DNA of 64,000 nucleotides, taken from the NCBI GenBank assembly GCA_964392285.1, contig CAYMOW010000002.1:1-64000 (forward strand), written 5' to 3'. Below the pieces are notes generated by a model, which had not been told where the DNA came from, did not search any database, and worked only from the letters and a program-made list of their open reading frames with translations. Origin of the DNA: an uncultured Candidatus Saccharibacteria bacterium (GTDB lineage Bacteria > Patescibacteriota > Minisyncoccia > Phycocordibacterales > WO2-35-19). The position numbers were made by a program, and so were the translations under genes. Of the stretch, positions 1-64,000 are shown piece by piece. Positions within the stretch are counted from its first letter, which is position 1; each line of letters begins with the position of its first letter.

Positions 1-430
1 CGGGCGAATTGCCGACAATCTCGGCCGCCAAAAGATGAGCCGTCCAATTAACGGTTGTGGTCTTGCCTCTGGTACCAGTAATACCAACAATTTGCTGGCT
101 CTGACAATTTTTGAAAAACAAACTTAGCTCATTCTCGATTATTTTGCCCTTAGCCTTGGCTAGCTTGATAAAGGGGCTGTCGATCGGCACGTCTGGGTTG
201 ACCACAATGATCTCGTTTTCCAAGAAATCTTGCTCGCGGTGCTCGCCTAGCACAAACTTTATAGCCGGCAAGTCGCGCAATTTGGCCAGAGAAGGCTCAA
301 GAAATTCCGGAGTCTTCATATCGGTGACTGTGAGCAGAGCTCCCCTTTCGGCCAAAAATCTGGCCGTGGCCACACCGCCACCCAAAATTCCAAGACCCAT
401 CAGCAATACTTTTTTGCCTTTCAAGTCCAT
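1..430 (-). CDS. murD: UDP-N-acetylmuramoylalanine--D-glutamate ligase MurD, N-terminal part (gene runs off the left edge)
   Basis: Minus-strand translation from ATG at 430..428 reads MDLKGKKVLLMGLGILGGGVATARFLAERGA... with the VGITGTRGKTTT P-loop typical of Mur ligases. There is no stop before position 1, so it is missing from the ORF table. Confidence 0.7.
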   Translation of the reverse strand, partial: MDLKGKKVLLMGLGILGGGVATARFLAERGALLTVTDMKTPEFLEPSLAKLRDLPAIKFVLGEHREQDFLENEIIVVNPDVPIDSPFIKLAKAKGKIIENELSLFFKNCQSQQIVGITGTRGKTTTVNWTAHLLAAEIVGNSP

Positions 431-439
431 TGTTACAAA

Positions 440-1957
440 TTATACGCCAGTAATCTTTTCGATCGAAGCACCGATTGAGTTTAGTCGTTCGACCACATCT
501 TCATAACCGCGATTAATCGAATAGACATTGCGGAGGATAGAAACACCGGGCGCGGCGAGCATAGCAATAAGTATGATCATCGCCGGGCGAAGCGCCGGCG
601 GACAAACAAGTTGAGCCGGTTTGAGCGGTGTTGGCCCAGTCACAAAAACTCGGTGCGGGTCGGCAAGGGTGATATTTGCCCCCAACCGATTGAGCTCGGT
701 AAAATAAATCGCCCGATTCTCCCACATCCAATCGTGAATGAGCGTGGTACCCTCGGCTTGCGTAGCGATCGGCACAAAGAAAGGCAGATTGTCTGAGTTG
801 AGCCCAGGGTAAGGCAGCGGATGAATTTTGTCTCGCAGAGATTTGAGCTTAGACGGCAAGAGGCTTAGGTCGACCAATTTGGTTTTACCATTTTTGGCTA
901 AATATTCTTTAGAAGTTTTATATTTGAGACCCATCATCTTGAGCTTTAGCAGTTCGACCGCCAAGAAATCAATCGGACAGCGCAAAATTTTCAGACTAGA
1001 TTTGGTGGTAACCGCCGCCCCAATAAACATCATCGACTCAATCGGATCTTCGCTGTTGTAATACTCGACATTCTGATTTATCTCTTTGAGTCCGTGGACG
1101 CGCAGATTGGTCGTGCCGACACCTTCGATCTCCACTCCCAATTTCTGCAAAAAGAAACAAACTTCTTGGACCTGATAATTGGGCGGCGCAAAATGAATTT
1201 CAGTTACACCCGGCACCAAGGCCGCCATCATGATGGCATTGATCGCGGCTGTATCGCTCGCCTCATACATCACAATTTTAGCTTTGTGGATCTTTGTACT
1301 CGAAACCTCATAGCGCTTTTCGACCGTCTTGATCGAAACTCCAAACTCGGCCAAAGCCGAGCGATGAGCGCCGATAGTTCGTTCGCCCATCTTGCAACCA
1401 CCAGAATGAAGCAAGACAAACTTACCCAAATTGTGCACCAGCGCCGGCAAAAGCATCAAGCTTGAGCGGACATTGGCAACCGACGGGTGAAGCAGACCTT
1501 GCTTGTCAAACTTTTTGGGTGGCTCGATCTCGAGAGTTTGCTTGTCTTGCCACCTGACTTTGACGCCAAGGGCTGTGAGTATCTCGATCATTCGACTAAC
1601 CTCTTCGATCCTCGGAATACCGTGCAGTGTGGTTGTGCCTCGATTGAGAAGCGCGGCAGAGAGGAGCCCCATGGCGCCATTCTTGGAAGGGTTGGTAGTG
1701 ATCGAGCCATGAAGCTTCCGACCGCCCTCGATCCGAAAGTCGATCGAATCAGAGAGCGAAACAATCTTGTGTTCGAGCGCGTCGCCGATGCGCAAGAGTT
1801 CGCTCGCCGTCAGATTTTGCCGACCACTCTCAATTCGCGCAATGGTACTCTGAGCCGTATTGAGCCTCTTTGCGAGCTCTTCTTGAGTAAGGAGCCTCTT
1901 TTCACGCAATCTTTTGATAAATTCACCGATGGCTTTCTGGTTTTGATTGGTTTTCAT
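440..1957 (-). CDS. murA: UDP-N-acetylglucosamine 1-carboxyvinyltransferase MurA with an in-frame N-terminal XRE-type helix-turn-helix domain
   Basis: ORF 440..2230. The real start is most likely ATG at 1957 (MKTNQNQKAIGEFIKRLREKRLLTQEELAKRLNTAQSTIARIESGRQNLTASELLRIGDAL = classic XRE HTH). This is directly followed by the MurA core (KLHGSITTNPSKNGAMGLLSAALL, GGCKMGERTIGAHRSAL, C-terminal NRGYEDVVERL). The 91 codons upstream would overlap the murB start region. Confidence 0.8.
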   Translation of the reverse strand: MKTNQNQKAIGEFIKRLREKRLLTQEELAKRLNTAQSTIARIESGRQNLTASELLRIGDALEHKIVSLSDSIDFRIEGGRKLHGSITTNPSKNGAMGLLSAALLNRGTTTLHGIPRIEEVSRMIEILTALGVKVRWQDKQTLEIEPPKKFDKQGLLHPSVANVRSSLMLLPALVHNLGKFVLLHSGGCKMGERTIGAHRSALAEFGVSIKTVEKRYEVSSTKIHKAKIVMYEASDTAAINAIMMAALVPGVTEIHFAPPNYQVQEVCFFLQKLGVEIEGVGTTNLRVHGLKEINQNVEYYNSEDPIESMMFIGAAVTTKSSLKILRCPIDFLAVELLKLKMMGLKYKTSKEYLAKNGKTKLVDLSLLPSKLKSLRDKIHPLPYPGLNSDNLPFFVPIATQAEGTTLIHDWMWENRAIYFTELNRLGANITLADPHRVFVTGPTPLKPAQLVCPPALRPAMIILIAMLAAPGVSILRNVYSINRGYEDVVERLNSIGASIEKITGV

Positions 1958-1991
1958 ACTAGCAATATAGCATATGTGATATAATAAATAT

Positions 1992-3023
1992 ATGATGTAT
2001 GTGGAAAGCGAAGCTCTAATCCCCAACTCCTTTGCGCTAAAATCAAAGGCTAGGTTTTTGCTCCAAATTAAAACCAAAGCAGACGTTCTCGACGCCGACC
2101 GTTTGGCCAAAGAAAAGAAGTTGCCTCTCCTCACCTTGGGCTCAGGCACCAACGTAATCCTACCCGAATATATTGAGGCCATAGTCGCCCTAACCAAAAC
2201 AAAAGGCCTAAAAACAAAAGACCTCCACATCGAGGTTCAGGCTGGTGAGGAGTGGGACAGGGTGGTTGGGTTTGCAGTCGAGAATAATCTTTCGGGTCTT
2301 GAAGCACTTTCGTCTATCCCTGGCAAAGCTGGCTCAGCTCCAATCCAAAACATTGGCGCTTACGGCACAGAAATTGGAGACGCTCTTGTCTCCGTCGAAG
2401 CCTACGACACCTCAAAAAAAGATTTTGTGGTTATCAGAAAAAAGGATTGCGGTTTTAGCTATCGCGACAGCCTTTTCAAAAGAAACCCCAACCGATTTAT
2501 AATTACCTCGCTTATCCTAGAGCTCTCCAAAGAATCTCCAAGTATCCCCAATTACAAAGATGTCCAAAGTTATTTCGCCAAAAGGGAGAATCCAAAACCC
2601 AAACTCAAAGAAATACGGGAGGCGATTATAGAAATAAGACAAAACAAATTGCCCGATTATCACCAAATTCCCAACTGCGGCTCATTCTTCAAAAATCCAA
2701 TCATCGAAACCAAACTGGCCCAAAAAATAAAACAAGACTTCCCCGACCTGCCAATATATACCCCAAACCTCCCAACGTCCGACGTTGGGAGATCGAAAAC
2801 TTCAAACAAAGTCAAAATTCCGGCTGGCTACCTAATCGAAAAAGCTGGTCTCAAAGGCGCAAACATAGACAACATAGTCGTTTATGAGCGCAACGCTCTT
2901 GTCCTCACTAACCCCTTTGGTGCTTCCTTTGCCAACCTAGTGTCAGCCAAAAACAAAATCCAAAAAATTGTCTTCCAAAAATTCGGTGTCCTGCTCGAGC
3001 CGGAAGTAAATATAAGAATATAA
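1992..3023 (+). CDS. murB: UDP-N-acetylenolpyruvoylglucosamine reductase MurB
   Basis: FAD-binding-domain motifs LGSGTNVI and the MurB C-terminal signature NCGSFFKNP; divergent from murA with a 34-bp shared intergenic region. Confidence 0.85.
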   Translation: MMYVESEALIPNSFALKSKARFLLQIKTKADVLDADRLAKEKKLPLLTLGSGTNVILPEYIEAIVALTKTKGLKTKDLHIEVQAGEEWDRVVGFAVENNLSGLEALSSIPGKAGSAPIQNIGAYGTEIGDALVSVEAYDTSKKDFVVIRKKDCGFSYRDSLFKRNPNRFIITSLILELSKESPSIPNYKDVQSYFAKRENPKPKLKEIREAIIEIRQNKLPDYHQIPNCGSFFKNPIIETKLAQKIKQDFPDLPIYTPNLPTSDVGRSKTSNKVKIPAGYLIEKAGLKGANIDNIVVYERNALVLTNPFGASFANLVSAKNKIQKIVFQKFGVLLEPEVNIRI

Positions 3024-3068
3024 AAAAGTGGGAGCCCTCCGCCGAGCTCCCACCGACGGCCTCTCCCA

Positions 3069-3302
3069 TCAAACGTTGAGACCGAATTCACACCTAAGGA
3101 AATCAGCCCCCTCCTGCTTCCCGGCAAAAAAGATTACCTCCTCCTCGCGAACGATCGCGGCTGCGATCAGGTTAGAGAATAGACCCTCAAACACCAGGGT
3201 GACGTTATCGTCACCTAGTAACACCCCCTGGTATTTCAAGGGTTCTCCGTAGAGACTCCTTCTGGCGATGATATCATCGCCAGAAACAGATATCGAAGTC
3301 AT
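3069..3302 (-). CDS. hypothetical small protein (77 aa)
   Basis: ORF with a strong Shine-Dalgarno (AAGGAGGTG) about 5 nt upstream of the ATG at 3302, lying in the murB-murC spacer. I recognise no domain. Confidence 0.4.
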   Translation of the reverse strand: MTSISVSGDDIIARRSLYGEPLKYQGVLLGDDNVTLVFEGLFSNLIAAAIVREEEVIFFAGKQEGADFLRCEFGLNV

Positions 3303-3342
3303 GTCTCACCTCCTTTTTCTTTTATACCATATATGAGATAAT

Positions 3343-4722
3343 TTGAAAACAATGATTCTGGATAAAAATAATTACCACTTTATAGGCATCGGGGGGATTG
3401 GGATTTCGGCCATTGCCCAAATGCTTTTAAGGCAAGGCAAAAAGGTCAGCGGGTCGGACCAAGCAAGGTCGGAAATTACTGATGATTTGGAAAAGCTTGG
3501 CGCCAAAATATTTATTGGTCACAAAGCCGAAAATATTACCAAGGATGTAGAAGCAGTAATTTATACCATCGCTATCCCCGACTCTAATCCCGAGATGCAA
3601 GAAGCTAGAAATAGAGTTTTCGAGACAAAATCAGCCGTAGAGCGAACATCCACAGCGAAGCGAGGACAAGAGAGCGGAACGGCTGATTTTGTCGAGAAAC
3701 CCATCATTATTGCTTCCTACCCCGAAGCGCTTGGGGAACTTTCGAAACAAAAATACACTATCGCCATTTCTGGCACTCACGGCAAAACCACGACTACAGC
3801 AATGATCGGACATATTTTGCAAAAAGCTGGTCTCGAACCAACAATTGTTGTTGGTTCGAAAATGCTCTCCGAGAACGAAAACAAAGAGAGCAATTTTTAT
3901 GGCGGGGCAGGTAAATATTTGGTAGTCGAGGCTTGCGAGTATCGACGTTCTTTTCTCAATCTTTCGCCCCAAATTCTTGTGATTACAAACATCGAAGCAG
4001 ACCACCTCGATTACTATAAAGATCTGGCCGATATCGAGAGCGCTTTCGACGAACTCAAAGCCAAAGTGCCAAAAGACGGGCAAATCATCACCGAAGCTGA
4101 ATACGAAAAGGTAGAGATAAAGAAGGAGGATCTGCTTATCCCCGGCAAGCACAATATCAAAAACGCCCAAGCCGCCGTGAAGGCCGCCGAAGCAATCGGT
4201 ATATCCGCAGAAGAAGCCAAGGAATATCTCAAGAGTTTTCGGGGTACTTGGCGTCGACTCGAATATAAAGGTACAAAACAATCACCTGATCTGAAAATTG
4301 AAAATATTTTTTACGACGACTATGCTCATCATCCGAGCGAAATCAAGGCTTCCCTTTTGGCCTTGCGCGAGAGATATCCAGAGCACCACCTCATCGCCAT
4401 CTTCGAACCACACCAACAAAGTCGGACCAAACTACTCTTTGATGATTTTGTCTCATCGCTCTCTTTGGCTGACCTAGTCTTCATTGCACCAATCTACAAG
4501 GCGCGCGAGACACCCGACCCCACCATCTCCAACCAAATCTTGGCCGAAGCAGTCAACAAATTTAAGCCGAGTATGGCAGTGGAGGGCGTAGAAGAATTGA
4601 AAGAGAAACTATCACCCCCTAACCCCCTCTTGTATCAAGAGGGGGGACCAGACACAAAAACTTGTATCGTCCTAATGGGCGCAGGTGATATCTACAAATG
4701 GACACCTGCTCTCCTTGCCTAA
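3343..4722 (+). CDS. murC: UDP-N-acetylmuramate--L-alanine ligase MurC
   Basis: HFIGIGGIGISAIAQMLLRQGKKVSGSD N-terminus, IAISGTHGKTTTTAMIGHIL P-loop and a C-terminal Mur ligase domain; contains a roughly 30-aa insertion (KSAVERTSTAKRGQESGTADFVEK). Confidence 0.9.
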   Translation: MKTMILDKNNYHFIGIGGIGISAIAQMLLRQGKKVSGSDQARSEITDDLEKLGAKIFIGHKAENITKDVEAVIYTIAIPDSNPEMQEARNRVFETKSAVERTSTAKRGQESGTADFVEKPIIIASYPEALGELSKQKYTIAISGTHGKTTTTAMIGHILQKAGLEPTIVVGSKMLSENENKESNFYGGAGKYLVVEACEYRRSFLNLSPQILVITNIEADHLDYYKDLADIESAFDELKAKVPKDGQIITEAEYEKVEIKKEDLLIPGKHNIKNAQAAVKAAEAIGISAEEAKEYLKSFRGTWRRLEYKGTKQSPDLKIENIFYDDYAHHPSEIKASLLALRERYPEHHLIAIFEPHQQSRTKLLFDDFVSSLSLADLVFIAPIYKARETPDPTISNQILAEAVNKFKPSMAVEGVEELKEKLSPPNPLLYQEGGPDTKTCIVLMGAGDIYKWTPALLA

Positions 4723-4728
4723 CCAAAA

Positions 4729-4744
4729 TTTCGCGGCCGCGAAA
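4729..4744. terminator. GC palindrome TTTCGCGGCCGCGAAA immediately after murC
   Basis: Perfect inverted repeat directly downstream of the murC stop; flanked by A/T runs. Confidence 0.4.
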
Positions 4745-4777
4745 AAATGGTTGATTCAAAAATTTAAAATATTAATG

Positions 4778-4811
4778 CTCAACTAGTTGACCGATCGGTC
4801 AGCTAGTTGAG
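4778..4811. repeat. 34-nt near-perfect palindrome CTCAACTAGTTGACCGATCGGTCAGCTAGTTGAG
   Basis: Read directly from the sequence; one mismatch from perfect dyad symmetry. Sits in a 450-bp hairpin-rich non-coding stretch (further hairpins at 4829..4855 and 4884..4913). Confidence 0.5.
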
Positions 4812-5174
4812 ATTTACACAAACAAATTGTGCGTGGCGATACTTCTGCCACGCACGTTACGGATTGATCTGTTCTTGTTTTTTCCGCCCGCAGATCACCT
4901 CTGCGAGGCGGGCAAAAAAGTATGGCACGGCCATTAGGCCGAGCCAAAAACCGATAGCGAGTGAGGTTTTGAACCTCACTTGTTCCCCCTTCCCCAACCC
5001 CTCTTGGGGTCGGAAAGAAAACTCAAAAAAAGCGCGGTGATCGCAACAACCGTAGGGATCACCGACGGAAAAACCAGCTGAAGAATCTTTCTCATCTAAA
5101 AACCATTATTGCATAAAAGGCCTAAAAGACAAAATGTGGAAAAAAAGGATAAGTTTTGGTAGACTCTTAGGAGC

Positions 5175-5257
5175 GCGTCGGTGGTAGAGTGGTCAATTAC
5201 AACAGACTGTAAATCTGTCGGCTTCGGCCTACGCAGGTTCGAATCCTGCCCGGCGCA
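5175..5257 (+). tRNA. tRNA-Tyr (anticodon GTA), long variable arm
   Basis: Folded by hand: acceptor GCGTCGG/CCGGCGC, D-arm GTAG-AGTGGTCAA-TTAC, anticodon stem ACAGA/TCTGT with loop CTGTAAA, variable arm CGGCTTCGGCCTAC, T-arm GCAGG-TTCGAAT-CCTGC. CCA is not encoded. Confidence 0.85.
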
Positions 5258-5261
5258 CAAG

Positions 5262-5290
5262 AAAAAATCCGCACCTGCGGATTTTTTTGT
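5262..5290 (+). terminator. rho-independent terminator after tRNA-Tyr
   Basis: AAAAAATCCGCACCTGCGGATTTTTTTGT: hairpin plus T-run. Confidence 0.6.
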
Positions 5291-5443
5291 GCGTCGGGAG
5301 GAAAAGCGTGGGACGCTTTTCCGTCAGGATTCGAACGACGGAGCGGGACCCACTTTAGCAAAAGTGGGAGCGAGTCGGTGCCCAGACCAAAAATTTGTGG
5401 CTGACAAATTTTTGAGTCGAGGGAGAAATTCCTGCCCGGCGCA
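5291..5443 (+). ncRNA. tRNA-Tyr-derived / tRNA-like structured element (unknown identity)
   Basis: Begins with the same GCGTCGG as the tRNA-Tyr 5' acceptor strand and ends with TCCTGCCCGGCGCACA, identical to the tRNA-Tyr 3' T-stem plus acceptor. The interior has no D or anticodon arm but four strong hairpins (GGAAAAGCG-TGGGA-CGCTTTTCC; CCGTC-AGGATTCGAAC-GACGG; CCCACTTT-AGCA-AAAGTGGG; CAAAAATTTGT-GGCTG-ACAAATTTTTG). Confidence 0.3.
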
Positions 5444-5448
5444 CAGAG

Positions 5449-8139
5449 TTATTCAACACTGACTGGTGTAGTTAGGATCGAGGGTTCGATGATTGCGCCG
5501 CGGCGGCCTTTTTTGATATCGAAACAAAGCTCACCATTTTTGAGTGCAATATGCACAAAGCCACCCTTCATAATCGACTTCCCGATGATAAGCGAGGCAA
5601 TTGGATTTAGAATCTTGTTCTGGATCAAGCGCTTCAGCGGTCTGGCACCATATTGCGGGTTGTAACCTTCGCGAGCCAAATAATCGAGTGCTTCTTCGGT
5701 AATATCGATGTCTATTTCCTTAACCGAAAGTCTTTCGCGCACCAAACCGATTTGGATTTTAACGATTTCTCTGATGGCCGATCTTGGCAAAACATCAAAG
5801 ACCACAATATCGTCTAGACGATTGAGGAATTCTGGACTGAAGTGATCTTTGAGCGCTTCGAGGACCTTGTCTTTGACATTGTCATAGGAAGTATTTTCCT
5901 CACCGCTGCGTTCGCCAAAGCCCATCTTCTCCATCTTTTCGATGTATTGAGCACCGATGTTCGAAGTCATAATGATGATGGTATTTTTGAAGTTGACGGT
6001 TCGGCCCTTCGAATCGGTCAGACGACCATTGTCGAGCACTTGCAAAAGCACATTAAAGACTTCCGGATGCGCCTTCTCGATCTCGTCAAAAAGCACTATC
6101 GAGTATGGCCGATGACGCACAGACTCGGTCAAACCACCGGCATCATCGAAGCCAACATAGCCCGGAGGCGCACCAATCAGTTTGGAGACAGAGTGCTTCT
6201 CCATAAATTCAGACATATCGACTCGGATCAAAGCCTTTTCGTCGTTAAACATAAATTCAGCCAGAGCTTTGGTCAGCTCGGTCTTGCCGACTCCGGTCGG
6301 ACCAAGAAAGATAAAGCTGCCGATTGGCTTGTTCGGATCTGAAATGCCAGCACGCGAGCGCTTGATGGTATCGGAAATTTTTTGGACCGCCTCGTCTTGG
6401 CCGACAATACGCTTTTTGAGCTCGGCTTCCATTCGGCCAAGCTTTTCGGCCTCCTCTTCGAGCATGCGCGAAACCGGAATACCAGTCCATTTGGCCACAA
6501 TTTCGGCAATGTCGTTCTCGGTAATTTCTTCGCGCAAAATCTGACGTGAGCTTTGCAACTTTTTGAGCTTCTTGACTTGAGCCTCGAGCTCTTTCTGCAA
6601 CTCCGGAAGTTTGCCATAACGGATCTCGGCGGCACGAGCCAAGTCGGCCACCGCTTCGGCTGATTCGGCATTGAGACGCTCTTGCTCGAGCTCCTTCTTT
6701 AGACGTTTGATTTCGGTGACCGTCTCCTTTTCGTTCTTCCATTTGAGGTCAAGCTCGCTGGTTTCTTCGCGCATATCGGCGATTGCTTTTTCTATCTCTT
6801 GCAAACGCTTTTTGGCCTTGGCATTCTTGCCTTCAGCCTCTTTCTTTAGAGCCTCTCTTTCAATTTCGAGTTTGATGATTTTGGCATTGGTTTCGGCAAG
6901 CGCCGGAGGCATATTTTCAAGTGAAATTTTGAGATGCGAAGCCGCCTCATCGATCAGATCGACAGCCTTGTCGGGCAAAAAGCGGTCAGTAATATAACGC
7001 GAAGAAAGATTGACCGCTGATTTTATAGCATCATCAGTAATGTGCACGCCGTGGTAAAGCTCATATTTTTCTTTGAGTCCGCGCAAAATGGTTGTGGCAT
7101 CATCGATTGAAGGTTCTGACACATAAACCGGCTGGAATCTGCGAGTCAGCGCTGGGTCCTTCTCGATGTGCTTTTGGTATTCTTTGAGCGTTGTTGCACC
7201 GATAGCCCGAAGCTCACCGCGCGCCAAAGCCGGCTTGAGCATATTGGAAGCATCGAGCGAACCCTCGGCACTGCCAGCGCCGACTATGGTGTGGATCTCG
7301 TCGATAAAAAGAATTATTTTGCCTTCGGACTTTTCGATTTCTTTTATAATATTCTTCAATCTTTCCTCAAACTCACCACGATATTTGGTACCCGCCACCA
7401 AAAGCCCCAGATCTAGAGAGACTAGCTCTTTTTCACGCAACGATTCGGGCACATTGCCAGAAGCAATACGCATAGCCAAACCTTCGGCAATCGCTGTTTT
7501 GCCGACACCGGCTTCGCCGATTAGGATCGGATTGTTTTTGGTCCGACGACTAAGGATCTGAATAACCCGAGCAATCTCGTCTTCCCTACCAATGACCGGA
7601 TCGAGCTTGTTTTCTTTGGCCAAGGTTGTGAGCGAACGAGTGAATTTGGAGATAGCTTTGTTCTTTTGGTTGGGTTTGCTTTCGAAAACTCGGCCTTGCT
7701 TGATTTCTTGGATCAGAAATCTGACCTTCTCCTTCTCAATTTTAAATCTGGCCAAGATATCTTTGGCCGGACTCGGTATCTCAAGACAAGCCAAGAACAA
7801 ATGTTCGGTCGAAACAAATTCATCACCCATTGAAGAAGCGATCTTGGCTGAATCTTCTATGATCCGAGCTAGTTCTGGCAAAAGATAAATCTGATAGGAA
7901 GGCGAGATGGTGTTGCTCGAAGAGCCAGGCTCGATTGCTTCGAGCAAGGAATCAGTCAGGAGTATGGTATCAACCTCCATCCGATCAAGAATCGAAATAA
8001 CCATCGACTCTTCTTGAAGCAGGAGCGCGGTCAAAAGATGCAGAGGCCCAACGTGGTTTTGGCCACGCTCAATTACCAATTCGTGCGACTTACGAATGAC
8101 TTCTTTGGCTTTGGTTGTAAAGTTGTTGAACGGAGGCAT
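5449..8139 (-). CDS. clpB: ATP-dependent chaperone ClpB
   Basis: 896 aa with a Clp N-domain, two AAA+ modules ([19 protein letters not shown] Walker A motifs) and a long coiled-coil middle domain. Confidence 0.9.
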
Positions 8140-8199
8140 AAAATTGCAAATAAATTAAAAAACTTCTTCCCATCAAAGTCAAATTATAGCAGAAAAGGC

Positions 8200-9009
8200 T
8201 TATTTGGCAAGTTCCGCTACGGCAGTTTTTATGGCCTTTTGCAAATTCGAAATTGGGTTGTAGCTCGCCATTTGGGCTGACTCGGCGGGCTCGGCTTCGA
8301 GCCCGACGATTTCGCCCTTGAGATTGAGAATTGGGCTACCAGGCTGGACTCGGCCAAAGCGAATATCGGTAGCAATTTTTTGGACCTCGCCTTGGGCTGT
8401 CTTTTCGAGGTCGGCGACTCGGCCGGTCAAAACGGTGTTTCTTTCTCTGCCACCGACCGCGATCACCGTCTGGCCAAGCTTGAGGATTGAGGGATTGCCC
8501 AAAACAGCTGGATAAAACTGATATTTGTCGCTAGCAGTTTTGCCGATCTTGAGAAAAACAAAACCGGAGGTCTGATCTTTGTAATTTTTGGAAATCGAAT
8601 AAACTGCCCCATCGTGAAAAACCGCCGAATAGTTGCCCGAGCCAAAACTGCGTTCGTCGACTGCAATAACACCACCTTGGTCAACCACGATACCGAAGCC
8701 GGTCATAATTTCGCTGCCATCGGCGCCGAGAGTCTTGAGACGCACAATCGAACGAGCATTGCTTTCGATCGATTGCATAATCAGATCTTCTTCGCTGACA
8801 ACAGTGGTGATCTCTTTGACCGTCTCGCCCGTGCCGGGCTCGCTGACCACCTTTTCGATTGTGCGTTCAACAACCCGATTGATATTTTGGGTTACGGCGA
8901 TCGGCGCTTCTTGAAGCAGAGTAAAAGTAATGATGCCGGTCGCAATCGATGTCACAAAACTCACAAGCAATGTGAGCAAAATTAGTTGTTGTTTGTTGAG
9001 ATCTTCCAT
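8200..9009 (-). CDS. membrane-anchored trypsin-like (S1/HtrA-like) serine protease without a PDZ domain
   Basis: N-terminal TM helix, then a chymotrypsin fold with G-S-P-I-L around the putative catalytic Ser (QPGSPILNLKGEIVG) and the FGIVVDQGGVIAV region. Confidence 0.55.
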   Translation of the reverse strand: MEDLNKQQLILLTLLVSFVTSIATGIITFTLLQEAPIAVTQNINRVVERTIEKVVSEPGTGETVKEITTVVSEEDLIMQSIESNARSIVRLKTLGADGSEIMTGFGIVVDQGGVIAVDERSFGSGNYSAVFHDGAVYSISKNYKDQTSGFVFLKIGKTASDKYQFYPAVLGNPSILKLGQTVIAVGGRERNTVLTGRVADLEKTAQGEVQKIATDIRFGRVQPGSPILNLKGEIVGLEAEPAESAQMASYNPISNLQKAIKTAVAELAK

Positions 9010-9023
9010 TGTCGTAAATTATA

Positions 9024-10178
9024 TCAAATTATTTTTTTGAGTGCATCAATAAGTTTGTCGATATCACCTTTCTTGGTTTCGCGACCAAAAGTAAAGCGCA
9101 AAGATGAGCCAGCGCATTCTTTCTTGCCCAAAGATTCGATAACATAAGAAGAGTTTTCGAGAACCAAAGCCTTGCAAGCGCTCGCCGCCGAAACGGCAAA
9201 ACCCAGAGTATCCAGCTTGATTACTGCAAACTCACTATCCAATCCTGCAAAACAAAAGTTGACGTTGTTTGCAATCCTTTCGGTGCGACTGCCATTCAAG
9301 CTAGCGCCAGGAATTTCTTTTTCTATTCTCTCGATACAATAGTCACGCAATTTTGTTAGACGTCTCTTTTCTGCTTCTCTCTTTTCGAATGCTATTTCAA
9401 GCGCTTTGGCAAAGCCGAGCGCCCCAACCACGTTTTCGGTCCCCGGACGCAAACCTCGCTCTTGACCGCCGCCAAAAAGGCTCGGCGCCAGATCAACCTT
9501 ATCTTTAACAACCAAAACCCCAAAGCCTCTGGGGCCATAAATTTTTATCCCATCTATAATTAGAATATCGGCTCCTAAGCGCTCGATCGAAATGTCTTCA
9601 TACAAAGCACCTTGCGAAGCGTCGACCATAAAAATCGCTCGACCATTTGTAACTCTTGAAATTTTTTGGACCGGCTCGATTACACCGATTTCGTTTTGGG
9701 TCTGCATCACGACAACCAAAGCCGTTTCGGCTCGCAATTCCCTTTCGATAGTTTCGGGTTTTATAATACCTTCTGCGTCTGGCATCACAAAACTCACTTC
9801 GACTCCCCAACCCGTAAGCGAGCGCACCTTTTCAATTACGGCCGGATGCTCTAGAGCAGAAACAATGATATGTGGGTTCACTATATACTTTTTGGCATTC
9901 ATCACCACACCATCGATCGCCAGATTGATCGCCTCGGTGCCACCGGAAGTAAAATAGATTTCGCTTTGTTTGCAGTGCAAGATTTTGGCAATTCTTTTGC
10001 GAGCCTCTTCGAGCGCCGATTTGGCTTGCTCGCCTTCTTGGTGGAGCGAGGAAGCATTGGCCCAAAAAGCCTGCTCGGCCCGATGTATTGCTTCTACCAC
10101 CAGAGGATCAACCGGGGTTGAAGCCGCAAAATCGAGGTAGACCCTGTTTTTCTCTTTGTTTTTAAGCCAAGCCAACAT
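9024..10178 (-). CDS. iscS: cysteine desulfurase (class V aminotransferase, IscS/NifS family)
   Basis: YLDFAASTPVDP N-terminus, SGGTEAINLAI motif, and a lysine-PLP region. Confidence 0.85.
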   Translation of the reverse strand: MLAWLKNKEKNRVYLDFAASTPVDPLVVEAIHRAEQAFWANASSLHQEGEQAKSALEEARKRIAKILHCKQSEIYFTSGGTEAINLAIDGVVMNAKKYIVNPHIIVSALEHPAVIEKVRSLTGWGVEVSFVMPDAEGIIKPETIERELRAETALVVVMQTQNEIGVIEPVQKISRVTNGRAIFMVDASQGALYEDISIERLGADILIIDGIKIYGPRGFGVLVVKDKVDLAPSLFGGGQERGLRPGTENVVGALGFAKALEIAFEKREAEKRRLTKLRDYCIERIEKEIPGASLNGSRTERIANNVNFCFAGLDSEFAVIKLDTLGFAVSAASACKALVLENSSYVIESLGKKECAGSSLRFTFGRETKKGDIDKLIDALKKII

Positions 10179-10261
10179 AGCTTATTTCTACATCAAATTT
10201 TGCAATTTCTCAACAAAAAAGGTAGAATTGCAGAGCTTTAAGCTTATGGCCAAATACTCCT

Positions 10262-11749
10262 ATGCCAAATCAAAATTCTCAAAACCGAATAAGGCGGGCG
10301 CCGGTCGTGGCTGTGCTTGGCCATATTGATCATGGCAAATCTACTCTGCTTGATTACATCAGGAAATCCAACACTGTGGAAAAAGAGGTTGGCGGTATTA
10401 CCCAACACTTGAGCGCTTACGAAGCCGAAGTTGGCCCCGATAAACGCAAGATCACCTTCCTCGATACGCCCGGCCACGAGGCTTTTTGTGCCATAAGAGA
10501 ACGCGGTAGCCGTGTCGCCGACATCGCCATTTTGGTCGTCTCGGCTGAAGATGGAGTCAAACCGCAAACAATCGAAGCGATCAAATGTATCTGCGCCGAG
10601 GCGACACCTTTTATCGTCGCCATCAACAAAATCGACAAACCCAACGCCAACATCGAAAAAACCAAACAGGACCTAGCCGGACAAGAAGTCTTTGTTGAAG
10701 GTTGGGGCGGAACCGTGCCAGTCGTGAATATTTCAGCCAAAAAAGGTGACGGCGTAGCCGAACTACTCGAGATGATTTTGCTTCAAGCCGATCTACTCGA
10801 GCTCGAAAGCGACCCTCTTGCACCAGCCGAAGGTTTTGTGATCGAGAGTGCCAAAGATACCAAGAACGGTGTTTCGGCGACCTTGATCATCAAAAATGGT
10901 CAGCTCAAAAAAGGTACCTATGTGGCCAGTCAAGGCGGTTTTGTGGCTGTGCGCCAAATCGAAACTTTTGACGGCCAAAAAATCGATCGAGCCGAAGCTT
11001 CGATGCCGATCAGACTGACCGGCTGGAACGGCCTGCCGATTGTCGGTGAAGATTTTGCAAGCTTCGACTCCAAATCAGAAGCCGAAGAATACGTCAGCCA
11101 ATTAGCGAGAAAAACCGAAACTCAAAAAATCTTTGGCCAAAACGAGGCCGGCTGTTCTTGCCTACCAATCATCATCAAAGCTGATGCCCAAGGCTCGCTC
11201 GAAGCAATCGAAAACGAATTTAACAAAATCAATATCTCTGGCATCAATCTAAAAATAATTGCCGATGGTATCGGCCCAATCACCGAAGGTGATGTCAAAA
11301 CCGCGGTCTCGAGCAAAGCGGTTATGATCGGCTTCAATGTTCCGACCGACAAAAATGCAAACGCTCTCGGTTTGCGCGACGCAGTCGAGATCAGAAACTT
11401 TTCGATTATCTACGAACTAACCGATTGGCTCAAAGAAAAACTCCAAGAACTCGCACCCAAAGAAAAACAAGAAGTCATAACCGCCAAAGTTAAGATTCTC
11501 AAAGTCTTCAGCCAGAGCAAAGACAAACAAGTCATTGGTTGCCGAGCCGAGGATGGCGAGGTCAAGTCTGGACAGGTGGCGCGCATCTTTCGACGTGAAG
11601 CCCAGATCGGCGAAGGCCGTATCCGCGAACTCCAATCTCAAAAACAAAAAGTTGGTTCGATCGAACAAGGCCAAGAATTTGGAATGCTGTTCGAATCCAA
11701 AACCGAAGTTGCTCCGGGCGATTATCTCGAGATTGTCAGCTTATCCTAA
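10262..11749 (+). CDS. infB: translation initiation factor IF-2 (short form, lacks the N-terminal domains)
   Basis: G-domain VVAVLGHIDHGKSTLLD, DTPGHEAF, NKID, followed by the IF-2 beta-barrel domains. Confidence 0.9.
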   Translation: MPNQNSQNRIRRAPVVAVLGHIDHGKSTLLDYIRKSNTVEKEVGGITQHLSAYEAEVGPDKRKITFLDTPGHEAFCAIRERGSRVADIAILVVSAEDGVKPQTIEAIKCICAEATPFIVAINKIDKPNANIEKTKQDLAGQEVFVEGWGGTVPVVNISAKKGDGVAELLEMILLQADLLELESDPLAPAEGFVIESAKDTKNGVSATLIIKNGQLKKGTYVASQGGFVAVRQIETFDGQKIDRAEASMPIRLTGWNGLPIVGEDFASFDSKSEAEEYVSQLARKTETQKIFGQNEAGCSCLPIIIKADAQGSLEAIENEFNKINISGINLKIIADGIGPITEGDVKTAVSSKAVMIGFNVPTDKNANALGLRDAVEIRNFSIIYELTDWLKEKLQELAPKEKQEVITAKVKILKVFSQSKDKQVIGCRAEDGEVKSGQVARIFRREAQIGEGRIRELQSQKQKVGSIEQGQEFGMLFESKTEVAPGDYLEIVSLS

Positions 11750-11804
11750 TCGCCTATTTTGTGTTAAATTAATTCTGGGCCCAAAAAAGTAGATGCATAA
11801 TCTG

Positions 11805-11876
11805 GGCCTAGTCGCCAAGTGGTAAGGCAAGGGTCTGCAAAACCCTTATACGGCGGTTCGATTCCGCCCTAGGCCT
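11805..11876 (+). tRNA. tRNA-Cys (GCA)
   Basis: Acceptor GGCCTAG/CTAGGCC, 3-bp D-stem, anticodon loop CTGCAAA, T-arm GGCGG-TTCGATT-CCGCC. Confidence 0.8.
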
Positions 11877-11942
11877 CAAAACATAGCCAGCTGATACACT
11901 AATTTTATAAAAGAGAATCGCCAAACCGTTTTGAAACTTCTG

Positions 11943-12024
11943 TGCCTGGGGCGGGCATCGAACCCACATCTCTTTCGAGACACGATTTTAAGTCGTGCGC
12001 GTATACCAATTCCGCCACCCAGGC
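11943..12024 (-). tRNA. tRNA-Leu (TAA), long variable arm
   Basis: Reverse complement gives GCCTGGGTGGCGGAATTGGTA...CACGA-CTTAAAA-TCGTG..GGGTTCGATGCCC..CCCAGGC. Confidence 0.8.
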
Positions 12025-12086
12025 TTTGTGTTTATATTATATGCTATTTGAGAAATTACAAATTTTGCTGTATATTTTCTTCTATA

Positions 12087-12159
12087 CCGCCCATAGCTCA
12101 GCTGGTAGAGCAGACGCCTCTTAAGCGTAAGGTCCTAGGTTCGAACCCTAGTGGGCGGA
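12087..12159 (+). tRNA. tRNA-Lys (CTT)
   Basis: Acceptor CCGCCCA/TGGGCGG, D-arm GCTC-AGCTGGTA-GAGC, anticodon loop CTCTTAA, T-arm CTAGG-TTCGAAC-CCTAG. There is one mismatch at the top of the anticodon stem. Confidence 0.7.
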
Positions 12160-12203
12160 CACGAGTAAAAAATATGAACTGCTTCATATTTTTTACTCGT
12201 GTC
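12158..12203. terminator. 20-bp perfect hairpin after tRNA-Lys
   Basis: GACACGAGTAAAAAATATGAA-CTGC-TTCATATTTTTTACTCGTGTC. Confidence 0.6.
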
Positions 12204-12493
12204 CGAGCCGGAGCGATGTTTTTGTTTGAGCTTTGCTCAAGGCAAAAACCGCGAGGCGGGATCGCAGAAAATTTGAGTCAGCAAATTTATCTGTGATGAC
12301 AATGTCCGAGGCGGAGCCATGTTTTGATAGCAATCAAAACAGGCGAGCCGGGTGAGAAGCGAATACTTGGAGCTTCGCAAGACTCATTGAGCTCGAGTCC
12401 TCGAGAGCCAATGAGTGGACAGATCCTGTAAGGATTGCGGAAATTTTCGAGCGACGGCGAGAAAATTATCCGTGACGACAAGATAGAATCGAT

Positions 12494-12575
12494 GCTGGGG
12501 TGGCGTAATTGGTAGCCGCGCTAGTCTTAGGAACTAGTGGAGTAATCCGTGGGAGTTCAAGTCTCCCCCCCAGCA
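12494..12575 (+). tRNA. tRNA-Leu (TAG), long variable arm
   Basis: Acceptor GCTGGGG/CCCCAGC, anticodon stem CTAGT/ACTAG with loop CTTAGGA, variable arm GGAGTAATCCGT, T-arm GGGAG-TTCAAGT-CTCCC. Confidence 0.8.
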
Positions 12576-12706
12576 CAGATTGAGCACGGCGAAAGCTGTG
12601 CTGGGGGTGCAGCTTTATGCAATAAAGCGTAGCACTGACTTGAAAGCCGGAGCGCGACGGCGCGAGGCGGGGTCGACCAAATTTTCAGCAGAAAATTATG
12701 GGTGAC

Positions 12707-12726
12707 CAAGTCTCCCCCCCAGCACA
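12707..12726 (+). repeat. direct repeat of the tRNA-Leu(TAG) 3' end (CAAGTCTCCCCCCCAGCACA)
   Basis: 20-nt exact copy of 12558..12577, about 130 nt downstream of the tRNA. The 12205..12700 region also carries three copies of a GCCGGAGCG...GCGAGGCGGG module and AAAATTAT[CG][CG]GTGA[CT]GAC modules. Confidence 0.6.
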
Positions 12727-12768
12727 AATGCAAAACTCGCCTTTTGGGCGAGTTTTGCATTTTGTGAT

Positions 12769-13094
12769 CCTCATTCTCATAAGCCGAATTCTGTTTCTTT
12801 GCAATAATTTATCTAGGTCCTAGATTGCTCTAGGACTCGAGCGGCACTCCCCTCGATTGCTTTCGGGGCACGGCCTTGCACAGAAGTAAGAGTTTAGTCG
12901 TTGCACCCGTATGTTGCCATACGATTACTCCACAAGGGAGCTCCTTGCCTTTCGGCTTGGACGTCACTGTTCGCATCTCGCGCCTCACGGCGGACGGGCA
13001 TTACCCGCTACTTGGCTCTCCAATCGAAATTGGAGCTGTGTTCGGACTTTCCTCTCCGACTAAAACGTCGGAGCTATTGCTCGGAATGAGAATC
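12769..13094 (-). ncRNA. rnpB: RNase P RNA (rnpB) candidate
   Basis: The minus-strand RNA contains the universal CR-I-like GAGAGGAAAGUCCGAAC near its 5' end and a CR-V-like AACAGAAUUCGGCUUAU near its 3' end. The P4 partners are GUCCGAA and UUCGGCU. The terminal P1 pairing is UCUCAUUC...GAGAAUGAG. The whole is about 326 nt and GC-rich. Confidence 0.6.
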
Positions 13095-13205
13095 TAGACA
13101 TATTCTATCACATATTTTCAACTTCGCAAATTTTGCTTGCATTTTTTCCCTTTTAGTGATATAATTGAAGACGGTAGTTATTTTGACAATTTAGGGAGGT
13201 AAGAA

Positions 13206-14252
13206 ATGGCTAGCGCACCACCAATTGAACTTCAAGAAGGGGCAGTGCCCAGACCAAGATATCAACTCTTCACTGATTGCCCCCAAGATTGGTTCTTGGT
13301 GGTCGTACGTGGGGGGGACATTCACAAGATCGTCCATTCTGTAAAAGGGTGGCGAGTAAACGAAGAGTTTGAGTTCGTAACAGAAGATGCTACGAACAAA
13401 AACTTGATCACCCCTCTTCGAGCCCTGACAGGCTACGAATTTGTGGGTGTCCCGGGTTTCCAGGGGCTAAAAGTAATAAAGTTCGCCTGGAATAAATACT
13501 GGCGAACAGATGAAAACAGTCCAATCTACGGGGTGGTCGCTCACGACCCACAACTCGTTTATGTGTTCCCGTTCGAATCTCAATACCCTCTTACGTACGA
13601 AGGAATTGATACGGTGGCACAAAACCGAATAAAACCGGAAGAGTTGTCGCTCGTAGCGGTAACTTTTGTGGTCACGGTCCGAGTCAGGATGCTACGACCA
13701 CGGATCGCACTCGCTACAAACATCGATTGGTTCGGGGGGGTGCTTATTCCAAAACTCCAAGGAGTCCTGAAGGATTTCGCTGGAGAGAAAAGTTACGACG
13801 AACTGATTCGGGGGGCAAGGAAGACGGTTACGCAAGAACTCGAAGAGTTTGTGATGGGGACCAACCAGACCCCTAGTAAATTTCGGGAGAAAATTCTTCA
13901 AACGGCAGGAGTCGACATCATCGACTTTAGCCTAGTAGACATCAAACCCAACAAGGCCTTCGAAGACGCCCAAAATGAATTGGCTTCCGAACAACGAAAG
14001 GCCTCCGGGGTCATCGTCACAGCCGAAGCGGCCAAACAAGCCAAGATCCTGGAGGGAGAAGGACTGGAAGCATACGAAGCCGCGATAGGTAGGGGTAAGG
14101 CAACCGCGATAAAAGCCATCCGTGAAGCTGCGGGTTCCGACTCAGAGACCTACTTCAAGTGGGACGGGATGAAAAGTTCGAAACTGGGTACCTACGCGGA
14201 AGGTACCAGCAAGGCTAGCATCCTGGTCGGCCCTGACGGCAGACCTATCTAG
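13206..14252 (+). CDS. SPFH/band-7 (stomatin-prohibitin-flotillin-HflK/C-like) domain protein, no TM segment
   Basis: Strong RBS AGGGAGG. The C-terminal half matches the band-7 pattern (GVDIIDFSLVDIKPNKAFEDAQNELASEQRKASGVIVTAEAAKQAKILEGEGLEAYEAAIGRGKAT); the N-terminal roughly 150 aa are unique. Confidence 0.55.
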   Translation: MASAPPIELQEGAVPRPRYQLFTDCPQDWFLVVVRGGDIHKIVHSVKGWRVNEEFEFVTEDATNKNLITPLRALTGYEFVGVPGFQGLKVIKFAWNKYWRTDENSPIYGVVAHDPQLVYVFPFESQYPLTYEGIDTVAQNRIKPEELSLVAVTFVVTVRVRMLRPRIALATNIDWFGGVLIPKLQGVLKDFAGEKSYDELIRGARKTVTQELEEFVMGTNQTPSKFREKILQTAGVDIIDFSLVDIKPNKAFEDAQNELASEQRKASGVIVTAEAAKQAKILEGEGLEAYEAAIGRGKATAIKAIREAAGSDSETYFKWDGMKSSKLGTYAEGTSKASILVGPDGRPI

Positions 14253-14378
14253 CCAAACTTCTGACTACAACCCCTTTTGGAGAACTTACCAGTTCCAACC
14301 AAAAGGGGTTGCTTTTTTTATAGAATATGATATAATTGCCCACAGAATTGTAATCCGAAAATTGAAGGGAGGAAGAAA

Positions 14379-15509
14379 ATGCTTTGGATGATATTGGTAT
14401 GGACAGTGGCCATAATCCTAGCGATTGGGGCCAAGATTTTACTGCCACCCGTTATCGGGTGGCGCAACAAACTCATCACGACTAGGCAGGCGTGGCAAAT
14501 CCCAATAGTGGTGGCCGGTTGTGTATCCGTAATACGGGTGATCGCTCACCTGATCGGGTCACAATGGCAAACAATCTGGTGGATAGTAGGTTTAGTAGTC
14601 GTTGGATATCCGATTTATCGCATCATACGACGCGAAAAGGTTTCGAACCTCGCCCAAAGGTATAAGACAGACCTTACAATAGTGGGCGTCTCGACCTTTA
14701 CAGTGGTCGCCGCCAACTGCCTGCTATACTTTGTTACCAGTGCCGATCCAAGAATTTGGGCTTGGTACTATGGCAATGCGTATTTCTTCTGGGCATGGAA
14801 CTTTGGCTGGATCGTAGTGGCTTTCCTCCATTCCAAAAGAGACGACAAGAACATCGTGATTCCGATCGCGGTTACGGGCCGTAATTGGATTATGGTGATT
14901 TTGATTGCAGGACTCCTGATAAATTATGTGTTTTATCCTTCTTTACCGAGATGGGTCAACACATTGACTACCAGCGGTCTGGGTAATCTCGGCACCAACT
15001 TCGGTCAGCCTGACCTGCTCCGGTTAACGCCGGAGGAGCACAAGGCGACACACACAGCGTTGATGAAAACTCCGTTCGCGGAGCGGAAGGTGCTCTGGGC
15101 CCTCTACGAGTGCAACCCAGAAAACAAGGCCTTTCGTCCCAAGGATGGGGACCTTCCTGCCCTCAAGACCTACCAGTCAAAAGGCGCACAAGCCTTCGGC
15201 GATGCCTGTGTCGAGAAATTGACGCGGGCACGGCAAACGTTTGTCCTCGCCGTGGTGGAGGCCACGAGCGAGAAGTGGAGCGATCCAGTAATTTTACCGG
15301 AAGCGCTCTTGTACGAGATTGTGTACTCCTCCGAAGAGAGGAGACACAGGACCACAGTCCTGGGGCCCGATGATGGCCAGCAAATGGAGCTGGCCGAAGG
15401 ATACACGGTCCCGCCCTTCAAAACAGTCGGGGCCAAGTTCAAGTCCAAGGCCGGGACGGTGCGTGTCACCGTCGAATACCGGCCAACGAAAGGAGCGAGC
15501 TCGCAATGA
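14379..15509 (+). CDS. polytopic membrane protein (about 6 TM) with a C-terminal soluble domain, hypothetical
   Basis: Strong RBS GAAGGGAGG. Trp-rich hydrophobic N-terminal 200 aa followed by a charged, roughly 170-aa tail. Same strand as the SPFH gene, 126 nt downstream of it. Confidence 0.6.
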   Translation: MLWMILVWTVAIILAIGAKILLPPVIGWRNKLITTRQAWQIPIVVAGCVSVIRVIAHLIGSQWQTIWWIVGLVVVGYPIYRIIRREKVSNLAQRYKTDLTIVGVSTFTVVAANCLLYFVTSADPRIWAWYYGNAYFFWAWNFGWIVVAFLHSKRDDKNIVIPIAVTGRNWIMVILIAGLLINYVFYPSLPRWVNTLTTSGLGNLGTNFGQPDLLRLTPEEHKATHTALMKTPFAERKVLWALYECNPENKAFRPKDGDLPALKTYQSKGAQAFGDACVEKLTRARQTFVLAVVEATSEKWSDPVILPEALLYEIVYSSEERRHRTTVLGPDDGQQMELAEGYTVPPFKTVGAKFKSKAGTVRVTVEYRPTKGASSQ

Positions 15510-15553
15510 CGCGAGCCCGCTCCCCTTTTTTTTATCAACTTTTTAGACAACAA

Positions 15554-15823
15554 TTACGACTCGCCGAAGAATGATGGCACAGGAATACCGAAGGTGTTTA
15601 GCACCAAACGCAAGATGCCGTAGACGCTAAACATTACAAACATCCCAATGATACCGTAGAACACATTCATCTTCTTCTTTTCCAAATCCGAACCATCGGC
15701 TCCAGCTATGAGCCCGATAATGCCGTAAAAGAAGAATATAGTCGCCACCACAAAACCCAGAACGATAATCGGATTGATGATGTAGGTGGCTATTTTGCCG
15801 AGCAGGTTCGTAACAGCTGGCAT
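15554..15823 (-). CDS. small two-TM membrane protein, paralog 1 of a seven-member family (VirB2/TrbC-pilin-like?)
   Basis: Helix-charged loop-helix architecture: FFFYGIIGLIAGADGSDLEKKKMNVFYGIIGMFVMFSVYGIL. Confidence 0.65.
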   Translation of the reverse strand: MPAVTNLLGKIATYIINPIIVLGFVVATIFFFYGIIGLIAGADGSDLEKKKMNVFYGIIGMFVMFSVYGILRLVLNTFGIPVPSFFGES

Positions 15824-15826
15824 GTC

Positions 15827-16177
15827 TTATCTTGGAACAAGTTGACGAACATTAAAACCAGGACCCGTACCTGTGTCAATTCCCAAAGCATCACCGAGGA
15901 ATGCTACCAAACCCCAGACAGCAGCCATGACAAAGATGGCCACAACGCCCCAGATCATGGTCTTCTTGGCCTGATCTGCTTTGTGTTCGCCACCAAAGAT
16001 ATACATAGCCAAGCCCCAGAAGAAGAAGAGCATTGCCAAGGCAAAGATGATTGGGATCAGGATATTTATGATATCACCAATCGATTCTGCCAAGCTTTTG
16101 ACATTATTAAGCTCCTGACCAAAAGCCAAAACTGGCGAAGCCAGAGCAACTATTCCGAATGAAATTAATTTTTTCAT
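15827..16177 (-). CDS. small secreted two-TM protein, paralog 2 (signal peptide + pilin-like core)
   Basis: MKKLISFGIVALASPVLAFGQ signal peptide, then core FFWGLAMYIFGGEHKADQAKKTMIWGVVAIFVMAAVWGLVAF. Confidence 0.7.
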   Translation of the reverse strand: MKKLISFGIVALASPVLAFGQELNNVKSLAESIGDIINILIPIIFALAMLFFFWGLAMYIFGGEHKADQAKKTMIWGVVAIFVMAAVWGLVAFLGDALGIDTGTGPGFNVRQLVPR

Positions 16178-16286
16178 TATTTTGTTTTTAATAATTTATT
16201 TAATAACCAAACGACCTAATAATTGAATACATTATAACACTTTCATCCATCTTTTCCAAACTAATTATGTTAATTATGTTTAGATT

Positions 16287-16634
16287 CTAGTAATTTATTC
16301 TTGGCATATTAATGGTATTGCGTTCATCAATACCCAATTCTTGCCTAAAGAACCTCACAAGACCCCAAACAGAAGATATCACAAAGAGCGCAACGACACC
16401 CCAAACCATCACATTTTTCCCCTCTGCTTTGCCATCACCCTCAGATTTGATGTACTTGGCCACACCCCAGAAGAAATAAAGCAAAGCCAAAGTGAAAGCT
16501 ATCGGAATCAAATAAGCACCTACTATGTTATCAACACTGCTTATTATTCTTTCTGTCCCTTGTAAAGCCTGCGCACCTACCACCGTCGGTAAAACTAACA
16601 AAGCCGGCACAATAGAATATTTGAAAAATTTCAT
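16287..16634 (-). CDS. small secreted two-TM protein, paralog 3
   Basis: Signal peptide MKFFKYSIVPALLVLPTVVGAQA, core YFFWGVAKYIKSEGDGKAEGKNVMVWGVVALFVISSVWGLVRF. Confidence 0.7.
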   Translation of the reverse strand: MKFFKYSIVPALLVLPTVVGAQALQGTERIISSVDNIVGAYLIPIAFTLALLYFFWGVAKYIKSEGDGKAEGKNVMVWGVVALFVISSVWGLVRFFRQELGIDERNTINMPRINY

Positions 16635-16649
16635 ATAATTATAAATTTA

Positions 16650-16952
16650 TTAATTATTTTTAACTTCTACTTTGATTGGAATGTTGGAAAGGCCGAGTTC
16701 GCTTCGGATAAAGGCCACAATACCCCAGACCGAAAAGGCCACAAAGAGTCCGATGATACCCGAAACCATAATCCGCCTACCCTCTTCGGCCGCCTTGTCG
16801 CTACTTGCGCCCTCCTTGATATATTTTGCCACACCCCAAAAGAAATACAACAAGCAAAGTGAAAAAGCCAGTGGTATGAGTATGCTGTTCACTATGCCGA
16901 ATGCTGAATCTATGAGGTCGCCAAGTTTCATCCCGTTAGTGAAAAATGGCAT
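16650..16952 (-). CDS. small two-TM protein, paralog 4
   Basis: Core YFFWGVAKYIKEGASSDKAAEEGRRIMVSGIIGLFVAFSVWGIVAFI; about 85% identity to paralog 3 in the core. Confidence 0.7.
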   Translation of the reverse strand: MPFFTNGMKLGDLIDSAFGIVNSILIPLAFSLCLLYFFWGVAKYIKEGASSDKAAEEGRRIMVSGIIGLFVAFSVWGIVAFIRSELGLSNIPIKVEVKNN

Positions 16953-17087
16953 TGCTTTTTTGAAAAGCCACCATTTTATTTTTTAGTTTGTAATTCATAT
17001 AAATATCGACTTAATATATTATAACTCGATTGAAAAAGCTTTTCTATGCCATTTTCTACTACGGGATTCATATTACAATTTTCAATC

Positions 17088-17369
17088 TTAAATCTTAAAA
17101 TTGATTTGCGGTATGCCGACCGGACTGTTCCAACCAAACTCTGAGCGCAAAAAGACCATAATGCCCCAGATAGTCGTCAGCACAAAGAGACCGATTATAC
17201 CCCAGATGAGCAGGTTTTTGCTCTCTTTGAGCTCCTTCTCATTGCCCGCAGCTCGAATAAACCGCCCCACTCCAAGCACAAAGACCAAAAAGGCCACCAC
17301 GCCCAAAAACGGAATAATCTTCATTCCGAGGTCGGTGAACATCTTTACTACTTCGCCAAGGTTTTTCAT
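17088..17369 (-). CDS. small two-TM protein, paralog 5
   Basis: Core VFVLGVGRFIRAAGNEKELKESKNLLIWGIIGLFVLTTIWGIMVF. Confidence 0.65.
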   Translation of the reverse strand: MKNLGEVVKMFTDLGMKIIPFLGVVAFLVFVLGVGRFIRAAGNEKELKESKNLLIWGIIGLFVLTTIWGIMVFLRSEFGWNSPVGIPQINFKI

Positions 17370-17381
17370 AATTTGTCTTTT

Positions 17382-17795
17382 TTATGAGCGCAATTGGTCT
17401 ATCGTGCCACCTATCGCTTCAGATATAACCCAAGCACCGAGGAGTATAGCTGCCCCGATCACTCCATAAAGCAAGGTGTCGTGGGCTGTTTTGATTTTAC
17501 CCGTATCGCCTCTTGCTGTGACATAAAGAAAGCCCGCATACATTATAACCAAAACAGCAATTACTCCGCCTATAGGTATCAGTATTTCGTTTATAACCGT
17601 CTTTATAAAGTCCATCAGATTATCGCCACCCTTGAATGGATTGTCTATTTTTATATTGAATTTGACTGGACTTGGAGCCGGAGTAACCTGTGGACTTGGG
17701 GCTGGAGTAATTTGTGCCCACAAAACCACTGGAACAAAGGCAGAAAATATAACCACAACAACAAAAAGATTTTTGAATAAATTTTTGATCTTCAT
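17382..17795 (-). CDS. small secreted two-TM protein, paralog 6 (Pro/Thr-rich linker)
   Basis: Signal/TM MKIKNLFKNLFVVVVIFSAFVPVVLWA, the repeat PAPSPQVTPAPSP, and core YAGFLYVTARGDTGKIKTAHDTLLYGVIGAAILLGAWVISEAIGG. Confidence 0.65.
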   Translation of the reverse strand: MKIKNLFKNLFVVVVIFSAFVPVVLWAQITPAPSPQVTPAPSPVKFNIKIDNPFKGGDNLMDFIKTVINEILIPIGGVIAVLVIMYAGFLYVTARGDTGKIKTAHDTLLYGVIGAAILLGAWVISEAIGGTIDQLRS

Positions 17796-18199
17796 TTGTT
17801 TATTATATTAGTATAATCGCCTTTGAAAAGTGCACCAACGATGGCTTCGGTTACGAGCCAGGCCGAAAGTATGATGGCGAGTCCGATGCCAACTTTTTTC
17901 ATCATTGCAATCGATTCGCTTCTTTTGCCTGAATTGTCCGGATTGAGCATCATATTCAAGCCAGCCCAAGCAAAGACTCCAGCCGAAACCGGCACGGCAT
18001 ACTTGATCAGCTCTCTGATAATATTGTTTATAAGGGTTACAAAATCATCAAAACCACATTCCTGGTTCAGCCCGCCCGAATTGTTGCGCTGGCCACATTC
18101 GGGGATAATGCCACCTCTATTGGTCTGTGCCAGAGCCTGGCTTGGCACAAGCACCAAGAGCATAAGACAGACGAATAGTATTTTGGTTGAAGTTTTCAT
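17792..18199 (-). CDS. small secreted two-TM protein, paralog 7
   Basis: Signal peptide MKTSTKILFVCLMLLVLVPSQALA, core WAGLNMMLNPDNSGKRSESIAMMKKVGIGLAIILSAWLVTEAIVG; its stop overlaps the start of paralog 6 by 4 nt. Confidence 0.65.
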   Translation of the reverse strand: MKTSTKILFVCLMLLVLVPSQALAQTNRGGIIPECGQRNNSGGLNQECGFDDFVTLINNIIRELIKYAVPVSAGVFAWAGLNMMLNPDNSGKRSESIAMMKKVGIGLAIILSAWLVTEAIVGALFKGDYTNIINK

Positions 18200-18208
18200 C
18201 TTGAATAT

Positions 18209-19516
18209 TTAATCGGCGACAACGTCGTAGATATTGTATTTGCCAAGCAGGGCCTCGAGCTCCCGGCTGGCACGAGTAATCGCTTCCGAAACTCTGGCTC
18301 GCCCGCTTGTTACTGACTCAATCATAGCACGGAAGACTGCTTCGCTTTCTTTGGGTTCCGGATCAAGCCAAGCTCTGGCTCGGATAGCGCTATCATAAAA
18401 GACACTCCTGTAAGCATCGGTCTGTCTTTGGGCTAGAAGATCGCGGCGCACCGGTGGCAGACCAAAAACCTGGCTCCAGGGTTCGGCCCCTTCGGTCGCT
18501 AAAGTATAGGCCACGTTGTAAGCCGAATTAATATTGGCTGAAGCCTTGGTGATAGCTAACCCCAAAAAGTCGCCGTAGACGAAGAAATCGCCAGCCTCGC
18601 GCGAGGTCGGCACCTTAGCTACATCAAAATTGAGATTGGGGTTGCGATACTGTAGTCCGGTAAGTTCGCTCGCAAGACCAAAGTAAAGAGCCAGATCACC
18701 ACCCAAAAAATAATTGTAAGAAAGAGGTAGAGAGCGGTTCCAAGAATAAGTTGGTTTGGCCGGATTGCTAAATTCGGTATAAAAGTTGATCGAGGCTTCG
18801 GCTGGAATGATCGGCTTGTCGAATCGATAGTCAAAAACACTGGCCACCTTGTTGCCCTGCCAAGCGGTAATCGGCGTCCCAGCCTGCATGGCTAAGGTCG
18901 AGATGATGGCCTTGGCGTGAGAAATGTTTGCATACTCGCCAAAGCTAACCACACTTCGTTGGATATTGAGCGCGCCATCTTTTTGAGAAATTAGACCTGC
19001 GAGAGTATAAAACTCGTCCCAATATTTTGGTGGTTCGGTAATGCGGGTTTGGTTGAAAATGTTGCGATTCCAATACATCACTAGCGGGTCAACCACAACC
19101 GGCAAAGCCAGAACGCCCTTGGGAGTAGTAAATATTTCTGCACCTTCAATAAAACTGTCTTTGAATTGGCGTGAAGTCAAAACCGAATAAGGCACCTCGA
19201 AGATCTTGTTGCGGTGCTTCATAATTTTGTTCGAGGGCAAAAGAAAGAGGTCGGGTCCATTACCCGAGGCCAAAGCTTCGACAAACTCAGCATCAAACTC
19301 GTCGGCGTTGATTTCTTTGTAAGAAACCTCGATCGTTTCGCTGTCTTTGAGCGAAGTGGCATCAAGCACATTGGCAAAAAGGTCGGAGCGCAGACTGCCC
19401 CAAACCACAACCGTAACTTTGTCTTGCGAAGCACCTTTATAAGCGGAAAAGATAATCAGTCCGATTACAATAAAGGCTCCAAAGACACCGGTCAAAATAA
19501 GCTGAAATTTACTCAT
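18209..19516 (-). CDS. membrane-anchored extracellular solute-binding-protein-like (SBP family 1-like) protein
   Basis: N-terminal TM helix, then TVVVWGSL...EALASGNGPDLFLL, reminiscent of the sugar-type ABC substrate-binding-protein signature (AxxSGxxPDV). Confidence 0.45.
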   Translation of the reverse strand: MSKFQLILTGVFGAFIVIGLIIFSAYKGASQDKVTVVVWGSLRSDLFANVLDATSLKDSETIEVSYKEINADEFDAEFVEALASGNGPDLFLLPSNKIMKHRNKIFEVPYSVLTSRQFKDSFIEGAEIFTTPKGVLALPVVVDPLVMYWNRNIFNQTRITEPPKYWDEFYTLAGLISQKDGALNIQRSVVSFGEYANISHAKAIISTLAMQAGTPITAWQGNKVASVFDYRFDKPIIPAEASINFYTEFSNPAKPTYSWNRSLPLSYNYFLGGDLALYFGLASELTGLQYRNPNLNFDVAKVPTSREAGDFFVYGDFLGLAITKASANINSAYNVAYTLATEGAEPWSQVFGLPPVRRDLLAQRQTDAYRSVFYDSAIRARAWLDPEPKESEAVFRAMIESVTSGRARVSEAITRASRELEALLGKYNIYDVVAD

Positions 19517-19590
19517 TATGCCTTAATTGTAGCAAATATTTTTAATGCAAAAACAAAATCTGTTAATACATTAGGACTAATCTTCCCTAA

Positions 19591-19613
19591 CCCCTCTTTA
19601 CTCTAAAGAGGGG
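19591..19613. repeat. hairpin CCCCTCTTTA-CTC-TAAAGAGGGG (copy 1 of 2)
   Basis: Seen directly; the second copy at 19660..19684 has the same stem with loop ATG. Both lie between gyrA and the SBP-like gene. Confidence 0.6.
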
Positions 19614-19659
19614 AACTGCGCAATACATTGTTAAATCAATGAGTAATAAATTGCAGTCA

Positions 19660-19684
19660 CTCCCTCTTTAATGTAAAGAGGGAG
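19660..19684. repeat. hairpin CTCCCTCTTTA-ATG-TAAAGAGGGAG (copy 2 of 2)
   Basis: Seen directly; likely a gyrA transcription terminator (minus strand) or a repeated regulatory hairpin. Confidence 0.6.
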
Positions 19685-19695
19685 ATGGAGGGAGA

Positions 19696-22161
19696 TTAAA
19701 AGCAAATCAGTGAGGCCAGGGAGTCGCCTTCGCGCAGCTTCATGATGCGCACCCCTTGAGTCGAGCGACCAAGCGAAGGGATTTCGGAAAGTTCGAGACG
19801 GATGACTTGAGCCTTTTTGGACATAGCCACAAGCTCGGTTTCTTCTGGTGTTACTACGCTCGAAGCCATTATTTCGCCGGTTTTGGCTGTAACGCTCGAA
19901 GTCTTGATACCGGAGCCGCCACGCTTTTGGATCTTATATTCAGAAATTGGCGTTTTTTTGCCATAACCATTGGCACCGACAACCAAAATTTCCGAGACCT
20001 TCTCTTTGTCTTTGGCAATACGATCGGCACCGACAATACTGTCGTTCTTGCCAAGCTTCATAGCTCGCACACCCCCCGCCGTGCGCCCCATCTCGCGAAT
20101 GTCGCTCTCTTTGAACCTGATCGACTGACCCTTGGCCGTGACCAAAATACAAGTATCGCCCTTTTCGACAGCCGAAACCGAAACCAACCGATCGCCATCC
20201 TGGAGCTTGATGGCAATAATGCCGTTTGATCGCACATCGTGGAAACTGGCAGCACTGACTCGCTTGCCAATTCCAGCCGAAGTGATCATCAGTAGTGAGA
20301 GATCTTTGTTGTCTTTGATATTTTTTGGCATCGGCAAAATAGAGGTCACCTTCTCCCCCTCCGAGAGCGCTAGGAAATTCATAATCGATTTGCCTCTGGT
20401 GGCACGTTTGCCTTCGGGGATGTCATACATTTTGATCTGATAGGCCTTGCCCCGATCGGTAAAGAAAAGCAGATCGGAATGTGTGCTCGCAGTCAAAAAG
20501 TTGGTTACAAAATCTTCTTCTTTGGTATCAAGATCCACCACCCCGACCCCACCGCGCTTCTGTCGGCGAAATTCGTCCGGATTGGTGCGTTTGATATAAC
20601 CGCCAGCCGTCAGGGTCAGAGTATTCTCTTCATCAGCAATCAAATCTTCGACTGAAAGGACCTTGACTCCGCCCTTGATCAGTTTGGTGCGACGCTCGTC
20701 GCCATACTTTTCGGAAATTTCGGAAAGCTCTTTCTTGATGATCGAAAGAATCTTTTTGGGATTGGCCAAAATCGATTCGAGTTCGACGATCAGGGCTTGC
20801 ACGGCCTTGAGTTCGTCTTCGATCTTCTGGCGTTCTAGGCCGGCGAGCTTTTGCAAACGCATTTCCAAAATGGCGTTGGCCTGCAACTCGGAAAATTTGA
20901 ATTCTTTCATCAGGTTGGCCCGAGCTGTATCGACATCTTTGGACTTCTTGATGAGTTTGATGATTTCGTCGATATGGTCGAGCGCCTTCTTTAGACCGAG
21001 CAAAATATGCTCGCGCGCCTTGGCTTCTTTGAGGTCAAATTCGGTTCGGCGTCTAACCACCAATTGTCGGTGCTTGATGAATTCTTCGATGATCCCTTTG
21101 AGCGAAAGAGTTTGTGGCACTCCATCGACAAGAGCCACCAAGTTAACATGAAAAGTGTCTTCGAGTTGGGTGTGCTTGTAGAGAGCGTTTAGAACTTTCT
21201 GCGGATGACTGTTGCCTTTGAGCTCGACTACGACCCGGATATCTTTGGTCGACTCGTCGCGCATATCTCTGATGCCTTCGATTTTTTTGTCGCGGTGAAG
21301 CTCGGCGATCTTTTGGATCATCTCGGCTTTGTTGACCCTAAATGGTATCGAGGTGATGATGATTTGCGAGCCGTTTTTGGTTTCTACAATTTCGGCCACG
21401 CCTCGAGTCACGATCCCGCCTCGGCCGGTTGTATAAGCATGCTGAATATCTTTGCTATTGAAAATCACACCTCCAAGCGGAAAATCCGGACCCTGAATAA
21501 ATTGCAAAAGCTCTTCGGTTGTGGCGTCTTTGTTATCGATAAGATAGGCGCAAGCATCGCAAACCTCGCGCAAGTTGTGAGGTGGAATGTTGGTCGCCAT
21601 ACCGACCGCAATGCCCAAGGTGCCGTTCAAAAGGAGTTGGGGCACGGCGCTCGGCAAAACCAACGGCTCCTTTTTGGTTGCGTCATAATTCGGTTTCCAA
21701 TCGACGGTCTCTTTGCCGATATCGCGTAGAAGTTCGCCGGCGATCCGGCTCATTTTGGCTTCGGTATAACGCATCGCGGCCGGACTGTCGCCGTCGATCG
21801 AGCCGAAGTTGCCTTGACCAATAACCAACGGGTAGCGAAAAGTGAAGTCTTGGGCCATCTTGACCATCGCATCATAACAAGCGGTGTCGCCGTGCGGGTG
21901 GTAATTACCAAGCACCTCACCGACTACAGCCGCACTTTTGCGTGTCTTGGCGCTAGCACCAAGACCCATATTGTGCATTGCATAAAGAATCCGGCGGTGG
22001 ACCGGCTTGAGCCCATCGCGCACATCGGGCAAGGCGCGATCAGTGATAACCGACATTGCATAGTCGATAAAAGATTTTTTCATCTCGCTCACAATCGAGC
22101 GCGAAACCACGCCTGTCGGCGCGTCTTGTTCTGGGCTATTTTCTCTAGTATTTTTGGCCAT
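19696..22161 (-). CDS. gyrA: DNA gyrase subunit A
   Basis: [30 protein letters not shown]-terminus with the active-site Tyr region, and C-terminal beta-pinwheel repeats. Confidence 0.95.
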
Positions 22162-22218
22162 AAAACTTTATACCCATTATAGCAAATAAGGGCTGATTTT
22201 CAAGCAAAAAACGGGCGA

Positions 22219-22566
22219 TTACCTACGTTCGTAGACTTCGATACCGGTAATAAAAGGCACAAAAACTCCGGCCAAAGAATCTCTGACCGAACCATAAACC
22301 TCGCCGAGGCCCGACCAAGCCGAGCCCAAAGAAAGCTTGAGCTGATCGAGGGGCGTCGGGAGGTCGTCGGAAACAGGATTTTCTGCGCGCGCCGACGGAG
22401 CCACACTTGCCTTTTGGGCCAAGTTATCACCAGAGAATTCGATAAGCCCCCGCTGTCCGGCCCAGCCGAAAGCCACAACCAAAGTTAGGACCAAAGAAAG
22501 ACCGAGAGCCACACCCTGCTTGTGAGTCTCCGAACTCTGACGGATTTTCTCCAAGAAAGATTGCAT
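22219..22566 (-). CDS. hypothetical small membrane-associated protein
   Basis: ORF with one TM segment (GVALGLSLVLTLVVAFGWAG); I recognise no domain. Confidence 0.4.
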   Translation of the reverse strand: MQSFLEKIRQSSETHKQGVALGLSLVLTLVVAFGWAGQRGLIEFSGDNLAQKASVAPSARAENPVSDDLPTPLDQLKLSLGSAWSGLGEVYGSVRDSLAGVFVPFITGIEVYERR

Positions 22567-22579
22567 TTTATTTTTGTGA

Positions 22580-23194
22580 TTATTGCTGACCCAAGACGAC
22601 GATTTCTCCTTGTTTGCCTTCGAGATCCTTTTTCTTGACCGTCAACTTCTCGACTGATTTGAGATTTTCAACCCCACCTTCTTTCAGAAAAGATCGGATC
22701 GACTTTTCGTCGAAGTTCATAGGTATAATTATAGAAGGTTCAAGCGAAACAGCAAACTTGTAAGCCTCGCTCGGACCAAGCGTATCGACCGGCACAAAAA
22801 GTATGTCGATACCGTCGAGCGACTCTTTGGCATCGGCCGAAAGCTTGGAGTCGCTTAGAGCACCCAAGAAGCAGAGGTTCATACTTTCCAAACTGACTCT
22901 ATATATAGTATTGATCAGTCTTTCGCCACCATAATCAGAAACCCCAGCACTACCTTTGATAAAAACTCCGCTAACTTCATATTCACCTGGGCCATCTACT
23001 ACAAAAGCCTGCTTCTCGCCCCGACTAGCCTGATCGCTACCATTCATATCTGGATGGTTCAAAGAAATAAGGGCGATATCGGCCCCAAAATTGCCAGCCT
23101 TGAGTTTGGAATTCTTGGAAATTGGGTCAAAAGCGAGCACGGTATCGCCAAACTGCACCCGGAAGCTTTGCATCCCTTGGTATGTGATAATCAT
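22580..23194 (-). CDS. MBL-fold metal-dependent hydrolase-like protein (COG2220/UPF0173-like)
   Basis: Starts MIITYQGMQSFRVQFGDTVLAFDPI (compare MKITYLGHSxF...DP), then ALISLNHPDMNG. The start was chosen at the internal ATG (23194). Confidence 0.45.
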   Translation of the reverse strand: MIITYQGMQSFRVQFGDTVLAFDPISKNSKLKAGNFGADIALISLNHPDMNGSDQASRGEKQAFVVDGPGEYEVSGVFIKGSAGVSDYGGERLINTIYRVSLESMNLCFLGALSDSKLSADAKESLDGIDILFVPVDTLGPSEAYKFAVSLEPSIIIPMNFDEKSIRSFLKEGGVENLKSVEKLTVKKKDLEGKQGEIVVLGQQ

Positions 23195-23242
23195 GGCTGA
23201 AATATAGCACAAATCGACCCAAAATGGAAATCCGGCACGAAA

Positions 23243-25105
23243 TTATTTAGTTAAATATTCTATGTTGTATTTTATAAGATCATAAGCTTCTATTGTTATT
23301 GCTTTCTTTTTCAGGAGCAACTGCAATTCAGTCATAAAAAGCTTCACCAAAATTTTATTAACCTTTTTGTCAAAAACCTCTACTCTCTTTAATTTTACTG
23401 AACCATCAGGAAGTTTTTCTTTGACTACCTCTATTTTCTTATTGAATTTGATAGCACCATTAACTTGTTTTATCAGACTATCACGCACCTTTTTATCTTT
23501 AATCCAACCAAGATCGAAAGATTTGTTTATATCTCTTATCAGAGTTTCAAGGGTTATTTCTTCAACATCACTCTCCGGCAACGTGATTTTTGGTTCGCCA
23601 ATTTCTGCCGTCGGTTCACTTGCAATATAATCAACCACTACTTCATATTCAACCTTTTCTCCTTCAACAATATCTTTTTTCACAGTTTCGATCTTGTCTG
23701 TATCAGAATCAGATAACGCTACCGCCATATGATATTTACCATCAGAAGTTCCGACTAGTTCCACCTTGTAATCTCCCGCCAACCCATTAGGAATAATTAT
23801 CATTTTCAACCCCTCAGGATTACTTTCTCCTGTATAAATAGCTCCAGGTATACTATTGGTGTTTTTGGTTATAACTCTGCCTTGCGGATCTGTAATTTTG
23901 ACTTCAACCGGTGAAGCAAACCAAAAAGAAGTCAGATTATCTGGTTCTGGCGGTGGCACATAAGCAACGGATGGTTGTGGTAAAGAAAGAGTGGAGAAGA
24001 TATCGGAAATGGCTTTGGTCGGCAAATCACCGTGTTTCGAATCTACCTCAATGTGTTTTAGGAATTCACTGGGATTTAATTGGGCGTAAGCAGTCGGTAA
24101 AATTTTTGCAAACAATCTTTGCCAAAAATTCTGCATCAGAACTGGTGGAAATATGTCAATCCCACCAAAAGACGCACTGAGAGCCAGTACTCTATTATCA
24201 CCTTCGGTCGTATCTCTGATTGGGGTAATTGGCTCTGGTACTCCATCTACCCAAAGTTTAGTTTCCGAAGCACTCCTTGGGACAATCGGGATACTTTCTA
24301 TTGTGTCTTGACCTTTACCTGCAACTGTCAGAATGCCTCCGACATTTTGTAACTGCATTGTTGAACTATTAAGATTTAGGTTCTCTAGAAAATAATTCCT
24401 GCCTTGTTGAAGATTCTCATATGAGATCAATTCCCCATTCTCATCTTTAAGAAAATTATATAGCGGTAAAAGTTCCCCTATTGATGGAATAAAGCTGTGG
24501 ATGGTGTCGTAACTATCAGCAGTCTGAGCGGTCGCGGTGGTCATATACCAAAGATACAACCCCACCCCAGCCCGTGTTAGTTTATCCCAATTCTCTGGCA
24601 CAACACCACCTTCCCATAATACATAAACTTCAGAGCTACCCCAATTTGGAGTACCTAATAAAATAAGCTTGTTCACATCGTTCCTGTAATTATGACTTTG
24701 GATGTAACGCCTAGTCACCAAACCACCCATAGAGTGAGCGATTATATTCACTTTGCCAGTCGGAGAATTAGCAAGAGCCTTATCTATTGTTGGTATAAGA
24801 TAATCGGTAGCAGAATTTATATTGCTCTGCCTCCAATCATAAAAAGCAATGAAAAGTGTTTTGTCTTTTTCATAACCCGCTTTCTCTAGGGCATCGATCA
24901 TATTATCCCAGGTTTTATCAGATGGAAAGAAATCCCAACTCCCGCTACCATTCCTCTGTAGCATCACTTCCCAATTCCAAGACCCCATAATCCCGGGCAC
25001 TATGACTATTGGTTCTTTTGCTTCTTGAGCAAAAACTTGTTGACAAGGGTTAAATACAAAACTTGTCAAAAACAATAAAATTACAACCTTATGAAATATA
25101 TTCAT
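23243..25105 (-). CDS. secreted alpha/beta-hydrolase lipase/esterase with a C-terminal extension
   Basis: Signal peptide, IVIVPGIMGSW, and the GxSxG nucleophile elbow IIAHSMGGLV. The C-terminal 250 aa are Lys/Glu-rich. The region is AT-rich. Confidence 0.65.
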   Translation of the reverse strand: MNIFHKVVILLFLTSFVFNPCQQVFAQEAKEPIVIVPGIMGSWNWEVMLQRNGSGSWDFFPSDKTWDNMIDALEKAGYEKDKTLFIAFYDWRQSNINSATDYLIPTIDKALANSPTGKVNIIAHSMGGLVTRRYIQSHNYRNDVNKLILLGTPNWGSSEVYVLWEGGVVPENWDKLTRAGVGLYLWYMTTATAQTADSYDTIHSFIPSIGELLPLYNFLKDENGELISYENLQQGRNYFLENLNLNSSTMQLQNVGGILTVAGKGQDTIESIPIVPRSASETKLWVDGVPEPITPIRDTTEGDNRVLALSASFGGIDIFPPVLMQNFWQRLFAKILPTAYAQLNPSEFLKHIEVDSKHGDLPTKAISDIFSTLSLPQPSVAYVPPPEPDNLTSFWFASPVEVKITDPQGRVITKNTNSIPGAIYTGESNPEGLKMIIIPNGLAGDYKVELVGTSDGKYHMAVALSDSDTDKIETVKKDIVEGEKVEYEVVVDYIASEPTAEIGEPKITLPESDVEEITLETLIRDINKSFDLGWIKDKKVRDSLIKQVNGAIKFNKKIEVVKEKLPDGSVKLKRVEVFDKKVNKILVKLFMTELQLLLKKKAITIEAYDLIKYNIEYLTK

Positions 25106-25120
25106 TGTAAATTTTAATAA

Positions 25121-25603
25121 TTATAATATTTTTCCAGACGCATATCCCAAACCAAGTACCATAACGAAAAAGAAAATTGCCACAAAAACAGCCAGCAAAA
25201 TAAGTGCAACAACCAAAGAAATTACGAAATTCTTTAAGGTAAATTTACCGTGCTTTAGAACTATGTAGCAATAAAAAACCAACACTGACCAACCTAAAAC
25301 TGATATCGGTATCAAATCAAACACCTTGTTTTCTATAACACTTTGCAGATTATAACCATTTGAAAAATAATTATGAGTCAGTTCTGTTGCAGACCAAAAT
25401 CCAAACCAAGCACAAACCACAAAAGTCACAAGAGATGTTAGATAGGCTAGGATTACCTGCCACCAAGAGATTGATAATTTTCTTTTCCATTTTCTAAATC
25501 CTAAGTATGCAAAAGGTAAAAAAATAAAAAATGCTGATAGCAAGAAAAATACCCACTCGATAACGAGTATCAATGTAGGCCCCGCCCTAAAATAGGTTTC
25601 CAT
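25121..25603 (-). CDS. hypothetical membrane protein (about 4 TM)
   Basis: Hydrophobic ORF, AT-rich, no recognisable domain. Confidence 0.45.
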   Translation of the reverse strand: METYFRAGPTLILVIEWVFFLLSAFFIFLPFAYLGFRKWKRKLSISWWQVILAYLTSLVTFVVCAWFGFWSATELTHNYFSNGYNLQSVIENKVFDLIPISVLGWSVLVFYCYIVLKHGKFTLKNFVISLVVALILLAVFVAIFFFVMVLGLGYASGKIL

Positions 25604-25666
25604 TTGAGGTTATACACTTATGGTAGCACAACGACTTGATTCGTTTTACAAGCTTATCCACATAAT

Positions 25667-26761
25667 TTATTCAGCACAGATAACATAATGCAGATATTCT
25701 GTCGTCTTGCTTGCTGTATAATTCCTGTTTTCTGATTTATCAGCCCTAAAACGACTATGCTCTTTTGTAAAACATCCATATTTACCCCGGAGACTCATTA
25801 TTTCTCTTATATCATCGGGGGTCATCAAACCTTCATTGTTATAACTCAAAAATATATATTTGACTTTGGCCTTCAATATCAAATCTTTAAACGATTTTCT
25901 GACCTGGTTTTTTGAACAATACAAAGATTTCTGATCAGTATAATCTCGTAGACCAGTCTTCCCATATATTTTAGGATTATCATACCTAGCAATTGTCTCT
26001 AAAATATGATAATTCGTTGCATATTGACGATGATTATATGGTGGGTCAAGATATAAAACATCTCCGTTAATTTTTTCGACGATTTTATTTATATCCATAT
26101 TGAAAATTTCGTGATCTTGTTCATTAACAATCAATTCTGCTGGTTTCAAGATCAGACTACTTTGAGCTGTCTTTTTTAGATTCTTCAGGAAAGCTCCGTA
26201 GACGGATGCTGTGTTCGCATATTTATCAATCGATTCGACTAAACTAGCGATCAAAAAATAATATTCATCATCAGAGATTAAATCTTTCTCTTTCCAATTT
26301 TCAATTTTTTGACGAATAGCGTCGCACCGCATTCCATTTTCATTTGAAAAATATTGTCTTGATTCTTCTTTGTCTTTGGTTTCTCCGAGACAATAATTTT
26401 TATAGATAAAGCCTTTTACACCCTCCAAATTTGATAGATATTCACAAACAAAATCTTTACGTTTTTCTGTGTCAATATTTTTTAGACCAGCAATTTCTTT
26501 TGTTAGTTTTATAAATTTTAATTCCTTATGATTCCCAACATAGTGCCTATTCAATACATAACTGTAATATTGAATATCGTTAGAAATTATTTTGTAACCT
26601 CTTTTCTTGAAATAACTACCGACAACTCCAGTTCCAGCAAATAAGTCACAAAAAACCTTGCAGTTTTTATCAACTACTTTATTAATTGATTCTTCCAAGA
26701 ATTCTAACAAAGATAGTTTACTGCCGATATAATTCATAAATTCATGATAACATACCCGCAA
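25667..26761 (-). CDS. Dam-family (alpha-class, D12) N6-adenine DNA methyltransferase
   Basis: N-terminal NYIGSKLSLLEFL and FCDLFAGTGVVG (motif I); C-terminal LYLDPPYN (motif IV DPPY). Confidence 0.8.
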   Translation of the reverse strand: MRVCYHEFMNYIGSKLSLLEFLEESINKVVDKNCKVFCDLFAGTGVVGSYFKKRGYKIISNDIQYYSYVLNRHYVGNHKELKFIKLTKEIAGLKNIDTEKRKDFVCEYLSNLEGVKGFIYKNYCLGETKDKEESRQYFSNENGMRCDAIRQKIENWKEKDLISDDEYYFLIASLVESIDKYANTASVYGAFLKNLKKTAQSSLILKPAELIVNEQDHEIFNMDINKIVEKINGDVLYLDPPYNHRQYATNYHILETIARYDNPKIYGKTGLRDYTDQKSLYCSKNQVRKSFKDLILKAKVKYIFLSYNNEGLMTPDDIREIMSLRGKYGCFTKEHSRFRADKSENRNYTASKTTEYLHYVICAE

Positions 26762-26799
26762 TAAAATCTATACGAAAACATAGGCTTTTGTGGTAGTAT

Positions 26800-27549
26800 T
26801 TGCCTATGTTAAAAAACGACTTAAATAATGAACGAATTGGCGTCTCTGCTGAAATTTCAATTGCAGATATTTTTGAAATTCCTATCAGTGACAACTATCG
26901 AAATCGCGGAGCACAAGATATTACAAACACCATCAAACCTATCATTGCCGATATCTTCAACTTAAATAATATTCCTCCACCAATCAAACATGTTGCGGAA
27001 AATCAAAATACTATAGATTTTATACTTGAAGGCAATAAAACTTTATCCGTAAAAACAAATAAACAAAAATTGGGCAAAGCTGCACCACAAAAAATTGGCC
27101 AGGCATCATCAAACACTTGGTTTGCGATTTTAGCAGAACGATTAGGTATAGCATATATACCGACAGCTTATCCTGAAAAAGTCAAACTTTTTAAAATAAT
27201 TGCACTAACAAGGATCGAGGAACTACTTTTTATTTACTGGGAATACATGTTCGATTGCGATTTTTTGATCCATATTTTCAATATCGTTGATTCTAATAAC
27301 AACCTTACTCGTGATCCGAAATACATAGTAACTAAGAAAACCAGTAGCCCTATTTGGGATCCTGCAAAAATTACATTTACAAGGCCAACTGTATCCGAGT
27401 GGAATGAGAGCAATACTGTAAAATACGAATACGATGGTGTGGCAATAGGTGAATTTCAAGTCCACAACAATAGGGACAATTTTAAATTTCGTTTCAATAT
27501 GGCCGGTATTTTCAAGTTAATGACAGAAGGTCGTCTCAGTTTTTCTTAA
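26800..27549 (+). CDS. putative type II restriction endonuclease (hypothetical, sits between two methyltransferases)
   Basis: 249-aa ORF with no recognisable family. It is divergent from the Dam-like MTase and convergent with the second MTase; AT-rich. Confidence 0.4.
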   Translation: MPMLKNDLNNERIGVSAEISIADIFEIPISDNYRNRGAQDITNTIKPIIADIFNLNNIPPPIKHVAENQNTIDFILEGNKTLSVKTNKQKLGKAAPQKIGQASSNTWFAILAERLGIAYIPTAYPEKVKLFKIIALTRIEELLFIYWEYMFDCDFLIHIFNIVDSNNNLTRDPKYIVTKKTSSPIWDPAKITFTRPTVSEWNESNTVKYEYDGVAIGEFQVHNNRDNFKFRFNMAGIFKLMTEGRLSFS

Positions 27550-28321
27550 AAACCATTATGTATTCGTGTTTGAATATATAATAATCACTTGATAACGCGC
27601 GGTATCTCCAAATTCCTTCTTTATTCTGTTTGCCACGATTACCAACCATATTCTTTATTATAATACTTTTCAGAATTAGACCTAGTTTTTGAGCCTCATT
27701 CATACAATAAAAACCCAATGGTACCCACTTCCCCATTTTATATGCATCACCAATAACAATCGCCAAATATCTACCATTTTCCAAAACATCTATTGTATTC
27801 TTTAAAACTTCAGCAAATTTTCCTAAAAACTCTTTCAAGGATTTTGCGTTTGATAAATCATCTTTTAAGTCACTAAACTTTATAATATCCGCATATGGTG
27901 GGTGCAATATGGCCATTTGCACATTTTTCTTTTTGTGTTTTTCTAAAATATCTTTTACTTTTTCAAAAGTTTGGATTTTTGTGCTGTCACCTATAATTAG
28001 CTCAGAAAAATTACCTTTCGCATCAATATTCTCACTGACATAATCAACGAGTTTTTTCTGTATATCGATCCCAATAAAATTCCTGTTTAGACTCTCTGCC
28101 TCATAAGCAGTGGTTCCACTTCCTAAAAATGGGTCCAGGATTGTTTCGTTCTTTTTTGTGTACCTAGATATTAACTGGTGAGGAATTTGTGGAACAAAAT
28201 TCCCATGGTAAAAACCGCTATGTTTTCCTGACTTGTCTCTTTCTGAAATAATCCAGAGACTATCCGTCCAAATTTCTGATTCTTTCCACTTACTTAAATC
28301 AAGATCATTAAAAATTGGCAT
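27536..28321 (-). CDS. DNA methyltransferase, N4/N6 amino-MTase (PF01555-like)
   Basis: HGNFVPQIPHQLISRY (motif X-like), ILDPFLGSGTT (motif I), ILHPPYADI (motif IV-like). The table ORF extends to 28441, but those 40 extra codons read through tRNA-Glu; ATG at 28321 (MPIFNDL) is used instead. Confidence 0.7.
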   Translation of the reverse strand: MPIFNDLDLSKWKESEIWTDSLWIISERDKSGKHSGFYHGNFVPQIPHQLISRYTKKNETILDPFLGSGTTAYEAESLNRNFIGIDIQKKLVDYVSENIDAKGNFSELIIGDSTKIQTFEKVKDILEKHKKKNVQMAILHPPYADIIKFSDLKDDLSNAKSLKEFLGKFAEVLKNTIDVLENGRYLAIVIGDAYKMGKWVPLGFYCMNEAQKLGLILKSIIIKNMVGNRGKQNKEGIWRYRALSSDYYIFKHEYIMVFKKN

Positions 28322-28332
28322 CTTAATATTTG

Positions 28333-28406
28333 TGACGCTACCGGGATTTGAACCCGGGTACCAAGCTTGAAAAGCTTGTGTCCTAACCAGACTAGACGAT
28401 AGCGCC
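28333..28406 (-). tRNA. tRNA-Glu (TTC)
   Basis: Reverse complement GGCGCTATCGTCTAGTCTGGTTAGGACACAAGC-TTTTCAA-GCTTGGTACCCGGGTTCAAATCCCGGTAGCGTCA. Confidence 0.8.
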
Positions 28407-28500
28407 TTTCGACTCGCTTTGCTCGCTTCAAGGCAAGCCAAGGAGAGAGTAATAGTAACATATTTTGATAAAAAGGCAAAAAATGATAGGCTGTAATTAG

Positions 28501-28587
28501 GGAAGAGTGGCTGAGTGGTTTAAGGCACCGGTTTCGAAAACCGGCGTGGGGGCAACCCCACCGTGAGTTCAAATCTCACCTCTTCCG
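28501..28587 (+). tRNA. tRNA-Ser (CGA), long variable arm
   Basis: Acceptor GGAAGAG/CTCTTCC, anticodon stem CCGGT/ACCGG with loop TTCGAAA, variable arm CGTGGGGGCAACCCCACC, T-arm GTGAG-TTCAAAT-CTCAC. Confidence 0.8.
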
Positions 28588-28589
28588 CT

Positions 28590-29771
28590 ATGATAATTCT
28601 GGGTATAGAGACAAGTTGTGATGAGACGGCAATCAGTGTCGTCAGAGCAGAGGGCGATGTCGACAAGCCGGTTTTTGAGGTGCTTGGAAGCAGTGTTCAG
28701 AGTCAGATTGATATTCACAAAGAATACGGTGGCGTCTTCCCCACCCTCGCCAAACGTGAGCACATCATAAATTTGCCTGCTGTTTTAATTGAGGCACTTA
28801 GGAAGGCAAATTTAATTTCCAATTTTCATTTTTCAATTTTCAATGAATCACAAAACCCCGAGGAGGTCTGGCAAGATTTTTTTGATAAATTGCCAAAAGT
28901 AGATGTCGACATGATTGCTGTAACCGTTGGCCCAGGACTCGAACCCGCCCTGTGGACAGGTATAAACTTCGCCCAAGAGCTGGGGAAAAGATGTGGAAAA
29001 CCTGTGGTTCCAACCAATCACATGTTGGGCCATATTGCTTCGGTGCTATTGAACAAACAAATAACCTTTCCAGCTATCGCCCTACTTGTAAGTGGCGGCC
29101 ACACTGAACTGGTCTTACTCAAAAGTTGGGCTGACAAAAAGAAAATCGGCGAAACTCAAGACGACGCGGTCGGCGAAGCTTTCGATAAGGTAGCTAGGAT
29201 GCTTGGCCTGCCCTATCCGGGTGGACCAGAAATTTCCAAACTAGCCGAAGAAGCCCGGATTCAAAATATTAACCTGGAGAAAAAGTTACCAAGACCAATG
29301 ATTAATTCTGGTGATTTTAATTTTTCTTTTTCGGGTTTAAAAACTGCTGTTTTGTATTATTTGAGAGACCTGACCTCACCCCTGACAATGGGTCCTCTTC
29401 CGTCTGGAATTCCCTCCCCTGATCAAGGGGAGGGATCAAAGGGTGGGGTGTCTTTTCAGACAAAATTAGCCGTAGCGCGAGAATTTGAAGACTCGGTCAT
29501 CGAAACTCTACTAAGCAAAACTCGCAAAGCTATCGATGCTCATTCGCCAAAAAGTTTGATCATTGGCGGTGGTGTCATCGCCAACAAAGCTCTGCGAGAA
29601 AACTTTCTCAAACTCAAAGAAGTCTACCCCAACCTCGAAATTTTCATACCCGAAAGAGAACTCACGACCGACAACGCCACCATGATCGCAATGGCCGGAT
29701 TTATAGAATACTTGCAAAATAAAACCGAAATACCCGCCAAGCTCGAAGCTCGCGGGTATTTGGAAATCTAA
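28590..29771 (+). CDS. tsaD: tRNA N6-adenosine threonylcarbamoyltransferase TsaD (Kae1/OSGEP family)
   Basis: MIILGIETSCDETAISVV start 2 nt after tRNA-Ser (the table ORF begins inside the tRNA); HMLGHI, SGGV, and a C-terminal ASKD fold. Contains an extra segment, roughly 40 aa, EALRKANLISNFHFSIFNESQ.... Confidence 0.85.
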   Translation: MIILGIETSCDETAISVVRAEGDVDKPVFEVLGSSVQSQIDIHKEYGGVFPTLAKREHIINLPAVLIEALRKANLISNFHFSIFNESQNPEEVWQDFFDKLPKVDVDMIAVTVGPGLEPALWTGINFAQELGKRCGKPVVPTNHMLGHIASVLLNKQITFPAIALLVSGGHTELVLLKSWADKKKIGETQDDAVGEAFDKVARMLGLPYPGGPEISKLAEEARIQNINLEKKLPRPMINSGDFNFSFSGLKTAVLYYLRDLTSPLTMGPLPSGIPSPDQGEGSKGGVSFQTKLAVAREFEDSVIETLLSKTRKAIDAHSPKSLIIGGGVIANKALRENFLKLKEVYPNLEIFIPERELTTDNATMIAMAGFIEYLQNKTEIPAKLEARGYLEI

Positions 29772-29785
29772 AAAGATTTTAAGTT

Positions 29786-32700
29786 TTAATTTTGATCAGC
29801 TTCCTCGATCACAAGCTCGCCTTCCGGAAGATCGGTTGGTTTCTTGCTCACGCCAGGCATAGCAACAACCGGTGAAGCTTGGTCTTTGTTGGCCAGACCA
29901 GCAGCCAAGAGAGCTGCGGCCACAGCACTAGCTTGCTTGCGCTTGCAGATCGCCGAGAAAATCAAGAACATTATAGCGAGCAAGATAAGGAAGAGTAGAC
30001 CGAAGACGATAGCCGTATCGCGAGGCGAACTGAAGAGAGTGATGGCGACATTTCGCAAAATAGATGTATCCGATTCGTCGCGATCCTCTTTGGCCAAATC
30101 AACGACCACACCAGCAACAGAACCTAGAGTGCTTGTTGCCTCGGCCGAACCAGAGACTAGAGTCGTAGTAGAAAATGTTCCACTTCTACCCACAGAACCA
30201 CCAAAACTTGATGTGTCTATTTCAACTCCACGAGATCTGAGATTTTCAAGAAGCGCTCGGAAAGCATTGATCTCATTTTGTTCTTCAGAAGTCACAGGGA
30301 AAAGAGAGCGACAGAATATTTCGTTGATCTTCTTTTTGGTCAAGATATAAACGAAGCCAGTCGGTGCATCATGACCCCAAGGTTCAAGAATATCGGCGAA
30401 GTATTTATTTTGGAATCTCGAAACAGCATCAAAGGTTGCTTGATCAAAATTCGAGTTCAAGGACAAATTTTCTTGTTCAAAGACATTTAGGAATGTTTTT
30501 AGTTTGAGCATTTCCGTTGGGTCATTGTTCCAACCCATCTTGAGGTGATCGCGCAAGTAGAAGCAGGTAGTTGCTCCAAGGATTTCACCTTGAGGACGTC
30601 GGCGACTACCGCCAAGCGATGAGCCACCACCTCCACCACCGCCGCCACCACCGCCACCAGTGTTCACTGTAATGGTTGTAGTTGCGCTAGCGCTGCCCCC
30701 AGCACCAGTACAAGAAATACTGTACTCGGTTGTAGAACCCGGAGTTACAGAAGCTGTGCCTGAGGTTGAGGTTGCGCTCGTCCAAGCTGCGCTACAAGAA
30801 GTTGCGTTGGTAGAACTCCAAGATAGAGTCGAGGAATTGCCTTTATCGATCGTTGAAGGATTGCCAGTCAAAGTCACAGTCGGCTTTGGATCAGGATTGG
30901 AGATCGGGTTTACAATTATTGTGGTTGTCGAAGTTGCATTACCACCTGATCCGGTACAGGTGATTGAATAAGTTGTAGTTGTAGCTGGAGAAAGTATTGC
31001 ACTACCAGAAGTTGAGGTGGCACTAGTCCAAGCCGCACTACAAGAATTTGTATTATTTGAAGTCCAAGAAAGAGTTGTTGTAGCCCCAATGGTGATAGTC
31101 GAAGGATTGCCAGTCAAATTTACTGAAGGTAGTAGTGGTCCACCGCCTTGTGGCTTGACGATAACTGTCCTTGTGGTTGAAGCACTAAGTCCACCCGAGT
31201 CGGTCACGGTGTAAGTAAGAGTATAAGTACCAGTTGTCGAAGCGTTGACACTGCCGGTTTTTACAATAACAGAAGTCAAATTGCCATCTTCAAGATCGTT
31301 TGCAGTTGCGCCCGGGTCAGTAAAGACATTGCCCACAATTATTTCAATTGGGTTTGCACCAACCAAAGTGATAGTTGGTGGGGTGTTGACCGGAGCGGTA
31401 GTACAAGGCAATTCAATCGAATCGATGGTAAAGTCAATACCATTTCTCGATGTTGCATCGATAAGCAAACTTATTGCGCCGACATTGCTCATATTGGCAC
31501 CACTACCAAGGAATGGCGTAAAGCTACTGAATGGCACACTGCCATTAAGGACAGTGTTACTAGCACCATAAAGCTCAAGGACAGCTTGAGAAGCATTATT
31601 GGCATCAGTATAGACTCTAAAGGTCAAAGTAACCTTTTTGTTGTCAACAAAATCTGCACTGTAAGTAAAGTTTATTCTATTTCTTTGACCGTTCAAGGAC
31701 AAATCTTTACCATTCAGACCTGTATAATTTATAACATTGGCATTAGTATCCTTGCCATCCCAAACCAGAAGAACAGTGCTTTTGGTATTAGCTCCGTTGG
31801 AAAGAGCAAAGGCACCAGAAGTCGTATCTGTAAAATCAGAGAAACTAGCTGAACCTATTCTGGTAATAGTATGAAATACATCGAGTTCGCCACCAAGACC
31901 CGAAGTGTCTACATAGTGCATCAATCTTGACGAACTAGGTGTCTCATAGGTTATGGCTTGATAGGCATTTGAGAAATGATCGACAACTAAAGGACATTGA
32001 CCACCGATCGGAGGCGGCACAACCGGATTACAACTATTGACCGTAACCTTTACAACCAAATCATTAAAATCATTGTCAGATTCAGATGAAGGTAAGTCTT
32101 CAAAACCAATCAAGAATACATTGTTGTCGATTTCATAAACCACAGCGTGATCCGTAGCGTCTTGGTTGTTAGCTATCTTGGTCGAATAGTATCTGCCACT
32201 ACCAGTGTTGATTACAAAAGCAATCTCTGAGTTGGCAGGCAGATCAAAATTTGCCGTTTGACCAACCGAAAGAGTTGGAGCAGATGAGTGGTCGGTATTG
32301 ACACCATTCTTAAAGACCGGAACAAAGGAACCAGATGAGGTGCTAAAACCGAAAGCCGAGTCTAGTACGGCATCGCGATGAATATATTCCACTGTAACCG
32401 AAGTCGTGGCTTGAGTATTCCAAATCTGAAACTGCTTCTGATCATTGATAACATTCAAACCATAACCTTTGGTGGTAATAACGTCTTGCAAAGACAATGG
32501 TCCAGTGCCTGGAACGACTGGTTCGACAGAACCATCACCCAAAGTACTCGGCAGAGCACAGGTGTGAGTAATAGTTTTTGGCACGACATTTACAACTCTA
32601 TTCACAGTAACCGAAGAACCCTTGGAATCAGCAACAGTGTAAGAGATAGTATAGGAGCCGGTGCTTGAAGCATTGACCGTGCCCGACTTTTGGATCTGAG

Positions 32701-33544
32701 AAGTCAAATCCCCGTCTTCGGCATCAGTCGAAGTAGCACCCGGATCAACAAAAGGTGTATTGACGACGATAGTCATCGGATTATTGCCAAGCAAAGTCAA
32801 AACCGGAGGCGTGTTGGCTGGAGGTACAACCGGGCCACCACCATTATCCTGAACGCAATTTACACTAACTGAATCGATAAACATACCGTAGCCAGAAGGA
32901 TTGTTATCGACTCCTTGATCGATAAAAGATAAGTAAGTCTCAGAAGTTGTAGCCACAAATTCATACTGCTTGACGGTCCAAGCAGTGTTCATATTGTTTG
33001 CATTATCAACAATGTTAGCAATGAGAGATCCATTGAAATAAACAGAAACATTGTTGTCAGCAGAAGTCTGCTGAGGACGAGGCGAGTAAGCAAAAGTAAG
33101 TTTGTATTTTGTGCCAGCATTTGTAGAAAGCTTATTCATTACAGGCACATCAAGACCGCCATCGATTTCAGCATATTGATTGCCTTGATACGGTGCCCAA
33201 GGTAAAACATCATCAGCTTTGAGACCGGCCTGAACTTCCAAACCATATTTGGTCGCAGTAGACTCCCAGCCAAGGTTTTGAGTATTCCAAGGGAAGATCT
33301 GCCATTTGTCCTGATGAGTTACAACCACATCTTCAAAGCCGCCATTTTTGACCAACTCGATATTTGGGTCACAAGCAGGAACAGCCAAACTCAAATTTTG
33401 TACGGAAAGATTCTCAGTGTTTTCAGTAGAGTCAGTTTGCTCGGTATTTGTATTGTTCGACTCTTCGGCAAAGGCCACCAAAGGTGAAAATACAAACGAG
33501 ATTGCAAGGAAAGATACGGCTGTGTTTTTGATAATGTTTTTCAT
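29786..33544 (-). CDS. very large (1252 aa) cell-surface protein
   Basis: Signal peptide MKNIIKNTAVSFLAISFVFSPLVAFA. Two roughly 90-aa repeats NTPP(V/T)(L/I)TL(L/V)G(N/A)NP..VDPGATS(T/A)D.EDG(D/N)LTS. Two roughly 95-aa repeats VxLTGNPSTI..G.S.TLSWSS.N...CSAAWTSATSTSG. GGGGGGGGGGGGSS tract. PG_binding_1-like segment LKLKTFLNVFEQENL...FDQATFDAVSRFQNKY. C-terminal TM FGLLFLILLAIMFLIFSAI. Confidence 0.75.
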   Translation of the reverse strand: MKNIIKNTAVSFLAISFVFSPLVAFAEESNNTNTEQTDSTENTENLSVQNLSLAVPACDPNIELVKNGGFEDVVVTHQDKWQIFPWNTQNLGWESTATKYGLEVQAGLKADDVLPWAPYQGNQYAEIDGGLDVPVMNKLSTNAGTKYKLTFAYSPRPQQTSADNNVSVYFNGSLIANIVDNANNMNTAWTVKQYEFVATTSETYLSFIDQGVDNNPSGYGMFIDSVSVNCVQDNGGGPVVPPANTPPVLTLLGNNPMTIVVNTPFVDPGATSTDAEDGDLTSQIQKSGTVNASSTGSYTISYTVADSKGSSVTVNRVVNVVPKTITHTCALPSTLGDGSVEPVVPGTGPLSLQDVITTKGYGLNVINDQKQFQIWNTQATTSVTVEYIHRDAVLDSAFGFSTSSGSFVPVFKNGVNTDHSSAPTLSVGQTANFDLPANSEIAFVINTGSGRYYSTKIANNQDATDHAVVYEIDNNVFLIGFEDLPSSESDNDFNDLVVKVTVNSCNPVVPPPIGGQCPLVVDHFSNAYQAITYETPSSSRLMHYVDTSGLGGELDVFHTITRIGSASFSDFTDTTSGAFALSNGANTKSTVLLVWDGKDTNANVINYTGLNGKDLSLNGQRNRINFTYSADFVDNKKVTLTFRVYTDANNASQAVLELYGASNTVLNGSVPFSSFTPFLGSGANMSNVGAISLLIDATSRNGIDFTIDSIELPCTTAPVNTPPTITLVGANPIEIIVGNVFTDPGATANDLEDGNLTSVIVKTGSVNASTTGTYTLTYTVTDSGGLSASTTRTVIVKPQGGGPLLPSVNLTGNPSTITIGATTTLSWTSNNTNSCSAAWTSATSTSGSAILSPATTTTYSITCTGSGGNATSTTTIIVNPISNPDPKPTVTLTGNPSTIDKGNSSTLSWSSTNATSCSAAWTSATSTSGTASVTPGSTTEYSISCTGAGGSASATTTITVNTGGGGGGGGGGGGSSLGGSRRRPQGEILGATTCFYLRDHLKMGWNNDPTEMLKLKTFLNVFEQENLSLNSNFDQATFDAVSRFQNKYFADILEPWGHDAPTGFVYILTKKKINEIFCRSLFPVTSEEQNEINAFRALLENLRSRGVEIDTSSFGGSVGRSGTFSTTTLVSGSAEATSTLGSVAGVVVDLAKEDRDESDTSILRNVAITLFSSPRDTAIVFGLLFLILLAIMFLIFSAICKRKQASAVAAALLAAGLANKDQASPVVAMPGVSKKPTDLPEGELVIEEADQN

Positions 33545-33908
33545 GGCGACTTGTTAAAATTTTTAAGAAGTTTTAATGATTAAATCGAATTTTGTTGTGC
33601 GTGCGCATACTATAATATTTATATACTTTTGTAAAGAGCGGGCCAAAATTGACCATGTGATAAATATCCTTATTTATAGCCTTTTTTTGAAAAAATCTGA
33701 ATTTTTGATTTTTTTGTCCTTTATAAAAACCTGAAAGTCCTTTATAGGACAGAAAAAAGTTATAAAAAGATTGATTAATTTTATAAAAGACAAAAAGCGA
33801 CAAAGTAGCCCTTGCAGAGTCTTTTATACCAATTAAAGCCCAAACCAAGCTAAAGCGATGTCTTGGCCAAATTTTGAAAAAGAGACCATTTAATATAGTA
33901 TTGTCTAT

Positions 33909-36044
33909 ATGAACGAAGAGCTCAAAAAACCCTACAATCCAAAAGAAGTTGAGGAAAAAATATACAAACAATGGGAAGAGAGTGGTTATTTCAATCCCGA
34001 TGTCTGTATTGAAAAAGGTTTGACAAATCTTGAAGCACCAACTTTTTCTATGGTTCTACCGCCACCAAATGTAACTGGTTCCTTGCACATCGGTCACGCC
34101 TTTGAGGACAGCTTGCAAGATGTCGCCGTAAGATACAAAAGGATGAAGGGTTTAAGAACTTTATGGATCCCCGGTACAGACCATGCCGCCATAGCCACCC
34201 AATCAAAAGTCGAGAAAATTTTGGAGAAAGAAGGATTGAAAAGAAAAGAATTGGGCAGAGAAAAATTTCTAGCCAAAACCAAAGAATTTGCTGAGACAAG
34301 CAAAAACACCATCGTGAGCCAAATCAGAAGAATGGGCGCCTCTCTTGATTGGTCGCGTGAGGCGTTCACTCTAGACAAAAAAAGAGAGTTTGCCGTCAGG
34401 ACAGCTTTCAAAAAACTTTTTGACCTTGGTCTTATTTATCGAGGCTACAAAGTTATCAACTGGGACCCGAAGGGTCAGACTGTTATTTCCGATGATGAAG
34501 TAGTACACGAAGAACGGTCCAGCCAGCTCTACACATTCAAATACTGGTCCGACTTCCCTATCTACATTTCCACTACCAGACCAGAAACCAAAATCGGTGA
34601 CGTAGCCGTAGCTGTAAACCCAAAAGATTCACGTTACCAAAAATATATCGGGCAGATATTCGAGGGAGACTTTGTCGGGTACCAACTGAAAATCAAAATA
34701 ATTGGTGATCACACAATCGACCCTGAATTCGGTACTGGAGCAGTTGGTATCACCCCAACTCACAGTCAGATAGACGCCGAAATAGCCGATCGGCACCAAT
34801 TGGAAGGTATACCGGTTATAGACCAATACGCCAAAATATCGATCGGACCACTCGCTGGGCTGAAAACCATCGAGGCTCGCCAAAAAATTATTGACCAACT
34901 AAAAGATTCTGGATTATTAGAAAAAGAGGAAGAGATCAAGATCAATATATCTTTGGCTGAAAGGACAGGTGGTGTCATAGAACCCCTACCCAAATTGCAA
35001 TGGTTTATTGCGGTCAACAAACCATTAGAGTCCGGTAAGACATTGAAAAATTTGATGCAAGAAGCAGTGTCCGAGGGTGAAATAAGAATAATCCCAGAAA
35101 ATTTTGAAAAGATTTATTACAACTGGATAGATAATTTGCGCGATTGGTGTATCTCGCGTCAGATTTGGTATGGCCACCAAATTCCAGTCTGGTATCGCGG
35201 AGAAGAGGTTTGGGTAGACACCGAAGACCCAGAAGGTGAAGGTTGGGTTCAAGACGAAGACACTTTGGATACTTGGTTTTCCTCAGCCCTTTGGACATTT
35301 TCGACCTTAGGTTGGCCAGGAGAAACTCCAGATCTCAAAGACTACCACCCAACGAGCTTGATGGCACCTGGCTATGAGATTCTCTTTTTCTGGGTCGCTC
35401 GAATGATTTTGATGTCTAAAACATTACTTGGAAACATTCCTTTCAGAACCGTTTACATCCACGGCATCGTCAGAGATAAAAACGGCAACAAGTTTAGCAA
35501 ATCTGCCGGCAACGGTGTTGATCCAATAGAAGTAATCGAAGAATACGGGGCCGATGCTTTGCGAATGGCGCTTTTGGTTGGTGTCGGACCTGGCAACGAC
35601 AGCAAATACGATCAGAACAAAGTAAAAGCCTACAAGCATTTTGCTAACAAGATTTGGAACGCTTCGCGCTTTGTTTTGGAGCAAACCGCAGGACAGCCAA
35701 TCGCCAACATTGACCAACTGACCGAGGCAGACAGAAAAATTCTTGAAGATTTTGCGTCTTTCCTCAAAGATCTAACATCAGATATGGAAAATTATCGCTT
35801 CTACTTGGCAAGCGAAAAAATCTACCACTATTTTTGGCACACCTTTGCCGACAAAATCATCGAAGACACCAAGGAACGCATCAGATCAGACCAAGAAGCC
35901 GAATCAGCGCGCTTTGTACTCATTCACCTACTTGAAAATCAGCTCAAAGTCTTGCATCCCTTTATGCCGTTTATAACAGAAAAGATTTGGAGCTTACTGC
36001 CAAACCGCAAAAACTTGCTCATAGTGGAAAAGTGGCCCGATTAA
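33909..36044 (+). CDS. valS: valyl-tRNA synthetase (short form, no C-terminal coiled-coil)
   Basis: PPPNVTGSLHIGHA (HIGH), KFSKS (KMSKS), an editing domain, and an anticodon-binding domain. Confidence 0.85.
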   Translation: MNEELKKPYNPKEVEEKIYKQWEESGYFNPDVCIEKGLTNLEAPTFSMVLPPPNVTGSLHIGHAFEDSLQDVAVRYKRMKGLRTLWIPGTDHAAIATQSKVEKILEKEGLKRKELGREKFLAKTKEFAETSKNTIVSQIRRMGASLDWSREAFTLDKKREFAVRTAFKKLFDLGLIYRGYKVINWDPKGQTVISDDEVVHEERSSQLYTFKYWSDFPIYISTTRPETKIGDVAVAVNPKDSRYQKYIGQIFEGDFVGYQLKIKIIGDHTIDPEFGTGAVGITPTHSQIDAEIADRHQLEGIPVIDQYAKISIGPLAGLKTIEARQKIIDQLKDSGLLEKEEEIKINISLAERTGGVIEPLPKLQWFIAVNKPLESGKTLKNLMQEAVSEGEIRIIPENFEKIYYNWIDNLRDWCISRQIWYGHQIPVWYRGEEVWVDTEDPEGEGWVQDEDTLDTWFSSALWTFSTLGWPGETPDLKDYHPTSLMAPGYEILFFWVARMILMSKTLLGNIPFRTVYIHGIVRDKNGNKFSKSAGNGVDPIEVIEEYGADALRMALLVGVGPGNDSKYDQNKVKAYKHFANKIWNASRFVLEQTAGQPIANIDQLTEADRKILEDFASFLKDLTSDMENYRFYLASEKIYHYFWHTFADKIIEDTKERIRSDQEAESARFVLIHLLENQLKVLHPFMPFITEKIWSLLPNRKNLLIVEKWPD

Positions 36045-36069
36045 ATTTAACCTCTGCTATAATAGAACA

Positions 36070-36757
36070 AATGAACACCGGGATTACTTTGTTTCTTTCA
36101 CTTTTAGGTGGTGTCTTGCCGGCTTTGCTCTGGCTTTGGTTTTGGCGCAAAGAAGATCGCCTACACCCCGAACCACGACGCCAAGTGGCTCTGGTCTTCC
36201 TCTGTGGAATGCTTGCGGTTATCTTGGTTTTGCCACTCGAGCGATTCATCTACTCACTCGTCGGTAACAATGTAAATAATCTGACAATCGCACTCTGGGC
36301 CAGCGCCGAGGAGATTTTCAAATTTTTGGCCGTCTATCTTGCGGTCTTTCGCAGTCGCGAAATGGACGAACCTATAGATGCGAGCCTCTATATGATCACC
36401 GGCGCCTTGGGTTTTTCGGCTCTCGAAAATACATTTTTCCTCTGGCACCTGATCGATGACGGACTCTTTACCCAAAGCATTATTACCGGCAACATGCGCT
36501 TCCTTGGTGCTACCCTGCTTCACACGGCAAGTTCGGCTTGTATCGGTATCCTCTATGGTTTGGCTTTTTATAAGAGCTGCCTAACCAGAAAGATTGTTTT
36601 GTTTTCCGGACTTTTGGTAGCGATCGTATTGCATACCATTTTCAACTTGCTTATAATAAATGCTGGCAAGAATATCTTTTTCATCTTCGCCGGAATTTGG
36701 GTTGTTATAACTTTCCTGATTGTCGCAATGGAAAAAGTCAAAAAAGTTCACGCTTAA
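36070..36757 (+). CDS. prsW: PrsW-family intramembrane protease
   Basis: LLWLWFWRKEDRLHPEP, EEIFK (EExxK), and HTASSACIGILYG. Start moved to ATG at 36070 to avoid a 58-nt overlap with valS. Confidence 0.65.
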
Positions 36758-36767
36758 TTAAAATCAT

Positions 36768-37214
36768 ATGAAAAAAAGATCATTTTTTGAAAGACTCACC
36801 GGCTCAATCTCTCTGCCAGACGAAGTCGATGTCGAAATCGAAACCACGCCAAGAAACGAAGGCTGGATAAACGACCAACCCGAAGAGGGCGAGCTCTCCG
36901 TCGATGTCTTCCAAAACCAAAACGAAATCGTGATCAAGACAATGGTCGCTGGCGTAAAGCCTGAAGACCTCGATGTCTCAATCTCGCGCGATATGGTCGC
37001 AATCAAAGGCAAGCGCGAGAACGAGCGTACTATCGCCGATGACGACTATTTTCATCGCGAGCTTTATTGGGGCACCTTTTCACGCACAGTCGTCCTACCT
37101 CAAGAAATCGACGTCGATGCCGCCGAGGCGATCGAAAAGCACGGCCTCCTTATCATCAAACTGCCCAAACTCGACAAAAACCGCCAAACCCGCCTCAAAG
37201 TCAGGGGTAATTAA
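36768..37214 (+). CDS. Hsp20/alpha-crystallin small heat-shock protein
   Basis: LSVDVFQNQNEIVIKTMVAGVKPEDLDVSI...FSRTVVLPQEIDVDAAEAIEKHGLLIIKLPK, the ACD fold pattern. Confidence 0.85.
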   Translation: MKKRSFFERLTGSISLPDEVDVEIETTPRNEGWINDQPEEGELSVDVFQNQNEIVIKTMVAGVKPEDLDVSISRDMVAIKGKRENERTIADDDYFHRELYWGTFSRTVVLPQEIDVDAAEAIEKHGLLIIKLPKLDKNRQTRLKVRGN

Positions 37215-37298
37215 ATTACACCACAATTTTCAAATGGAAGAGGGTCACCCTCTTCCATTTTGATTTTATGGTCTAGTTTTATTTAAAAATATGCTTGG

Positions 37299-37371
37299 TG
37301 CCGAGGGGCGGGCTCGAACCGCCGACCTATCGCTCTTCAGGCGAGCGCTCTACCAACTGAGCTACCTCGGC
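37299..37371 (-). tRNA. tRNA-Phe (GAA)
   Basis: Reverse complement GCCGAGGTAGCTCAGTTGGTAGAGCGCTCGC-CTGAAGA-GCGATAGGTCGGCGGTTCGAGCCCGCCCCTCGGCA. Confidence 0.8.
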
Positions 37372-37436
37372 AATAACAGCTATAATACTAAAACTCAGAC
37401 CTTTTGCAAAATCTCAACCAAAGCTCTTTTTGATCT

Positions 37437-37682
37437 CTACCTAAACAAATCGCCGAAGTTGCGCAAGTCGCCCTTGATATTGCCATAGACGTTGATGGCT
37501 TCGTTGATATAGGGATCGATATAATAGTAGATACCAATAGCCGCGCCGATTATAAGCACCCAGTAAGCAATGCGGAAGACTCGCCCCCAAATCATCTGCC
37601 GACGAATACTATGAAGCATTTTGTTGTTCTCTTGGGCCAACTCGAGCGTCTTTTTGAGTAAAGCTTTTTCTTCTTCGTTCAT
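37437..37682 (-). CDS. hypothetical small membrane protein
   Basis: ORF 37437..37757 trimmed to the internal ATG (MNEEEKALLKK...) to avoid overlap with the glutaredoxin gene; one C-terminal TM (WVLIIGAAIGIYYYI). Confidence 0.4.
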   Translation of the reverse strand: MNEEEKALLKKTLELAQENNKMLHSIRRQMIWGRVFRIAYWVLIIGAAIGIYYYIDPYINEAINVYGNIKGDLRNFGDLFR

Positions 37683-37692
37683 ATTTTTATTA

Positions 37693-37929
37693 CTATTTAA
37701 GACCCAGACTATCTTCAATCCGAGCCTGATCAAAGCCGACAATAACTTCGTCGCCAATCACAATAACCGGCACACCCATCTGGCCAGATTTTTGCATCAT
37801 CTCTTGTCTTTTGGATAAATCGCTCAAAACATCAAAGTCTTCAAAAGGCACATTGTTTTCTTTAAAAAAGTCTTTGGCTAAATGACAGAAATGGCAGGTT
37901 GGGGTCGAATAGATGGTTACTTTTTGCAT
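37693..37929 (-). CDS. glutaredoxin-like protein (NrdH/Grx family)
   Basis: MQKVTIYSTPTCHFCHLAKDFF...GVPVIVIGDEVIVG: CxxC and the cis-Pro region of the thioredoxin fold; start at the internal ATG (37929). Confidence 0.75.
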   Translation of the reverse strand: MQKVTIYSTPTCHFCHLAKDFFKENNVPFEDFDVLSDLSKRQEMMQKSGQMGVPVIVIGDEVIVGFDQARIEDSLGLK

Positions 37930-38146
37930 AGTCTTTTGGTTATTTGATAATATAATCCAAATTCTCCTCACAAGCTTTGCTGTAGAACGGACAGGGCTCA
38001 AGAACAACATCCTCGGGAGGAAACAGGTAGTCAGTATAAACCATAATCACACAAGCGCAAAGGGCCGAAAAAGAAGCAAAGATCAAGACTCTAACATAGT
38101 TCATAACCAATCTATTGTAGCAAAAAAACTAGCACAAAAAAACCAC

Positions 38147-38293
38147 CGGGGGCCAATCTCTTACAGCAGGAGGTAGTAAAGAGAGATCGGCCCCGGCGGT
38201 ACACGAGTGGGGTCGCCCGTGGACTGGCGACCCCGAGGGGAGGGTGGGGTCGGAGGAGCTTGACCTCGCAGAACGGACAAGCACCCCACCCCC
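38147..38293. other. GC-rich highly structured element between grx and groEL (candidate ncRNA or complex terminator)
   Basis: GGGGGCCAATCTCTTAC...GTAAAGAGAGATCGGCCCC long hairpin, GGGGTCGCC-CGTGGACT-GGCGACCCC perfect hairpin, and GGGTGGGGT...ACCCCACCC; stands out in an AT-rich neighbourhood. Confidence 0.4.
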
Positions 38294-38393
38294 CTATCTA
38301 ATGTCTAGGGTAACAAACCCACAGAATTTGTAAAGCCCCAATTCAAAAAACCCCCTCTCTTGCATCCAAGAGAAGAGGCTTGGGGATGAGTTA

Positions 38394-40040
<1,647 letters not shown>

Positions 40041-40144
40041 TTACAATTTTCAGTTTTCAATTTTCATTAAATTTCCAATTTCTCAATGTTTGAAAATTAG
40101 AAGATTTAATCATTTATTGAAAATTTTAAATTATAAATTGAAAA

Positions 40145-40498
40145 TTAATTGATAATTGCCAATATATTCTCCTCCTTCAAAATGTAATATTCTTCGCCTG
40201 CGTATTTTATTTCATCATAACCGTAGCGAGAAAAGACGACCCGATCACCAACCTTGACCGAAGGTTTGATCAAAACCCCATCATCCCACCTGCCCTCGCC
40301 CACCGCTACAACCTTGCCTTGCTCAGGCTTTTCCTTATTAACAGTGTCGGGAATAATAATACCCGAAGCTCTTTTATCGCCGATCTCTTCTGAAGCCAAA
40401 GGCCTCAAAACCACTCGATCGCCCAAAGGCCATAAGCCAAAAGTCGATCCGGACTTGGCTACAGACTTGTTTGTTTTTTTCTTTAATGGCTTTTTCAT
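40145..40498 (-). CDS. groES: co-chaperonin GroES (with a roughly 20-aa basic N-terminal extension in this ORF)
   Basis: LWPLGDRVVLRPLASEE...GKVVAVGEGR...GDRVVFSRYG. Confidence 0.85.
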   Translation of the reverse strand: MKKPLKKKTNKSVAKSGSTFGLWPLGDRVVLRPLASEEIGDKRASGIIIPDTVNKEKPEQGKVVAVGEGRWDDGVLIKPSVKVGDRVVFSRYGYDEIKYAGEEYYILKEENILAIIN

Positions 40499-40612
40499 AT
40501 GCCTTATGAGAAGTTAGCTTAATAATGCTTTTTGCGCGAGTTATTATAGTATATTTGAGGAAGCTTGCAAGACTCTGAACTTATGCTAGAATGATCCAGT
40601 AACCAATCCTTT

Positions 40613-40825
40613 ATGTTAGCTTATATCCAAATCATACTCGCCATTTTGCTTGGCGCGCTCGTCTTGATCCAGCAGTCCGAGGGTAGTTTGGGCTCGGCTT
40701 TTGGCGGTAGCAGTTTGGGCGAAAACACCCACACTCGCCGCGGGCCGGAACTTTGGATTTTCAGATCAACTATTGTTATTGCGATCGCCTTCGTTGCATC
40801 CACACTGCTCAATTTGGTATACTAG
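40613..40825 (+). CDS. secG: preprotein translocase subunit SecG
   Basis: MLAYIQIILAILLGALVLIQQSEGSLGSAFGGS...RRGPE, a second TM and the SecG pattern. Confidence 0.75.
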   Translation: MLAYIQIILAILLGALVLIQQSEGSLGSAFGGSSLGENTHTRRGPELWIFRSTIVIAIAFVASTLLNLVY

Positions 40826-40868
40826 AACTTCGTTTCTCCCATCTTTAATCCAATCTTGAAAAACATTA

Positions 40869-42617
40869 ATGAACCTTTTGGCAAAAATTTCATCTTTTTT
40901 TGATGCTTTATTCGTCCGTCCCCGAAGTCTAAAACTCTCAGAGAAAGGACAGGGCGTGATCGACTCAATGCGACCAACCGAAAAACTTTTGTTTGGAATC
41001 TTTGGTCTTGTTGTTGTTTTCAGTAGTCTGATCTTGCTTTTCAAAGTTCACCGATTCTTTCTGATCGAAGTACCGACTTATGGCGGAAGCTTCACTGAGG
41101 GTGTCGTCGGCAATCTGCGTTTTGTCAATCCGGTCCTAGCTATTTCCGATACCGACAAAGAGTTGTCGAGCCTTATTTACTCCGGCATCCTCAAGAAAGA
41201 TTCGTCTGGCGACTTAGTCAACGACCTGGCCGAAAGCTGGGCAATTTCAGAAGACGGACTCACCTATGAGGTCAAAATCCGCGAAGATGCTTTTTTCCAC
41301 GACGACCGACCAGTCACAAGCGCCGACATCGCCTTCACGATCGAAAAGGTGCTTGACCCAACAATCAAAAGTCCGCGCCGCGCCAACTGGGAAGGTGTGG
41401 AGGTAGAAATAATTTCCGAAAAATCTTTGCGCTTTGTGCTCAAAAAACCTTTCGGACCTTTTGCTGAAGCCCTGACTCTGGGCATATTACCCAAACATAT
41501 TTGGTCCAGTGCCTCTTCAGAAGAGTTTCCTTTTAGCGAATGGAATGTCAGCCCGATCGGCTCCGGCCCCTACCAGATCAACAACGTCAAGCGCAATTCA
41601 GCCGGTATTCCGAACTCCATCAGTCTTTCGGCTTGGTCAAAATACACACTCGGTAAACCATTCATAAAAAATCTAAACTTCAAATTCTTTTCAAACGACG
41701 AGGAACTAAAGAAAGCTTACGAAACCAAAGAAATCGACAGCTTGGCTCGGATTGGCAAAGAATCAGCTCGCCTGCTCGACCAAAAAGCAGATTTTATTTC
41801 GACTGCTTCGCCTAGAGTCTTCGGAGCTTTCTTCAACCAAAACTCGGCCCCCGCCTTTTTGAACAAAGAAGTCAGGCAGGCTCTGGATCTTTCGGCACCC
41901 AAAGACGAGATTGTCGAAAAGATCCTCTTTGGCTACGGCTCGGTTGCTCTCGGACCATTACCAGAACAAAACCGCCAGACCGCAGAAGAGAGCGACAAAA
42001 CTGCCGAAGCCAGAGAACTACTCAGATCACACGGCTGGCAAATCGATGAAGCCGATGGCATTCTCAAGAAAAAAACCAAATCAGAAACAGTGGCCCTAAG
42101 TTTCGTCTTGAGCACCGCCGACACACCCGAACTCAGACAAACGGCGGAAATACTCAGATCTGCCTGGCAAGCAATCGGAGCCAGTGTCGAAATCAAAGTT
42201 TTTGAAGCGAGCGACCTAAACCAAAATGTCATCCGCCCTCGAAAATACGATGTCTTACTTTTTGGTCAGGCAATTTCAAATCCGAGCGAACTTTATTCTT
42301 TCTGGCACTCCTCGCAACGCAACGATCCGGGCCTCAACGTACCACTTTATGCCAACATCACTGCCGACAAAATACTCGAGGAATTGCGCATCGGAAGCAA
42401 AATCGATCAAGAAGAAAGAATCAAAACTCTAACTCGCGAAATTACGAACGATGTGCCGGCGGTTTTCCTTTTTGTCCCCGACACCATTTATTTACCAGCC
42501 AAAAACATCAAAAACATTTCTCTACCCAAAGTTTCAAGCCCGAGCGAACGCTTCAATTCTATCAACAATTGGTTTATCGAGACCGATAAAGTTTGGAGCT
42601 TTTTTGCTCGGATATAA
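40869..42617 (+). CDS. ABC transporter substrate-binding protein, family 5 (oligopeptide/OppA-like), membrane anchored
   Basis: N-terminal TM, LVNDLAESWAISEDGLTYEVKIREDAFFHDDRPVTSADIAFTIEKVLDP. Confidence 0.75.
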   Translation: MNLLAKISSFFDALFVRPRSLKLSEKGQGVIDSMRPTEKLLFGIFGLVVVFSSLILLFKVHRFFLIEVPTYGGSFTEGVVGNLRFVNPVLAISDTDKELSSLIYSGILKKDSSGDLVNDLAESWAISEDGLTYEVKIREDAFFHDDRPVTSADIAFTIEKVLDPTIKSPRRANWEGVEVEIISEKSLRFVLKKPFGPFAEALTLGILPKHIWSSASSEEFPFSEWNVSPIGSGPYQINNVKRNSAGIPNSISLSAWSKYTLGKPFIKNLNFKFFSNDEELKKAYETKEIDSLARIGKESARLLDQKADFISTASPRVFGAFFNQNSAPAFLNKEVRQALDLSAPKDEIVEKILFGYGSVALGPLPEQNRQTAEESDKTAEARELLRSHGWQIDEADGILKKKTKSETVALSFVLSTADTPELRQTAEILRSAWQAIGASVEIKVFEASDLNQNVIRPRKYDVLLFGQAISNPSELYSFWHSSQRNDPGLNVPLYANITADKILEELRIGSKIDQEERIKTLTREITNDVPAVFLFVPDTIYLPAKNIKNISLPKVSSPSERFNSINNWFIETDKVWSFFARI

Positions 42618-42647
42618 CAAAAAATCAAAATTATCTTAAAAAGTCTA

Positions 42648-44545
42648 AAATGAAAAATCGAGAAAGAATCAGAAGCTATCATGCACCTAGCGCGCCCACC
42701 ACAAGACCAAGGCGTGCCCGTCGCACATTTACCACCACCGGAGCCGGTCAGACCCCAAGCAAACCCCGAAGCAGTTCGTCGCGTTTTAGCCGACCGCCCA
42801 AACGCCGGCCTTCGCCGCCACCGGTCAATCCAGAAAAAGAATTAGTGCGCAAGCCGGAAACTCTTGGCTTACCAACGGTGGGCAAAAATATCCGCATCAT
42901 CCCGCTCGGTGGCGTGGAGGAAGTCGGACGCAATATGACCGCAATCGAAATCGGCGACGATATTGTGGTTGTCGATGCCGGTTTTCAATTTAAAGATGAG
43001 GATTCGCCTGGTATCGATTACATCTTGCCCAACACCAAATACCTTGAGGAAAGAAAAGAGAAGATCCGCGGACTCTTTATCACCCACGGTCACCTCGACC
43101 ACATTGGCGGTATTCCCTTCATCATTGATCGCATTGGTTATCCGACGGTCTACACCAGGCAATTCGGTGCCATTATGGTCCAAAAACGCCAAGAAGAATT
43201 CCCTCACCTCAAACCCCTCGATATCAAAGTTATTGGAGGTAACGAAACCATTACCTGTGGCAAAATCCGAGTCAGCACCTTCCCCATTTCGCACACTATT
43301 CCGGATTCGATGGGTCTTGTGATCGAGACACCTTACGGCAATATCGTCTTTATCGAAGACGTGCGCGTCGACAACGTCAAGGGTGTGCCGACCGAAGAAG
43401 AAGAGCGCCAATACGAACGTTTCAAAAATATGAATGTCTTGCTTTTGACCATGGACTCGACTTCGATCGAAAAACCCGGCTTCTCTCTCTCCGAAAACGT
43501 CGTAGCTGAAAACATCGAGCGCTTCATCAAGGAGACCAAAGCTCGACTCATTATCGGCACCTTTGCGAGCCAAGTCGAGCGCATTATCTCAATCATCAAA
43601 ACGGCCGAAAAATACGGCAAGAAAATTGCCGTTGAAGGCAGAAGTATGAAAACCAACCTCGAGATTATAAAGCAACTAAAACTGGCCGAAATAACCAACA
43701 TCATCCCAATCGAGGAAATAGAAAATTATCCGCCTGACCGCATTGTGATGCTCGTCACTGGCGCCCAAGGCGAAGAATTTGCAGCTCTGATGCGTATCGC
43801 AAACAAAACTCACAAATATGTCCGACTCAAAAAAACCGATACTATCCTGCTCTCTTCTTCGATTATTCCGACCAACTACAAAGCCATCGTCAAACTCAAA
43901 GACAATCTTTATCGTTCAGAGGCCAAGGTCGTAACCTATCTCGACTCAGACATCCATGCCTCCGGTCACGGCAACCGCGATGAATTGCGCTGGATCCACA
44001 ATCAGATCAAGTATCGTTTCTTTATGCCGGTCCACGGCAACCATTATATGCTCTATCAGCATGCCGAATTGGCTCAATCAGTCGGCACCCCAAGAGAAAA
44101 CATCGTCATTCCCGACAACGGTTCAATCGTCGAAATTTATGATGAGGGCCAGAAGATCAAAGTCCTGAAAGAAAAGGCCCCGAGCGATTTGGTTATGGTC
44201 GACGGCTTCGCCGTTGGTGGCGTCCAAGAAGTGGTTTTGCGCGACCGACAAATGCTGGCCGAAGATGGGATGTTTGTTATCGTCGCAGTCATCAATCTCA
44301 AGACCGGACGCCTACGCAAATCACCAGACATCATCTCACGCGGATTTGTTTATCTACGCGAATCCCAAGACCTACTAAACCAAACTCGCCTCCTGATCAA
44401 AAAGACCATCGAGGATTCGACCCACAATACCAACCCGATCAATTTTGATTTCGTCAAAAACCAAGTCACCGACTCGGTCTCGCGCTTCCTCTTCCAACAA
44501 ACCGCCAAGAAGCCAATTGTTATACCAGTCGTCCTCGGATTGTAA
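42648..44545 (+). CDS. rnj: ribonuclease J (MBL + beta-CASP) with an Arg/Ser/Pro-rich N-terminal extension
   Basis: IRIIPLGGVEEVGRNMTAIEI, THGHLDHIGGIPF. The first roughly 85 aa are MKNRERIRSYHAPSAPTTRPRRARRTFTTTGAGQTPSKPRSSSSRFSRPPKRRPSPPPV; ATG at 42648 was chosen over the table start, which overlaps oppA. Confidence 0.85.
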
Positions 44546-44565
44546 TTGTAGTAGAATAGAGTCTT

Positions 44566-45720
44566 ATGGCATCAAGAAAGAGAGTCTGGTTTGTTTATCT
44601 CGGTGGGCTTTTTTTGGCTTTGCATTATGCACTCATCATCTACGTCAACTCCTCTTTTTTGAAGCAATTTATGCAAGAGAGCGCCATTAGCGCTCTCTAT
44701 GTGCTCGGTTCTGCCGTTAGCGTCGGTCTTTTTCTAAACGCCGGCCGGATTTTGCGCCACTTTGGCAATCTGACGACCTTTTTTATATTCCTGATCCTCG
44801 AACTAATCTCAATGGTCGGCATCTTCTCAGCCGATTCGGCTTCGAGCGCGGCTTTCTTTTTCATAATCCATCAGGCCGTCATCTCGCTTATCTTCTACAA
44901 CCTCGATATCTTCCTCGAACGCGAACAAGAAGTCGAGGAGAACACCGGCAATCGCCGAGGCGCTTTTCTAACCTTCCAAAACATTGCCTGGATCAGCGCC
45001 CCGATCATCTCGGGATTTATTGCCAACGCTTTTGGCCTCAAAAACGTTTATCTTTTGGCATCGATTTTGATAATTCCACCAGCGATCATTTTGGGCAAGA
45101 TTTTCTATGGCCGGATCCATCCGCCGATCAGAACAACCAGTCTAATAGAAATCTATCACTTCCTGCGGACCAAAAGCGATCTCAAGAGAATTTTGCTTTC
45201 GAATATTTTGTTGCAATTTTTCTACGCCACTATGGTCATCTTTATCCCAATATTTCTGATCGAGAGTCTGGGCTTCAACTGGCAACAGACCGGCATCATC
45301 TTTACGATTATGCTTCTACCCTTCCTGATCCTTGAATGGCCACTCGGTTACATCGCCGACAAAAAACTCGGTGAAAAAGAAATATTGGGTTTTGGTTTTA
45401 TAACTATGGGCTTTGCGACCCTAATTGTCTCGATCACAAGCTCAACGGCTTTTTCCGTCTGGGCCCTGCTTCTCTTTGCTACTCGCATCGGAGCAAGCGC
45501 AGTCGAAATCGGCAACGAAGCTTACTTCTTCCGCCAAGTCAAAGAACGCGACGCCGGCATCATCGGCCTCTTCCGGATGACTCGCCCGCTCGCCTACGTC
45601 CTCTCGCCTATCTTTGCTTATATTGTTTTGAGCTTTGCCGGAGTTCGAACCCTCTTCTTTCTCCTCGCGCTTCTAACCCTCCTCGGCTTGATTTTTATCC
45701 CCAAAAAAGATACCAGGTAA
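44566..45720 (+). CDS. MFS transporter
   Basis: 12 predicted TM segments with a central loop, the MFS architecture. Confidence 0.7.
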   Translation: MASRKRVWFVYLGGLFLALHYALIIYVNSSFLKQFMQESAISALYVLGSAVSVGLFLNAGRILRHFGNLTTFFIFLILELISMVGIFSADSASSAAFFFIIHQAVISLIFYNLDIFLEREQEVEENTGNRRGAFLTFQNIAWISAPIISGFIANAFGLKNVYLLASILIIPPAIILGKIFYGRIHPPIRTTSLIEIYHFLRTKSDLKRILLSNILLQFFYATMVIFIPIFLIESLGFNWQQTGIIFTIMLLPFLILEWPLGYIADKKLGEKEILGFGFITMGFATLIVSITSSTAFSVWALLLFATRIGASAVEIGNEAYFFRQVKERDAGIIGLFRMTRPLAYVLSPIFAYIVLSFAGVRTLFFLLALLTLLGLIFIPKKDTR

Positions 45721-45723
45721 AAA

Positions 45724-46227
45724 TTAAGGTTCCAAAATACCTTCCGTCTCACCATCAATTGAGATGACAACCCGATCGATATCTGGCAGAGCCATAAGTG
45801 TATTCTCGATCTGTGAGCGGATGGCCGCAGCATTGCAAGAACCAGCCAAACCTTGATTTAGAGCAGAATTAAAATCAACATAAGATGTACCGTCTAGTAT
45901 TTCAAATTTCTGAATCAAGGTAGCTGGATTGACAGCAGAAAAATAGTCAACCTGCTCTTCCGGCCTCAAACCCTCAATCAAAGCCGACAGGGCCCCAGGG
46001 CCCAAAGTTTCGGCATTCAAGACTTTGCGATTTAGAGGCGCTTCGGCCAAACAACTTTCCAGTTCTGCGACTGATTTTTTTACAAAAAAGACTTGAACCT
46101 CCTTTTCCCATTCAAAAGCATTGGCAACCGGAGTCGGCTCGGTTCGACGGCCAAAATTCGCAACCAACAAAAGAAAGAGCAAGCCACAGGCTACAACGTA
46201 AACGAAATATTTCAAAATTTTTGTCAT
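45724..46227 (-). CDS. secreted GerMN-like domain protein (putative)
   Basis: N-terminal TM/signal, and a C-terminal ...ALPDIDRVVISIDGET pattern resembling GerM/Gmad2 domains. Confidence 0.35.
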   Translation of the reverse strand: MTKILKYFVYVVACGLLFLLLVANFGRRTEPTPVANAFEWEKEVQVFFVKKSVAELESCLAEAPLNRKVLNAETLGPGALSALIEGLRPEEQVDYFSAVNPATLIQKFEILDGTSYVDFNSALNQGLAGSCNAAAIRSQIENTLMALPDIDRVVISIDGETEGILEP

Positions 46228-46249
46228 AGCACGAAATTAAGTTTGAGCC

Positions 46250-46549
46250 TCAAACAACAACCTTTTTCTTTCTGGTTTTAGGTTTAACCACACTGGAAAG
46301 GAGTAAGGTAAAAATCGTCCGGACAAAACTCGAGGCTTCGCTCGAAAGTTCCGAACCCAAGAGAGTTGCGCCCTTGGCAAAACTTTTGGCAATAAACTCG
46401 GCCTCGCGCCGAGCAATGTTTGAAAGCTTTTTGACATCGCGCAAAATCGAAAGCACATAAAACAAGACCGCCAGAAGCAAACCAAAAACGGCAATCGTCG
46501 CCACACTTGCCACCGCAAAATAAATTTGCATATAAGAAAGATCGCTCAT
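46250..46549 (-). CDS. hypothetical membrane protein
   Basis: ORF with two hydrophobic segments and a lysine-rich C-terminus. Confidence 0.4.
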   Translation of the reverse strand: MSDLSYMQIYFAVASVATIAVFGLLLAVLFYVLSILRDVKKLSNIARREAEFIAKSFAKGATLLGSELSSEASSFVRTIFTLLLSSVVKPKTRKKKVVV

Positions 46550-46610
46550 ATGTATATTCTACACGATTCAAATCACAAAAAGTGAGTCGACCTGTGAATT
46601 ACTCGAGACT

Positions 46611-47018
46611 TCATTGGATAAAGTCTACTTCAAACCCATACATCCCCATCGTACAACTACCCTGCATCAAACCTTCGGCGGGCGAACCGACCTCAATGTC
46701 TGTATTGCCAGAAAAATCCAGACTCCTACTTATACCAACACTTGGGATCCTGACTGAAACAGAACAATCAAACGAGCCTTTAGAGTCAAAACGAAAAACG
46801 GTCGGCAGACCGGCTTTGGCAACGCTTCGCCTCGGAGAGTATCCGCCCTTGGCTCTTATATTTACAACCTGCACCCCATCAACAAATTCGACATTCGCCG
46901 TCGGTGCTTTGGTGTAGTTCGCCTCTCTGGGTCTGCTTTCTTGACTCTTACCCTGACCAAATAAGAACAAGAGGCCGACTAAGGCCAATAAAGTTATTCC
47001 GATCAGAGCAGTTTTCAT
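46611..47018 (-). CDS. secreted cupredoxin-like/metal-binding domain protein (putative copper-binding partner of the cop operon)
   Basis: Signal peptide, and a beta-rich domain ending GSCTMGMYGFEV (a Cys/Met pair). It lies immediately downstream of the HMA-permease and copA on the same strand. Confidence 0.4.
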   Translation of the reverse strand: MKTALIGITLLALVGLLFLFGQGKSQESRPREANYTKAPTANVEFVDGVQVVNIRAKGGYSPRRSVAKAGLPTVFRFDSKGSFDCSVSVRIPSVGISRSLDFSGNTDIEVGSPAEGLMQGSCTMGMYGFEVDFIQ

Positions 47019-47031
47019 AAAATTTATTCTA

Positions 47032-48054
47032 TCAGAAATTAAAAATCGGTGACAAAAGACCGACTGCCACCAAACTATTCAGAAGATTAAACAGAGCAAA
47101 GAGGATAACTAGAAGACCGGCTGATTTGAAGAAAACTCCAGCCCAAGAACTTTTGTGTATGGCAAAAGACGAAAAGCTGAGGAGCGCAAGTATTGGCAAG
47201 GTACCGAGAGCAAAGACAAACATCGTGAGCGCGCCGTCCAAGAAGGAGCCCGAAGAAAGAGTGTAGATCTGCATTGATTGGGTAAAACCGCAAGGCAAAA
47301 AGAAGGTCGCGACGCCAACTAAAATCGGCGAAAGAGAATGGCTAAGCTTTGAAGCATTGTGAACGTGCTTGCCAATAAACTTTGGCATACGCGGCTCTAG
47401 CCTCTTGGCCCAAGGAAAGATATCAAGCAAATTTATCCCGAGCACAACCATGACCAAACCAATGATCAAGCTCAGAACAAAAGAGAGGCTCGGACTCAAA
47501 GTAAAGGCGGTACCCATGGCACCAATCACTCCACCCAACAAAAAGAAAGAGACTAGTCGACCAAGATGGAACATAGTTTGGGGACGCAACTTATCGCCTT
47601 CTTTGGCAAAAGTTGCCGACATCGAAAGCACCAGACCGCCCACAACCGCCATACAAGAAGAAAGCGAGGCAATCACCCCAACAAGAAAGACGGTGCCAAA
47701 AGACAACTTACTCGCATCAACCCAATTTACTATGCCAAGCTTTTGGAGCAGAACAAAAAGCACACTCAGAAAAAGAGCAATGGGTATAGCCCATCTAAAG
47801 TCCGACCACTTGCCTGACTTTGACTCTTTTTCCAAAGAAAGTTTGTAGCCGTGCGGTATAAGTGGTCGCGAGAGGAACTCGGCAATTTCCGCCGCGCTCA
47901 GATCGCCAAAATCACCAACAACCTGCATCGTTTGGGTTTTTAGGTGAGACTTTGCGCTTTCAACCCCGGCAATATTGCCGACTTCGCTTTCGGTCAACAG
48001 GACACAAGAAGCGCAGTGCATACCATGAATATGAAAAGTGTAATTCTGGCTCAT
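47032..48054 (-). CDS. HMA (heavy-metal-associated) domain fused to a polytopic membrane permease-like domain
   Basis: [20 protein letters not shown] (MxCxxC), followed by about 8 TM segments. The start overlaps the copA stop by 4 nt. Confidence 0.65.
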
Positions 48055-50396
48055 ATTTTTTTGGATTTTATTCGTAATGAATTCGCTACAACCGAGACAC
48101 TCGACATCGCCATGGCAAAGCCGGCAAAGATTGGGTTGAGTAGCCAGCCGAAAAAGGGATAAAAAGCTCCAGCCGCAAGCGGGATACCCACAACGTTATA
48201 AATAAAAGCCCAGAACAAATTTTGCCTGATACCGCGCATGGTCATCTTTGAGAGCCGGGTAGCTTTGACAAGTTTGGAGATGTCGCCATGAAGCAGAGTG
48301 ATCCCGGCCGATTCGATTGCCACATCAGTACCAGTCGCCATAGCAATACCGACATCGGCTTTGGCCAAAGCCGGAGCATCGTTCACCCCATCGCCAGCCA
48401 TCGCAACCACAAGACCTTCTCTTTGCAGAGCCTCAATCTTGCGTAGTTTGTCCTCGGGCAAGACATGAGCGACGACCTCATCGATACCGACCTCGTTTGC
48501 AATATAACGCGCGGTCTTCTCTTCATCACCAGTGAGCATTACAACTTTGATCCCGAGTTTGTGGAGGTCGGAAACAGCTTGCTTTGCTTCTGGCTTTACC
48601 TCGTCGGCAACCATCACCAAGGCTAACACTTTTTCTTTTGTAGCCAAGATAACCGGTGTTTTGCCCTGAGCGGTTAGCTCGTGCAGTTTGGTCTGTTCAA
48701 AATCGAGAGCGAGTTCGTCTACAAGTTTTGTATTGCCGGCAAAGTATTCGACTCCATCGATCAGCCCTTTGATACCCTTCCCTTGCAGATTTTGAAAATT
48801 GACCACTTCCGCAAGATCCAAATTTTTGGCTTCGGTCCTTAGAGGATCTGCGGTCCTTACAGGATCTACGACCCTTTCAGGATCTGCGACATAATTCAAG
48901 ATGGCGCGAGCGATTGGGTGCTCGGACTTTTTCTCCAGCGAAGCCAAGATTGAGATCACTTGCGAGTCGGTAAAGGTTGAAAAGTTTATGACATCGACGA
49001 GAGTTGGAAAACCTTTAGTCACAGTGCCGGTCTTATCGACAACTACTGTATTTACTTTGTGCAATTTCTCCAAAGTCGCCGCATCTTTGATGAGGATGCC
49101 TTCCTTGGCACCCTTGCCCACCCCGACGATTATAGCGGTCGGCGTAGCCAAACCCAGAGCGCAAGGACAAGCAATGACCAGGATACCCACAAATGAGACC
49201 AGACCAAAAGAGAGAGCTTCGGCAAAACCCAAATATTGCGAACCGACAAAGAGCCAGAGCCCCAAGGTAACAAAGGCGAGCACAAGCACAACCGGCACAA
49301 AAACACTGGAGATTTTGTCCGCAAGCGCTTGGATCGGCGCTTTGCTGCCTTGGGCCTCTCTTACCATTTTTACAATCTGAGCGAGCAGGGTTTCTGAGCC
49401 AACTTTGGTCGCTTTGAAAACAAAAGAGCCTGTCGTATTGATAGTCCCCGAAACAACGCTGTCACCGACCGATTTTTTCACCGGCATTGGCTCACCGGTC
49501 ACAAGCGATTCATCTACAAAAGAAACACCATTGGTTATCAGACCATCGACAGGAATCTTTGAACCGGGTTTGACCACAATCAAATCGCCATGCTTTACAT
49601 CATTCACAGAAATTTCGATCTCTTGACCGTCGCGTATCACCAAAGCAGTTTTGGCCTGAAGATTGAGAAGCTTTTCGATAGCATCGCCGGTCTTTACCTT
49701 TGAACGAGCTTCGAGATACTTGCCGAGAGTAATAAAAGTGATGACAACAATTGTGACATCATAATATTGGTGATCGACATTTACAAAATTCTCAAGCAAG
49801 GTCTCGAAGGCTGAGATCACAAAGCTATACAGATAGGCTGCGCTTGTACCGATACCAATCAGGGTATCCATGTTGGCCTTACCAAAACGCAGAAAACGAT
49901 AGACACCAGAAAGATACGGTCGGCCAATAACAAACAAAATATAAGTCGCAAACACCGGCAATAAGTGATGCACAAAATCATCGACTACCGGACTCATTTC
50001 GGCTGCCAACTCATATTGCATCAAAACATCCCAGATCATTATGGCGATACTAAAGATCGCAATCGGCACCGCCGAGAACAACCCTTTCTTCATACTTTGT
50101 AATTCGGCAAGCTTCTCCACCTTTGACTCACTGAGTCCGAGATGCTTCGCGTGCTCGTCTGCGCTCATACCCATTGCCTCGGCTGTGTCTTCAACAAGAG
50201 AGTAGCCCAACGGTTCGATTTGTTTTGACAGATCTTTGGCGTGCAACTTCTGCTCATCAAAACTTATTTTGGCCGTTTCCGTACCAAAATTTACTTCAAC
50301 ACTATTTACGCCACTTTCTTTTTTGAGCGTCTTTTCGATAATATTGGCGCAAGACGCACAATGCATTCCTTTTATCTTAAAAATTTCTTTTCTCAT
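48051..50396 (-). CDS. copA: copper-translocating P1B-type ATPase CopA
   Basis: N-terminal [19 protein letters not shown] motif ([12 protein letters not shown]), DKTGTVT, and [10 protein letters not shown]. Confidence 0.95.
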
Positions 50397-50443
50397 ATCT
50401 TATATTTTTTATTTTTCGTAGTTTTCGTATAATTTTAGTCTAT

Positions 50444-50707
50444 TTATTTTCTCTTGAGTCGATAAACCTCCAGCACTTCTTTGACCGCCTTGCTTTCGCT
50501 ACCCTTCTTCATCTGATGTACGACGCAAGTATTGAGATGGTTCTCAAGTAAAGCGTCCTCAACGCTCGAAAGCGCCCGTTTGACCGCCGAAGTCTGGGTA
50601 ATAACATCGATACAATAGACATCTCGGTCGATCATTTCTTGCAAACCTCTGACCTGACCTTCAATAATTTTGAGCCTCCTAATTATACGTGATTTGGGTG
50701 TAATCAT
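50444..50707 (-). CDS. csoR: CsoR-family copper-sensing repressor
   Basis: LKRLKIIEGQVRGLQEMIDRDVYCIDVITQTSAVKRALSSVEDALLENHL: the RcnR/CsoR fold with Cys and His ligands. Confidence 0.85.
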   Translation of the reverse strand: MITPKSRIIRRLKIIEGQVRGLQEMIDRDVYCIDVITQTSAVKRALSSVEDALLENHLNTCVVHQMKKGSESKAVKEVLEVYRLKRK

Positions 50708-50845
50708 ATTTTTGAAAATTGAAAATTATAAATTGATAATTCTATACTATACCCCCCTAGGGTATTAGTCAAGTCAAACCAAAACCACTTCTGGGGATAA
50801 TCCAAAAGTGGTTTTGGCCGGTTTCGGCTTTGGTCGAACCAGAGA

Positions 50846-51481
50846 TTAATTGGCTTTAGACAGAGCTTCTCTCAAAATCAGACGAAACTCATCAACCGAG
50901 CTGGGATTTTTTATTTGTTCACCATTCAGAAAGAAGCTCGGCGTGCCCTGTAAACCAGATTTGAGCGAGTGAACTCTCTGCGCCGAAACAAAATTCTTGA
51001 CTTCCTTGCTACGCCAATCGAGATTGAATTTTTCTACATCGAGATTCAAAAGTTTGGCATAGTTTTCAAAAAGCGGTGCAATATCGGAAACATTTGACCA
51101 CTCGTTCTGTTTTTCAAACAAAAGATCGTGCATCTCCCAGAACTTACCTTGGCGACCGGCAGCTTCCGCTACCCGAGCAGCAAACTCGGCGTTGGGATGG
51201 ATAGCATTGAGCGGAAAATGTCTGTAGACAAAAGCCACCTCATTGCCAAATTCGGCCGAGAGTTGTCGTAGGACTGGATAATAAGCCCGACAAGCCGGAC
51301 ATTGAAAGTCGCTGTATTCCATAAGCACTACCTTAGCCTCCTTGTTGCCTTTTATATTATCGAGTGGATGCAAAACTCCCTTTTCAAAAGGTGGCTCAAT
51401 CTTGGGTCCACCACCAAAACTCGCAAGCAAAACGATACCAACCACAACCAACACACCAACTATCCAATAAGTTTTTTTCAT
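50846..51481 (-). CDS. DsbA-family thiol:disulfide oxidoreductase, membrane anchored
   Basis: N-terminal TM, and KVVLMEYSDFQCPACRAYYP (the CPxC active site). Confidence 0.8.
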   Translation of the reverse strand: MKKTYWIVGVLVVVGIVLLASFGGGPKIEPPFEKGVLHPLDNIKGNKEAKVVLMEYSDFQCPACRAYYPVLRQLSAEFGNEVAFVYRHFPLNAIHPNAEFAARVAEAAGRQGKFWEMHDLLFEKQNEWSNVSDIAPLFENYAKLLNLDVEKFNLDWRSKEVKNFVSAQRVHSLKSGLQGTPSFFLNGEQIKNPSSVDEFRLILREALSKAN

Positions 51482-51552
51482 TTTATTTTCGGTTGATTTT
51501 CTATAATTCTCCTATTTTACCACTTCCCCAAAACTTTGCTAGCCAAAAAATA

Positions 51553-51999
51553 TCAAAAATAAATAAGATACCAGACTAGGAGTGCCAAGGCGCCCCACCA
51601 ACCAAGGTCAGAAAAAATAAGACTGACTATTATTTTGTTCTGCCAAGAAGCGGGCAAAAGCTCCTCCGCTCGACCCTCCCTCTCTTTTTTCAAAAGATAT
51701 GGGCTGACGCGAAAAGATAAAAACAAGCCATTGAGTATGAGCACGATAGCAATCAGAGCCAAGTACATTGGCAGACCAACAAAAGGTTCGCTCCTAAAAA
51801 ATATACCGCCCCCGATAATCGCAAGAAAAATACCCGCCCAAATCATCGGCTTAGTGACTTTGTGGGTGCGCGTGGTAGCCTCGGTCCAGTAATTTGATTT
51901 TCGCCCTAAAAATCCATGAATATCAATCACCGTCACAGCTCCAAGTCCAACCACAAACCCAGCGACAAGCAAGAACAATCCGATGAAATCAAGAATCAT
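51553..51999 (-). CDS. hypothetical membrane protein (4 TM, no cysteines; not DsbB/VKOR)
   Basis: Hydrophobic ORF; Cys-free, so unlikely to be the DsbA redox partner. Confidence 0.45.
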   Translation of the reverse strand: MILDFIGLFLLVAGFVVGLGAVTVIDIHGFLGRKSNYWTEATTRTHKVTKPMIWAGIFLAIIGGGIFFRSEPFVGLPMYLALIAIVLILNGLFLSFRVSPYLLKKEREGRAEELLPASWQNKIIVSLIFSDLGWWGALALLVWYLIYF

Positions 52000-52050
52000 A
52001 AACTTATAATAACACCAAACTAGTTAGTAAAAAATTCTCAAACTCACAAA

Positions 52051-52467
52051 CTAAGAGTTGAGGTAAGTAATGGTCAATTGCAAAACAGTGGCAAAAGAGA
52101 CCCACAAGAGATATGGAATGTTCGCATAAACTACCCACCTCAGATCACTAGAACCTTGAGGCACAAGTCGCCATATTAGGACCATCCCCCAGACCAAAGT
52201 AGCCAGAACCAGCAAAATATCGATCGAGGCCAAAAGATTGTTTTGCAGACCAAATTGAATCGGTGTAAAAGCAAAATTAAAAAACAGATTCAAAACAAAA
52301 GGCAACGCCACAAATCGCGGAATCTTGCGCTTCAAGGCAGAGTAAAAGACTTTACCAAAAGAAATGGCAATGATGGCATAAAGTACCGTCCACACCGGAC
52401 CAAAGACCCAACTCGGCGGCGCCCAAGATGGTTTGATCAAATCTATATACTTAGTTGTTTCGTTCAT
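52051..52467 (-). CDS. tspO: TspO/MBR-family tryptophan-rich sensory protein
   Basis: PSWAPPSWVFGPVWTVLYAIIAISFG: the canonical TspO N-terminus and a 5-TM layout. Confidence 0.85.
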   Translation of the reverse strand: MNETTKYIDLIKPSWAPPSWVFGPVWTVLYAIIAISFGKVFYSALKRKIPRFVALPFVLNLFFNFAFTPIQFGLQNNLLASIDILLVLATLVWGMVLIWRLVPQGSSDLRWVVYANIPYLLWVSFATVLQLTITYLNS

Positions 52468-52515
52468 GTTATTTTATAACTTACATAAATTTGATAGTAT
52501 TGTGATGATTTGAGT

Positions 52516-53346
52516 TTACGCCGTGTTGAGAGATACCGCAACTTTTGCTTTCAAATATTCGCCGACTATAACATCGATTCCTACTGGATTTTTATACCAA
52601 GAATCTCGTTTATATTGATCTCCCGTACCGCAATTTACACGAATCAACCTAGCATCATCGGGAAGATATTTTTTGAAATGAGCCCAACCCCTTCTTTGGG
52701 TATAAGGAGAATTCACCAAAACGATTGAATTGTAAGAAATTCCTTTTTCATCAAGAATATTTAACGAACTCCTTACATTATCAGGGACAGTAATTGATTT
52801 GTCTTCAATAATAATTGCTTTTTCTGGCACACCTTTATCCATGGCCATTTGAGCATAAACTTCTGCCTCGGTCGGAGCAGAGCCCTCTCCATAATACGGA
52901 CCTCGACCACTGACGACAATAGTTTGTGATATCTCTTGTTTATAAAGCTCAATAGCTTTTTCAATTCTAAATGGAGTTTTGGCACCAAAAACAAATATCA
53001 AATCCGATTTTTCTGGCACATCTTCCTCGGCAAGATAATCGTAAACACTGTTAAGTACTTCTACGTCTTCGGGTAACAATTCTTTGTTAAGAATCTTGCC
53101 TTTTAACTGCCCTACAATACCTTTTCCTTTTTCTAACAAATTTTCATTACCTACGTCTTCTTTTGAATATGTCGTGGCCAAAATTTGAGCATCCAAACCA
53201 AAATGTTCAGCCAGTTTAATCAATGGAGAAAAATCAAAATAATGAAGTTCTTCCTTTCCTTTAGGAAAACCTCTTTTTGCTTCCGCATCGAGGATAGTCT
53301 TGAGTTCTTCTGAGTTTGGCAGTTGACTAAAATTATCTCTTTTCAT
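52516..53346 (-). CDS. DUF218/YdcF-ElyC-like domain protein
   Basis: LIFVFGAK...IVVSGRG...EAEVYAQMAMDKGVPEKAIIIEDKSITVPDNVRSS...LVNSPYTQRR. Confidence 0.6.
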   Translation of the reverse strand: MKRDNFSQLPNSEELKTILDAEAKRGFPKGKEELHYFDFSPLIKLAEHFGLDAQILATTYSKEDVGNENLLEKGKGIVGQLKGKILNKELLPEDVEVLNSVYDYLAEEDVPEKSDLIFVFGAKTPFRIEKAIELYKQEISQTIVVSGRGPYYGEGSAPTEAEVYAQMAMDKGVPEKAIIIEDKSITVPDNVRSSLNILDEKGISYNSIVLVNSPYTQRRGWAHFKKYLPDDARLIRVNCGTGDQYKRDSWYKNPVGIDVIVGEYLKAKVAVSLNTA

Positions 53347-53410
53347 CTCTTACATTATAGACTAATATTATACGATTAAATTTTGCTAGTTGTTTGAGAG
53401 AGTATACAGA

Positions 53411-54229
53411 CTATTTTAGACCAAGTACCTTTTCAACAAAAGGCTTAAATTTATTGAACTCTGCAGCAACATCTGGGCCTATCTCCACTATCGACTCTTC
53501 ATATTTTATTTCTTTTTTTAAACTTCTTTCTACATAATCGTCGTGGATTTCCCCCAACCATGCAGATAGTTTAAAAATAGAATAAAACAGCCAATGTAAG
53601 TTTCCGCCACAATTCTCAGCAGCAGGGACTTGCATAAGATTCGATAATAATCGAAATCTTTTTCTTAATTTATGAAATTGTTCTATTGGAAGATTGTTTG
53701 CCTGTACTAGTGTTGCAATGTGATCTAAAATACTTTTCGCATATTTTTTGAATTCTTCTGTATCTATAAAATTTACTGAAAAATCTAGGTCGCTCAAACT
53801 ATCTAAAATACCTTCCCTAATTTCTGGTTGAGATGATATCCAGTAACTGTCATTGTACTCACCCAAAAGAAACAAAAAGTGATTTAATTTTTCTCCACAT
53901 TTATGGCTGGTGTCGGTAAATCTATATAGAGCTTTCAGGATCAGCCCATAACGCCTAACCTGTTTTAAATAAGAAAAGCTTTCTTCATTTGCTTCAAGTT
54001 TAATTTCTCGTACAAACCTCTCCTTATCAAAAATAAATTCAAATGCTTTTCTTGCTTCTTCAAAAATATGTTCACGATATTGTTTATCTTCAAAAATATT
54101 TGAAAAATCAACTTCATCAGGATTCAATTCTGGTCTTGTTCTAATATCAAAAAAACGAGAGACCAGGATTGGTTCAGTCTGTATGTTCTCTAAATTATTT
54201 TTCATATTTGATATATTATCAGGATTCAA
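53411..54229 (-). CDS. hypothetical protein (272 aa), AT-rich
   Basis: ORF only; I recognise no family. Confidence 0.4.
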   Translation of the reverse strand: MNPDNISNMKNNLENIQTEPILVSRFFDIRTRPELNPDEVDFSNIFEDKQYREHIFEEARKAFEFIFDKERFVREIKLEANEESFSYLKQVRRYGLILKALYRFTDTSHKCGEKLNHFLFLLGEYNDSYWISSQPEIREGILDSLSDLDFSVNFIDTEEFKKYAKSILDHIATLVQANNLPIEQFHKLRKRFRLLSNLMQVPAAENCGGNLHWLFYSIFKLSAWLGEIHDDYVERSLKKEIKYEESIVEIGPDVAAEFNKFKPFVEKVLGLK

Positions 54230-54417
54230 AATTGTTAGATAGGTATCAATTTTACGTTGTAAATACTACTAAAGTCTAGGGTTATCCGTCCAAAGGAGCA
54301 CCTAAACAGAACCGAGATCAATATAACAGAAAACTCACTGAGCGACGAGTTCCTGTAATACAGACCAACTTGTGTATTGAAATCATGGACTGGCCCAATC
54401 TCCAAATTTATGACTAC

Positions 54418-54452
54418 CAAAACCGCTCCGCCCTTCAGAGCGGTTTTGATTT
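54418..54452 (+). terminator. intrinsic terminator closing a roughly 180-nt leader upstream of the 54518 gene (possible attenuator/riboswitch)
   Basis: AAAACCGCTC-CGCCCTTCA-GAGCGGTTTT followed by GATTTGTTCT. The upstream 54270..54417 contains CTAGGGTTATCCG...GAACCGAGA. Confidence 0.45.
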
Positions 54453-54517
54453 GTTCTAAAAGATAGCTCGTTCTTCAATCGATGGACAAATTAAAAAGGC
54501 GCGAATAGAATAGAAAC

Positions 54518-54991
54518 ATGTATAAAAAAATTCCTAATTTTATTTTATATGGAGCCACGGCGGTCTTGGGTCTCATTGTCCTCGCCTTATGTATTTTTGC
54601 CTTGCCTTCGATGTGGCGAAATGGCCCACTTGAATTTCCCGAGGCTAGCTTGGCAGTGCGACTCATCGTAATCGGTTTGTATGCGACCACTATTCCCTTT
54701 TTTATCGGTCTTTGGCATGTCTTCAAATTCCTCCGCTATGTGAGCAAAGATATGGGCTTTTCTGACCTAGCGATAAAAGCCTTACACAATATAAAATACT
54801 GTGCCCTCATAATAGGAGTTATGTGTATGATTGGCGTGCCACTTTTGCTCCCAATCGCCGAGGCCGATGATGCTCCCGGGCTTCTTGTAGTCGGATTTGC
54901 AATCGCTTGCGCACCTTTCGTCATTGCTTCATTTATCGAAATTCTACAAAGGCTTTTGAGAATTGGGATGAAAAAATCTGGGATAAAATAA
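54518..54991 (+). CDS. small membrane protein (4 TM), DUF2975-like
   Basis: MYKKIPNFILYGATAVLGLIVLALCIFALP..., a hydrophobic 157-aa ORF preceded by the leader/terminator. Confidence 0.55.
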   Translation: MYKKIPNFILYGATAVLGLIVLALCIFALPSMWRNGPLEFPEASLAVRLIVIGLYATTIPFFIGLWHVFKFLRYVSKDMGFSDLAIKALHNIKYCALIIGVMCMIGVPLLLPIAEADDAPGLLVVGFAIACAPFVIASFIEILQRLLRIGMKKSGIK

Positions 54992-55056
54992 AAAAGCGCC
55001 CGCAAAGGTATGTAAACCCCTACTGGCGCAAACCCCACGGATTCAAATCGCACGGT

Positions 55057-55794
55057 TCACCCCTTATAGAGAATGAACCATTGGTGCTCAAACGGGAACC
55101 TGATCACTCCCCGCGTGCACTCTTTGCCAAAGTATTCCGCCAGATAGGCGGGCACCGCTGGCGCAGAGATAAATCTCTCGTAGCGGTCCTTTTCTGCGTT
55201 ACTGTAAACAAAAGCTAGGGCTTCCATGACTTCGTTGATGCTTTCTGAGGTTACAAGAGTCGGAACCATATGCTCTTGAATTACACAGAAATTGGTCCGC
55301 AAGAACCACCTCAATCCATCAAGCCCCTCCCGATTGACAGGAAACCGCTCGAGCGAACTCCAATCAAGCAAATCGCTCCAATGCCCTTGTTCATCATTGA
55401 ATGTAACGACGACGAGATGACCACCCTTCGCGACCATCCGATGAGCCTCCCGGACGAAGTGCTCTCGCGTCGCCGTGATGTTGGGCAAAGAGTGCGAAAT
55501 CAACACCAGGTCGAACTGCTCGCTTGGGGAAGTACCGACAACCTCAGGAAAAAAGCCTTCCACAACATTGATACCTTGCCCCGTGAGGCGCGATACAAAA
55601 TTCTTGCTCGCCTCGATTGCCCTATAGTGAGGCACCAAATTAGAAAGTGGTAGAGCAAGACTTCCATCCCCCGCCCCGATGTCCAGCAAAGACGCCGGCT
55701 TGAACGTGCTAATAATTTGCGTGAGGTACCGGATGAAAACCGCCTTCTCGTCGGTACACGCAAGAAAACGACCAAAACTCTCTTCATAGCTCAT
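55057..55794 (-). CDS. class I SAM-dependent methyltransferase
   Basis: LLDIGAGDGSLA (motif I) and the acidic loop DLVLISHSL. Start moved to ATG 55794 (MSYEESF), which has a CTAGGAG RBS. Confidence 0.7.
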   Translation of the reverse strand: MSYEESFGRFLACTDEKAVFIRYLTQIISTFKPASLLDIGAGDGSLALPLSNLVPHYRAIEASKNFVSRLTGQGINVVEGFFPEVVGTSPSEQFDLVLISHSLPNITATREHFVREAHRMVAKGGHLVVVTFNDEQGHWSDLLDWSSLERFPVNREGLDGLRWFLRTNFCVIQEHMVPTLVTSESINEVMEALAFVYSNAEKDRYERFISAPAVPAYLAEYFGKECTRGVIRFPFEHQWFILYKG

Positions 55795-55836
55795 AAGTAC
55801 TCCTAGCAAGCACCCTAGCATTTCTGAAATTTATTT

Positions 55837-55989
55837 TCAATTCGATGAAATAAAAAAATATATACCTATAATAACACCAAAAGAAATCGCGATGATGGCA
55901 TAAAGTACTGTCCACACCGGACCAAAGATCCAACTCGGCGGCGCCCAATCCGGTCTAATCAAATTCAAATACCTTGTTGCTTCGTTCAT
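55837..55989 (-). pseudogene. tspO: truncated duplicate of the tspO 5' end (51 codons)
   Basis: Encodes MNEATRYLNLIRPDWAPPSWIFGPVWTVLYAIIAISFG... then diverges and stops. The DNA is about 88% identical to 52351..52470. Confidence 0.7.
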
Positions 55990-56018
55990 ATTGTTTTGTA
56001 TTAATTTGAAATTTTAAA

Positions 56019-56330
56019 TCACTTTTTAGGTTTACCTAGGCCCGTGGTAGTGACGAATTGTTCCATATAATTCAAGTAATCCTGACTTCCAACTTGTATT
56101 TTCAAATCATCAAAAGCCTCTTTCAGAATTTGCGAAGCGTCTTCCATATTCAAGGCTGGCTCGTAAGAATCATCTTCTGCCCCATCACCTTCTTCATCTT
56201 TTGACTTACCAAACAAATTCTGCCGCATTCTCTTTTCGAGATATGCTCGCGCATCCCTTTCCGCTCGTTCGTTTATCTCCCTCAACCGGTCCGCACCACC
56301 TTCCAAACTTGGTTTAATAGGTTCTTCCAT
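56019..56330 (-). CDS. hypothetical acidic protein (103 aa)
   Basis: ORF; charged and helical; no family recognised. Confidence 0.4.
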   Translation of the reverse strand: MEEPIKPSLEGGADRLREINERAERDARAYLEKRMRQNLFGKSKDEEGDGAEDDSYEPALNMEDASQILKEAFDDLKIQVGSQDYLNYMEQFVTTTGLGKPKK

Positions 56331-56407
56331 ATTTCTTATATTAGGATTAAATTTTGCTGGCCATCTGGTACGAAGTCGGAACAGTTCTATGTATTTAATT
56401 CAAGTTT

Positions 56408-57493
56408 TTACCTGCCTATTTGTTCTCGCAACATTTTAATAAGTTCGGTTACAAGTTGTGAGTCATATTTGCCACTAACTTCTTTTGTTCTAGGTTCAGA
56501 AAATAGTATATCTAAACCTTTATCAAGAATTTTCTCCCCTCTCTCTTTGTGGGTAGTAATAAGGTTGTTCATAGTATTCATTGATGAATACTTAAACATA
56601 TAATTATTATAAAGTCGTTTGTGAAATAAAAACTGATTGGCAGCAAAAAGGGTTAGGTACGCGGGCACAATTAAACTAGTTATACGCAATATAGCCATAC
56701 CAACTTTTATTTCCTGAGTTTTTGTTGCTGCTTTAATAATGAATTCGTATGTTACCCATCCGGTCATAAAAGCAAAAATAAACGAGGCTAGAAGCCATAG
56801 CCAACTACCACCCAAATCATATTCAGAAGGAAATTTCTTCATTTTTTCTTTTATAGATTCAGGAGCATTATTTTTGCCTATCCAAGCACGAATTGTTTTA
56901 TGTTCACGAGCCATATCATGGAATGCTTCAGCTTGTTCCTCTATTGTTTTTCCGTTAATGTCGCGCCGAATATGTAACCATTTCTCTGCTCCACCGATTG
57001 CTTCTTGTATGTCAGTAGATTTAGTAGCAAGTGAATTAGCAACACTTTCTGCCTCTGTAAAACGATTTATTTTTTGAACAAGAATGCTTTCAGCAATTTT
57101 TGCAGCATTTAAATCTACATATATACCAGTGTTCTTAATCGAGGAGTTAAGTGAGTGCAATTGCGATACCGCATTATGATGTTGGGTGGTAATTTGATCA
57201 TAACCAAGAGTGGGTAAACCATGATTGTTATAAGAATTTATAAATCCAGATAACTGATTGTCGATGTTTCTAATATCAAGCGGTGAAGCTGAATCAAGAA
57301 CAGAAATGTTAGTTTTGATATCTTGCAAAAGATTAACCACAATTTGTACCAAGTGTTGGACATCTTCGGGAGTTAAATTATTCCAATTTTGTATACTAGG
57401 ATTTTTGGAGTACAACTTACTAAGATCAAATTTTAAAATCTGATCAATTTTTTCCAATATCTGTGCTTTTACTTCTGAGGTTGCCATCTGCAA
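56408..57493 (-). CDS. hypothetical protein with a soluble N-terminal domain and a C-terminal 2-TM module (SLATT-like effector architecture?)
   Basis: About 230-aa soluble region, then WLWLLASFIFAFMTGWVTYEFII and MAILRITSLIVPAYLTLFAANQFLF, plus a roughly 80-aa tail; AT-rich. Confidence 0.5.
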   Translation of the reverse strand: MQMATSEVKAQILEKIDQILKFDLSKLYSKNPSIQNWNNLTPEDVQHLVQIVVNLLQDIKTNISVLDSASPLDIRNIDNQLSGFINSYNNHGLPTLGYDQITTQHHNAVSQLHSLNSSIKNTGIYVDLNAAKIAESILVQKINRFTEAESVANSLATKSTDIQEAIGGAEKWLHIRRDINGKTIEEQAEAFHDMAREHKTIRAWIGKNNAPESIKEKMKKFPSEYDLGGSWLWLLASFIFAFMTGWVTYEFIIKAATKTQEIKVGMAILRITSLIVPAYLTLFAANQFLFHKRLYNNYMFKYSSMNTMNNLITTHKERGEKILDKGLDILFSEPRTKEVSGKYDSQLVTELIKMLREQIGR

Positions 57494-57956
57494 TTATAGT
57501 TTCTATTATTCTTAATTTGTTTTTAAAATTATCTCCAACCTCTACAACTTCTAGTAGTAAATTCGTATCTTGAAACAACTGTTTTTTAAAGTGGTCGGAA
57601 CTAATTCGTTTGGGGTCAAGGTGCGATTTGCCATTAAGTTCTATAGCAAAGATGGGTTTAAAATACTCGTTGCACACAAGAAAGTCAACATGCCGAGACC
57701 AGATTTTATTCCGCCATTTATAATCTGAATTTGTTGGTTCGATAAAATCTATAATTCTTGTTTTTGGGAAAATATGATATTCAGGCGGCAAAGACTTTTT
57801 GAGTTCAAAAAATAGAGCTTCCTCACTCTTATTGAAAAAATTTTGTCTTAGTTTGTAAGGTAATTTTTCTTCACCACTTTCAAACTTTAAGCCTTTAAAA
57901 ATAGCCAGCAAAATTACAAGAACAATTATTGCTATAGCAAAATAAATCATAACCAA
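57444..57956 (-). CDS. membrane-anchored DUF2726-like (restriction-endonuclease-fold/NERD-like) protein
   Basis: N-terminal TM, and HVDFLVCN...PIFAIELNGKSH (a D...E-x-K-like motif). Confidence 0.5.
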   Translation of the reverse strand: MVMIYFAIAIIVLVILLAIFKGLKFESGEEKLPYKLRQNFFNKSEEALFFELKKSLPPEYHIFPKTRIIDFIEPTNSDYKWRNKIWSRHVDFLVCNEYFKPIFAIELNGKSHLDPKRISSDHFKKQLFQDTNLLLEVVEVGDNFKNKLRIIETIIADGNLRSKSTDIGKN

Positions 57957-57968
57957 ATTATATCACTT

Positions 57969-58211
57969 CTATTCTTGTGTATTTTCTCCCGGCACAGGTA
58001 TCTTGTTTCTCCTAAAGTATTCCTCGTCAAAATTTTCGTCTGGATACCTAACACCTTCTTTTCTGGTGTTTCTCTCAATCCTTTCCAAAATCCTTATCGC
58101 TTTATTTACTTTCCAATACCAAGTCAAAATTTCTCTTATTAAAAAGAAGAATATTATTCCTCCGATAAGATATACGAGAGAGTCGCTAGATAAAAGATTA
58201 TTTAAATTCAT
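57969..58211 (-). CDS. hypothetical small membrane protein (80 aa)
   Basis: ORF with a single TM. Confidence 0.35.
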   Translation of the reverse strand: MNLNNLLSSDSLVYLIGGIIFFFLIREILTWYWKVNKAIRILERIERNTRKEGVRYPDENFDEEYFRRNKIPVPGENTQE

Positions 58212-58261
58212 ATTTCTTCAGTTGTGGTTTAAATATATCATAAAAACAGAAAACCCCCACA

Positions 58262-58531
58262 TCAAACAGATCTAATAAGGCTTAATTTCTTTTCCCTCTT
58301 CCATCCTTTGATTTCTGTTTCTCTTCTTCTTGCTTCAATAAGAGTTTTAAATCCTTCAGAGTATCTCAGGATAACCGGTCTACGAATTTTGGTGTAATGA
58401 GCGCCAGATTTGGAGTTGTTGTGTTGATCCAATCTTCGTTCTAAATCATTTGTGCAACCGACGTAAAAGGATCCATCTGCACATTCTAAGATGTAGGTGA
58501 AGTATTGCATGAGATTTGAAGATACTTCCAC
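58262..58531 (-). CDS. GIY-YIG nuclease-domain protein (UPF0213-like)
   Basis: YFTYILECADGSFYVGCTNDLERRLDQHN...TLIEARRRETEIKGWKREKK. Confidence 0.75.
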   Translation of the reverse strand: MEVSSNLMQYFTYILECADGSFYVGCTNDLERRLDQHNNSKSGAHYTKIRRPVILRYSEGFKTLIEARRRETEIKGWKREKKLSLIRSV

Positions 58532-58612
58532 TTCGCTTTGCTCAGTGTCAGTACCTTCGTCTCAGTTTATTTCCTCGTGCCGAAGGCCCTGAGGAGCTAT
58601 TGCGACGAAGGG

Positions 58613-58683
58613 CTGCGGGACTTGGGCTCGAACCAAGATTAACGGATTCAGAGTCCGCTGTCCTACCATTAGACGATCCCGCA
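58613..58683 (-). tRNA. tRNA-Gln (CTG)
   Basis: Reverse complement TGCGGGATCGTCTAATGGTAGGACAGCGGA-CTCTGAA-TCCGTTAATCTTGGTTCGAGCCCAAGTCCCGCA. Confidence 0.75.
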
Positions 58684-58765
58684 ATGTTCTGTATAAAAAT
58701 ACCCTGAAATCAGATAAAATTCAACGTCTGGACGATTTTTTCAACACACAGGTTGAGCCTGTGTG

Positions 58766-60421
58766 TTATTTGGCCTTCTTTTTGCGAGCGATGGCGGAAG
58801 CGATGAATTCGGAGAAGAGTGGGTGGGGAGAAAGAGGACGGGCCAAGAATTCGGGATGGAATTGGGTGCCAAGGAAAAATGGGTGGCTAGACTTGGGCAA
58901 TTCGGCGATCTCCATCAGCTTACCATCGGGCGAAATACCAGAGAAAACCAGCCCGGCCTTTTCTATAGCCTCGATAAATTCTGGATTGACTTCGTAGCGA
59001 TGACGATGCCTCTCTCTTATGACTTCCTGCTTGTAAGCGCTACGCGCAATGGTGCCCTGGCGGAGAAGCGCCGGGTAGGAACCGAGGCGCATAGTGCCCC
59101 CCATCTCGCCCTTAGCGATAAGTTTCTTCTGTTCGGGCATAATATCGATAATCAGATGTTTGGATTTGGGATTGATTTCGGCCGTATGCGCGTCTTTCCA
59201 ACCCAAAACATTGCGCGCGTATTCGACAACCATTAGTTGCATACCATAGCAGAGTCCAAAATATGGAATCTTGTTCTCTCGACAGTATTGTATGGCTTTG
59301 ATTTTGCCTTCAACCCCGCTCTCACCAAAGCCCCCGGGCACAAGCACACCATCATACTTTTTGAGTTCAGAAAGTTTGCTCTGGTTTCTTTCGTACTCTT
59401 TAGCATTTAACCATTCGATGACCGGCTTCTTGTTCTTATGAATAGCCGATATTTTGAGCGCCTCGATCACTGAAATGTAGGCATCGGAGAGCACAAAATC
59501 ACCAGTGTCGAAATACTTGCCCACAATCGCAATCCGCACTTCGTCTCTGACCGAACCGGCCTTGCGCACAAACTCGCGCCATTCGACCAAATCTTTCTTT
59601 CTGGGTCGCAAACCAAAATGCTTCAAAATACGATCGGAGAGCCCGTCATCTTCGAAGTTGATCGGCACTTGATAAATCGAGTCGATATCTGGTGCAGAGA
59701 TGACATTTTCTGAAGGAATACCCGAGGCCATCGCCACCTTTTCTTTGCGCTTCCTGTCGAGCGGATATTCACTCCGAGCAATAATCATATCGGCATTAAC
59801 ACCATAAGAAGAAAGTTGGCGCACGGCATTTTGGGTCGGCTTGGTCTTCATTTCGCCGATTTTGTTCGGCACCGGAAAATAGCTGACCAGCACAAAAAGC
59901 ACATCTTTGGGATGTTGCAATTTGATCATTCGGGCCGCTTCGATAAAGATGGCATTTTGGTATTCACCAATGGTGCCCCCAATTTCCATAATTGTGATTT
60001 CCGAACCACTCCTTTCAATCGAGCGCTTGATCCGACGCAAAATTTCTTCGGTAATGTGGAAAACCGGTTCGACACACTTGCCCTTGTAGCCGAGCGCACG
60101 CTCCTTGTCGATCACATACTTAAAGACCATACCGTTGGTCATATAGTTGTCAGCCGGAACACTTTGGTTGAGAAAGCGTTCGTAATTGCCCATATCCTGA
60201 TCCGTTTCGAGCCCAGAATCAAGCACAAAAACCTCGCCATGCTCGGTCGGGTTCATGGTACCAGCGTCGACATTGAGATACGGATCAGCCTTGATTGAGG
60301 AAACTTTGAAGCCTTTGGACTGGAGAATGGTGCCGATAGAAGCCGAGGTAATACCCTTGCCCACCCCCGACATAACACCTCCAATAACGAAGATGTATTT
60401 GTGTTTGCTTCTTTTCACCAC
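58766..60421 (-). CDS. pyrG: CTP synthase
   Basis: KYIFVIGGVMSGVGKGITSASIG N-terminus, and the GATase domain GLCYGMQ. Confidence 0.95.
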   Translation of the reverse strand: MVKRSKHKYIFVIGGVMSGVGKGITSASIGTILQSKGFKVSSIKADPYLNVDAGTMNPTEHGEVFVLDSGLETDQDMGNYERFLNQSVPADNYMTNGMVFKYVIDKERALGYKGKCVEPVFHITEEILRRIKRSIERSGSEITIMEIGGTIGEYQNAIFIEAARMIKLQHPKDVLFVLVSYFPVPNKIGEMKTKPTQNAVRQLSSYGVNADMIIARSEYPLDRKRKEKVAMASGIPSENVISAPDIDSIYQVPINFEDDGLSDRILKHFGLRPRKKDLVEWREFVRKAGSVRDEVRIAIVGKYFDTGDFVLSDAYISVIEALKISAIHKNKKPVIEWLNAKEYERNQSKLSELKKYDGVLVPGGFGESGVEGKIKAIQYCRENKIPYFGLCYGMQLMVVEYARNVLGWKDAHTAEINPKSKHLIIDIMPEQKKLIAKGEMGGTMRLGSYPALLRQGTIARSAYKQEVIRERHRHRYEVNPEFIEAIEKAGLVFSGISPDGKLMEIAELPKSSHPFFLGTQFHPEFLARPLSPHPLFSEFIASAIARKKKAK

Positions 60422-60425
60422 CCGA

Positions 60426-61364
60426 TTATAACTTCAAATAACGTCTGACCGCAAGTAGACTAGAAAGGGCGCCAATACCTACTCCGGCGCCAATAACAAC
60501 CAAAGCAATTTGCACAAAATTTTGGAGATAGTAGCTAAAGACGTTGAGCCCGATAAAGAAATTTTGAGTCACACCACCGAGCCAATAAAGTAAGGGGAAG
60601 AAGAGCAAGACGGTCAGCAATCCAGAAACCGAGCCGACCAAAAAACCAGTTACCACAAACGGTCCTTTGATGTAGTTTTTGGAAGCGCCGACAAGTTGCA
60701 TTACACTAATTTCTTCGCGAGAGATATAAATGGCCAACCGAATGGTGTTGAAAGTTATAATGATCGAGACCAAAACCAAGGCAACCGAAACAGCCGTGCC
60801 CAGCCGACCAGCCGAGTCGATAATGCGCGAAAGTTTTTCGATCGCTGTCTTGTTCTCAAAATAATTGACCTTATCGACAATTTTTTGACCACCACTACCC
60901 AGAATATTTTCTTCATTCAAAAAGTTAGCCAGCGATTCGTATTGCGAAGGCTCCTTGGCTTTGATATTGAGCACTGCTCCTAGCGGGTTATCGCCGAGTT
61001 CTTCGAGCGCTTGCAGAGTAATCGCATCGCTCGAATGTCTGTCTTTGAATCTTTGTAGGGCCTCCTCTCGACTAACATATTCGACCCGAGCCACCTCGGG
61101 CATTGATTCGATCCGAGTCTTGAGCGAAAGGATGTCCGCTTCGCCGGCCGCAGTGACAAAATAGACATTGACATCGACCTTGTTGCGCAATTCTTGCAAA
61201 GTTATATTGAGTATGGCGCCTAGAAAAATCACCCCTCCAACCACCGAAAGAGTCACCATCATCACCAAGATCGAAGCCAGCGAAACGTAGCCACTGCGCC
61301 AGAAATTGAAGAAGCCGGCCTTGATCACCCTTTTGAGTTTTATCTTGAATGTGCTTTGTTCCAT
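60426..61364 (-). CDS. ftsX: cell-division permease FtsX
   Basis: N-terminal cytoplasmic segment, TM, periplasmic domain, and three C-terminal TM segments. Confidence 0.8.
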   Translation of the reverse strand: MEQSTFKIKLKRVIKAGFFNFWRSGYVSLASILVMMVTLSVVGGVIFLGAILNITLQELRNKVDVNVYFVTAAGEADILSLKTRIESMPEVARVEYVSREEALQRFKDRHSSDAITLQALEELGDNPLGAVLNIKAKEPSQYESLANFLNEENILGSGGQKIVDKVNYFENKTAIEKLSRIIDSAGRLGTAVSVALVLVSIIITFNTIRLAIYISREEISVMQLVGASKNYIKGPFVVTGFLVGSVSGLLTVLLFFPLLYWLGGVTQNFFIGLNVFSYYLQNFVQIALVVIGAGVGIGALSSLLAVRRYLKL

Positions 61365-61474
61365 AGTGGTTTAATTTTCAATTTTTAATTTAGAATTTTC
61401 AACAAATGATTTAATTTAAAATTTATAAACATTGAAAATTTAATGAAAATTGATAATTGATAATTCTAAATTTC

Positions 61475-62188
61475 TTAAAGTATGTATTTTCCAGTTGGAT
61501 CGTCTCTTATAATCTTGCCGTTTTGCATCGTAATCACCCTTTTACCGATCGAGTCGATCACCCCCTTGTTGTGAGTGGTTAAAATCACGGTCGTGCCCAG
61601 ATCGTTGATACGTTTCAAAATTTCGACAATATCGTAGGTGTTGACCGGGTCGAGGTTGCCAGTCGGCTCGTCGGCAATAATGATATCCGGCTGATTGACA
61701 ATCGCCCGCGCGATCGCCACCCTCTGCTTTTCACCGCCCGAAAGTTCGTTTGGAAAATTCCAAATTTTTGGTCCAAGATCCACAAGCTCCAAAACATGCG
61801 GCACATCAGACTCAATCTCCTCATCGCTCCGACCAGCCGCTTCCATAGCAAAAGCGATATTTTCGAAAACATTTTTTTGCGGTAGAAGACGAAAATCTTG
61901 GAAGACAGCGCCAATCTTGCGGCGCACAAAGTTGATGTCGTCATCGTGCAAAGCGTGAATATCGGTGCCCTGCAACAAAACCTTGCCCGCAGTCGGCCGG
62001 TCTTCGGCTAAGAGCATTTTGAGCAAAGTAGTCTTGCCGGCGCCGGATGGCCCAACAATAGAGACAAATTCATTAGGTTCGACTACAAAGGAGACGCCTT
62101 CTAGGGCTACATAATCGCCATTGTATTTTTTGGATACATTATCAAAAGTAATCACAGCCTTTATTATATCACAATCCAAACAATGCAA
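61475..62188 (-). CDS. ftsE: cell-division ABC ATPase FtsE
   Basis: ITFDNVSKKY..GPSGAGKTTLLKML, LSGGEKQRVAIARA, and IIADEPTGNLD. Confidence 0.85.
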   Translation of the reverse strand: MHCLDCDIIKAVITFDNVSKKYNGDYVALEGVSFVVEPNEFVSIVGPSGAGKTTLLKMLLAEDRPTAGKVLLQGTDIHALHDDDINFVRRKIGAVFQDFRLLPQKNVFENIAFAMEAAGRSDEEIESDVPHVLELVDLGPKIWNFPNELSGGEKQRVAIARAIVNQPDIIIADEPTGNLDPVNTYDIVEILKRINDLGTTVILTTHNKGVIDSIGKRVITMQNGKIIRDDPTGKYIL

Positions 62189-62192
62189 AACT

Positions 62193-63077
62193 CTAACGGG
62201 ATTCGGCGTCTAAAAATTCTTGAATTTCACCTTGCTCTAAAACACCTTCGACATCGCTCGTCTCGACATTGGTCCGATGATCCTTGACCATCTTGTAGGG
62301 GTGGAGCACATAAGAGCGGATTTGGTTGCCCCAAGCAACTTCGGTTGTCTTGCTTATATACATTCCCTCAACTTTGCTCACTCGCTCCTCTTCGAGCGCT
62401 TTAAAAATTTTGGCCTTGAGGATAGAGAGAGCCTTTTCTTTGTTGTCAGCCTGACTACGCTCGTTGTCGGAGGAAGCACTAAGTCCGGTCGGCAGATGCA
62501 CAATCCGCACAGCCGTCTCACGCTTGTTGACGTTTTGTCCGCCGGGGCCGGAAGAACGCGAAAGTTCAATTTTCAAATCTTCATCGCGTAGTTCTATGTC
62601 TGCCTCAATCTGTTTATCAAATTTTGGTATGACCTCGACCATACTGAAGCTTGTATGCCTTTTTTGATTAGCATTGAAGGGCGAAACCCGCACTAGTCGG
62701 TGCACCCCAGACTCCTTCTTCAATACTCCATAAATATTTTTGCCACCCACCTCGACCGTTACATTCCGGAACCCTCCATGATCGTTTTGGTTTTCGTGCA
62801 AAATTTTGTAACTAAAATTGTTTTTATCAAAATATTTGAAATACATCCGCAAAAGCATCGCGCTAAAGTCTTCGGCGTCATCACCTCCTGCACCCGAAAA
62901 GATAGTCATGATAGCGTCACCCCTATCGTACTTACCCACTCCCAAAAGCTCGTCTTTGAGCCTCTGCATTTCTTTGATGATCGCCTGCGCGCGCTCCTTG
63001 TCTTCCCAAAAGCGTGGGCTTATCATCTGCGCCTCGAGCTCTTTTATCTTCTGTTCAATTTCTGCTTTTTCTGCCAT
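62193..63077 (-). CDS. prfB: peptide chain release factor 2 (short N-terminus, no frameshift site seen)
   Basis: SPF motif (VRVSPFNANQ), GGQ (SSGPGGQNVNK); 294 aa. The upstream context shows no CUU-UGA-C shift site. Confidence 0.85.
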   Translation of the reverse strand: MAEKAEIEQKIKELEAQMISPRFWEDKERAQAIIKEMQRLKDELLGVGKYDRGDAIMTIFSGAGGDDAEDFSAMLLRMYFKYFDKNNFSYKILHENQNDHGGFRNVTVEVGGKNIYGVLKKESGVHRLVRVSPFNANQKRHTSFSMVEVIPKFDKQIEADIELRDEDLKIELSRSSGPGGQNVNKRETAVRIVHLPTGLSASSDNERSQADNKEKALSILKAKIFKALEEERVSKVEGMYISKTTEVAWGNQIRSYVLHPYKMVKDHRTNVETSDVEGVLEQGEIQEFLDAESR

Positions 63078-63109
63078 TAAATCACTTTAACCCTTTTTAC
63101 CAATTTGAG

Positions 63110-63417
63110 CAAAAAAATTAAGTATGAATAAAGGGCCCCCTGGTGGAAGCCCTTTTGTGAGAGGTAAAAAACCTCTCGATGAGTGCTGGGGCGCATCGGG
63201 CGCGCCCAGGAGGTACCCTTCGCGACGCCCCCGTAAAAGAAATTGGTGTGGAGGTCGGATGAGCACCTACAGGATATCATAAACAGAAAAAAGTGCAAGC
63301 GAATCTGTGGACTGGCCGCAAAGGATACCTCTTGGTGTGTGCCGTCCCAGGCGTCCCAAAAGAGTACCTAACACCCATTGTCAAATTGCCAATGGTAGGC
63401 AACCAACCACAGATCCA
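63110..63417 (-). ncRNA. candidate roughly 300-nt structured ncRNA (identity unresolved: ssrA/ssrS/ffs-like?)
   Basis: On the minus strand there is a consensus sigma70-like promoter, TTGACA (63452..63447), a 17-nt spacer, and TATACT (63429..63424). This is followed by roughly 300 nt of GC-rich sequence (about 60% GC) with no ORF. It ends in the hairpin GGGCUUCC-ACCA-GGGGGCCC (63152..63133) plus UUUAUUCAUACUUAAUUUUUUU. Confidence 0.45.
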
Positions 63418-63493
63418 CAAGCGAGTATACACGATTATTAAACTCTGTCAAGTCCCTGTATCCGTCCACCCACCAATTTATATAAAAGAAAAG

Positions 63494-63521
63494 CCCCCGA
63501 GGCGCGCGCCAAACGCCTCGG
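63494..63521 (-). terminator. rho-independent terminator for the 63568..63990 gene
   Basis: CCCGAGGCG-CGCGCCAAA-CGCCTCGGG hairpin, followed on the minus strand by CTTTTCTTTTAT. Confidence 0.55.
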
Positions 63522-63567
63522 GAAACCTTATTGCCACCTTTTCTCCAGAAGGTGGTCCAGCCGGCGC

Positions 63568-63990
63568 TCATCGCGCCGGCGAGTGTGCAGTCGCCGAACC
63601 GCGACGACCGCGAAAAGCAGACATACCACCGTCGGCCACCCGACGAAAAACCCGAGAATTTCGAACATAAAACCCCTCCGATTTCTGAAGCCCCCATCGT
63701 AGCAGACGGAAGCAGGTTGCAGTGGCCAGGAGAGCGACGCTCCAGACCATCAAGACCGCGATTAGCTCGCCTGGATCAGCGGGCGCTTGATAGACTTGCC
63801 CCGCATCAATCCATTCCGCCATTTCTTGTCCATACTCTATGTATTTCCACCCGGCACTAATTAAAAAAAACAACCCCGGAAAGAAACACATCCAAGACAA
63901 GACCGAGCAAATGGCTCTGGAAAAACGCAGAAACCACATTGTGAGCCTCCCTGCGAACGGGATTTCCTCAAATATTATACCTAAAATCAA
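63568..63990 (-). CDS. hypothetical membrane protein with a basic C-terminal tail
   Basis: A hydrophobic N-terminal two-thirds and an Arg-rich tail; a terminator lies downstream. Confidence 0.35.
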   Translation of the reverse strand: MILGIIFEEIPFAGRLTMWFLRFSRAICSVLSWMCFFPGLFFLISAGWKYIEYGQEMAEWIDAGQVYQAPADPGELIAVLMVWSVALLATATCFRLLRWGLQKSEGFYVRNSRVFRRVADGGMSAFRGRRGSATAHSPAR

Positions 63991-64000
63991 ATAAAAAGCA

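Follow-up and report, generated by a model that had tools for sequence, protein, structure and literature searches.

As far as we know, what is understood of how cells control MurA, which catalyses the first committed step in making peptidoglycan, is mainly post-translational, namely feedback inhibition and, in Firmicutes, ClpCP/ReoM-dependent proteolysis. The locus described here, from a small-genome bacterium of the Patescibacteria type, raises the question of whether the same enzyme may also act on the transcription of its own gene. An earlier note on the 64-kb stretch of DNA that was analysed (referred to below as the window) had pointed out that the murA reading frame opens with an XRE helix-turn-helix (HTH) domain and had left two explanations side by side: autoregulation of the divergent murA/murB promoter by the fused domain, or a sequencing or assembly error that artificially joins two frames. 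Coordinates of the features under discussion are collected in Table 1.

Table 1. Position of the HTH-MurA gene, its domains, adjacent genes and predicted control elements in the window
Feature	Position	Strand	Remarks
HTH-MurA fusion CDS	440..1957	-	505 aa + stop (440-442); ATG 1955-1957
XRE/Cro-C1 helix-turn-helix domain, aa 1-62	1772..1957	-	Pfam HTH_3 and AF2 model
Recognition-helix region, aa 34-43 (T-A-Q-S-T-I-A-R-I-E)	1829..1858	-	Residue 35 covaries with operator
Linker, aa 61-72 (EHKIVSLSDSID)	1742..1777	-	Predicted flexible; AF2 pLDDT
MurA (UDP-GlcNAc 1-carboxyvinyltransferase) domain, aa 73-505	443..1741	-	Catalytic residues intact; Cys188 codon 1394-1396
murB (UDP-N-acetylenolpyruvoylglucosamine reductase)	1992..3023	+	Pfam FAD_binding_4 and MurB_C; divergent from HTH-murA, operator 1 common to both
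murC (UDP-MurNAc:L-Ala ligase)	3352..4722	+	Pfam Mur_ligase N, M and C domains
murD, 5' part	2..430	-	Pfam MurD-like_N, E 3.8e-11; ATG 428-430; cut by window edge
Small ORF, 77 aa	3069..3302	-	No Pfam match; divergent from murC, operator 2 in common; GGAGG ribosome-binding site
Operator 1 (predicted), palindrome ATATAGCATATGTGATATAA	1965..1984	.	16-bp core 1967-1982; fills murA/murB spacer; PWM 24.5 bits
Operator 2 (predicted), TTATACCATATATGAGATAA	3322..3341	.	10 nt upstream of murC ATG; overlaps putative -10 (GATAAT, 3337-3342); PWM 23.0 bits
Putative extended -10 of murB (TGATATAAT)	1977..1985	+	6 nt before murB ATG 1992; would imply leaderless mRNA; read from sequence and orthologue spacing
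Putative extended -10 of HTH-murA (TGCTATATT on - strand)	1964..1972	-	6 nt before ATG 1957; would imply leaderless mRNA; read from sequence

The in-frame position of an XRE HTH on the N-terminus of MurA was confirmed, as Pfam and NCBIfam models recognize the two parts of the protein (see below) and neither a stop nor a change of frame falls between them. The open reading frame 440-2230 named in the earlier note does exist on the minus strand, but only its 440..1957 portion is the real coding sequence, with the protein beginning MKTNQNQ: orthologues start at the equivalent Met, in many of them an in-frame stop lies 3-30 nt upstream of the start, and the remaining part (1958..2230) overlaps murB on the opposite strand. 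Within the N-terminal domain Pfam HTH_3 (PF01381) covers aa 14-61 with 45.2 bits against a cut-off of 23 (E 9.9e-12), and HTH_31 and HTH_19 likewise exceed their cut-offs. The HTH fold expected from the letters was also predicted by AF2, with helices at aa 3-20, 25-31, 36-43 and 51-60 and pLDDT of 84-91 over aa 11-50; the modelled domain is a compact helical bundle with the helix-turn-helix formed by helices 2-3, having four helices only compared to five in many XRE domains. Among 37 aligned orthologues T34, Q36, S37, A40, R41 and E43 of the recognition-helix region are invariant. The HTH and MurA domains are connected by a flexible linker of about 10 aa, where the AF2 model has pLDDT of about 61 (aa 61-70), with a minimum under 50 at aa 67-69. 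Its sequence, HKIVSL..S.DF, is conserved, and the fusion junction ...LEHKIVSLSDSIDFRIEGG... is kept across all 37 orthologues.

The enzymatic part is divergent in sequence, being about 26-27% identical to solved MurAs, while its attribution is supported from several sides. Pfam EPSP_synthase matches aa 77-492 (E 1.6e-45), NCBIfam MurA model PRK09369 matches aa 74-502 with 312.7 bits, above its cut-off of 297, and MurA entries of PDB match the protein with E from 1e-43 to 1e-48; the cut-off of the strict equivalog TIGR01072 is missed (302.9 versus 392.7 bits). The AF2 model (pLDDT 87) has the two-domain enolpyruvyl-transferase (EPSP synthase/MurA) fold, and the top 45 Foldseek matches to it are all MurA (or NikO) chains with E of about 1e-34 and target-normalised TM of 0.85-0.91. 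Alignment to PDB MurA places E. coli K22, N23, R91, C115, R120, D305, R371 and R397 at K92, N93, R164, C188, R193, D389, R415 and R457, respectively. All eight of these catalytic and substrate-binding residues are invariant in the 37 orthologues, and they are intact in 164 of 172 aligned sequences, a set that includes five MurAs with a degenerate HTH or none at all; the other eight sequences belong to the pseudo-type considered below. Thus, judging from sequence and model, the protein is an XRE HTH and a catalytically competent MurA on a short flexible tether.

Relatives carrying the same fusion, which the earlier note had suggested looking for, turned out to be numerous. The database search returned this architecture in more than 100 protein clusters with 64-100% identity, and it is present in at least 210 species-level genomes of Patescibacteria and at least 395 metagenome stretches, and it extends to MurAs that are only 31-49% identical. 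The comparisons below encompass about 170 loci overall. The HTH is in frame in 78 of the 80 genome-derived loci kept, and a further metagenome set has the same in-frame junction in 79 loci. A database search with the N-terminal 99 aa gave seven matches, all of them being contig-end fragments of the same fusion or, in one case (P0125), its frameshifted copy; since this search brought no stand-alone HTH homologue, an origin of the fusion from a split gene elsewhere is undocumented. An accidental union of murA with a small HTH gene through a frameshift or an overlooked stop codon, for which one could cite the a priori point that MurA is normally stand-alone and the single frameshifted entry, has practically no chance against an identical junction and a conserved linker kept through hundreds of independent assemblies, with no separate HTH gene found either by the N-terminal search or in flanks of about 5 kb around HTH-less loci.

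Another doubt concerns the role of the enzymatic domain, as it might serve as a sensor only, in the manner of pseudoenzyme regulators of the BzdR kind, with the working MurA encoded elsewhere. Such regulators have a counterpart in a sister class, HTH-pseudoMurA, where the catalytic residues are lost, the recognition helix and the operator are kept, and the gene is always divergent from an operon with stand-alone murA; the score under the TIGR01072 cut-off and the visibility of 64 kb of the genome also agree with this supposition. It is nonetheless highly improbable for the protein studied here, given the intactness of the eight residues outside the pseudo-type and the murD-murA/murB/murC synteny position held by the gene, the same place being occupied by HTH-less orthologues of about 75% identity. 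Besides, no second murA was found within the window, the visible part of the genome, whereas canonical murA always adjoins the pseudo-type loci.

As the earlier note had it, murA and murB are divergent; the spacer between their start codons (1957 and 1992) is exactly 34 bp long (1958..1991), and about half of the 80 loci taken from genomes also have a divergent murB. On the other side murD begins 9 nt past the murA stop and is probably co-transcribed with HTH-murA. For murC the start is likely ATG 3352 (MILDKNNYHF...) and not the mechanically assigned TTG 3343, orthologues beginning with MILDK. Comparison of the upstream regions gave an 18-bp palindrome with consensus TATATCAyATrTGATATA as the candidate operator, and exactly two strong sites of this kind are present in the window, at murA/murB and at murC (operators 1 and 2). 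The first is the best PWM site of the 64 kb and the sole match at no more than one mismatch, with 0.09 expected. A third, weak site (54197-54216, 13.5 bits) scores about 10 bits below these two, and its neighbors, one without Pfam match and the other DUF2975, have no link to peptidoglycan. Small ORFs similar to that between murB and murC adjoin operators in loci L001, L008 and L014.

Operator counts were obtained from about 160 loci (79 genome-derived and 80 from metagenomes), and in about 150 of them the palindrome lies just upstream of HTH-murA, whatever the upstream gene is. In the genome set, 74 of 79 loci have the 16-mer at no more than one mismatch in the 150 nt preceding HTH-murA, 61 of them in perfect form, and the metagenome set contains 77 such sites in 80 loci. 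Only 15 other sites were found in the 1.26 Mb scanned; nine of them are directly upstream of murC, two are upstream of murB, and further non-murA sites adjoin genes of a C39-like peptidase and a DD-carboxypeptidase. Operators at murC occur in the clade of the window alone (nine related loci). The element also persists against base composition: in a genome of 69% G+C with a 49%-identical fusion, the AT-rich palindrome ATCTCATATGTGAGAT stands 13 nt upstream of ATG. Nowhere in the loci of the three closest HTH-less MurAs (52-56% identity), in turn, does a site reach 9 bits. Some MurAs of the Zambryskibacteria type (L019, L081) have lost the HTH and retain the palindrome, and no stand-alone HTH was found there within about 5 kb on either side.

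The position of the palindrome is closely connected with that of the putative promoters. Of 111 loci, 82 have a -10 hexamer ending 6-8 nt ahead of ATG and 76 have TG at -15/-14; these spacings, together with inspection by eye, are the basis for assigning extended -10 promoters, and they place the operator over the -10 element and the spacer. Many loci have a weak -35 element; where a clear TTGACA or TTGCAA is present, the palindrome sits between -35 and -10. The arrangement suggests leaderless transcripts from operator-covered promoters. A generic sigma-70 scan found no promoter in the 34-bp spacer, as expected from its requirement for a -35 box, the promoters proposed here being of the extended -10 type.

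One may ask, then, if the palindrome is anything more than a bidirectional promoter composed of two back-to-back extended -10 boxes, with the HTH binding elsewhere or serving as a structural appendage. The sequence of each half-site, TGATATAA(T), is that of an extended -10 consensus, about two thirds of the loci have a divergent gene upstream, and the retention of the palindrome by some HTH-less variants agrees with this reading. Promoter and operator functions are not fully separable by sequence, the right half-site (TGATATAAT) matching the extended -10 consensus on its own. However, the full palindrome is kept in 22 loci where the upstream gene is co-directional (in three of them a tRNA gene is immediately upstream), with both half-sites perfect in 18, so the element is not merely a pair of divergent -10 boxes. 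A generic promoter element would also be expected to recur, whereas in the 1.26 Mb scanned the motif is essentially limited to HTH-murA and genes linked to peptidoglycan; the closest HTH-less murA loci lack it, and the genome of 69% G+C has it.

Recognition of the palindrome by the fused domain is also supported by covariation between residue 35 (S, T or A) and base 4 of the half-site. Of 133 loci with the T-S-Q-S helix, 127 have ATATCA in both half-sites, and of 13 with the T-T-Q-S helix, 12 have ATAGCA in both, while the T-A-Q-S helix, to which the window belongs, goes with mixed half-sites. Judging by nearest neighbors of the MurA domain, the S-to-T change in the protein and the T-to-G change in DNA are paired in at least three origins. 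On the strength of co-directional contexts and covariation the explanation by two -10 boxes only was rejected, and we estimate the bidirectional promoter without a role for the HTH as very unlikely. Autoregulation of the murA/murB promoter, suggested in the earlier note, thereby gains comparative support: the predicted operator overlaps both divergent -10 boxes, accompanies HTH-murA through about 150 loci and changes along with the recognition helix.

Taken together, the comparisons make it likely that the fusion is a bifunctional enzyme-repressor autoregulating murA-murD, murB and murC. The HTH would bind the 18-bp palindrome, presumably as a dimer; stand-alone MurA is usually considered monomeric, and the AF2 model, itself a monomer, has no evident dimer interface. 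At operator 1 binding would cover the back-to-back extended -10 boxes of murA(-murD) and murB, and at operator 2 the murC promoter. Because the site covers -10/extended -10 elements of apparently leaderless transcripts, its occupancy should block RNA polymerase. An increase in MurA protein would then lower the transcription of murA, murD, murB and murC, and a set level would be held for the first cytoplasmic steps of peptidoglycan synthesis. The circuit outlined in this way is wider than initially proposed, with the second predicted operator upstream of murC and with murD probably transcribed together with murA. Instead of a repressor, the protein might be an activator of mur genes or a dual regulator, given that some XRE-family proteins are generally known to activate transcription and weak -35 elements of many loci could call for an activator. 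We regard this as unlikely, as the site overlaps -10/extended -10 and fills the spacer, which is a position typical of steric repression, and where the -35 is clear the palindrome falls between it and -10.

Known proteins combining catalysis with gene control help to place the enzyme-repressor proposed here, which, by having a catalytic and a DNA-binding domain in one polypeptide and predicted operators at promoters of its own gene and pathway, has the features of a trigger enzyme. The textbook example is PutA (proline utilisation A) of enterobacteria, a catabolic flavoenzyme which, unlike HTH-MurA, has a ribbon-helix-helix domain and a redox-driven membrane-association switch. The term itself is used in PMC5397151, where RbkR, the archaeal riboflavin kinase/regulator, is a bifunctional protein that comparative genomics brought to light, its predicted operator lying upstream of genes in the pathway. 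In the last respects HTH-MurA resembles RbkR, differing in that RbkR is archaeal and has another DNA-binding domain, enzyme and pathway. BirA likewise binds a palindrome that lies across the divergent promoters of genes in its pathway, and group I biotin protein ligases are HTH-less versions of the same enzyme. The relation of group I to BirA is paralleled by that of HTH-less MurA variants to HTH-MurA; BirA is presented as the group II biotin protein ligase and bio operon repressor (PMC4016012). The two systems differ in the type of domain (winged HTH in BirA, XRE in HTH-MurA), in the reaction (a ligase using the pathway end product as opposed to the enzyme that opens the pathway under control) and in ligand dependence, DNA binding by BirA needing the corepressor biotinyl-AMP and HTH-MurA having no known one. 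Stand-alone MurAs of E. coli, E. cloacae and others share the fold and catalytic residues with the fusion and lack a DNA-binding domain.

The C-terminal domain of BzdR, of shikimate-kinase fold, senses benzoyl-CoA. The BzdR subfamily has an HTH of the same superfamily, also N-terminal, fused to an enzyme-derived domain, in which it resembles the HTH-pseudoMurA sister class, whereas the protein of the window has the MurA fold with catalytic residues kept. Membership of the latter in the BzdR subfamily was ruled out, the NCBIfam PRK08154 match covering only the HTH (aa 5-69) with 25 bits versus a cut-off of 204. BzdR has been described as an enzyme evolved into a regulator (PMC3602430). The HTH-pseudoMurA class, though non-catalytic, keeps the MurA-like fold entire, which hints at some regulatory function of this domain. 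Solved MurA complexes with UDP-MurNAc and with the Cys115-PEP adduct (3swd, 3su9 and others) are among the Foldseek matches, and since such structures demonstrate binding of the downstream product UDP-MurNAc, MurA is a plausible sensor. That binding of substrates or product (UDP-GlcNAc, PEP, UDP-MurNAc) to the MurA domain modulates DNA binding is speculative. In a fuller form, which we hold tentatively and with rather more doubt than confidence, the MurA domain would be the sensor of a one-protein feedback loop, with UDP-GlcNAc or PEP (open-to-closed transition) or else UDP-MurNAc shifting the affinity of the HTH for the operator, and at the same time the catalytic trigger enzyme would be the ancestor of the dead HTH-pseudoMurA regulators of mur operons. 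The pathway flux at its first committed step would then directly determine how strongly murA-murD, murB and murC are transcribed.

No published account of the HTH-MurA fusion or its operator was found in the searchable literature. The proposal yields a concrete prediction, consisting of an 18-bp operator, its two sites in the window and a specificity residue, 35, paired with half-site base 4, which is testable by standard biochemistry without cultivating the organism. The three forms, namely the catalytic fusion, the HTH-less enzyme and the dead fusion beside stand-alone murA, constitute a natural series from enzyme to transcription factor. If true, repression by MurA of its own synthesis along with that of MurB, MurC and MurD would amount to a new control logic, and a very economical one, for an essential pathway that is a target of antibiotics. 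Patescibacteria/CPR are a huge and mostly uncultivated group for which, to our knowledge, hardly any regulatory circuit has been elucidated, if any at all. Should the MurA domain indeed act as a sensor, the cytoplasmic Mur pathway would, as far as we know, have its first dedicated transcription factor, and the fusion together with its operator and regulon would be the first such set defined for uncultivated Patescibacteria.

The helix-turn-helix (HTH) that the earlier note had read in frame with MurA does belong to one coding sequence: Pfam places HTH_3 at aa 14-61 (45.2 bits against a cut-off of 23), followed at aa 77-492 by EPSP_synthase (E 1.6e-45), and NCBIfam recognises MurA PRK09369 at aa 74-502 (312.7 bits against a cut-off of 297), the strict equivalog TIGR01072 not being reached (302.9 versus 392.7). 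The extent proposed for the gene, 440-2230, has to be shortened, its other details being retained: this mechanical ORF (-) encloses the true CDS, which ends at 1957. The equivalent methionine is the start in 80 related loci, in many of which an in-frame stop lies just 3-30 nt upstream, and the 1958..2230 portion overlaps murB on the opposite strand. The 34-bp spacer described between murA and murB is confirmed by divergent genes running from 1957 (-) and 1992 (+). In an AlphaFold2 model built from 37 orthologues (pLDDT 87, pTM 0.80), the HTH fold, a proposed check, is predicted as a four-helix domain (helices 3-20, 25-31, 36-43, 51-60) joined by a low-confidence linker (aa 61-70) to a MurA fold, where only the Cys loop (aa 187-189) and aa 382-386 are floppy; Foldseek matched it to PDB entries for MurA, at a target-normalised TM of about 0.9. 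No obvious dimer interface was seen in this model. Alignment recovered equivalents of all of E. coli K22, N23, R91, C115, R120, D305, R371 and R397, invariant among orthologues and intact in 164/172 aligned sequences; at the sequence level, HTH-MurA is predicted to be a working MurA.

A sequencing or assembly artefact, the other explanation offered for the fusion, is excluded by its recurrence with a conserved junction (...HKIVSL..S.DF.I.GG... among orthologues) across clusters, genomes and metagenomes. A protein search returned more than 100 clusters sharing 64-100% identity; almost all of them have both domains and a length of about 505 aa, and the named ones belong to Candidatus Zambryskibacteria or Patescibacteria. 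Scanning at one genome per species detected a relative in 210 genomes, with the HTH in frame in 78 of the 80 loci kept, and the metagenome scan added 79 further catalytic-type fusions. Exhaustive profile search extended the fusion to MurA-like proteins at just 31-49% identity; databases label these fusion proteins simply MurA. Neither a second murA nor an HTH paralogue was found within the 64 kb window.

Alignment of the 110 nt upstream of every orthologue's start codon revealed a near-invariant palindrome, TATATCAyATrTGATATA, within otherwise unalignable regions. Its 16-mer occurs with at most one mismatch no further than 150 nt upstream of HTH-murA in 74/79 loci, with perfect half-sites in 61 of those and a modal gap to the ATG of 9 nt. 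When the whole window is scored with a position weight matrix (PWM) derived from the aligned sites, just two strong matches emerge, in the murA/murB spacer and upstream of murC. Simple pattern search with at most one mismatch gives one match versus 0.09 expected. The next best PWM match, at 54197-54216 (ATTTTTCATATTTGATATAT, 13.5 bits), scores about 10 bits less than the two strong ones; its position is the 5' end of a 272-aa ORF without Pfam match, 300 nt before a DUF2975 gene, and the match is probably due to chance. The mechanical murC ORF begins at TTG 3343, which would directly follow the inferred -10 box of this gene; orthologues begin at the ATG (MILDKNNYHF) corresponding to 3352.

Coordinates of the genes and sites in the window and of HTH-pseudoMurA genes in related loci
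Feature	Position	Strand	Remark
HTH-murA	440..1957	-	505 aa, begins MKTNQNQKAIGEFIKRLREKRLLTQEELAKRL
murB	1992..3023	+	divergent from murA, 34-bp spacer between
murC	ATG 3352, end 4722	+	downstream of murB
murD	starts 9 nt past murA stop	-	extends beyond window edge
Operator 1 (putative)	1965-1984		murA/murB spacer; PWM 24.5 bits
Operator 2 (putative)	3322-3341		10 nt upstream of murC ATG; PWM 23.0 bits
Inferred murB extended -10, TGATATAAT	1977-1985	+	6 nt before murB ATG
Inferred murA extended -10, TGCTATATT	1964-1972	-	6 nt before murA ATG
HTH-pseudoMurA gene, L082	1603-3138		
HTH-pseudoMurA gene, L162/L163	6001-7503		
HTH-pseudoMurA gene, L164	6001-7536		
HTH-pseudoMurA gene, L165	1605-3140		
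HTH-pseudoMurA gene, L166	6001-7518		

In the first 625 kb of sequence from related loci only 14 further sites were detected, nine of them directly upstream of murC, two upstream of murB and two adjoining a C39-like peptidase and a DD-carboxypeptidase. The second set, of 636 kb, contained 77 self-proximal sites and one other. Such operator-like sites standing apart from murA/B/C adjoin a Peptidase_C39_2-like gene (L017 5539-5558), lie inside or adjoining a DD-carboxypeptidase (Peptidase_S11) gene (L034 1101-1120) and precede an AAA_33 kinase-like ORF ahead of murA (L140 2263-2282), which suggests that the regulon differs by lineage yet stays peptidoglycan-related. Operators at murC are limited to the window's own clade; like the lack of an obvious dimer interface in the model, this sits less easily with the proposal.

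The murC operator is shared in the window with a divergent 77-aa ORF (3069-3302, -), which lacks a Pfam match and has a strong GGAGG ribosome-binding site. Similar small ORFs adjoin operators in L001, L008 and L014, and an unrelated small ORF takes this position in L004, L013, L036 and L062. Two other related loci carry there a 250-276-aa ORF divergent from murC with the same operator (L003, 1613 onward, +; L006, 2161 onward, +). The first has a weak sub-threshold match (E 0.0046) to Cu-oxidase_4, the family of the peptidoglycan editing factor PgeF/YfiH, and the second resembles it by eye.

Either half-site also reads as TGATATAA(T), the extended -10 consensus, and the palindrome might be merely two back-to-back promoters. 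The -10 ends 6-8 nt ahead of the ATG in 82/111 loci and is preceded by TG in 76/111; with only 6 nt left before the ATGs in the window, murA and murB transcripts would therefore be leaderless. However, the whole palindrome is kept in 22 loci with a co-directional upstream gene (perfect in 18, and with a tRNA gene immediately upstream in three), and across 1.26 Mb other promoters lack the motif. Moreover, half-site base 4 covaries with recognition-helix residue 35: a helix starting T-S-Q-S is accompanied by ATATCA on both half-sites in 127/133 loci and one starting T-T-Q-S by ATAGCA on both in 12/13, while the rarer T-A-Q-S, the window's version, accompanies mixed half-sites, in the window one of each kind. 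Judged by which sequences are closest in the MurA domain by itself, S-to-T in the protein and T-to-G in the DNA changed as a pair at least three times. An AT-rich variant, the perfect palindrome ATCTCATATGTGAGAT, stands 13 nt before the ATG of a catalytic HTH-MurA at 49% identity in a genome of 69% G+C (L167 3970-3989; 877-kb contig of assembly GCA_018603905.1), and it overlaps the upstream gene's end. No site reaches 9 bits in the loci of the closest three HTH-less MurAs (52-56% identity). This comparative evidence supports a putative operator with its specificity, covariation and regulon, and strongly supports autoregulation, the earlier note's other suggestion, extending it to a small peptidoglycan regulon.

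The HTH has been lost from some MurAs of Zambryskibacteria type that share about 75% identity with the window's (P0075, P0097, P0102; L019, L081). The full palindrome is kept 9 nt before the ATG in L019 (3960-4000) and L081 (160-195), and about 5 kb on either side of these MurA genes contains no stand-alone HTH. This too sits less easily with the proposal; it could reflect either recent domain loss after which the site persists as promoter, or a factor acting in trans. The 529-aa MurA P0133, 48% identical to the window's, has an N-terminal extension of about 75 aa (…GSVIRQARIKSGLTLEEISIKVGIT…) that resembles a decayed HTH and that no Pfam HTH model matches; P0133 may represent an intermediate stage of HTH loss.

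In a sister class, HTH-pseudoMurA, eight fusions (P0137, P0140, P0142, P0146, P0147, P0197, P0256 and the L082 protein) have mostly lost the catalytic signature, with RNNKTDRH versus KNRCRDRR at the eight positions of P0137, and retain the recognition helix. At every readable pseudo-type locus the divergent operon, murA-murB or murD-ligase-ligase-murA-murB, holds a canonical stand-alone murA, the operator or a symmetric variant of it recurs in the spacer, and in most the pseudo-type gene is followed by ddl or a murC-like ligase gene. This looks like a trigger enzyme duplicated into an enzyme and a regulator, and the pseudo-type proteins resemble descendants of the bifunctional form that are dedicated to regulating mur operons. 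The class suggests that selection favours the HTH plus MurA-fold module for control of mur genes even where catalysis is gone.

By analogy, HTH-MurA is functionally closest to bifunctional enzyme-repressors. PutA, for instance, autorepresses a divergent promoter pair. BirA carries an N-terminal HTH on biotin ligase, its group I versions being devoid of it (PMC4016012), and the archaeal riboflavin kinase/regulator RbkR is a further example (PMC5397151). HTH-pseudoMurA resembles BzdR, which joins an XRE HTH to an enzyme-derived sensor domain (PMC3602430), but the window protein falls outside the BzdR subfamily because its effector domain has the MurA fold. The literature searched for the fusion yielded no description of it or of its operator.

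We infer that HTH-MurA, presumably dimeric, binds to the palindrome and represses by occluding the -10/extended -10 elements of the murA(-murD), murB and murC promoters; the first cytoplasmic steps of peptidoglycan synthesis would then be under negative autoregulation. Modulation of DNA binding by ligands of the MurA domain is plausible, since the non-catalytic class keeps the fold and structures have been solved of MurA bound to UDP-MurNAc, a product further down the pathway (PDB titles). HTH-MurA would represent an enzyme-repressor with a concrete putative operator and a directly testable specificity rule.

Follow-up and report, generated by a model that had tools for sequence, protein, structure and literature searches.

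Structured elements with tRNA-matched arms at the 3′ flanks of tRNA genes in Patescibacteria

Our results identify the structured segment that follows tRNA-Tyr in a 64-kb stretch of DNA (the window, by which we mean the whole stretch analyzed) as a multi-copy folded element outside the catalogued families searched, and they lead us to infer, conditionally, how such elements could spread and what they may do. The family is widespread in Patescibacteria (Paceibacteria/Parcubacteria), abundant, strand-specific and tied to the 3′ flanks of tRNA genes, and the arms of its members are templated on the neighboring tRNA. To our knowledge no family with this architecture has been described, and none is present in Rfam 15 or in the literature searched; the element is neither a tRNA, a tmRNA nor a group I intron of the type found in Patescibacteria. 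We favor, with about even confidence, a model in which the segment represents, at full length, a large family of small, non-autonomous and non-coding insertion modules of tRNA 3′ flanks in this phylum.

The window is chromosomal DNA with a G+C content of 44%, and the closest relatives of its ClpB (66–91% identity) are found in MAGs labelled Zambryskibacteria, Taylorbacteria, Paceibacterota and Parcubacteria. Its features are collected in Table 1. The last nucleotides of tRNA-Tyr (source 'a') span the T loop, the 3′ strand of the T stem, the 3′ strand of the acceptor stem, the discriminator and 2 trailer nucleotides. Behind them lies t1, a hairpin set between an A tract and a T tract. It was missing from the output of a simple terminator pattern scan; from its sequence we predict that it can terminate tRNA-Tyr on the plus strand as well as clpB on the minus strand. 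The element, 153–155 nt long, follows t1. The initial annotation had it start at 5291 with the 5′ acceptor strand of tRNA-Tyr (GCGTCGG, at 5175), which the sequence confirms, and end in a copy of the tRNA 3′ end; this repeat is exact, although its length is 16 nt (5430–5445 copies 5244–5259) and not the 17 nt originally given. The copy stops 3 nt short of the clpB stop codon, and the chance expectation for recurrence of a 16-mer inside 200 nt is ~5e-8.

Two further relations had been overlooked in that annotation: 5325–5336 is antisense to the T loop and stem, and 5288–5298 is the inverted partner of the acceptor end. The first part of the 5′ arm (a'acc) is, with one G-T pair, the reverse complement of 5249–5259, that is, of the acceptor 3′ strand, discriminator and trailer, and it pairs with 5435–5445 as well. 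Since TGTGCGTCGGG is inverted relative to CCCGGCGCACA, the tRNA 3′ end, t1 and the 5′ arm make up a single long palindrome. The second part (a'T) is the exact reverse complement of 5237–5248 (the T-stem 3′ strand, the T loop and G53) and covaries with the T-loop variants of relatives. CAGGATTCGAAC is thus antisense tRNA T loop and T stem, which accounts for the segment GGAUUCGAACG that had seemed reminiscent of tmRNA. In the Tyr copy the two parts are separated by a hairpin, H1, that interrupts the arm at the acceptor/T-stem boundary and has homologues with covarying stems in relatives of both interior types, A and B.

Table 1. Coordinates of the features discussed, numbered along the window
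Feature	Position	Strand	Basis or remark
tRNA-Tyr(GTA)	5175–5258	+	ARAGORN; Rfam RF00005, 60.8 bits
Arm source 'a', last ~23 nt of tRNA-Tyr	5237–5259	+	template of both arms
t1, perfect palindromic terminator hairpin, AAAAAATCCGCA CC TGCGGATTTTTT	5262–5287	.	sequence; inverted repeat
5′ arm part 1 (a'acc), TGTGCGTCGGG	5288–5298	+	repeat analysis
H1 hairpin, GGAAAAGCGT GGG ACGCTTTTCC	5300–5322	+	inverted repeat; alignment of relatives
5′ arm part 2 (a'T), CAGGATTCGAAC	5325–5336	+	repeat analysis
Core domain 1	5336–5377	+	MFE fold; covariation
P2, CGAC/GTCG	5336–5339 with 5374–5377	+	MFE fold; covariation
P3 hairpin, loop TTAGCAAA	5349–5368	+	MFE fold; covariation
Core domain 2	5381–5423	+	MFE fold; inverted repeat; covariation
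P5, AT-rich hairpin	5388–5414	+	MFE fold; inverted repeat; covariation
3′ arm (distal 'a'), TCCTGCCCGGCGCACA	5430–5445	+	direct repeat
clpB stop codon	5449–5451	-	sequence
tRNA-Lys(CTT)	12087–12160	+	host of third locus
Third locus, degenerate composite	12161–12493	+	covariance model, 31.0 and 27.2 bits
Lys locus, terminator palindrome	12161–12200
Lys locus, core copies	12198–12320 and 12435–12476	+
Lys locus, extra module, GGGTGAGAA-hairpin-CGCAAG	12350–12381	+
tRNA-Leu(TAG)	12494–12576	+	host of second member
Second member, behind tRNA-Leu	12577–12726	+	covariance model, 77.2 bits
Leu copy, a'acc, GTGCTGGGGG	12598–12607	+
Leu copy, H1	about 12609–12633	+
Leu copy, a'T, GACTTGAAAG	12637–12646	+
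Leu copy, minimal core (A2), 62 nt	12646–12707	+
Leu copy, distal arm, CAAGTCTCCCCCCCAGCACA	12707–12726	+	exact 20-nt copy of 12558–12577
Terminator after Leu copy	12730–12758

The segment 5291–5443 has a computed fold of -71 kcal/mol (z = -5.7; 0 of 200 shuffles were equally stable) with hairpins H1, P3 and P5. This agrees with the earlier description of a structured element that has no tRNA cloverleaf: ARAGORN and Rfam RF00005 call a tRNA only at 5175–5258, ARAGORN finds no tmRNA in the window, and neither ARAGORN nor Rfam calls anything on 5291–5443, even at E ≤ 10. The core is a three-way junction made up of the closing helix formed by both arms, a domain in which P2 is followed by a purine-rich internal loop and then P3, a GG-rich linker, and the P4/P5 hairpin, in which P4 pairs CCC..GAC with GTC..GGG. 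The Tyr copy belongs to subtype A1, along with the copies at loci L003, L035 and L030.

Covariation provides strong support for this fold. The consensus of 17 type-A elements contains 26 pairs, 23 of them with compensatory changes. In the metagenome alignment, which was fitted to the model so that pairing is somewhat inflated, double changes occur in 24 of the 26 pairs, and 89.8% of cells are paired compared with 63.7% in shuffled alignments; the number of double-change cells is 591, against 173 in the shuffles, none of 500 shuffles reached the observed values, and slid controls gave 34–50% pairing. The compensatory structure lies on one strand, as is expected of structured non-coding RNAs in general. 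At one P4 pair, 40 sequences have G-U and 36 have G-C, and since G-U would read as an A-C mismatch on the opposite strand, the selected structure is that of the tRNA-sense strand.

The window holds two other copies. A BLAST search with the Tyr-type sequence across the window found no second copy, which argues against a MITE scattered through it, and the copies behind tRNA-Leu and tRNA-Lys were detected only by a structure-aware model and a tRNA-centered scan. The Lys locus, whose arm is 5 nt long (GTCCG), occupies the entire Lys–Leu spacer. The further copies that the initial annotation had suggested looking for therefore exist, at three loci in the window and in more than 130 matches in related DNA.

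To place the family in related genomes we drew on two samples. Among 80 clpB-containing loci, tRNA-Tyr adjoins clpB in ~58, mostly co-directional and sometimes inverted, as in the window. In many of them tRNA-Tyr is followed on the same strand by a terminator and an element of ~110–190 nt that ends in an exact 15–21 nt copy of the 3′ end of its own genome's tRNA-Tyr; these 3′ ends vary among genomes and the repeats vary accordingly. The 5′ arm likewise mirrors T-loop variants, TTCAAAT being matched by ATTTGAA and TTCGAGT by ACTCGAA, and the same arm pattern is found behind tRNA-Trp, tRNA-Leu and tRNA-Lys. A tRNA-centered scan of the clpB loci and the window found a direct or inverted copy downstream of 36 of 129 tRNAs. 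The first covariance model, built on the alignment of the 17 type-A elements, gave 45 matches in the window and the clpB loci; all 36 of the best matches share the strand of the closest tRNA upstream, 35 of them no more than 330 nt from it. The second sample came from a single core-pattern scan of metagenome sequence, which yielded at least 120 stretches; the 80 loci fetched from it contain 93 matches. The total is 138 matches in ~1.27 Mb of Patescibacteria DNA, of which 107 lie within 400 nt downstream of a same-strand tRNA gene. Counted by tRNA, a type-A match lies no more than 400 nt downstream on the same strand for 37 of 129 tRNAs near clpB and for 74 of 144 on contigs that had been picked because they contain the core, giving 111 occupied tRNAs of 19 amino-acid isotypes.

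The arms record how closely each element is fitted to its tRNA. Exact direct repeats run to 15–21 nt and inverted copies to as much as 21 nt, with sequences that differ by genome and isotype. Among 55 tRNA-linked A2 copies from the metagenome, the 3′ arm is an exact copy of at least 18 nt (18–21 nt) in 29 and a copy of 12–17 nt in 8, an antisense T block of at least 9 nt is present in 23 and an antisense acceptor block of at least 7 nt in 12; nine of the 29 combine a perfect direct repeat with no antisense arm. At L149, where the T loop is non-palindromic, the 5′ arm is clearly antisense and the 3′ arm sense. An encoded CCA is copied in both orientations at L164, and at both L164 and L210 the antisense arm holds UGG where CCA is encoded in the genome, which indicates that the arms were copied from the gene and not from the mature tRNA. 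Sites at which the tRNA copy and the distal copy disagree show which of them the antisense arm matches: it is complementary to the former in 76 cases, to the latter in 3 and to neither in another 3. The bulk of the 76 concern T54/T55, which lie beyond the reach of the distal copy, and the rest come from loci with a decayed distal copy. At L069 perfect palindromes of up to 36 bp per arm extend from the tRNA 3′ end through t1 into the 5′ arm.

Two observations are compatible with the distal copy being the ancestral tRNA 3′ end. At eight loci CCA follows the distal copy while the tRNA copy runs into the terminator. At L032 a 3.4-kb islet begins directly behind the tRNA, with the junction ..GGCGCAC/ACTAAAATAACC, and at L038 this same islet end (ACTAAAATAACC) adjoins the distal copy of a tRNA-proximal element. 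With a direct repeat on either side of the insert, the point of insertion is defined only as a range whose limits are the T loop (55/56) and the 3′ boundary (74/75). The length of the repeat follows the tRNA end, being 19 nt where CCA is not encoded and 21 nt where it is.

The family also varies and turns over. Some copies are armless and consist of the tRNA, t1, GUGC, the core and ACA; others form tandem arrays with the unit a, t1, a', core; nested, truncated and solo copies are present too, and the set of copies differs between close relatives. In two cases an armless core is located at the 3′ end of a ribosomal-protein-like gene, one of these genes being rplL-like, so a tRNA is not an obligatory target. 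Copies on the same contig are about as similar to one another (identity 0.417) as copies on different contigs (0.405); the lack of any excess speaks against recent bursts and is compatible with old elements passed on vertically, and a recent intragenomic burst is accordingly unsupported. Among the fetched loci there was no clean pair of filled and empty alleles with identical flanks. H1 divides the antisense arm exactly, with neither gap nor overlap, and at L164 and L198 H1 and the core are nearly identical while the arms differ on both sides of H1, a combination that lies outside any simple insertion or fold-back mechanism.

The complete anatomy, in order, is the tRNA, t1, a 5′ antisense arm, the three-way-junction core and a 3′ sense arm. 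The 5′ arm is the reverse complement of tRNA positions ~54–74/76, usually split by H1, and the 3′ arm is a direct copy of the tRNA from C56/R57 to the 3′ end. This is equivalent to an insertion of ~170–190 nt between 19–21 nt direct repeats of the 3′ third of the tRNA, one copy of which, with the terminator, completes the tRNA gene, so that the tRNA is still made; the design of the module leaves the gene intact. We envision a scenario in which insertion creates the direct repeat out of the target, which would explain its exactness over 19 isotypes even where the antisense arm mismatches, and in which the antisense arm is held complementary to the functional tRNA copy through palindrome correction across t1 or through selection. 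We give this account of the two arms an even chance of being right. The tRNA-sense structure would most likely form in RNA made from the tRNA promoter by reading through t1, with the arms closing the core into a helix like that of acceptor and T stem; alternatively, the selected structure could be carried by a single-stranded DNA intermediate.

Folding the tRNA and element together illustrates what such an RNA might look like. The computed fold of the transcript 5175–5446 has -131.8 kcal/mol (z = -8.5); in it the distal copy fills out the tRNA body by pairing with the 5′ strands of the acceptor and T stem of the tRNA. The proximal 3′ third, that of the tRNA itself, is base-paired to the antisense arm, t1 forming the apex and H1 a branch. 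A transcript ending at t1 would be a normal pre-tRNA, and one reading through it is predicted to be a tRNA body with a compact domain of ~190 nt in its T loop.

What speaks for an insertion module is the position on the strand of the tRNA, the census over 19 isotypes, the tRNA-matched arms, the direct repeats that occur without antisense arms, the antisense arm's agreement with the tRNA copy, the signs that the distal copy is ancestral, the turnover, the covarying core and the joint fold of tRNA and element; against it count the missing mobilizing gene, the similarity of copies within and between contigs, the exact split by H1, the cores behind protein genes, the lack of a clean filled/empty pair and the strong terminator t1, which precedes the element in most loci and makes read-through expression uncertain. 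No gene for an integrase, transposase, recombinase, reverse transcriptase or Cas1-like protein was found in the 64-kb window, where Pfam identified no integrase among 30 proteins, or noticed beside copies, so a mobilizing enzyme would act in trans. Of the readings proposed in the initial annotation, a miniature tRNA-derived mobile element comes closest: the elements do form a multi-copy family, but the copies sit behind tRNAs and are not scattered, and their arms are copied from the neighboring tRNA and are not constant. A bolder version of the insertion model, which we hold to be unlikely at present, would make the family a new class of small structured RNA or ssDNA module that installs itself at essentially any tRNA gene with rewritable arms and no recombinase of its own. 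Such a module would have at its center a conserved core with a catalytic or protein-binding role, enclosed by an internal antisense 'guide' and a sense stretch copied from the target's 3′ third. It would be self-complementing in that it brings a replacement tRNA 3′ end and a terminator, and it would amount to a programmable tRNA-targeting mobile element of ultra-small bacteria.

The main rival to an insertion module is a structured RNA gene or cis-element of tRNA transcription units that benefits the host, co-evolves in place and is not mobile, a real if rather unlikely possibility. Its closing helix would mimic the acceptor/T-arm minihelix of the neighboring tRNA and could act in tRNA 3′-end metabolism; it might, for example, be a substrate or decoy of RNase P, RNase Z or the CCA-adding enzyme, sense read-through or stabilize the 3′ end. 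Much of the evidence is consistent with such a role: between genomes whose ClpB identity is only 72–82%, copies at one and the same tRNA have conserved loops and differ by compensatory changes, the arms track changes in the T stem of the local tRNA, the structure is strand-specific with its conserved G-U pair, H1 occupies the point at which the D and anticodon arms branch off the acceptor/T stack, and cores are also found at the 3′ ends of ribosomal-protein-like genes, upstream of terminators. Deep conservation and the lack of excess similarity inside contigs, of a mobilizing gene in the window and of matches in viral, phage and plasmid collections point the same way. However, only ~30–50% of tRNAs are occupied and related genomes differ; many copies are truncated, tandem, nested, armless or solo; the nine copies with a perfect direct repeat but no antisense arm indicate that the minihelix is not universal; the 5′ arm pairs with the discriminator and trailer too, unlike a tRNA acceptor end; and a strong terminator usually stands ahead of the element.

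The other rivals each account for a part of the architecture. In a model of replication errors, template switching at the palindromic terminator and at the T loop, itself nearly palindromic (TTCGAA), would duplicate the tRNA 3′ end once in inverted and once in direct orientation, with neither function nor mobility. The long perfect palindromes of L069, the inclusion of the complement of the genomic trailer or encoded CCA in the antisense arm, and the fact that this arm follows the tRNA copy all suit it, and template switching may be the source or upkeep of the antisense arm. As a complete explanation, which we consider quite improbable, it is refuted by the conserved core of 60–100 nt, which with 24 of 26 covarying pairs at more than 130 loci and 19 isotypes it leaves unexplained, as it does H1 and the direct repeats with no inverted counterpart. 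The initial annotation had also proposed an attL/attR-like remnant of an element that entered and left tRNA-Tyr; this would be the scar of a large integrase-borne island or prophage, since deleted or excised. The repeat is indeed att-like, and its extent from T loop to 3′ end is the one classically seen for identity blocks where elements integrate into tRNA genes. Gene-carrying islets lie at the same boundary in L032 and L038. Integrated elements are well documented to leave partial tRNA copies (PMC9897764). Yet 111 tRNAs are followed by the same short architecture (~110–190 nt) and core, a covarying three-way junction is not what separate deletions would repeatedly leave behind, and no integrase remnant was found, so the segment is not a chance remnant of a large excised element and we rate this origin as very improbable. 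Scarcely credible, finally, are three further identities: a tmRNA-like RNA, a tRNA-like RNA that can be aminoacylated, and a module of 3′ structure in the clpB mRNA. The arms can form an acceptor/T-stem-like closing helix, the GGAUUCGAAC motif is present, and the clpB transcript of the window would cross the antisense strand of the element up to t1; to that extent the earlier suggestion of a tRNA-like RNA stands. But the 5′ arm is purely antisense and pairs with discriminator and trailer as well, GGAUUCGAAC is antisense T loop and changes with the T loop of the tRNA, there is no tag reading frame, and the sole permuted-tmRNA match is sub-threshold (22.6 bits against a threshold of 47) and falls on the tRNA 3′ end and t1 of L164. 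The position and strand of the elements follow tRNAs of any isotype, with clpB convergent or co-directional, which rules out the idea of a clpB module.

Several other candidates were rejected. A CGAA target-site duplication in the T loop is ruled out by non-palindromic T loops, and a 5′ arm that is a sense duplicate of the tRNA 5′ strands by relatives, whose arms lack the tRNA's own G-U-containing 5′ strand and carry its perfect complement and antisense T loops instead. Anticodon mimicry by the CUGUAAG loop of type B fails in that the same loop occurs behind Trp and Leu tRNAs. By eye, the junction lengths of a type I hammerhead fit but its conserved nucleotides do not, and we claim no resemblance to a hammerhead or K-turn. 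CCA is present in ~20–30% of distal copies, about the proportion of element-free tRNA-Tyr genes that encode CCA; an ancestral CCA explains this equally well, so that retroposition of a CCA-tailed RNA is unneeded. Pfam gave no support to a homing endonuclease in an ORF of L012. As to a viral origin, the 66 matches of a first viral scan were all at chance, neither the covariance model nor a stricter pattern had a match in IMG/VR, and BLAST against annotated phages and plasmids returned none. In Rfam 15 the elements match no family; the only matches at gathering score were to tRNA and RNase P, and the rest were at chance level.

If this description holds, Patescibacteria with streamlined genomes of 0.5–1 Mb keep a structured module of ~150 nt behind up to one-third to one-half of their sampled tRNAs, a range that rests on 37 of 129 tRNAs near clpB and 74 of 144 on contigs chosen for the core. 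This could mean an unrecognized way of targeting and duplicating tRNA 3′ ends, and thus a new mobile element with possibly programmable insertion, or else an unrecognized layer of tRNA gene expression or maturation in a major bacterial radiation. In either case the partial tRNA copies and palindromes will mislead tRNA annotation, the prediction of att sites and islands, and the assembly of candidate-phyla genomes.

Among known systems, tmRNA combines a tRNA-like domain with a tag reading frame and pseudoknots in ~300–400 nt; Rfam gives no tmRNA signal on our element, which has 153 nt. With tRNA-like RNAs more broadly (the tmRNA domain, the bacterial Y-RNA-like YrlA, mascRNA and viral tRNA-like structures) it shares a possible 12-bp stack of acceptor and T stem and an insertion where the D and anticodon arms would emerge. 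Unlike them, its 5′ strand is a perfect antisense with the discriminator paired too, the core takes the place of the T loop, its helix is copied from the neighboring tRNA, and neither Rfam nor ARAGORN detects it. A group I intron has a P3–P9 catalytic core and interrupts its gene, which must then be restored by splicing. Group I introns of Patescibacteria are likewise RNA-structured insertions linked to tRNA genes of the same phylum (PMC13011429), and their internal guide sequence resembles our internal segment that can pair with both flanks. However, they are larger, self-splicing and located at 35/36 in the anticodon loop (PMC13011429), whereas the element, with a core of 60–100 nt and no match to Intron_gpI, lies between T loop and 3′ flank behind a complete tRNA, so no splicing is needed. 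The same survey found six group II introns in bacterial tRNAs, one of them encoding a reverse transcriptase, and none in Patescibacteria (PMC13011429).

Casposons, Cas1-type and target-primed insertions resemble the element in the long duplication (14–21 nt) of a tRNA gene 3′ end, but the window encodes no Cas1, PolB or reverse transcriptase, constant terminal inverted repeats are lacking, and the duplication is not of fixed length but follows the tRNA end (19 nt if CCA is absent and 21 nt if it is present). Integron attC sites and the attP hairpin of CTX phage, which mimics dif, are folded single-strand recombination sites. By analogy, the inverted target-like copies ~100 nt apart could fold into a duplex mimic of the target, and a strand-specific fold in which structure is kept above sequence might be read in the same way; here, though, no IntI- or Xer-type site or enzyme is implicated and the target would be the 3′ third of any tRNA. 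Like MITEs, REPs and REPINs, the elements are short, non-coding, multi-copy, bounded by inverted repeats and placed at gene 3′ ends, often without a nearby transposase. They differ in having terminal repeats that are taken from the adjacent tRNA and change with every isotype, an interior three-way junction with a strand-specific G-U pair, and several copies per contig that are not near-identical; no partner element was found.

The closest parallels are the phages, ICEs and islands that integrate into tRNA genes. In both, a direct repeat of the 3′ part of the tRNA flanks the insert, as is typical of tyrosine recombinases (here 16 nt in the window, 15–21 nt in relatives, and 18–21 nt in 29 of 55 copies), the insert-proximal copy keeps the tRNA functional, and successive inserts accrete at one tRNA. 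Here, by contrast, the insert is only ~110–190 nt, non-coding and devoid of an integrase, with no Pfam integrase among the 30 window proteins; one core stands behind 19 isotypes with matching arms; and there is an extra, antisense copy of the att-like segment. The element thus lacks the integrase that defines tRNA-integrating elements and the constant termini that define MITEs and REPs. By analogy it would work most like tRNA-integrating elements that restore the tRNA 3′ end, while in appearance it resembles a repeat of the MITE/REP type.

The juxtaposition of clpB and tRNA-Tyr is kept across Paceibacteria, judged from a comparison of 80 clpB-containing loci. About nine of these loci (L001, L003, L006, L017, L027, L033, L048, L071 and L077) share with the window a tRNA that is inverted relative to clpB. 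L001 is the closest relative, with a ClpB that is 91% identical, and comparison of window 5090-5460 with L001 6670-6925 gives about 90% identity in the promoter-like region upstream of the tRNA. The two tRNA-Tyr alleles differ at about 20 of 84 positions, and all that L001 has of the element, 3' of the terminator, is a truncated start (TGTGCGAGCCGGAGCC), which continues into the stop codon of clpB. Judged from this comparison, the tRNA and its flank appear to have been exchanged as a cassette. A second pair, L011 (6728-6860) and L012 (6728-7558), comes from genomes that are 94-96% identical through clpB; their tRNA-Tyr alleles are unlike, the D arm, the anticodon arm and the variable arm all being different. 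In L012 there is an additional 215-aa ORF whose end falls inside the tRNA start. Pfam returned weak helix-turn-helix matches alone for this ORF and did not support a homing-endonuclease-like motif spotted by eye.

The 3' boundary of tRNA-Tyr is the exact insertion point of gene-carrying islets in two loci, L032 and L038. The islet ends are conserved between them, the left consisting of ACTAAAATAACCTT followed by a hairpin and the right terminating in ATTCTCCAGTACTCYGCAC. [quoted passage not shown] In the L038 islet the cargo is a GC-rich ORF of 183 aa, for which Nfu_N is a weak match. Neither islet contains a recombinase gene.

Elements also lie behind tRNA-like 3' ends that are not called as genes. 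At L150 ARAGORN made no call on the tRNA- or tmRNA-like 3' end (GGGGTTCGAATCCCTATCCCCGAACCA) that precedes the element, and the RNA-like unit upstream seems to be tandemly repeated. The antisense arm at L215 is perfect over 22 nt, and here too the preceding tRNA-like 3' end is uncalled; it may belong to a tRNA that contains an intron.

Coordinates of elements, islets and other genes in the window and the compared loci
Feature	Locus	Coordinates	Strand	Remarks
Additional ORF	L012	6863-7510		215 aa
Islet	L032	6799-10201		gene-carrying
Islet	L038	about 305-1160 nt 3' of tRNA-Tyr		gene-carrying
Element	L150	about 880-977		element orientation
GGUGAGAA-hairpin-CGCAAG module	window	12350-12381		also L017, L030, L166, L175, L199, L206, L219
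Armless core	L193	9668-9788		directly 3' of stop codon
Armless core	L170	4935-5052		directly 3' of stop codon
RNase P RNA (class A)	window	12764-13092	-	only 111.7 bits; gathering score 100
Two neighboring DNA methyltransferases	window	25667-28441		D12 class N6-adenine; N6_N4_Mtase
EPSP-synthase/MurA-fold enzyme	window	440-2230	-	N-terminal helix-turn-helix (HTH_3)

Among the other window genes, RNase P RNA is convergent with the element of tRNA-Leu(TAG) and with the terminator of that element (12730-12758), and lies immediately downstream of both. The mechanical ORF of the second methyltransferase (27536-28441, minus strand) overlaps tRNA-Glu (28332-28406), and its true start is therefore probably further downstream. 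The joining of HTH_3 and an EPSP-synthase/MurA fold in one protein is an unusual fusion.

Some elements have an extra conserved module 5' of the core, in which GGUGAGAA is followed by a hairpin and then CGCAAG. Core copies that lack the tRNA-derived arms occur at L193 and L170 behind ribosomal-protein-like genes, whose products end in ..AGAKVTLK and ..RKRKQWSKR, respectively; the core is therefore not confined to tRNA flanks.

Follow-up and report, generated by a model that had tools for sequence, protein, structure and literature searches.

The window, by which we mean the whole 64-kb stretch of DNA that was analysed, carries a small cluster of tRNA genes between the gene for IF2 and rnpB, the gene for the class A RNase P RNA (Table 1). 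The closest relatives of its IF2 protein are found in MAGs of the Patescibacteria (CPR), and an exact look-up of this protein gave no match. A sigma-70-like promoter sequence lies upstream of tRNA-Lys(ctt), and no second promoter-like site was found by consensus matching on the + strand between positions 12076 and 12765, so tRNA-Lys, the 333-nt spacer that follows it, tRNA-Leu(tag) and the 150 nt behind the latter probably form a single transcript, as judged from the promoter consensus. The convergent rnpB gene has a promoter-like site ahead of it, and a perfect 16-bp hairpin, a bidirectional terminator, separates it from the tRNA operon. This hairpin is the ancestral flank of tRNA-Leu(tag); it is also present 3' of the last tRNA-end copy in the related locus L133 and directly 3' of the tRNA in L170 (loci of related genomes are given here by such numbers). 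An SPFH gene lies beyond rnpB, and tRNA-Tyr(gta) stands apart from the cluster.

Table 1. Features of the tRNA cluster, of the tRNA-Tyr locus and of the cassettes behind their tRNA genes (positions are those of the window)
Feature	Position	Strand	Remarks
tRNA-Tyr(gta)	5175-5258	+	ARAGORN, Rfam
Tyr cassette, terminator-like hairpin	5250-5298	+	extends into tRNA 3' end
Cassette behind tRNA-Tyr	5259-5446	+	RNAfold z-score -4.17
Tyr cassette, hairpin	5300-5322	+	
Tyr cassette, inverted T-loop copy	5325-5336	+	CAGGATTCGAAC
Tyr cassette, GA helix	5336-5378	+	GAC-G-GA-GCG / GC-GA-GTC
Tyr cassette, AT-rich hairpin	5388-5414	+	
Tyr cassette, direct tRNA-end copy	5430-5445	+	TCCTGCCCGGCGCACA; first copy 5244-5259
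IF2	10262-11749		
tRNA-Cys	11805-11877		
tRNA-Leu(taa)	11942-12024	-	ARAGORN, Rfam
Sigma-70-like promoter	12048-12076	+	TTGAGA-17-TATATT, upstream of tRNA-Lys; 10/12 consensus matches
tRNA-Lys(ctt)	12087-12160	+	ARAGORN, Rfam
Perfect 23-bp hairpin	12156-12205	+	tRNA-Lys 3' end and trailer with downstream inverted arm
Unit A, type-2-like cassette behind tRNA-Lys	12200-12303	+	R1 match 12206-12297, 35.6 bits, E 8e-7
Unit B, composite cassette	12303-12483	+	read from sequence; ends in GTGACGACAAG
tRNA-Leu(tag)	12494-12576	+	ARAGORN, Rfam; CCA not encoded
Unit C, canonical type-2 cassette	12577-12726	+	R1 99.5 bits; RNAfold z-score -4.96
Unit C, spacer	12577-12595	+	~18 nt, with small GA hairpin
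Unit C, X'	12596-12607	+	CTGTGCTGGGGG, inverted acceptor 3' strand and trailer
Unit C, hairpin	12608-12634	+	
Unit C, core three-way junction	12636-12715	+	
Unit C, distal X	12707-12726	+	CAAGTCTCCCCCCCAGCACA, from T-loop C56
Perfect 16-bp hairpin, bidirectional terminator	12726-12762	.	between tRNA operon and convergent rnpB
RNase P RNA (class A), rnpB	12764-13092	-	Rfam, 111.7 bits
Promoter-like site	13129-13102	-	ahead of rnpB
SPFH gene	13206-14252		beyond rnpB, outside the repeats

The 20-mer CAAGTCTCCCCCCCAGCACA occurs exactly twice in the 64 kb, once as the end of tRNA-Leu(tag) (12558-12577) and again about 130 nt downstream (12707-12726), as the first-pass annotation of this DNA had reported. 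The two copies are 149 nt apart from start to start, the 129 nt in between contain no ORF, and there are no further copies in the window even when three mismatches are allowed (0 are expected by chance). The field of shorter repeats that it described around the tRNA is likewise present. The module GCCGGAGCG...GCGAGGCGGG is found exactly at 12207-12260 and 12646-12671 and in the variant form GGCGGAGCC...GGCGAGCCGGG at 12311-12352; the three copies of the module AAAATTATSSGTGAYGAC comprise an exact one at 12462-12479 and two with 2 mismatches each at 12283-12300 and 12692-12709 (four matches in the window versus 0.43 expected); and AAAATTAT..GTGAYGAC modules are present in the field. The tRNA-Leu(tag) 3' end pairs with the downstream CTGTGCTGGGGG in a long hairpin whose 15-nt arms (12567-12581 and 12593-12607) are 93% complementary, and the parallel that had been drawn with tRNA-Tyr, whose 3' end is repeated as TCCTGCCCGGCGCACA, holds as well. 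The flank modules are not random repeats; they are helices and loops of the conserved folded structure described below.

A direct repeat of a tRNA 3' end is the classical signature of a genomic island, and the first-pass annotation took the two copies as suggesting integrase or mini-element activity, with the SPFH gene and its membrane-protein neighbour as possible cargo. In the island version of this reading, the copies would be attL/attR scars left at the tRNA-Leu 3' end by an integrase-borne island. Both copies, however, lie upstream of rnpB and SPFH with only the ORF-free 129 nt between them, and a Pfam scan of 40 ORFs across the 64-kb window gave no integrase, recombinase, transposase or reverse-transcriptase match (34 of these ORFs have other Pfam assignments, mostly housekeeping, and six have none). 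The order tRNA-Leu(tag), terminator, rnpB (on the - strand) and SPFH is common to the window, L133 and L170/L171, and the SPFH protein of L133 is 34% identical to that of the window (E 2e-69). In L170 the SPFH gene is followed, as in the window, by a membrane-protein gene and T4SS-pilin-like genes, and in L168 the SPFH, membrane and pilin genes are kept 3' of a rearranged tRNA cluster. Because rnpB intervenes and the gene order is conserved in relatives, the SPFH/membrane pair is not cargo of the repeat; it is conserved chromosomal context, and rnpB is a neighbour that separates the repeat from the SPFH gene, not part of a cassette. This synteny and the position of the repeat refute the cargo part of the island interpretation, and the interpretation as a whole is now extremely improbable. 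What survives of the suggested integrase or mini-element activity is the mini-element, a discrete and recurring unit bounded by the repeat; no recombinase match was found among the scanned ORFs.

Comparison with related genomes bears this out. In L170/L171 the site is empty, and tRNA-Leu(tag) is followed directly by the terminator AAAGCAAAATCCGCC... and rnpB; in L133 it holds a different, shorter, truncated unit that is type-1-like, and in the window a type-2 unit (the two types are described below). The unit at tRNA-Leu(tag) is thus cleanly present or absent, with the direct repeat as the boundary, and similar units recur behind many other tRNAs of related genomes. The arrangement is therefore neither unique to the window nor identical in its relatives, which show indel polymorphism at this exact site. 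The polymorphism fits either insertion or precise deletion between the repeats, the latter including differential loss from an ancestral mixed array.

The stretches 12161-12726 and 5259-5446 contain members of a family of non-coding cassettes of 100-190 nt that, in a clade of Patescibacteria, occur immediately 3' of tRNA and tmRNA genes and in the same orientation. They read X - spacer - X' - core - X; here X stands for the last part of the preceding tRNA, from T-loop C56 to the discriminator, and X' for an inverted copy of X. The conserved core, closed by X' and the distal X, is a three-way junction that has a tandem-GA internal loop and carries two hairpins, one variable and one AT-rich. In unit C, the canonical cassette behind tRNA-Leu(tag), the core and the distal X read in order TGACTTGAA (the inverted T-loop), GCC-G-GA-GCG, a loop, CGC-GA-GGC, GGG, a long AT-rich hairpin, GTGAC and CAAGTCTCCCCCCCAGCACA. 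Two further units follow tRNA-Lys, whose own 3' end takes part in a 23-bp hairpin. Six genomes retain this hairpin, and 10 of its 23 pairs show compensatory changes, in one case at a nucleotide of the tRNA acceptor stem. Unit A has a tandem-GA helix (GCC-G-GA-GCG / CGC-GA-GGC) around a long hairpin, an AT-rich hairpin and the end GTGATGACAA, and orthologues of it lie behind tRNA-Lys in L001, L132, L140 and L170. Unit B is composite. It starts with a GA helix (GGC-G-GA-GCC / GGC-GA-GCC), and after this come the conserved GAGAAGCGAATACTTGGAGCTTCGCAAGAC block, a long hairpin, a second hairpin whose loop is CUGUAAG, and an AT-rich hairpin with CGAGCGACGGCGAG at its tip. Both the 30-nt block and the CUGUAAG hairpin are found again behind tRNA-Lys in L133. 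Units A and B both end in GTGAYGACAA, in which the tRNA-Lys end is copied in short and degenerate form; the tRNA of L133 has GCGCACA where that of the window has GCGGACA, and the ends of the units have GACCACA where those of the window have GACGACA.

A covariance model, R1, was built from 13 type-2 cores. Run over the 64 kb with filters off, it found unit C (99.5 bits), unit A (35.6 bits) and two weak partial matches, one of 14.3 bits to the last hairpin alone of unit B (12432-12476) and one of 13.9 bits to the Tyr unit. All of these lie behind tRNAs and their scores are divergent; the family is therefore confined to tRNA flanks in the window, and its paralogues are old. An Rfam search of 12150-12780 at a permissive threshold gave noise besides the tRNA, and no Rfam family covers the units in the relatives. 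Several known types of element and RNA were considered and set aside. A MITE would not fit, as the copies are divergent and occur behind tRNAs only, and the "duplication" is always a tRNA end and not an arbitrary target; the bulge is 1 nt, not the 3 of a classical K-turn; a hammerhead or other self-cleaving ribozyme has no Rfam match and the wrong junction order; and in a retroviral-type primer-binding site the inverted arm would have to fit CCA, whereas here it fits the genomic trailer. A T-box, a box C/D-like guide and a tRNA pseudogene or split tRNA were also dropped.

Loci from related genomes were retrieved through their IF2 gene, a choice that is independent of the repeats. The tRNA cluster is conserved in these loci, and each of their units closes with a copy of the 3' end of the tRNA to which it belongs. 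Such units lie behind tRNA-Leu(tag) in L001, L003, L132 and L133, as two tandem units of different type behind tRNA-Leu(cag) in L003, and as two identical units behind tRNA-Lys in L168; L168 also has a canonical type-2 unit (R1 61.3 bits) behind tRNA-Tyr, at the site of the window's Tyr cassette. A metagenome scan with a type-2 core pattern gave 32 loci, one of which is a chance match. In these scan loci the type-2 core, always after GTGAC, is joined to the ends of tRNAs Leu(tag, gag, caa), His, Val, Thr, Phe, Asp and Lys, and tmRNA is also among its targets. A second core type (type 1), a CUGUAAG-loop hairpin that runs into the T-loop copy, is found behind tRNAs Leu(tag, cag, taa), His and Arg. 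The hosts taken together are tRNAs Leu(tag, cag, gag, caa, taa), Tyr, Lys, His, Val, Thr, Phe, Asp and Arg and one tmRNA. Mixed arrays and truncated units are common among the cassette loci, and at every locus examined in detail the cassette lies behind its tRNA and is co-directional with it. A scan of viral contigs for the type-1 motif gave no match; a scan of the same kind for CCGGAGCG-N5-35-GCGAGGCGGG gave 120 stretches, all of them chance matches in GC-rich phages. A LOOT RNA lies beside the unit in L144, and its structure is unrelated to that of the cassette. The contigs L131 and L132 end at these repeats; the former, 99% identical, stops ahead of the tRNA cluster.

The arms of the cassettes follow the tRNA behind which they lie. 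The 3' arm has on average 0.6 mismatches in 14 nt to its own tRNA versus 7.5 to other tRNAs, and exact identity to the local tRNA typically extends over 19-21 nt from C56, including CCA where this is encoded in the gene; the identity block starts at C56 in type 2 and at G53/T54 in type 1. The unit of L132 that is orthologous to unit C has a different tRNA end (CAAGTCCTCTCCCCAGCAC), and both of its arms have changed in step. By a crude measure, identity is 79-90% between orthologous units and 62-69% between paralogues of the same genome, as would be expected if the units had long been maintained vertically; the IF2 proteins across the cassette genomes are only 47-68% identical.

The predicted folds are far more stable than those of shuffled sequences (z-scores -4.2 to -8.9; the Tyr unit and two relatives range from -4.2 to -7.6), and RNAfold agrees with the fold read by eye, in which X' and the distal X close the three-way junction. 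R1 was run on all retrieved loci, which gave 34 distinct sequences of the type-2 core. In these, 96.8% of the cells are paired versus 79.4% in shuffles, none of 500 shuffles reaches the observed value, controls in which the partner was slid are 35-47% paired, and 22 of the 29 pairs have changes on both sides. The retrieval pattern fixed 24 core positions for most of these sequences, so that invariance there is uninformative; the covarying pairs lie mostly outside these positions, and the units A of the window, L001, L132, L140 and L170 were found independently of the pattern. There are 69 G.U/U.G against 13 A.C/C.A pairs, or 35 against 13 without the pair that the retrieval pattern fixed. This excess of G.U over A.C indicates that the constraint would act on the tRNA-sense strand as a single strand, and as a sequence bias it favours that strand as the folded one.

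The covariation bears on the possibility that the units are function-less by-products that arose by template switching at terminator palindromes and unequal crossing-over and merely persist. Many spacers are indeed palindromes centred on a terminator hairpin and reach into the tRNA end, the identical tandem copies in L134, L138, L146 and L168 are evidence of recent unequal crossing-over, and truncated or decayed units are found in L133, L151, L165 and L144. Such an origin would not, however, put one core at unrelated tRNAs, nor does it explain an 80-nt core that has been kept, with 22 covarying pairs and conserved loops, across genomes as diverged as their IF2 proteins are. Because the core covaries, we disfavour this explanation and regard it as very unlikely.

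It has also to be considered that the cassettes could be selfish, non-autonomous integrative mini-elements that act as folded single-stranded DNA circles. X' and X would then form a double-stranded mimic of the 3' end of a tRNA gene, a host tyrosine recombinase would exchange one strand with that gene, and replication would fix the insertion; for unit C the sequence at the circle (or tandem) junction would be ...GGGTGAC-CAAGTCTCCCCCCCAGCACA-GATTGAGC. CTX phage uses XerCD at dif, and integron attC sites are likewise folded as single strands. The cassettes resemble attC and the CTX attP (IMEX) in that the imperfect hairpin stem reproduces the target, in the X - X' - X layout and in their strand-specific features; they differ in having a tRNA end as target instead of dif or attI, and in that the "loop" is a conserved three-way junction and not variable. 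By our derivation, the integrated form of such an element would be X - segment - X' - segment - X, as is found, and the strand-specific G.T bias is also compatible with folded single-stranded DNA. Within each type the identity blocks have a constant starting point in the T-loop, and the targets include tmRNA; in a 2002 survey by Williams, tRNA and tmRNA genes were reportedly typical targets of integrases, and the T-loop one of three sublocations. Tandem and mixed arrays, an orthologous site that may be empty, type-1 or type-2, and the orphan units of L147 and L158, which have no tRNA nearby, would also be expected of a mobile element.

With integrase islands the cassettes share the direct repeat that starts in the T-loop, the tRNA/tmRNA targets, the tandem arrays and the empty site; unlike such islands they are gene-less inserts of 100-190 nt for which no integrase was found, and they have an inverted copy of the target, a conserved folded core and one core on many tRNA ends. 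No recombinase was found among the 40 ORFs scanned in the window or linked to the cassettes at any locus looked at, the copies that one genome carries are not near-identical but old and divergent, and RNA is the more usual place for such strongly conserved junction sequences and for a tandem-GA motif. An element that moved to another tRNA would moreover first give rise to a chimeric, defective tRNA, and precise, repeat-mediated loss from ancestral mixed arrays accounts equally well for the polymorphism. We therefore consider a single-stranded DNA element unlikely. Its most specific form, a protein-less, self-targeting circle of ~150 nt whose arms imitate one tRNA or tmRNA 3' end, which a host recombinase inserts by single-strand exchange and of which the RtT repeats discussed below would be relics, seems to us doubtful indeed; if it were true, the choice of target would be written in the element's own arms and would hence be programmable.

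The closest parallel in design to the cassettes is in the Enterobacteria. The E. coli tyrT operon contains 178-bp repeats, each with the last 19 nt of tRNA-Tyr, and yields rtT RNA, and these RtT repeats are reported to be released as stable small RNAs by the enzymes that process tRNA ends. To our knowledge RtT is known only from behind enterobacterial tRNA-Tyr, as an orphan curiosity without a settled function. Its mode of action is given as unknown (10.1101/2024.07.17.603846). On an E. coli chromosome the order is tRNA-Tyr, RtT, tRNA-Tyr, RtT, RtT, and the tRNA-Tyr 3' end, AATCCTTCCCCCACCACCA, occurs five times at the tyrT locus. Each RtT starts with an inverted copy of the T-arm and acceptor, GGGGAAGGrTGAGAAsCTTCGA, which is 86% complementary, and in the consensus of the Rfam family RF00391 this inverted arm pairs with the tRNA-end copy as a terminal helix; the junction that the helix closes bears two hairpins, one of them of the form CGAGCG-loop-CGAG.

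RtT and the cassettes are alike in lying directly behind a tRNA on the same strand, often in tandem, in having a 5' inverted T-arm/acceptor arm and an end that is a ~19-nt copy of the tRNA 3' end, and in the terminal helix that closes a junction with a tandem-GA hairpin and a second hairpin; tRNA-Tyr precedes RtT and also one of the cassettes of the window. Unlike RtT, the cassettes are found in Patescibacteria, behind at least nine tRNA identities and tmRNA, and with at least two core types. The RF00391 covariance model has no match in the window at its gathering score, none in 12150-12780 at E<=10 and none in the relatives, and R1 has no match at the E. coli tyrT locus. Without covariance-model similarity in either direction, the link to RtT is therefore architectural only: the cassettes are built like RtT, are not assignable to RF00391, and could have come to this likeness by homology or by convergence. 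No account of tRNA-like RNAs in Patescibacteria came up in a literature search. Another functional tRNA-operon spacer, 3'ETS-leuZ of E. coli, is an sRNA sponge; the cassettes may resemble it as non-coding RNA from a tRNA precursor that may act in trans, but 3'ETS-leuZ is not known to have a tRNA-end copy or a comparable conserved fold.

We modestly favour the interpretation that the cassettes are co-transcribed, RtT-like trailer or spacer RNAs that are gained and lost through their direct repeats. They would be transcribed together with the tRNA, and by folding on itself each cassette would also prevent its additional tRNA end from pairing wrongly with the tRNA. Since the terminal helix copies the acceptor and T region, the enzymes that process tRNA ends could release the cassettes as stable small RNAs, as reported for RtT. 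At the DNA level, the direct repeats would allow tandem duplication or precise deletion. Some features sit less easily with an RtT-like trailer RNA. In many units elsewhere a terminator-like hairpin lies between the tRNA and the cassette, its stem continuing into the X:X' pairing, and such a hairpin (as in L150, L162 and L153) would restrict read-through. The terminal helix of several units takes in the discriminator and trailer as well, and it is therefore not a clean minihelix substrate for RNase P or RNase Z. Finally, one core with many tRNA ends, and the three states of the tRNA-Leu(tag) site, require some transfer between loci, which goes beyond this model.

In practice, the cassette repeats break assemblies and may be misread as integration scars or genomic islands. 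The family is also testable material: its members could show whether the acceptor/T-arm mimic is a processing signal, a decoy or a regulator, and, as a second question, how a non-coding cassette gains ends that match a new tRNA. The design of RtT is found here in a distant, genome-reduced phylum, behind many tRNAs and a tmRNA, with strong covariation of the structure and with arms that track the local tRNA, and this suggests that tRNA genes have a general and probably ancient link with small RNAs or elements imitating the tRNA end.

Type-1 units, the cassettes with a hairpin core, contain recurrent hairpins whose stems covary around an invariant CUGUAAG loop that looks like a tRNA anticodon loop with the anticodon GUA. 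Unit B, the composite cassette that lies between tRNA-Lys and tRNA-Leu(tag) (window 12303–12483, forward strand), includes the 30-nt block GAGAAGCGAATACTTGGAGCTTCGCAAGAC, and an identical copy of this block is found in another cassette-bearing genome (L133, 8788–8975) whose IF2 is only 61% identical.

A cassette is also found behind a tmRNA gene. In L144 the tmRNA gene (81 bits) has behind it, in this order, a type-2 cassette (the class with a three-way junction core) with arms that agree with the 3' end of the tmRNA, and a LOOT RNA (RF03000; 71 bits). The latter was considered as possible cassette kin and rejected, its structure being unrelated to the cassettes. The coordinates of this array and of several features of the window are collected in the table.

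Locations of the tmRNA-associated array in L144 and of features of the window
Feature	Location	Strand	Remarks
tmRNA gene, then type-2 cassette, then LOOT RNA	L144 5511–6298	-	
Non-coding stretch, 450 nt	window 4723–5174		upstream of tRNA-Tyr; several strong palindromes
Hairpin, bidirectional terminator	window 12726–12762		common to tRNA operon and RNase P RNA gene
RNase P RNA gene	window 12764–13092	-	convergent with tRNA operon
Promoter-like site	window 13129–13102		
Run of six small membrane proteins (89–137 aa)	window 15554–18199	-	

The palindromes upstream of tRNA-Tyr include 4773–4816 and 4721–4752, and the word GCGAGGCGGG lies within a terminator-like hairpin (4885–4912) 5' of that gene. 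The six-gene membrane protein run shows synteny with the SPFH/membrane pair; its equivalents in L168 and L170 are assigned to T4SS_pilin (PF18895).

Small homing-endonuclease-like ORFs adjoin cassette-carrying tRNA genes in three other loci: a GIY-YIG ORF ends 2 nt upstream of tRNA-Tyr in L168 (2227–2514), and ORFs with faint LAGLIDADG_3 matches adjoin tRNA-Cys in L170 (9890–10624) and L171 (8233–8913). No counterpart of these ORFs was seen in the window.

In two independent assemblies of close relatives (L131 and L132) the contigs end at the cluster of tRNAs and cassettes or inside it, which suggests that the repeats break assemblies and that tandem cassette copy numbers, such as those in L146, may not be reliable. 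The gene order of the tRNA cluster 3' of IF2 differs among relatives: tRNA-Leu(taa) of the window (11942–12024) has the opposite orientation to that in L001 and L003, L132 (7100–7808) carries the Lys-to-Leu(tag) block in inverted form, and the tRNA order is reshuffled in L168 (9482–10255). Such inversions could be mediated by inverted copies of tRNA ends.

Follow-up and report, generated by a model that had tools for sequence, protein, structure and literature searches.

The 64-kb stretch of DNA analysed here as a whole (the window) carries on its minus strand, at 13094..12764, a gene that we identify with very high confidence as rnpB, which specifies the catalytic RNA of RNase P in a bacterium of the Patescibacteria (CPR). 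RNase P RNA is an essential ribozyme that processes tRNA precursors at their 5' ends. The class A model of Rfam (RF00010) matches 13092..12764 (-) from end to end (model positions 1-367) with 111.7 bits and an E value of 2.4e-33. Among the models of the RNase P clan it matches best, and no competing Rfam family turned up when the region was scanned permissively. The curated gathering score of RF00010 is 100, and the window RNA lies only 12 bits above it. The CR-I motif GAGGAAAGTCCG occurs once in the 64-kb window, at 13054..13043 (-) (chance expectation 0.02), as does the CR-V motif ACAGAATTCGGCTTAT, at 12794..12779 (-) (chance expectation 0.00), and the two are in the correct order with a spacing of about 260 nt. 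The unconstrained MFE fold (z -4.0) recovers P1, P3, a hairpin at the position of P5.1, P8, P9, a hairpin designated H3, P16 and P18, and the threaded structure shows complementarity in every helix. The features are collected in Table 1.

The sequence-only reading had placed an RNase P RNA at 12769-13094 on the minus strand, adjacent to a tRNA cluster, with CR-I near the 5' end and a CR-V-like motif near the 3' end, and these assignments hold: the full-length RF00010 match exceeds the gathering score, the coordinates fall within a few bases of the gene, and each motif is unique in the window. Of the two checks it proposed, covariance-model scoring gave the match at 13092..12764, and manual threading produced a structure in which P4 forms and all helices are complementary. 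The helices it had written out needed some adjustment. The pairing given for P4 (GUCCGAA/UUCGGCU) is right but needs a bulged U, as in AAG(U)CCGAA/UUCGGCUU, and the terminal P1 does form but not in the exact register given, its core being UUCUCAUUC/GAAUGAGGA, which can be extended to 11 bp (GAUUCUCAUUC/GAAUGAGGAUC). The same reading had suspected a reduced or atypical RNase P RNA of a streamlined lineage, and a reduced form in a CPR host is indeed what was found. It was mistaken, however, in describing the order of the conserved regions as deviating, since that order is canonical (CR-I, J11/12, GUGMAACG block, J5/15, CR-V); the actual deviation from the E. coli type lies in the set of peripheral helices.

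Table 1. Features of the rnpB locus, from the promoter side to the 3' flank. Coordinates are those of the window.
Feature	Coordinates	Strand	Basis or pairing partner
Predicted sigma-70-type promoter: -35 TTGCGA, 16-nt spacer, TG-extended -10 TAGAAT	13102..13129	(-)	promoter scan
rnpB, RNase P RNA gene	12764..13094	(-)	~329-331 nt; RF00010 match
P1 5' strand GAUUCUCAUUC	13084..13094	(-)	pairs with 12776-12766; 11 bp
P2 5' strand GCAAUAG	13074..13080	(-)	pairs with 12807-12801 UUAUUGC
P3 hairpin CUCCGAC GUUUUA GUCGGAG	13054..13073	(-)	threaded and MFE folds
CR-I GAGGAAAGUCCG	13043..13054	(-)	unique in window; fits invariant RF00010 consensus
P4 5' strand AAG(U)CCGAA, bulged U13046	13041..13049	(-)	pairs with 12788-12781
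P5 5' strand CACA	13037..13040	(-)	pairs with 12882-12879 UGUG
P5.1-position hairpin CUCCAAU-UUCG-AUUGGAG	13018..13035	(-)	RF00010 insert state
P7 5' strand AAGUA	13009..13013	(-)	pairs with 12888-12884 UACUU
P8 hairpin GCGGG UAAUG CCCGU	12994..13008	(-)	97-99% paired, compensatory changes
P9 hairpin CGCC GUGA GGCG, GNRA loop	12981..12992	(-)	
P10/P11 5' strand and J11/12 (CGAGAUGCG AACAGUGACG)	12962..12980	(-)	aligned to RF00010 ACAG block
Hairpin H1 UCC AA GCC GAAA GGC AA GGA	12942..12961	(-)	threaded structure and folding of relatives
Hairpin H2 GCUCC CUUGU GGAGU	12927..12941	(-)	compensatory changes in RNAalifold pairs
Hairpin H3 CGUAUG GCAA CAUACG, GNRA loop	12908..12923	(-)	threaded, MFE, RNAalifold
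Conserved block GGUGCAACGACUAAACUC, lineage consensus GGGUGAAACGGCUAAAUCC	12890..12907	(-)	nearly invariant in MAFFT alignment
P15 GGC/GCC, 3x3 internal loop CGU/AGU, short P16 CCCC...GGGG	12843..12875	(-)	
P18 hairpin GUCCUAGA GCAA UCUAGGAC, GNRA loop	12817..12836	(-)	
CR-V ACAGAAUUCGGCUUAU, containing P4 3' strand 12788-12781	12779..12794	(-)	unique in window
P1 3' strand GAAUGAGGAUC	12766..12776	(-)	pairs with 13094-13084
Strong hairpin directly 3' of the RNA	12723..12766	(-)	dG -27.4 kcal/mol, z -6.7

The position of the predicted promoter, together with the 11-bp P1 of the MFE fold, would place the 5' end of the RNA at G13094, and the predicted -10 element ends 7-8 nt upstream of this base, matching the consensus. 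At the other end, the start of the strong hairpin coincides with the last few bases of the RNA; the hairpin is directed towards a convergent tRNA-Leu gene and is probably a bidirectional terminator common to both genes. A consensus terminator scan made no call at this hairpin because there is no T-run after the stem, the U-run being located inside the stem. The roles of both flanking signals, as putative promoter and terminator, are read from their sequence.

The genes flanking rnpB include infB (coding for a short IF2 of 495 aa) and those for a class-V aminotransferase, a Band_7 protein and T4SS_pilin paralogues. The closest relatives of the IF2 among GTDB genomes are Patescibacteria, Paceibacterota and Saccharibacteria MAGs, at no more than 63% identity, which places the source of the window in CPR, in keeping with the T4SS_pilin paralogues nearby; an exact-sequence look-up of the IF2 gave no match. 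Between infB and rnpB are four tRNA genes (Cys, Leu, Lys and Leu). In the closest relative, a Patescibacteria MAG (locus L001, 63% IF2 identity), infB and the tRNA cluster are kept, and the rnpB homologue lies 1.7 kb further on in the opposite orientation (13160-13684, 525 nt). Its P5.1-position element is enlarged to about 120 nt and its P16 contains about 85 nt of inserted sequence, and it scores 67.5 bits, below the gathering score, so that default annotation would miss it. Among the IF2-based GTDB loci, L001 is the only one with rnpB in the flanks; at another of them, L003, the tRNA cluster is kept and no RNase P RNA was found within 3.6 kb. A crude motif search of the 64-kb window did not find rnpA or rpmH.

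A metagenome scan with a J18/2-to-CR-V pattern, in which the variable regions were left unconstrained, returned 120 loci, about 30 of them with a hairpin at the P5.1 position and about 40 with a canonical type A J5/7. The window RNA and 29 relatives of the hairpin class (28 metagenomic loci without a taxonomic label, plus L001) were aligned with MAFFT, and the threaded structure was projected on the alignment. The projected structure has 83% of cells paired, versus 64% in column shuffles and 37-45% with slid partners, and changes on both sides are seen in 72 of 87 pairs across the 30 aligned sequences. P2, P3, P5, P7, P8, P9, P15, P16 and P18 are each well supported; the per-helix values, with P1 included, are 76-100%. 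The RF00010 scores of the relatives span 67-181 bits; for a set of 15 relatives scored with this model the values were 82-181 bits, three being below the gathering score. RNase P RNAs like that of the window thus sit at the edge of the Rfam detection threshold.

Within the catalytic domain, all nine counted pairs of P1 have compensatory changes, and its 76% pairing in the MAFFT alignment is to be read with the helix ends imperfectly aligned. P2 is 90% paired with both-side changes in six of seven pairs, the outer pairs of P3 are 97% paired with compensatory changes, and P5 is 92% paired, its inner pair showing compensatory changes. P15 (97% paired) and P16 (84%) both have compensatory changes, as does P18 (91% paired, both-side changes in 8/8 pairs). 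P16 is a short stem with a loop of 6-12 nt, and P17 is absent. The P4 helix consists of 8 pairs with the canonical bulged U, and two A-U pairs (AA/UU) replace the GG/CC of the Rfam consensus. Since the scan pattern already specified its sequence, P4 is invariant among the relatives, and the set carries no covariation information on it; this departure from the Rfam consensus is the sole covariation evidence for the helix. The joining regions J5/15, J15/18 and J18/2 read GCAAGG, GCUYGAG and CCUAGAUAAAU, respectively.

Two further observations concern the 3' half of this domain. Nine of the 30 aligned sequences (L030, L018, L077, L112, L127, L113, L120, L084 and L097) have a small P19-position hairpin after the 3' strand of P2 and before CR-V, where the window RNA has only AAAGAA. 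In L077, the apex of P16, CUAGAGCAAUCUGG, is nearly identical to that of P18, CUAGAGUAAUUUAG, and a P16 likeness is also seen in L024, which hints at a common GNRA-loop docking module or an internal duplication.

The hairpin at the P5.1 position stands where the 5' strand of P6 would be. It is formed in all 30 single-sequence folds (mean z -4.5), although among the relatives its sequences are unrelated, its size varies between 4 bp and over 100 nt, and its loop is not conserved. The segment from CR-I to P8 was also modelled by a 59-position covariance model, to which 77 matches were realigned. This structure-aware alignment is fitted to the tested structure and leans towards it (the single-sequence folds are independent), and in it the six modelled pairs of the hairpin are 90% paired, against 44-52% for slid partners, with both-side changes in 6/6 pairs and four to six pair types at each. 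No Watson-Crick complement of at least 4 nt was found between the J5/7 flanks and the P15/16 interior, either in the window RNA or in 26 of the 30 relatives, and P6, a hallmark of type A, is therefore taken to be absent. No P15.1/P18.0 partner was found either: the spacer between P15 and P18 is GCUYGA in 30/30 sequences, and in the window RNA it is GCUCGA(G), leaving no room for P15.1 or P15.2. Complementarity of L5.1 to the P15/16 interior, as an L5.1-L16 kissing contact would need, was observed in 8 cases versus 10 expected by chance.

In the specificity domain, P7 is 85% paired with both-side changes in four of five pairs, and P9 is 93-100% paired with both-side changes in all pairs. The P10 pair 117-202 is A-U in the window RNA, L001, L067 and L046, G-C in most other relatives, and U-A in L077, L127 and L103; J11/12 reads AACAGUGACG. 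Three tandem hairpins (H1-H3), two of them with GNRA loops, then precede the conserved GUGMAACG block. In L120, L084, L097 and L060, H1 runs uninterrupted for 10 bp up to a GAAA loop; its homology to P12 is provisional. In the cmscan alignment, the 3' strand of H2 and the following linker take the positions of the end of P12 and of J12/13, and H3 that of P13, yet H3 resembles the P14 of L033. A long-range GCC/GGC helix enclosing H1-H3 was proposed by RNAalifold and was rejected because its 5' bases belong to H1 and its 3' side is invariant.

The nearly invariant block that follows H3 is the sole UGAAA-type motif in minimal relatives. It consists of a J12/13-like UGMAA motif fused to J14/11 and the 3' strands of P11 and P10, and in L024 it is split by P13 and P14. 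With the UGCAACG and ACUAAAC blocks contiguous, nothing occupies the canonical P13/P14 site. About 22 of 30 relatives share the arrangement of three tandem hairpins and a subsequent RUGMAACGRCUAAAYYC block, which emerged from unconstrained folding in 20 of them and was assigned through homology in the other two. In six relatives one small hairpin stands in place of H1-H3, and L024 and L033 have the canonical order P12, UGAAA, P13, P14, CUAAA. The hairpins H1-H3 probably supply tertiary struts.

The 3' side of L15 is GGGGAGUGCC and is without GGU, the motif that pairs with the 3'-CCA of tRNA; GGU is kept at this position in only four of 30 relatives. Nine tRNA genes were found in the window (starting at 5175, 11805, 11942, 12087, 12494, 28332, 28501, 37296 and 58610), and only that for tRNA-Phe (37296-37371) encodes a 3'-CCA; in the other eight the discriminator base is followed by one C at most. 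The loss of GGU from L15 fits with tRNA genes that are, as judged from these sequences, mostly without an encoded CCA. An association of this kind was also pointed out in cyanobacteria and in two-thirds of CPR genomes (PMC8172020).

By published definitions, type A RNAs have P6, P16 and P17 and lack P5.1, P10.1, P15.1 and P15.2 (PMC7191817), and the hallmarks that separate the types are the P6 pseudoknot for type A and the L5.1-L15.1 contact for type B (PMC5066622). The RNA of the window shares with type A (RF00010; E. coli M1 RNA, Thermotoga maritima) the canonical order from CR-I to CR-V, helices P1-P5, P7-P11, P15, a short P16 and P18, the bulged U of P4, the GNRA loops L9 and L18, and a full-length alignment above the gathering score. 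It differs in lacking the P6 pseudoknot, P17 and the GGU of L15, in having the P5.1-position hairpin, an empty canonical P13/P14 site, three tandem hairpins before the GUGMAACG block and A-U for G-C pairs in P4, and in its length of 329-331 nt, versus a mean of 382 nt for bacterial RNase P RNA given in the SI of a PNAS 2026 survey (PMC12974513 SI). It is a type A derivative that departs from the definition in P6, P17 and the absence of P5.1 without becoming type B.

Closer counterparts are found among CPR bacteria. Lui et al. 2021 (PMC8172020) describe many CPR RNase P RNAs that have neither P13, P14, P16 and P17 nor the UGG motif and that score under the Rfam thresholds, and the window RNA resembles these in its CPR host, in the loss of P17 and UGG/GGU, in the apparent loss of P13 and P14, and in a score near such thresholds. 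According to the SI of the 2026 survey, P6, P13 and P14 have been lost in much of CPR, often with a gain of ES1.1 (P5.1) and ES2.2.1 (P18.0) (PMC12974513 SI). The loss of P6 together with the gain of P5.1 is shared by the window RNA, whereas the P18.0 (P15.1) that often accompanies P5.1 in that SI is absent here and in 29/29 relatives. Some published CPR examples also lack P12 and P18, and the window RNA has both, given the provisional homology of H1 to P12. As losses of P6, P13, P14 and UGG and a gain of P5.1 are already published for CPR, the window RNA is of a known sort. In the text covered here, neither PMC8172020 nor the PMC12974513 SI describes an S-domain with three tandem hairpins, and a literature search on RNase P RNA in Patescibacteria gave no match. 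Outside CPR, the comparison extends to the cyanobacterial and plastid RNAs, which belong to another phylum. Cyanobacterial and plastid RNase P RNAs keep P6, P16, P17 and P13/P14. What they share with the window RNA is the loss of the CCA-binding GGU alongside tRNA genes mostly without CCA (the parallel is drawn in PMC8172020).

Given a score barely above the Rfam gathering threshold and the loss of several type A helices, the locus might be taken for a decayed, non-functional rnpB remnant in a genome whose working RNase P comes from another locus. We consider such a pseudogene very improbable: the universally conserved blocks are all intact and every helix is complementary, about 30 independent relatives, scoring 67-181 bits, preserve this reduced architecture through compensatory changes, the gene has its own predicted promoter and closing hairpin, and reduced forms of this kind serve as the only rnpB in CPR genomes (PMC8172020). 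There is similarly little chance that the RNA is of type B (as in Bacillus subtilis and Geobacillus stearothermophilus; RF00011) or type C and not a type A derivative. It does share with type B the loss of P6 and P17 and a hairpin between P5 and P7, but it has no P10.1, with nothing inserted between P10 and P11, and neither P15.1 nor P15.2, only GCUCGA(G) separating P15 from P18, which leaves an L5.1-L15.1 contact without a partner. P15 also continues through an internal loop into a P16-like stem, the class A model is the best match within the clan, and L024 and L033 combine the P5.1-position hairpin with a canonical type A P13 and P14.

Far more remote than either of these is the possibility that the two motifs co-occur by chance, or that the region in fact codes for protein on the opposite strand. 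Two plus-strand ORFs antisense to rnpB do appear in the mechanical ORF list (73 aa, 12876-13097; 62 aa, 12901-13089), but the E value of 2.4e-33, motif chance expectations of 0.02 and 0.00, and covariation that tracks RNA helices and not codons stand against such an explanation, and it is already refuted by the RF00010 match and the covariation. Both ORFs are almost certainly spurious, though an annotation might wrongly list them as hypothetical proteins. For annotation, rnpB should be listed as an essential gene of this genome, and the ORFs overlapping it on the plus strand should not be called proteins.

As the rnpB of a CPR bacterium, the RNA would be transcribed from its own extended -10 promoter and would end at or near the strong downstream hairpin. 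Helices P1-P5, P15 and P18 would fold into the catalytic domain, where the bulged U and the catalytic metal sites would reside in the P4 pseudoknot, and the P5.1-position hairpin would take the place of the 5' strand of P6. The specificity domain, comprising P7-P11 and the J11/12 and GUGMAACG modules, would read the tRNA elbow and, with the RnpA protein, the RNA would cleave the 5' leaders of the pre-tRNAs encoded around rnpB. Catalysis, elbow recognition and the docking of GNRA loops are attributed to the window RNA by analogy with established knowledge of bacterial RNase P.

The locus holds a housekeeping RNA gene of an ordinary kind, whose form has been described before in this lineage, and it leaves general knowledge of RNase P unchanged. 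It provides a well-supported example of the trimming of RNase P RNA in CPR, with P6 exchanged for a P5.1-position hairpin, a loss of GGU that matches CCA-less tRNA genes, and a rearranged specificity domain. The residual interest lies in a P5.1 without its published partner element and in the three tandem hairpins before the T-loop-like block. It is possible, though we think it rather unlikely, that the window RNA and about 20 relatives form a coherent sub-architecture outside the A/B/C scheme, with P5.1 but without P15.1/P18.0 and with the P13/P14 struts replaced or moved. The struts may in that case have become three tandem hairpins (with GAAA, variable and GNRA loops) situated 5' and not 3' of the GUGMAACG T-loop block, and such a sub-architecture would represent an independent solution for bracing the specificity domain.

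Several minor observations were made on the surrounding sequence and on related loci. Seven tandem genes for small membrane proteins occupy 15554-18199 (-). The Pfam scan of this array covered six of the seven genes, leaving out 17792-18199, and all six matched T4SS_pilin (PF18895), five of them reaching the curated cut-off and the sixth, a gene of 89 aa, scoring 23.0 against a cut-off of 26.6; one of the six also matches TrbC/VirB2. Arrays of T4SS_pilin paralogues are typical of CPR genomes. A predicted membrane protein of 376 aa, encoded at 14379-15509 (+), has no Pfam match. In two relatives, L055 and L030, a 16S rRNA gene (1-1188 and 1-238, respectively) lies about 3-4 kb from rnpB and might serve as a taxonomic marker for these contigs. 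The G+C content is low (0.32-0.37, versus a window average of about 0.45) at 24001-28000, 52001-54000 and 56001-58000, and these stretches may be acquired islands or AT-rich gene clusters.
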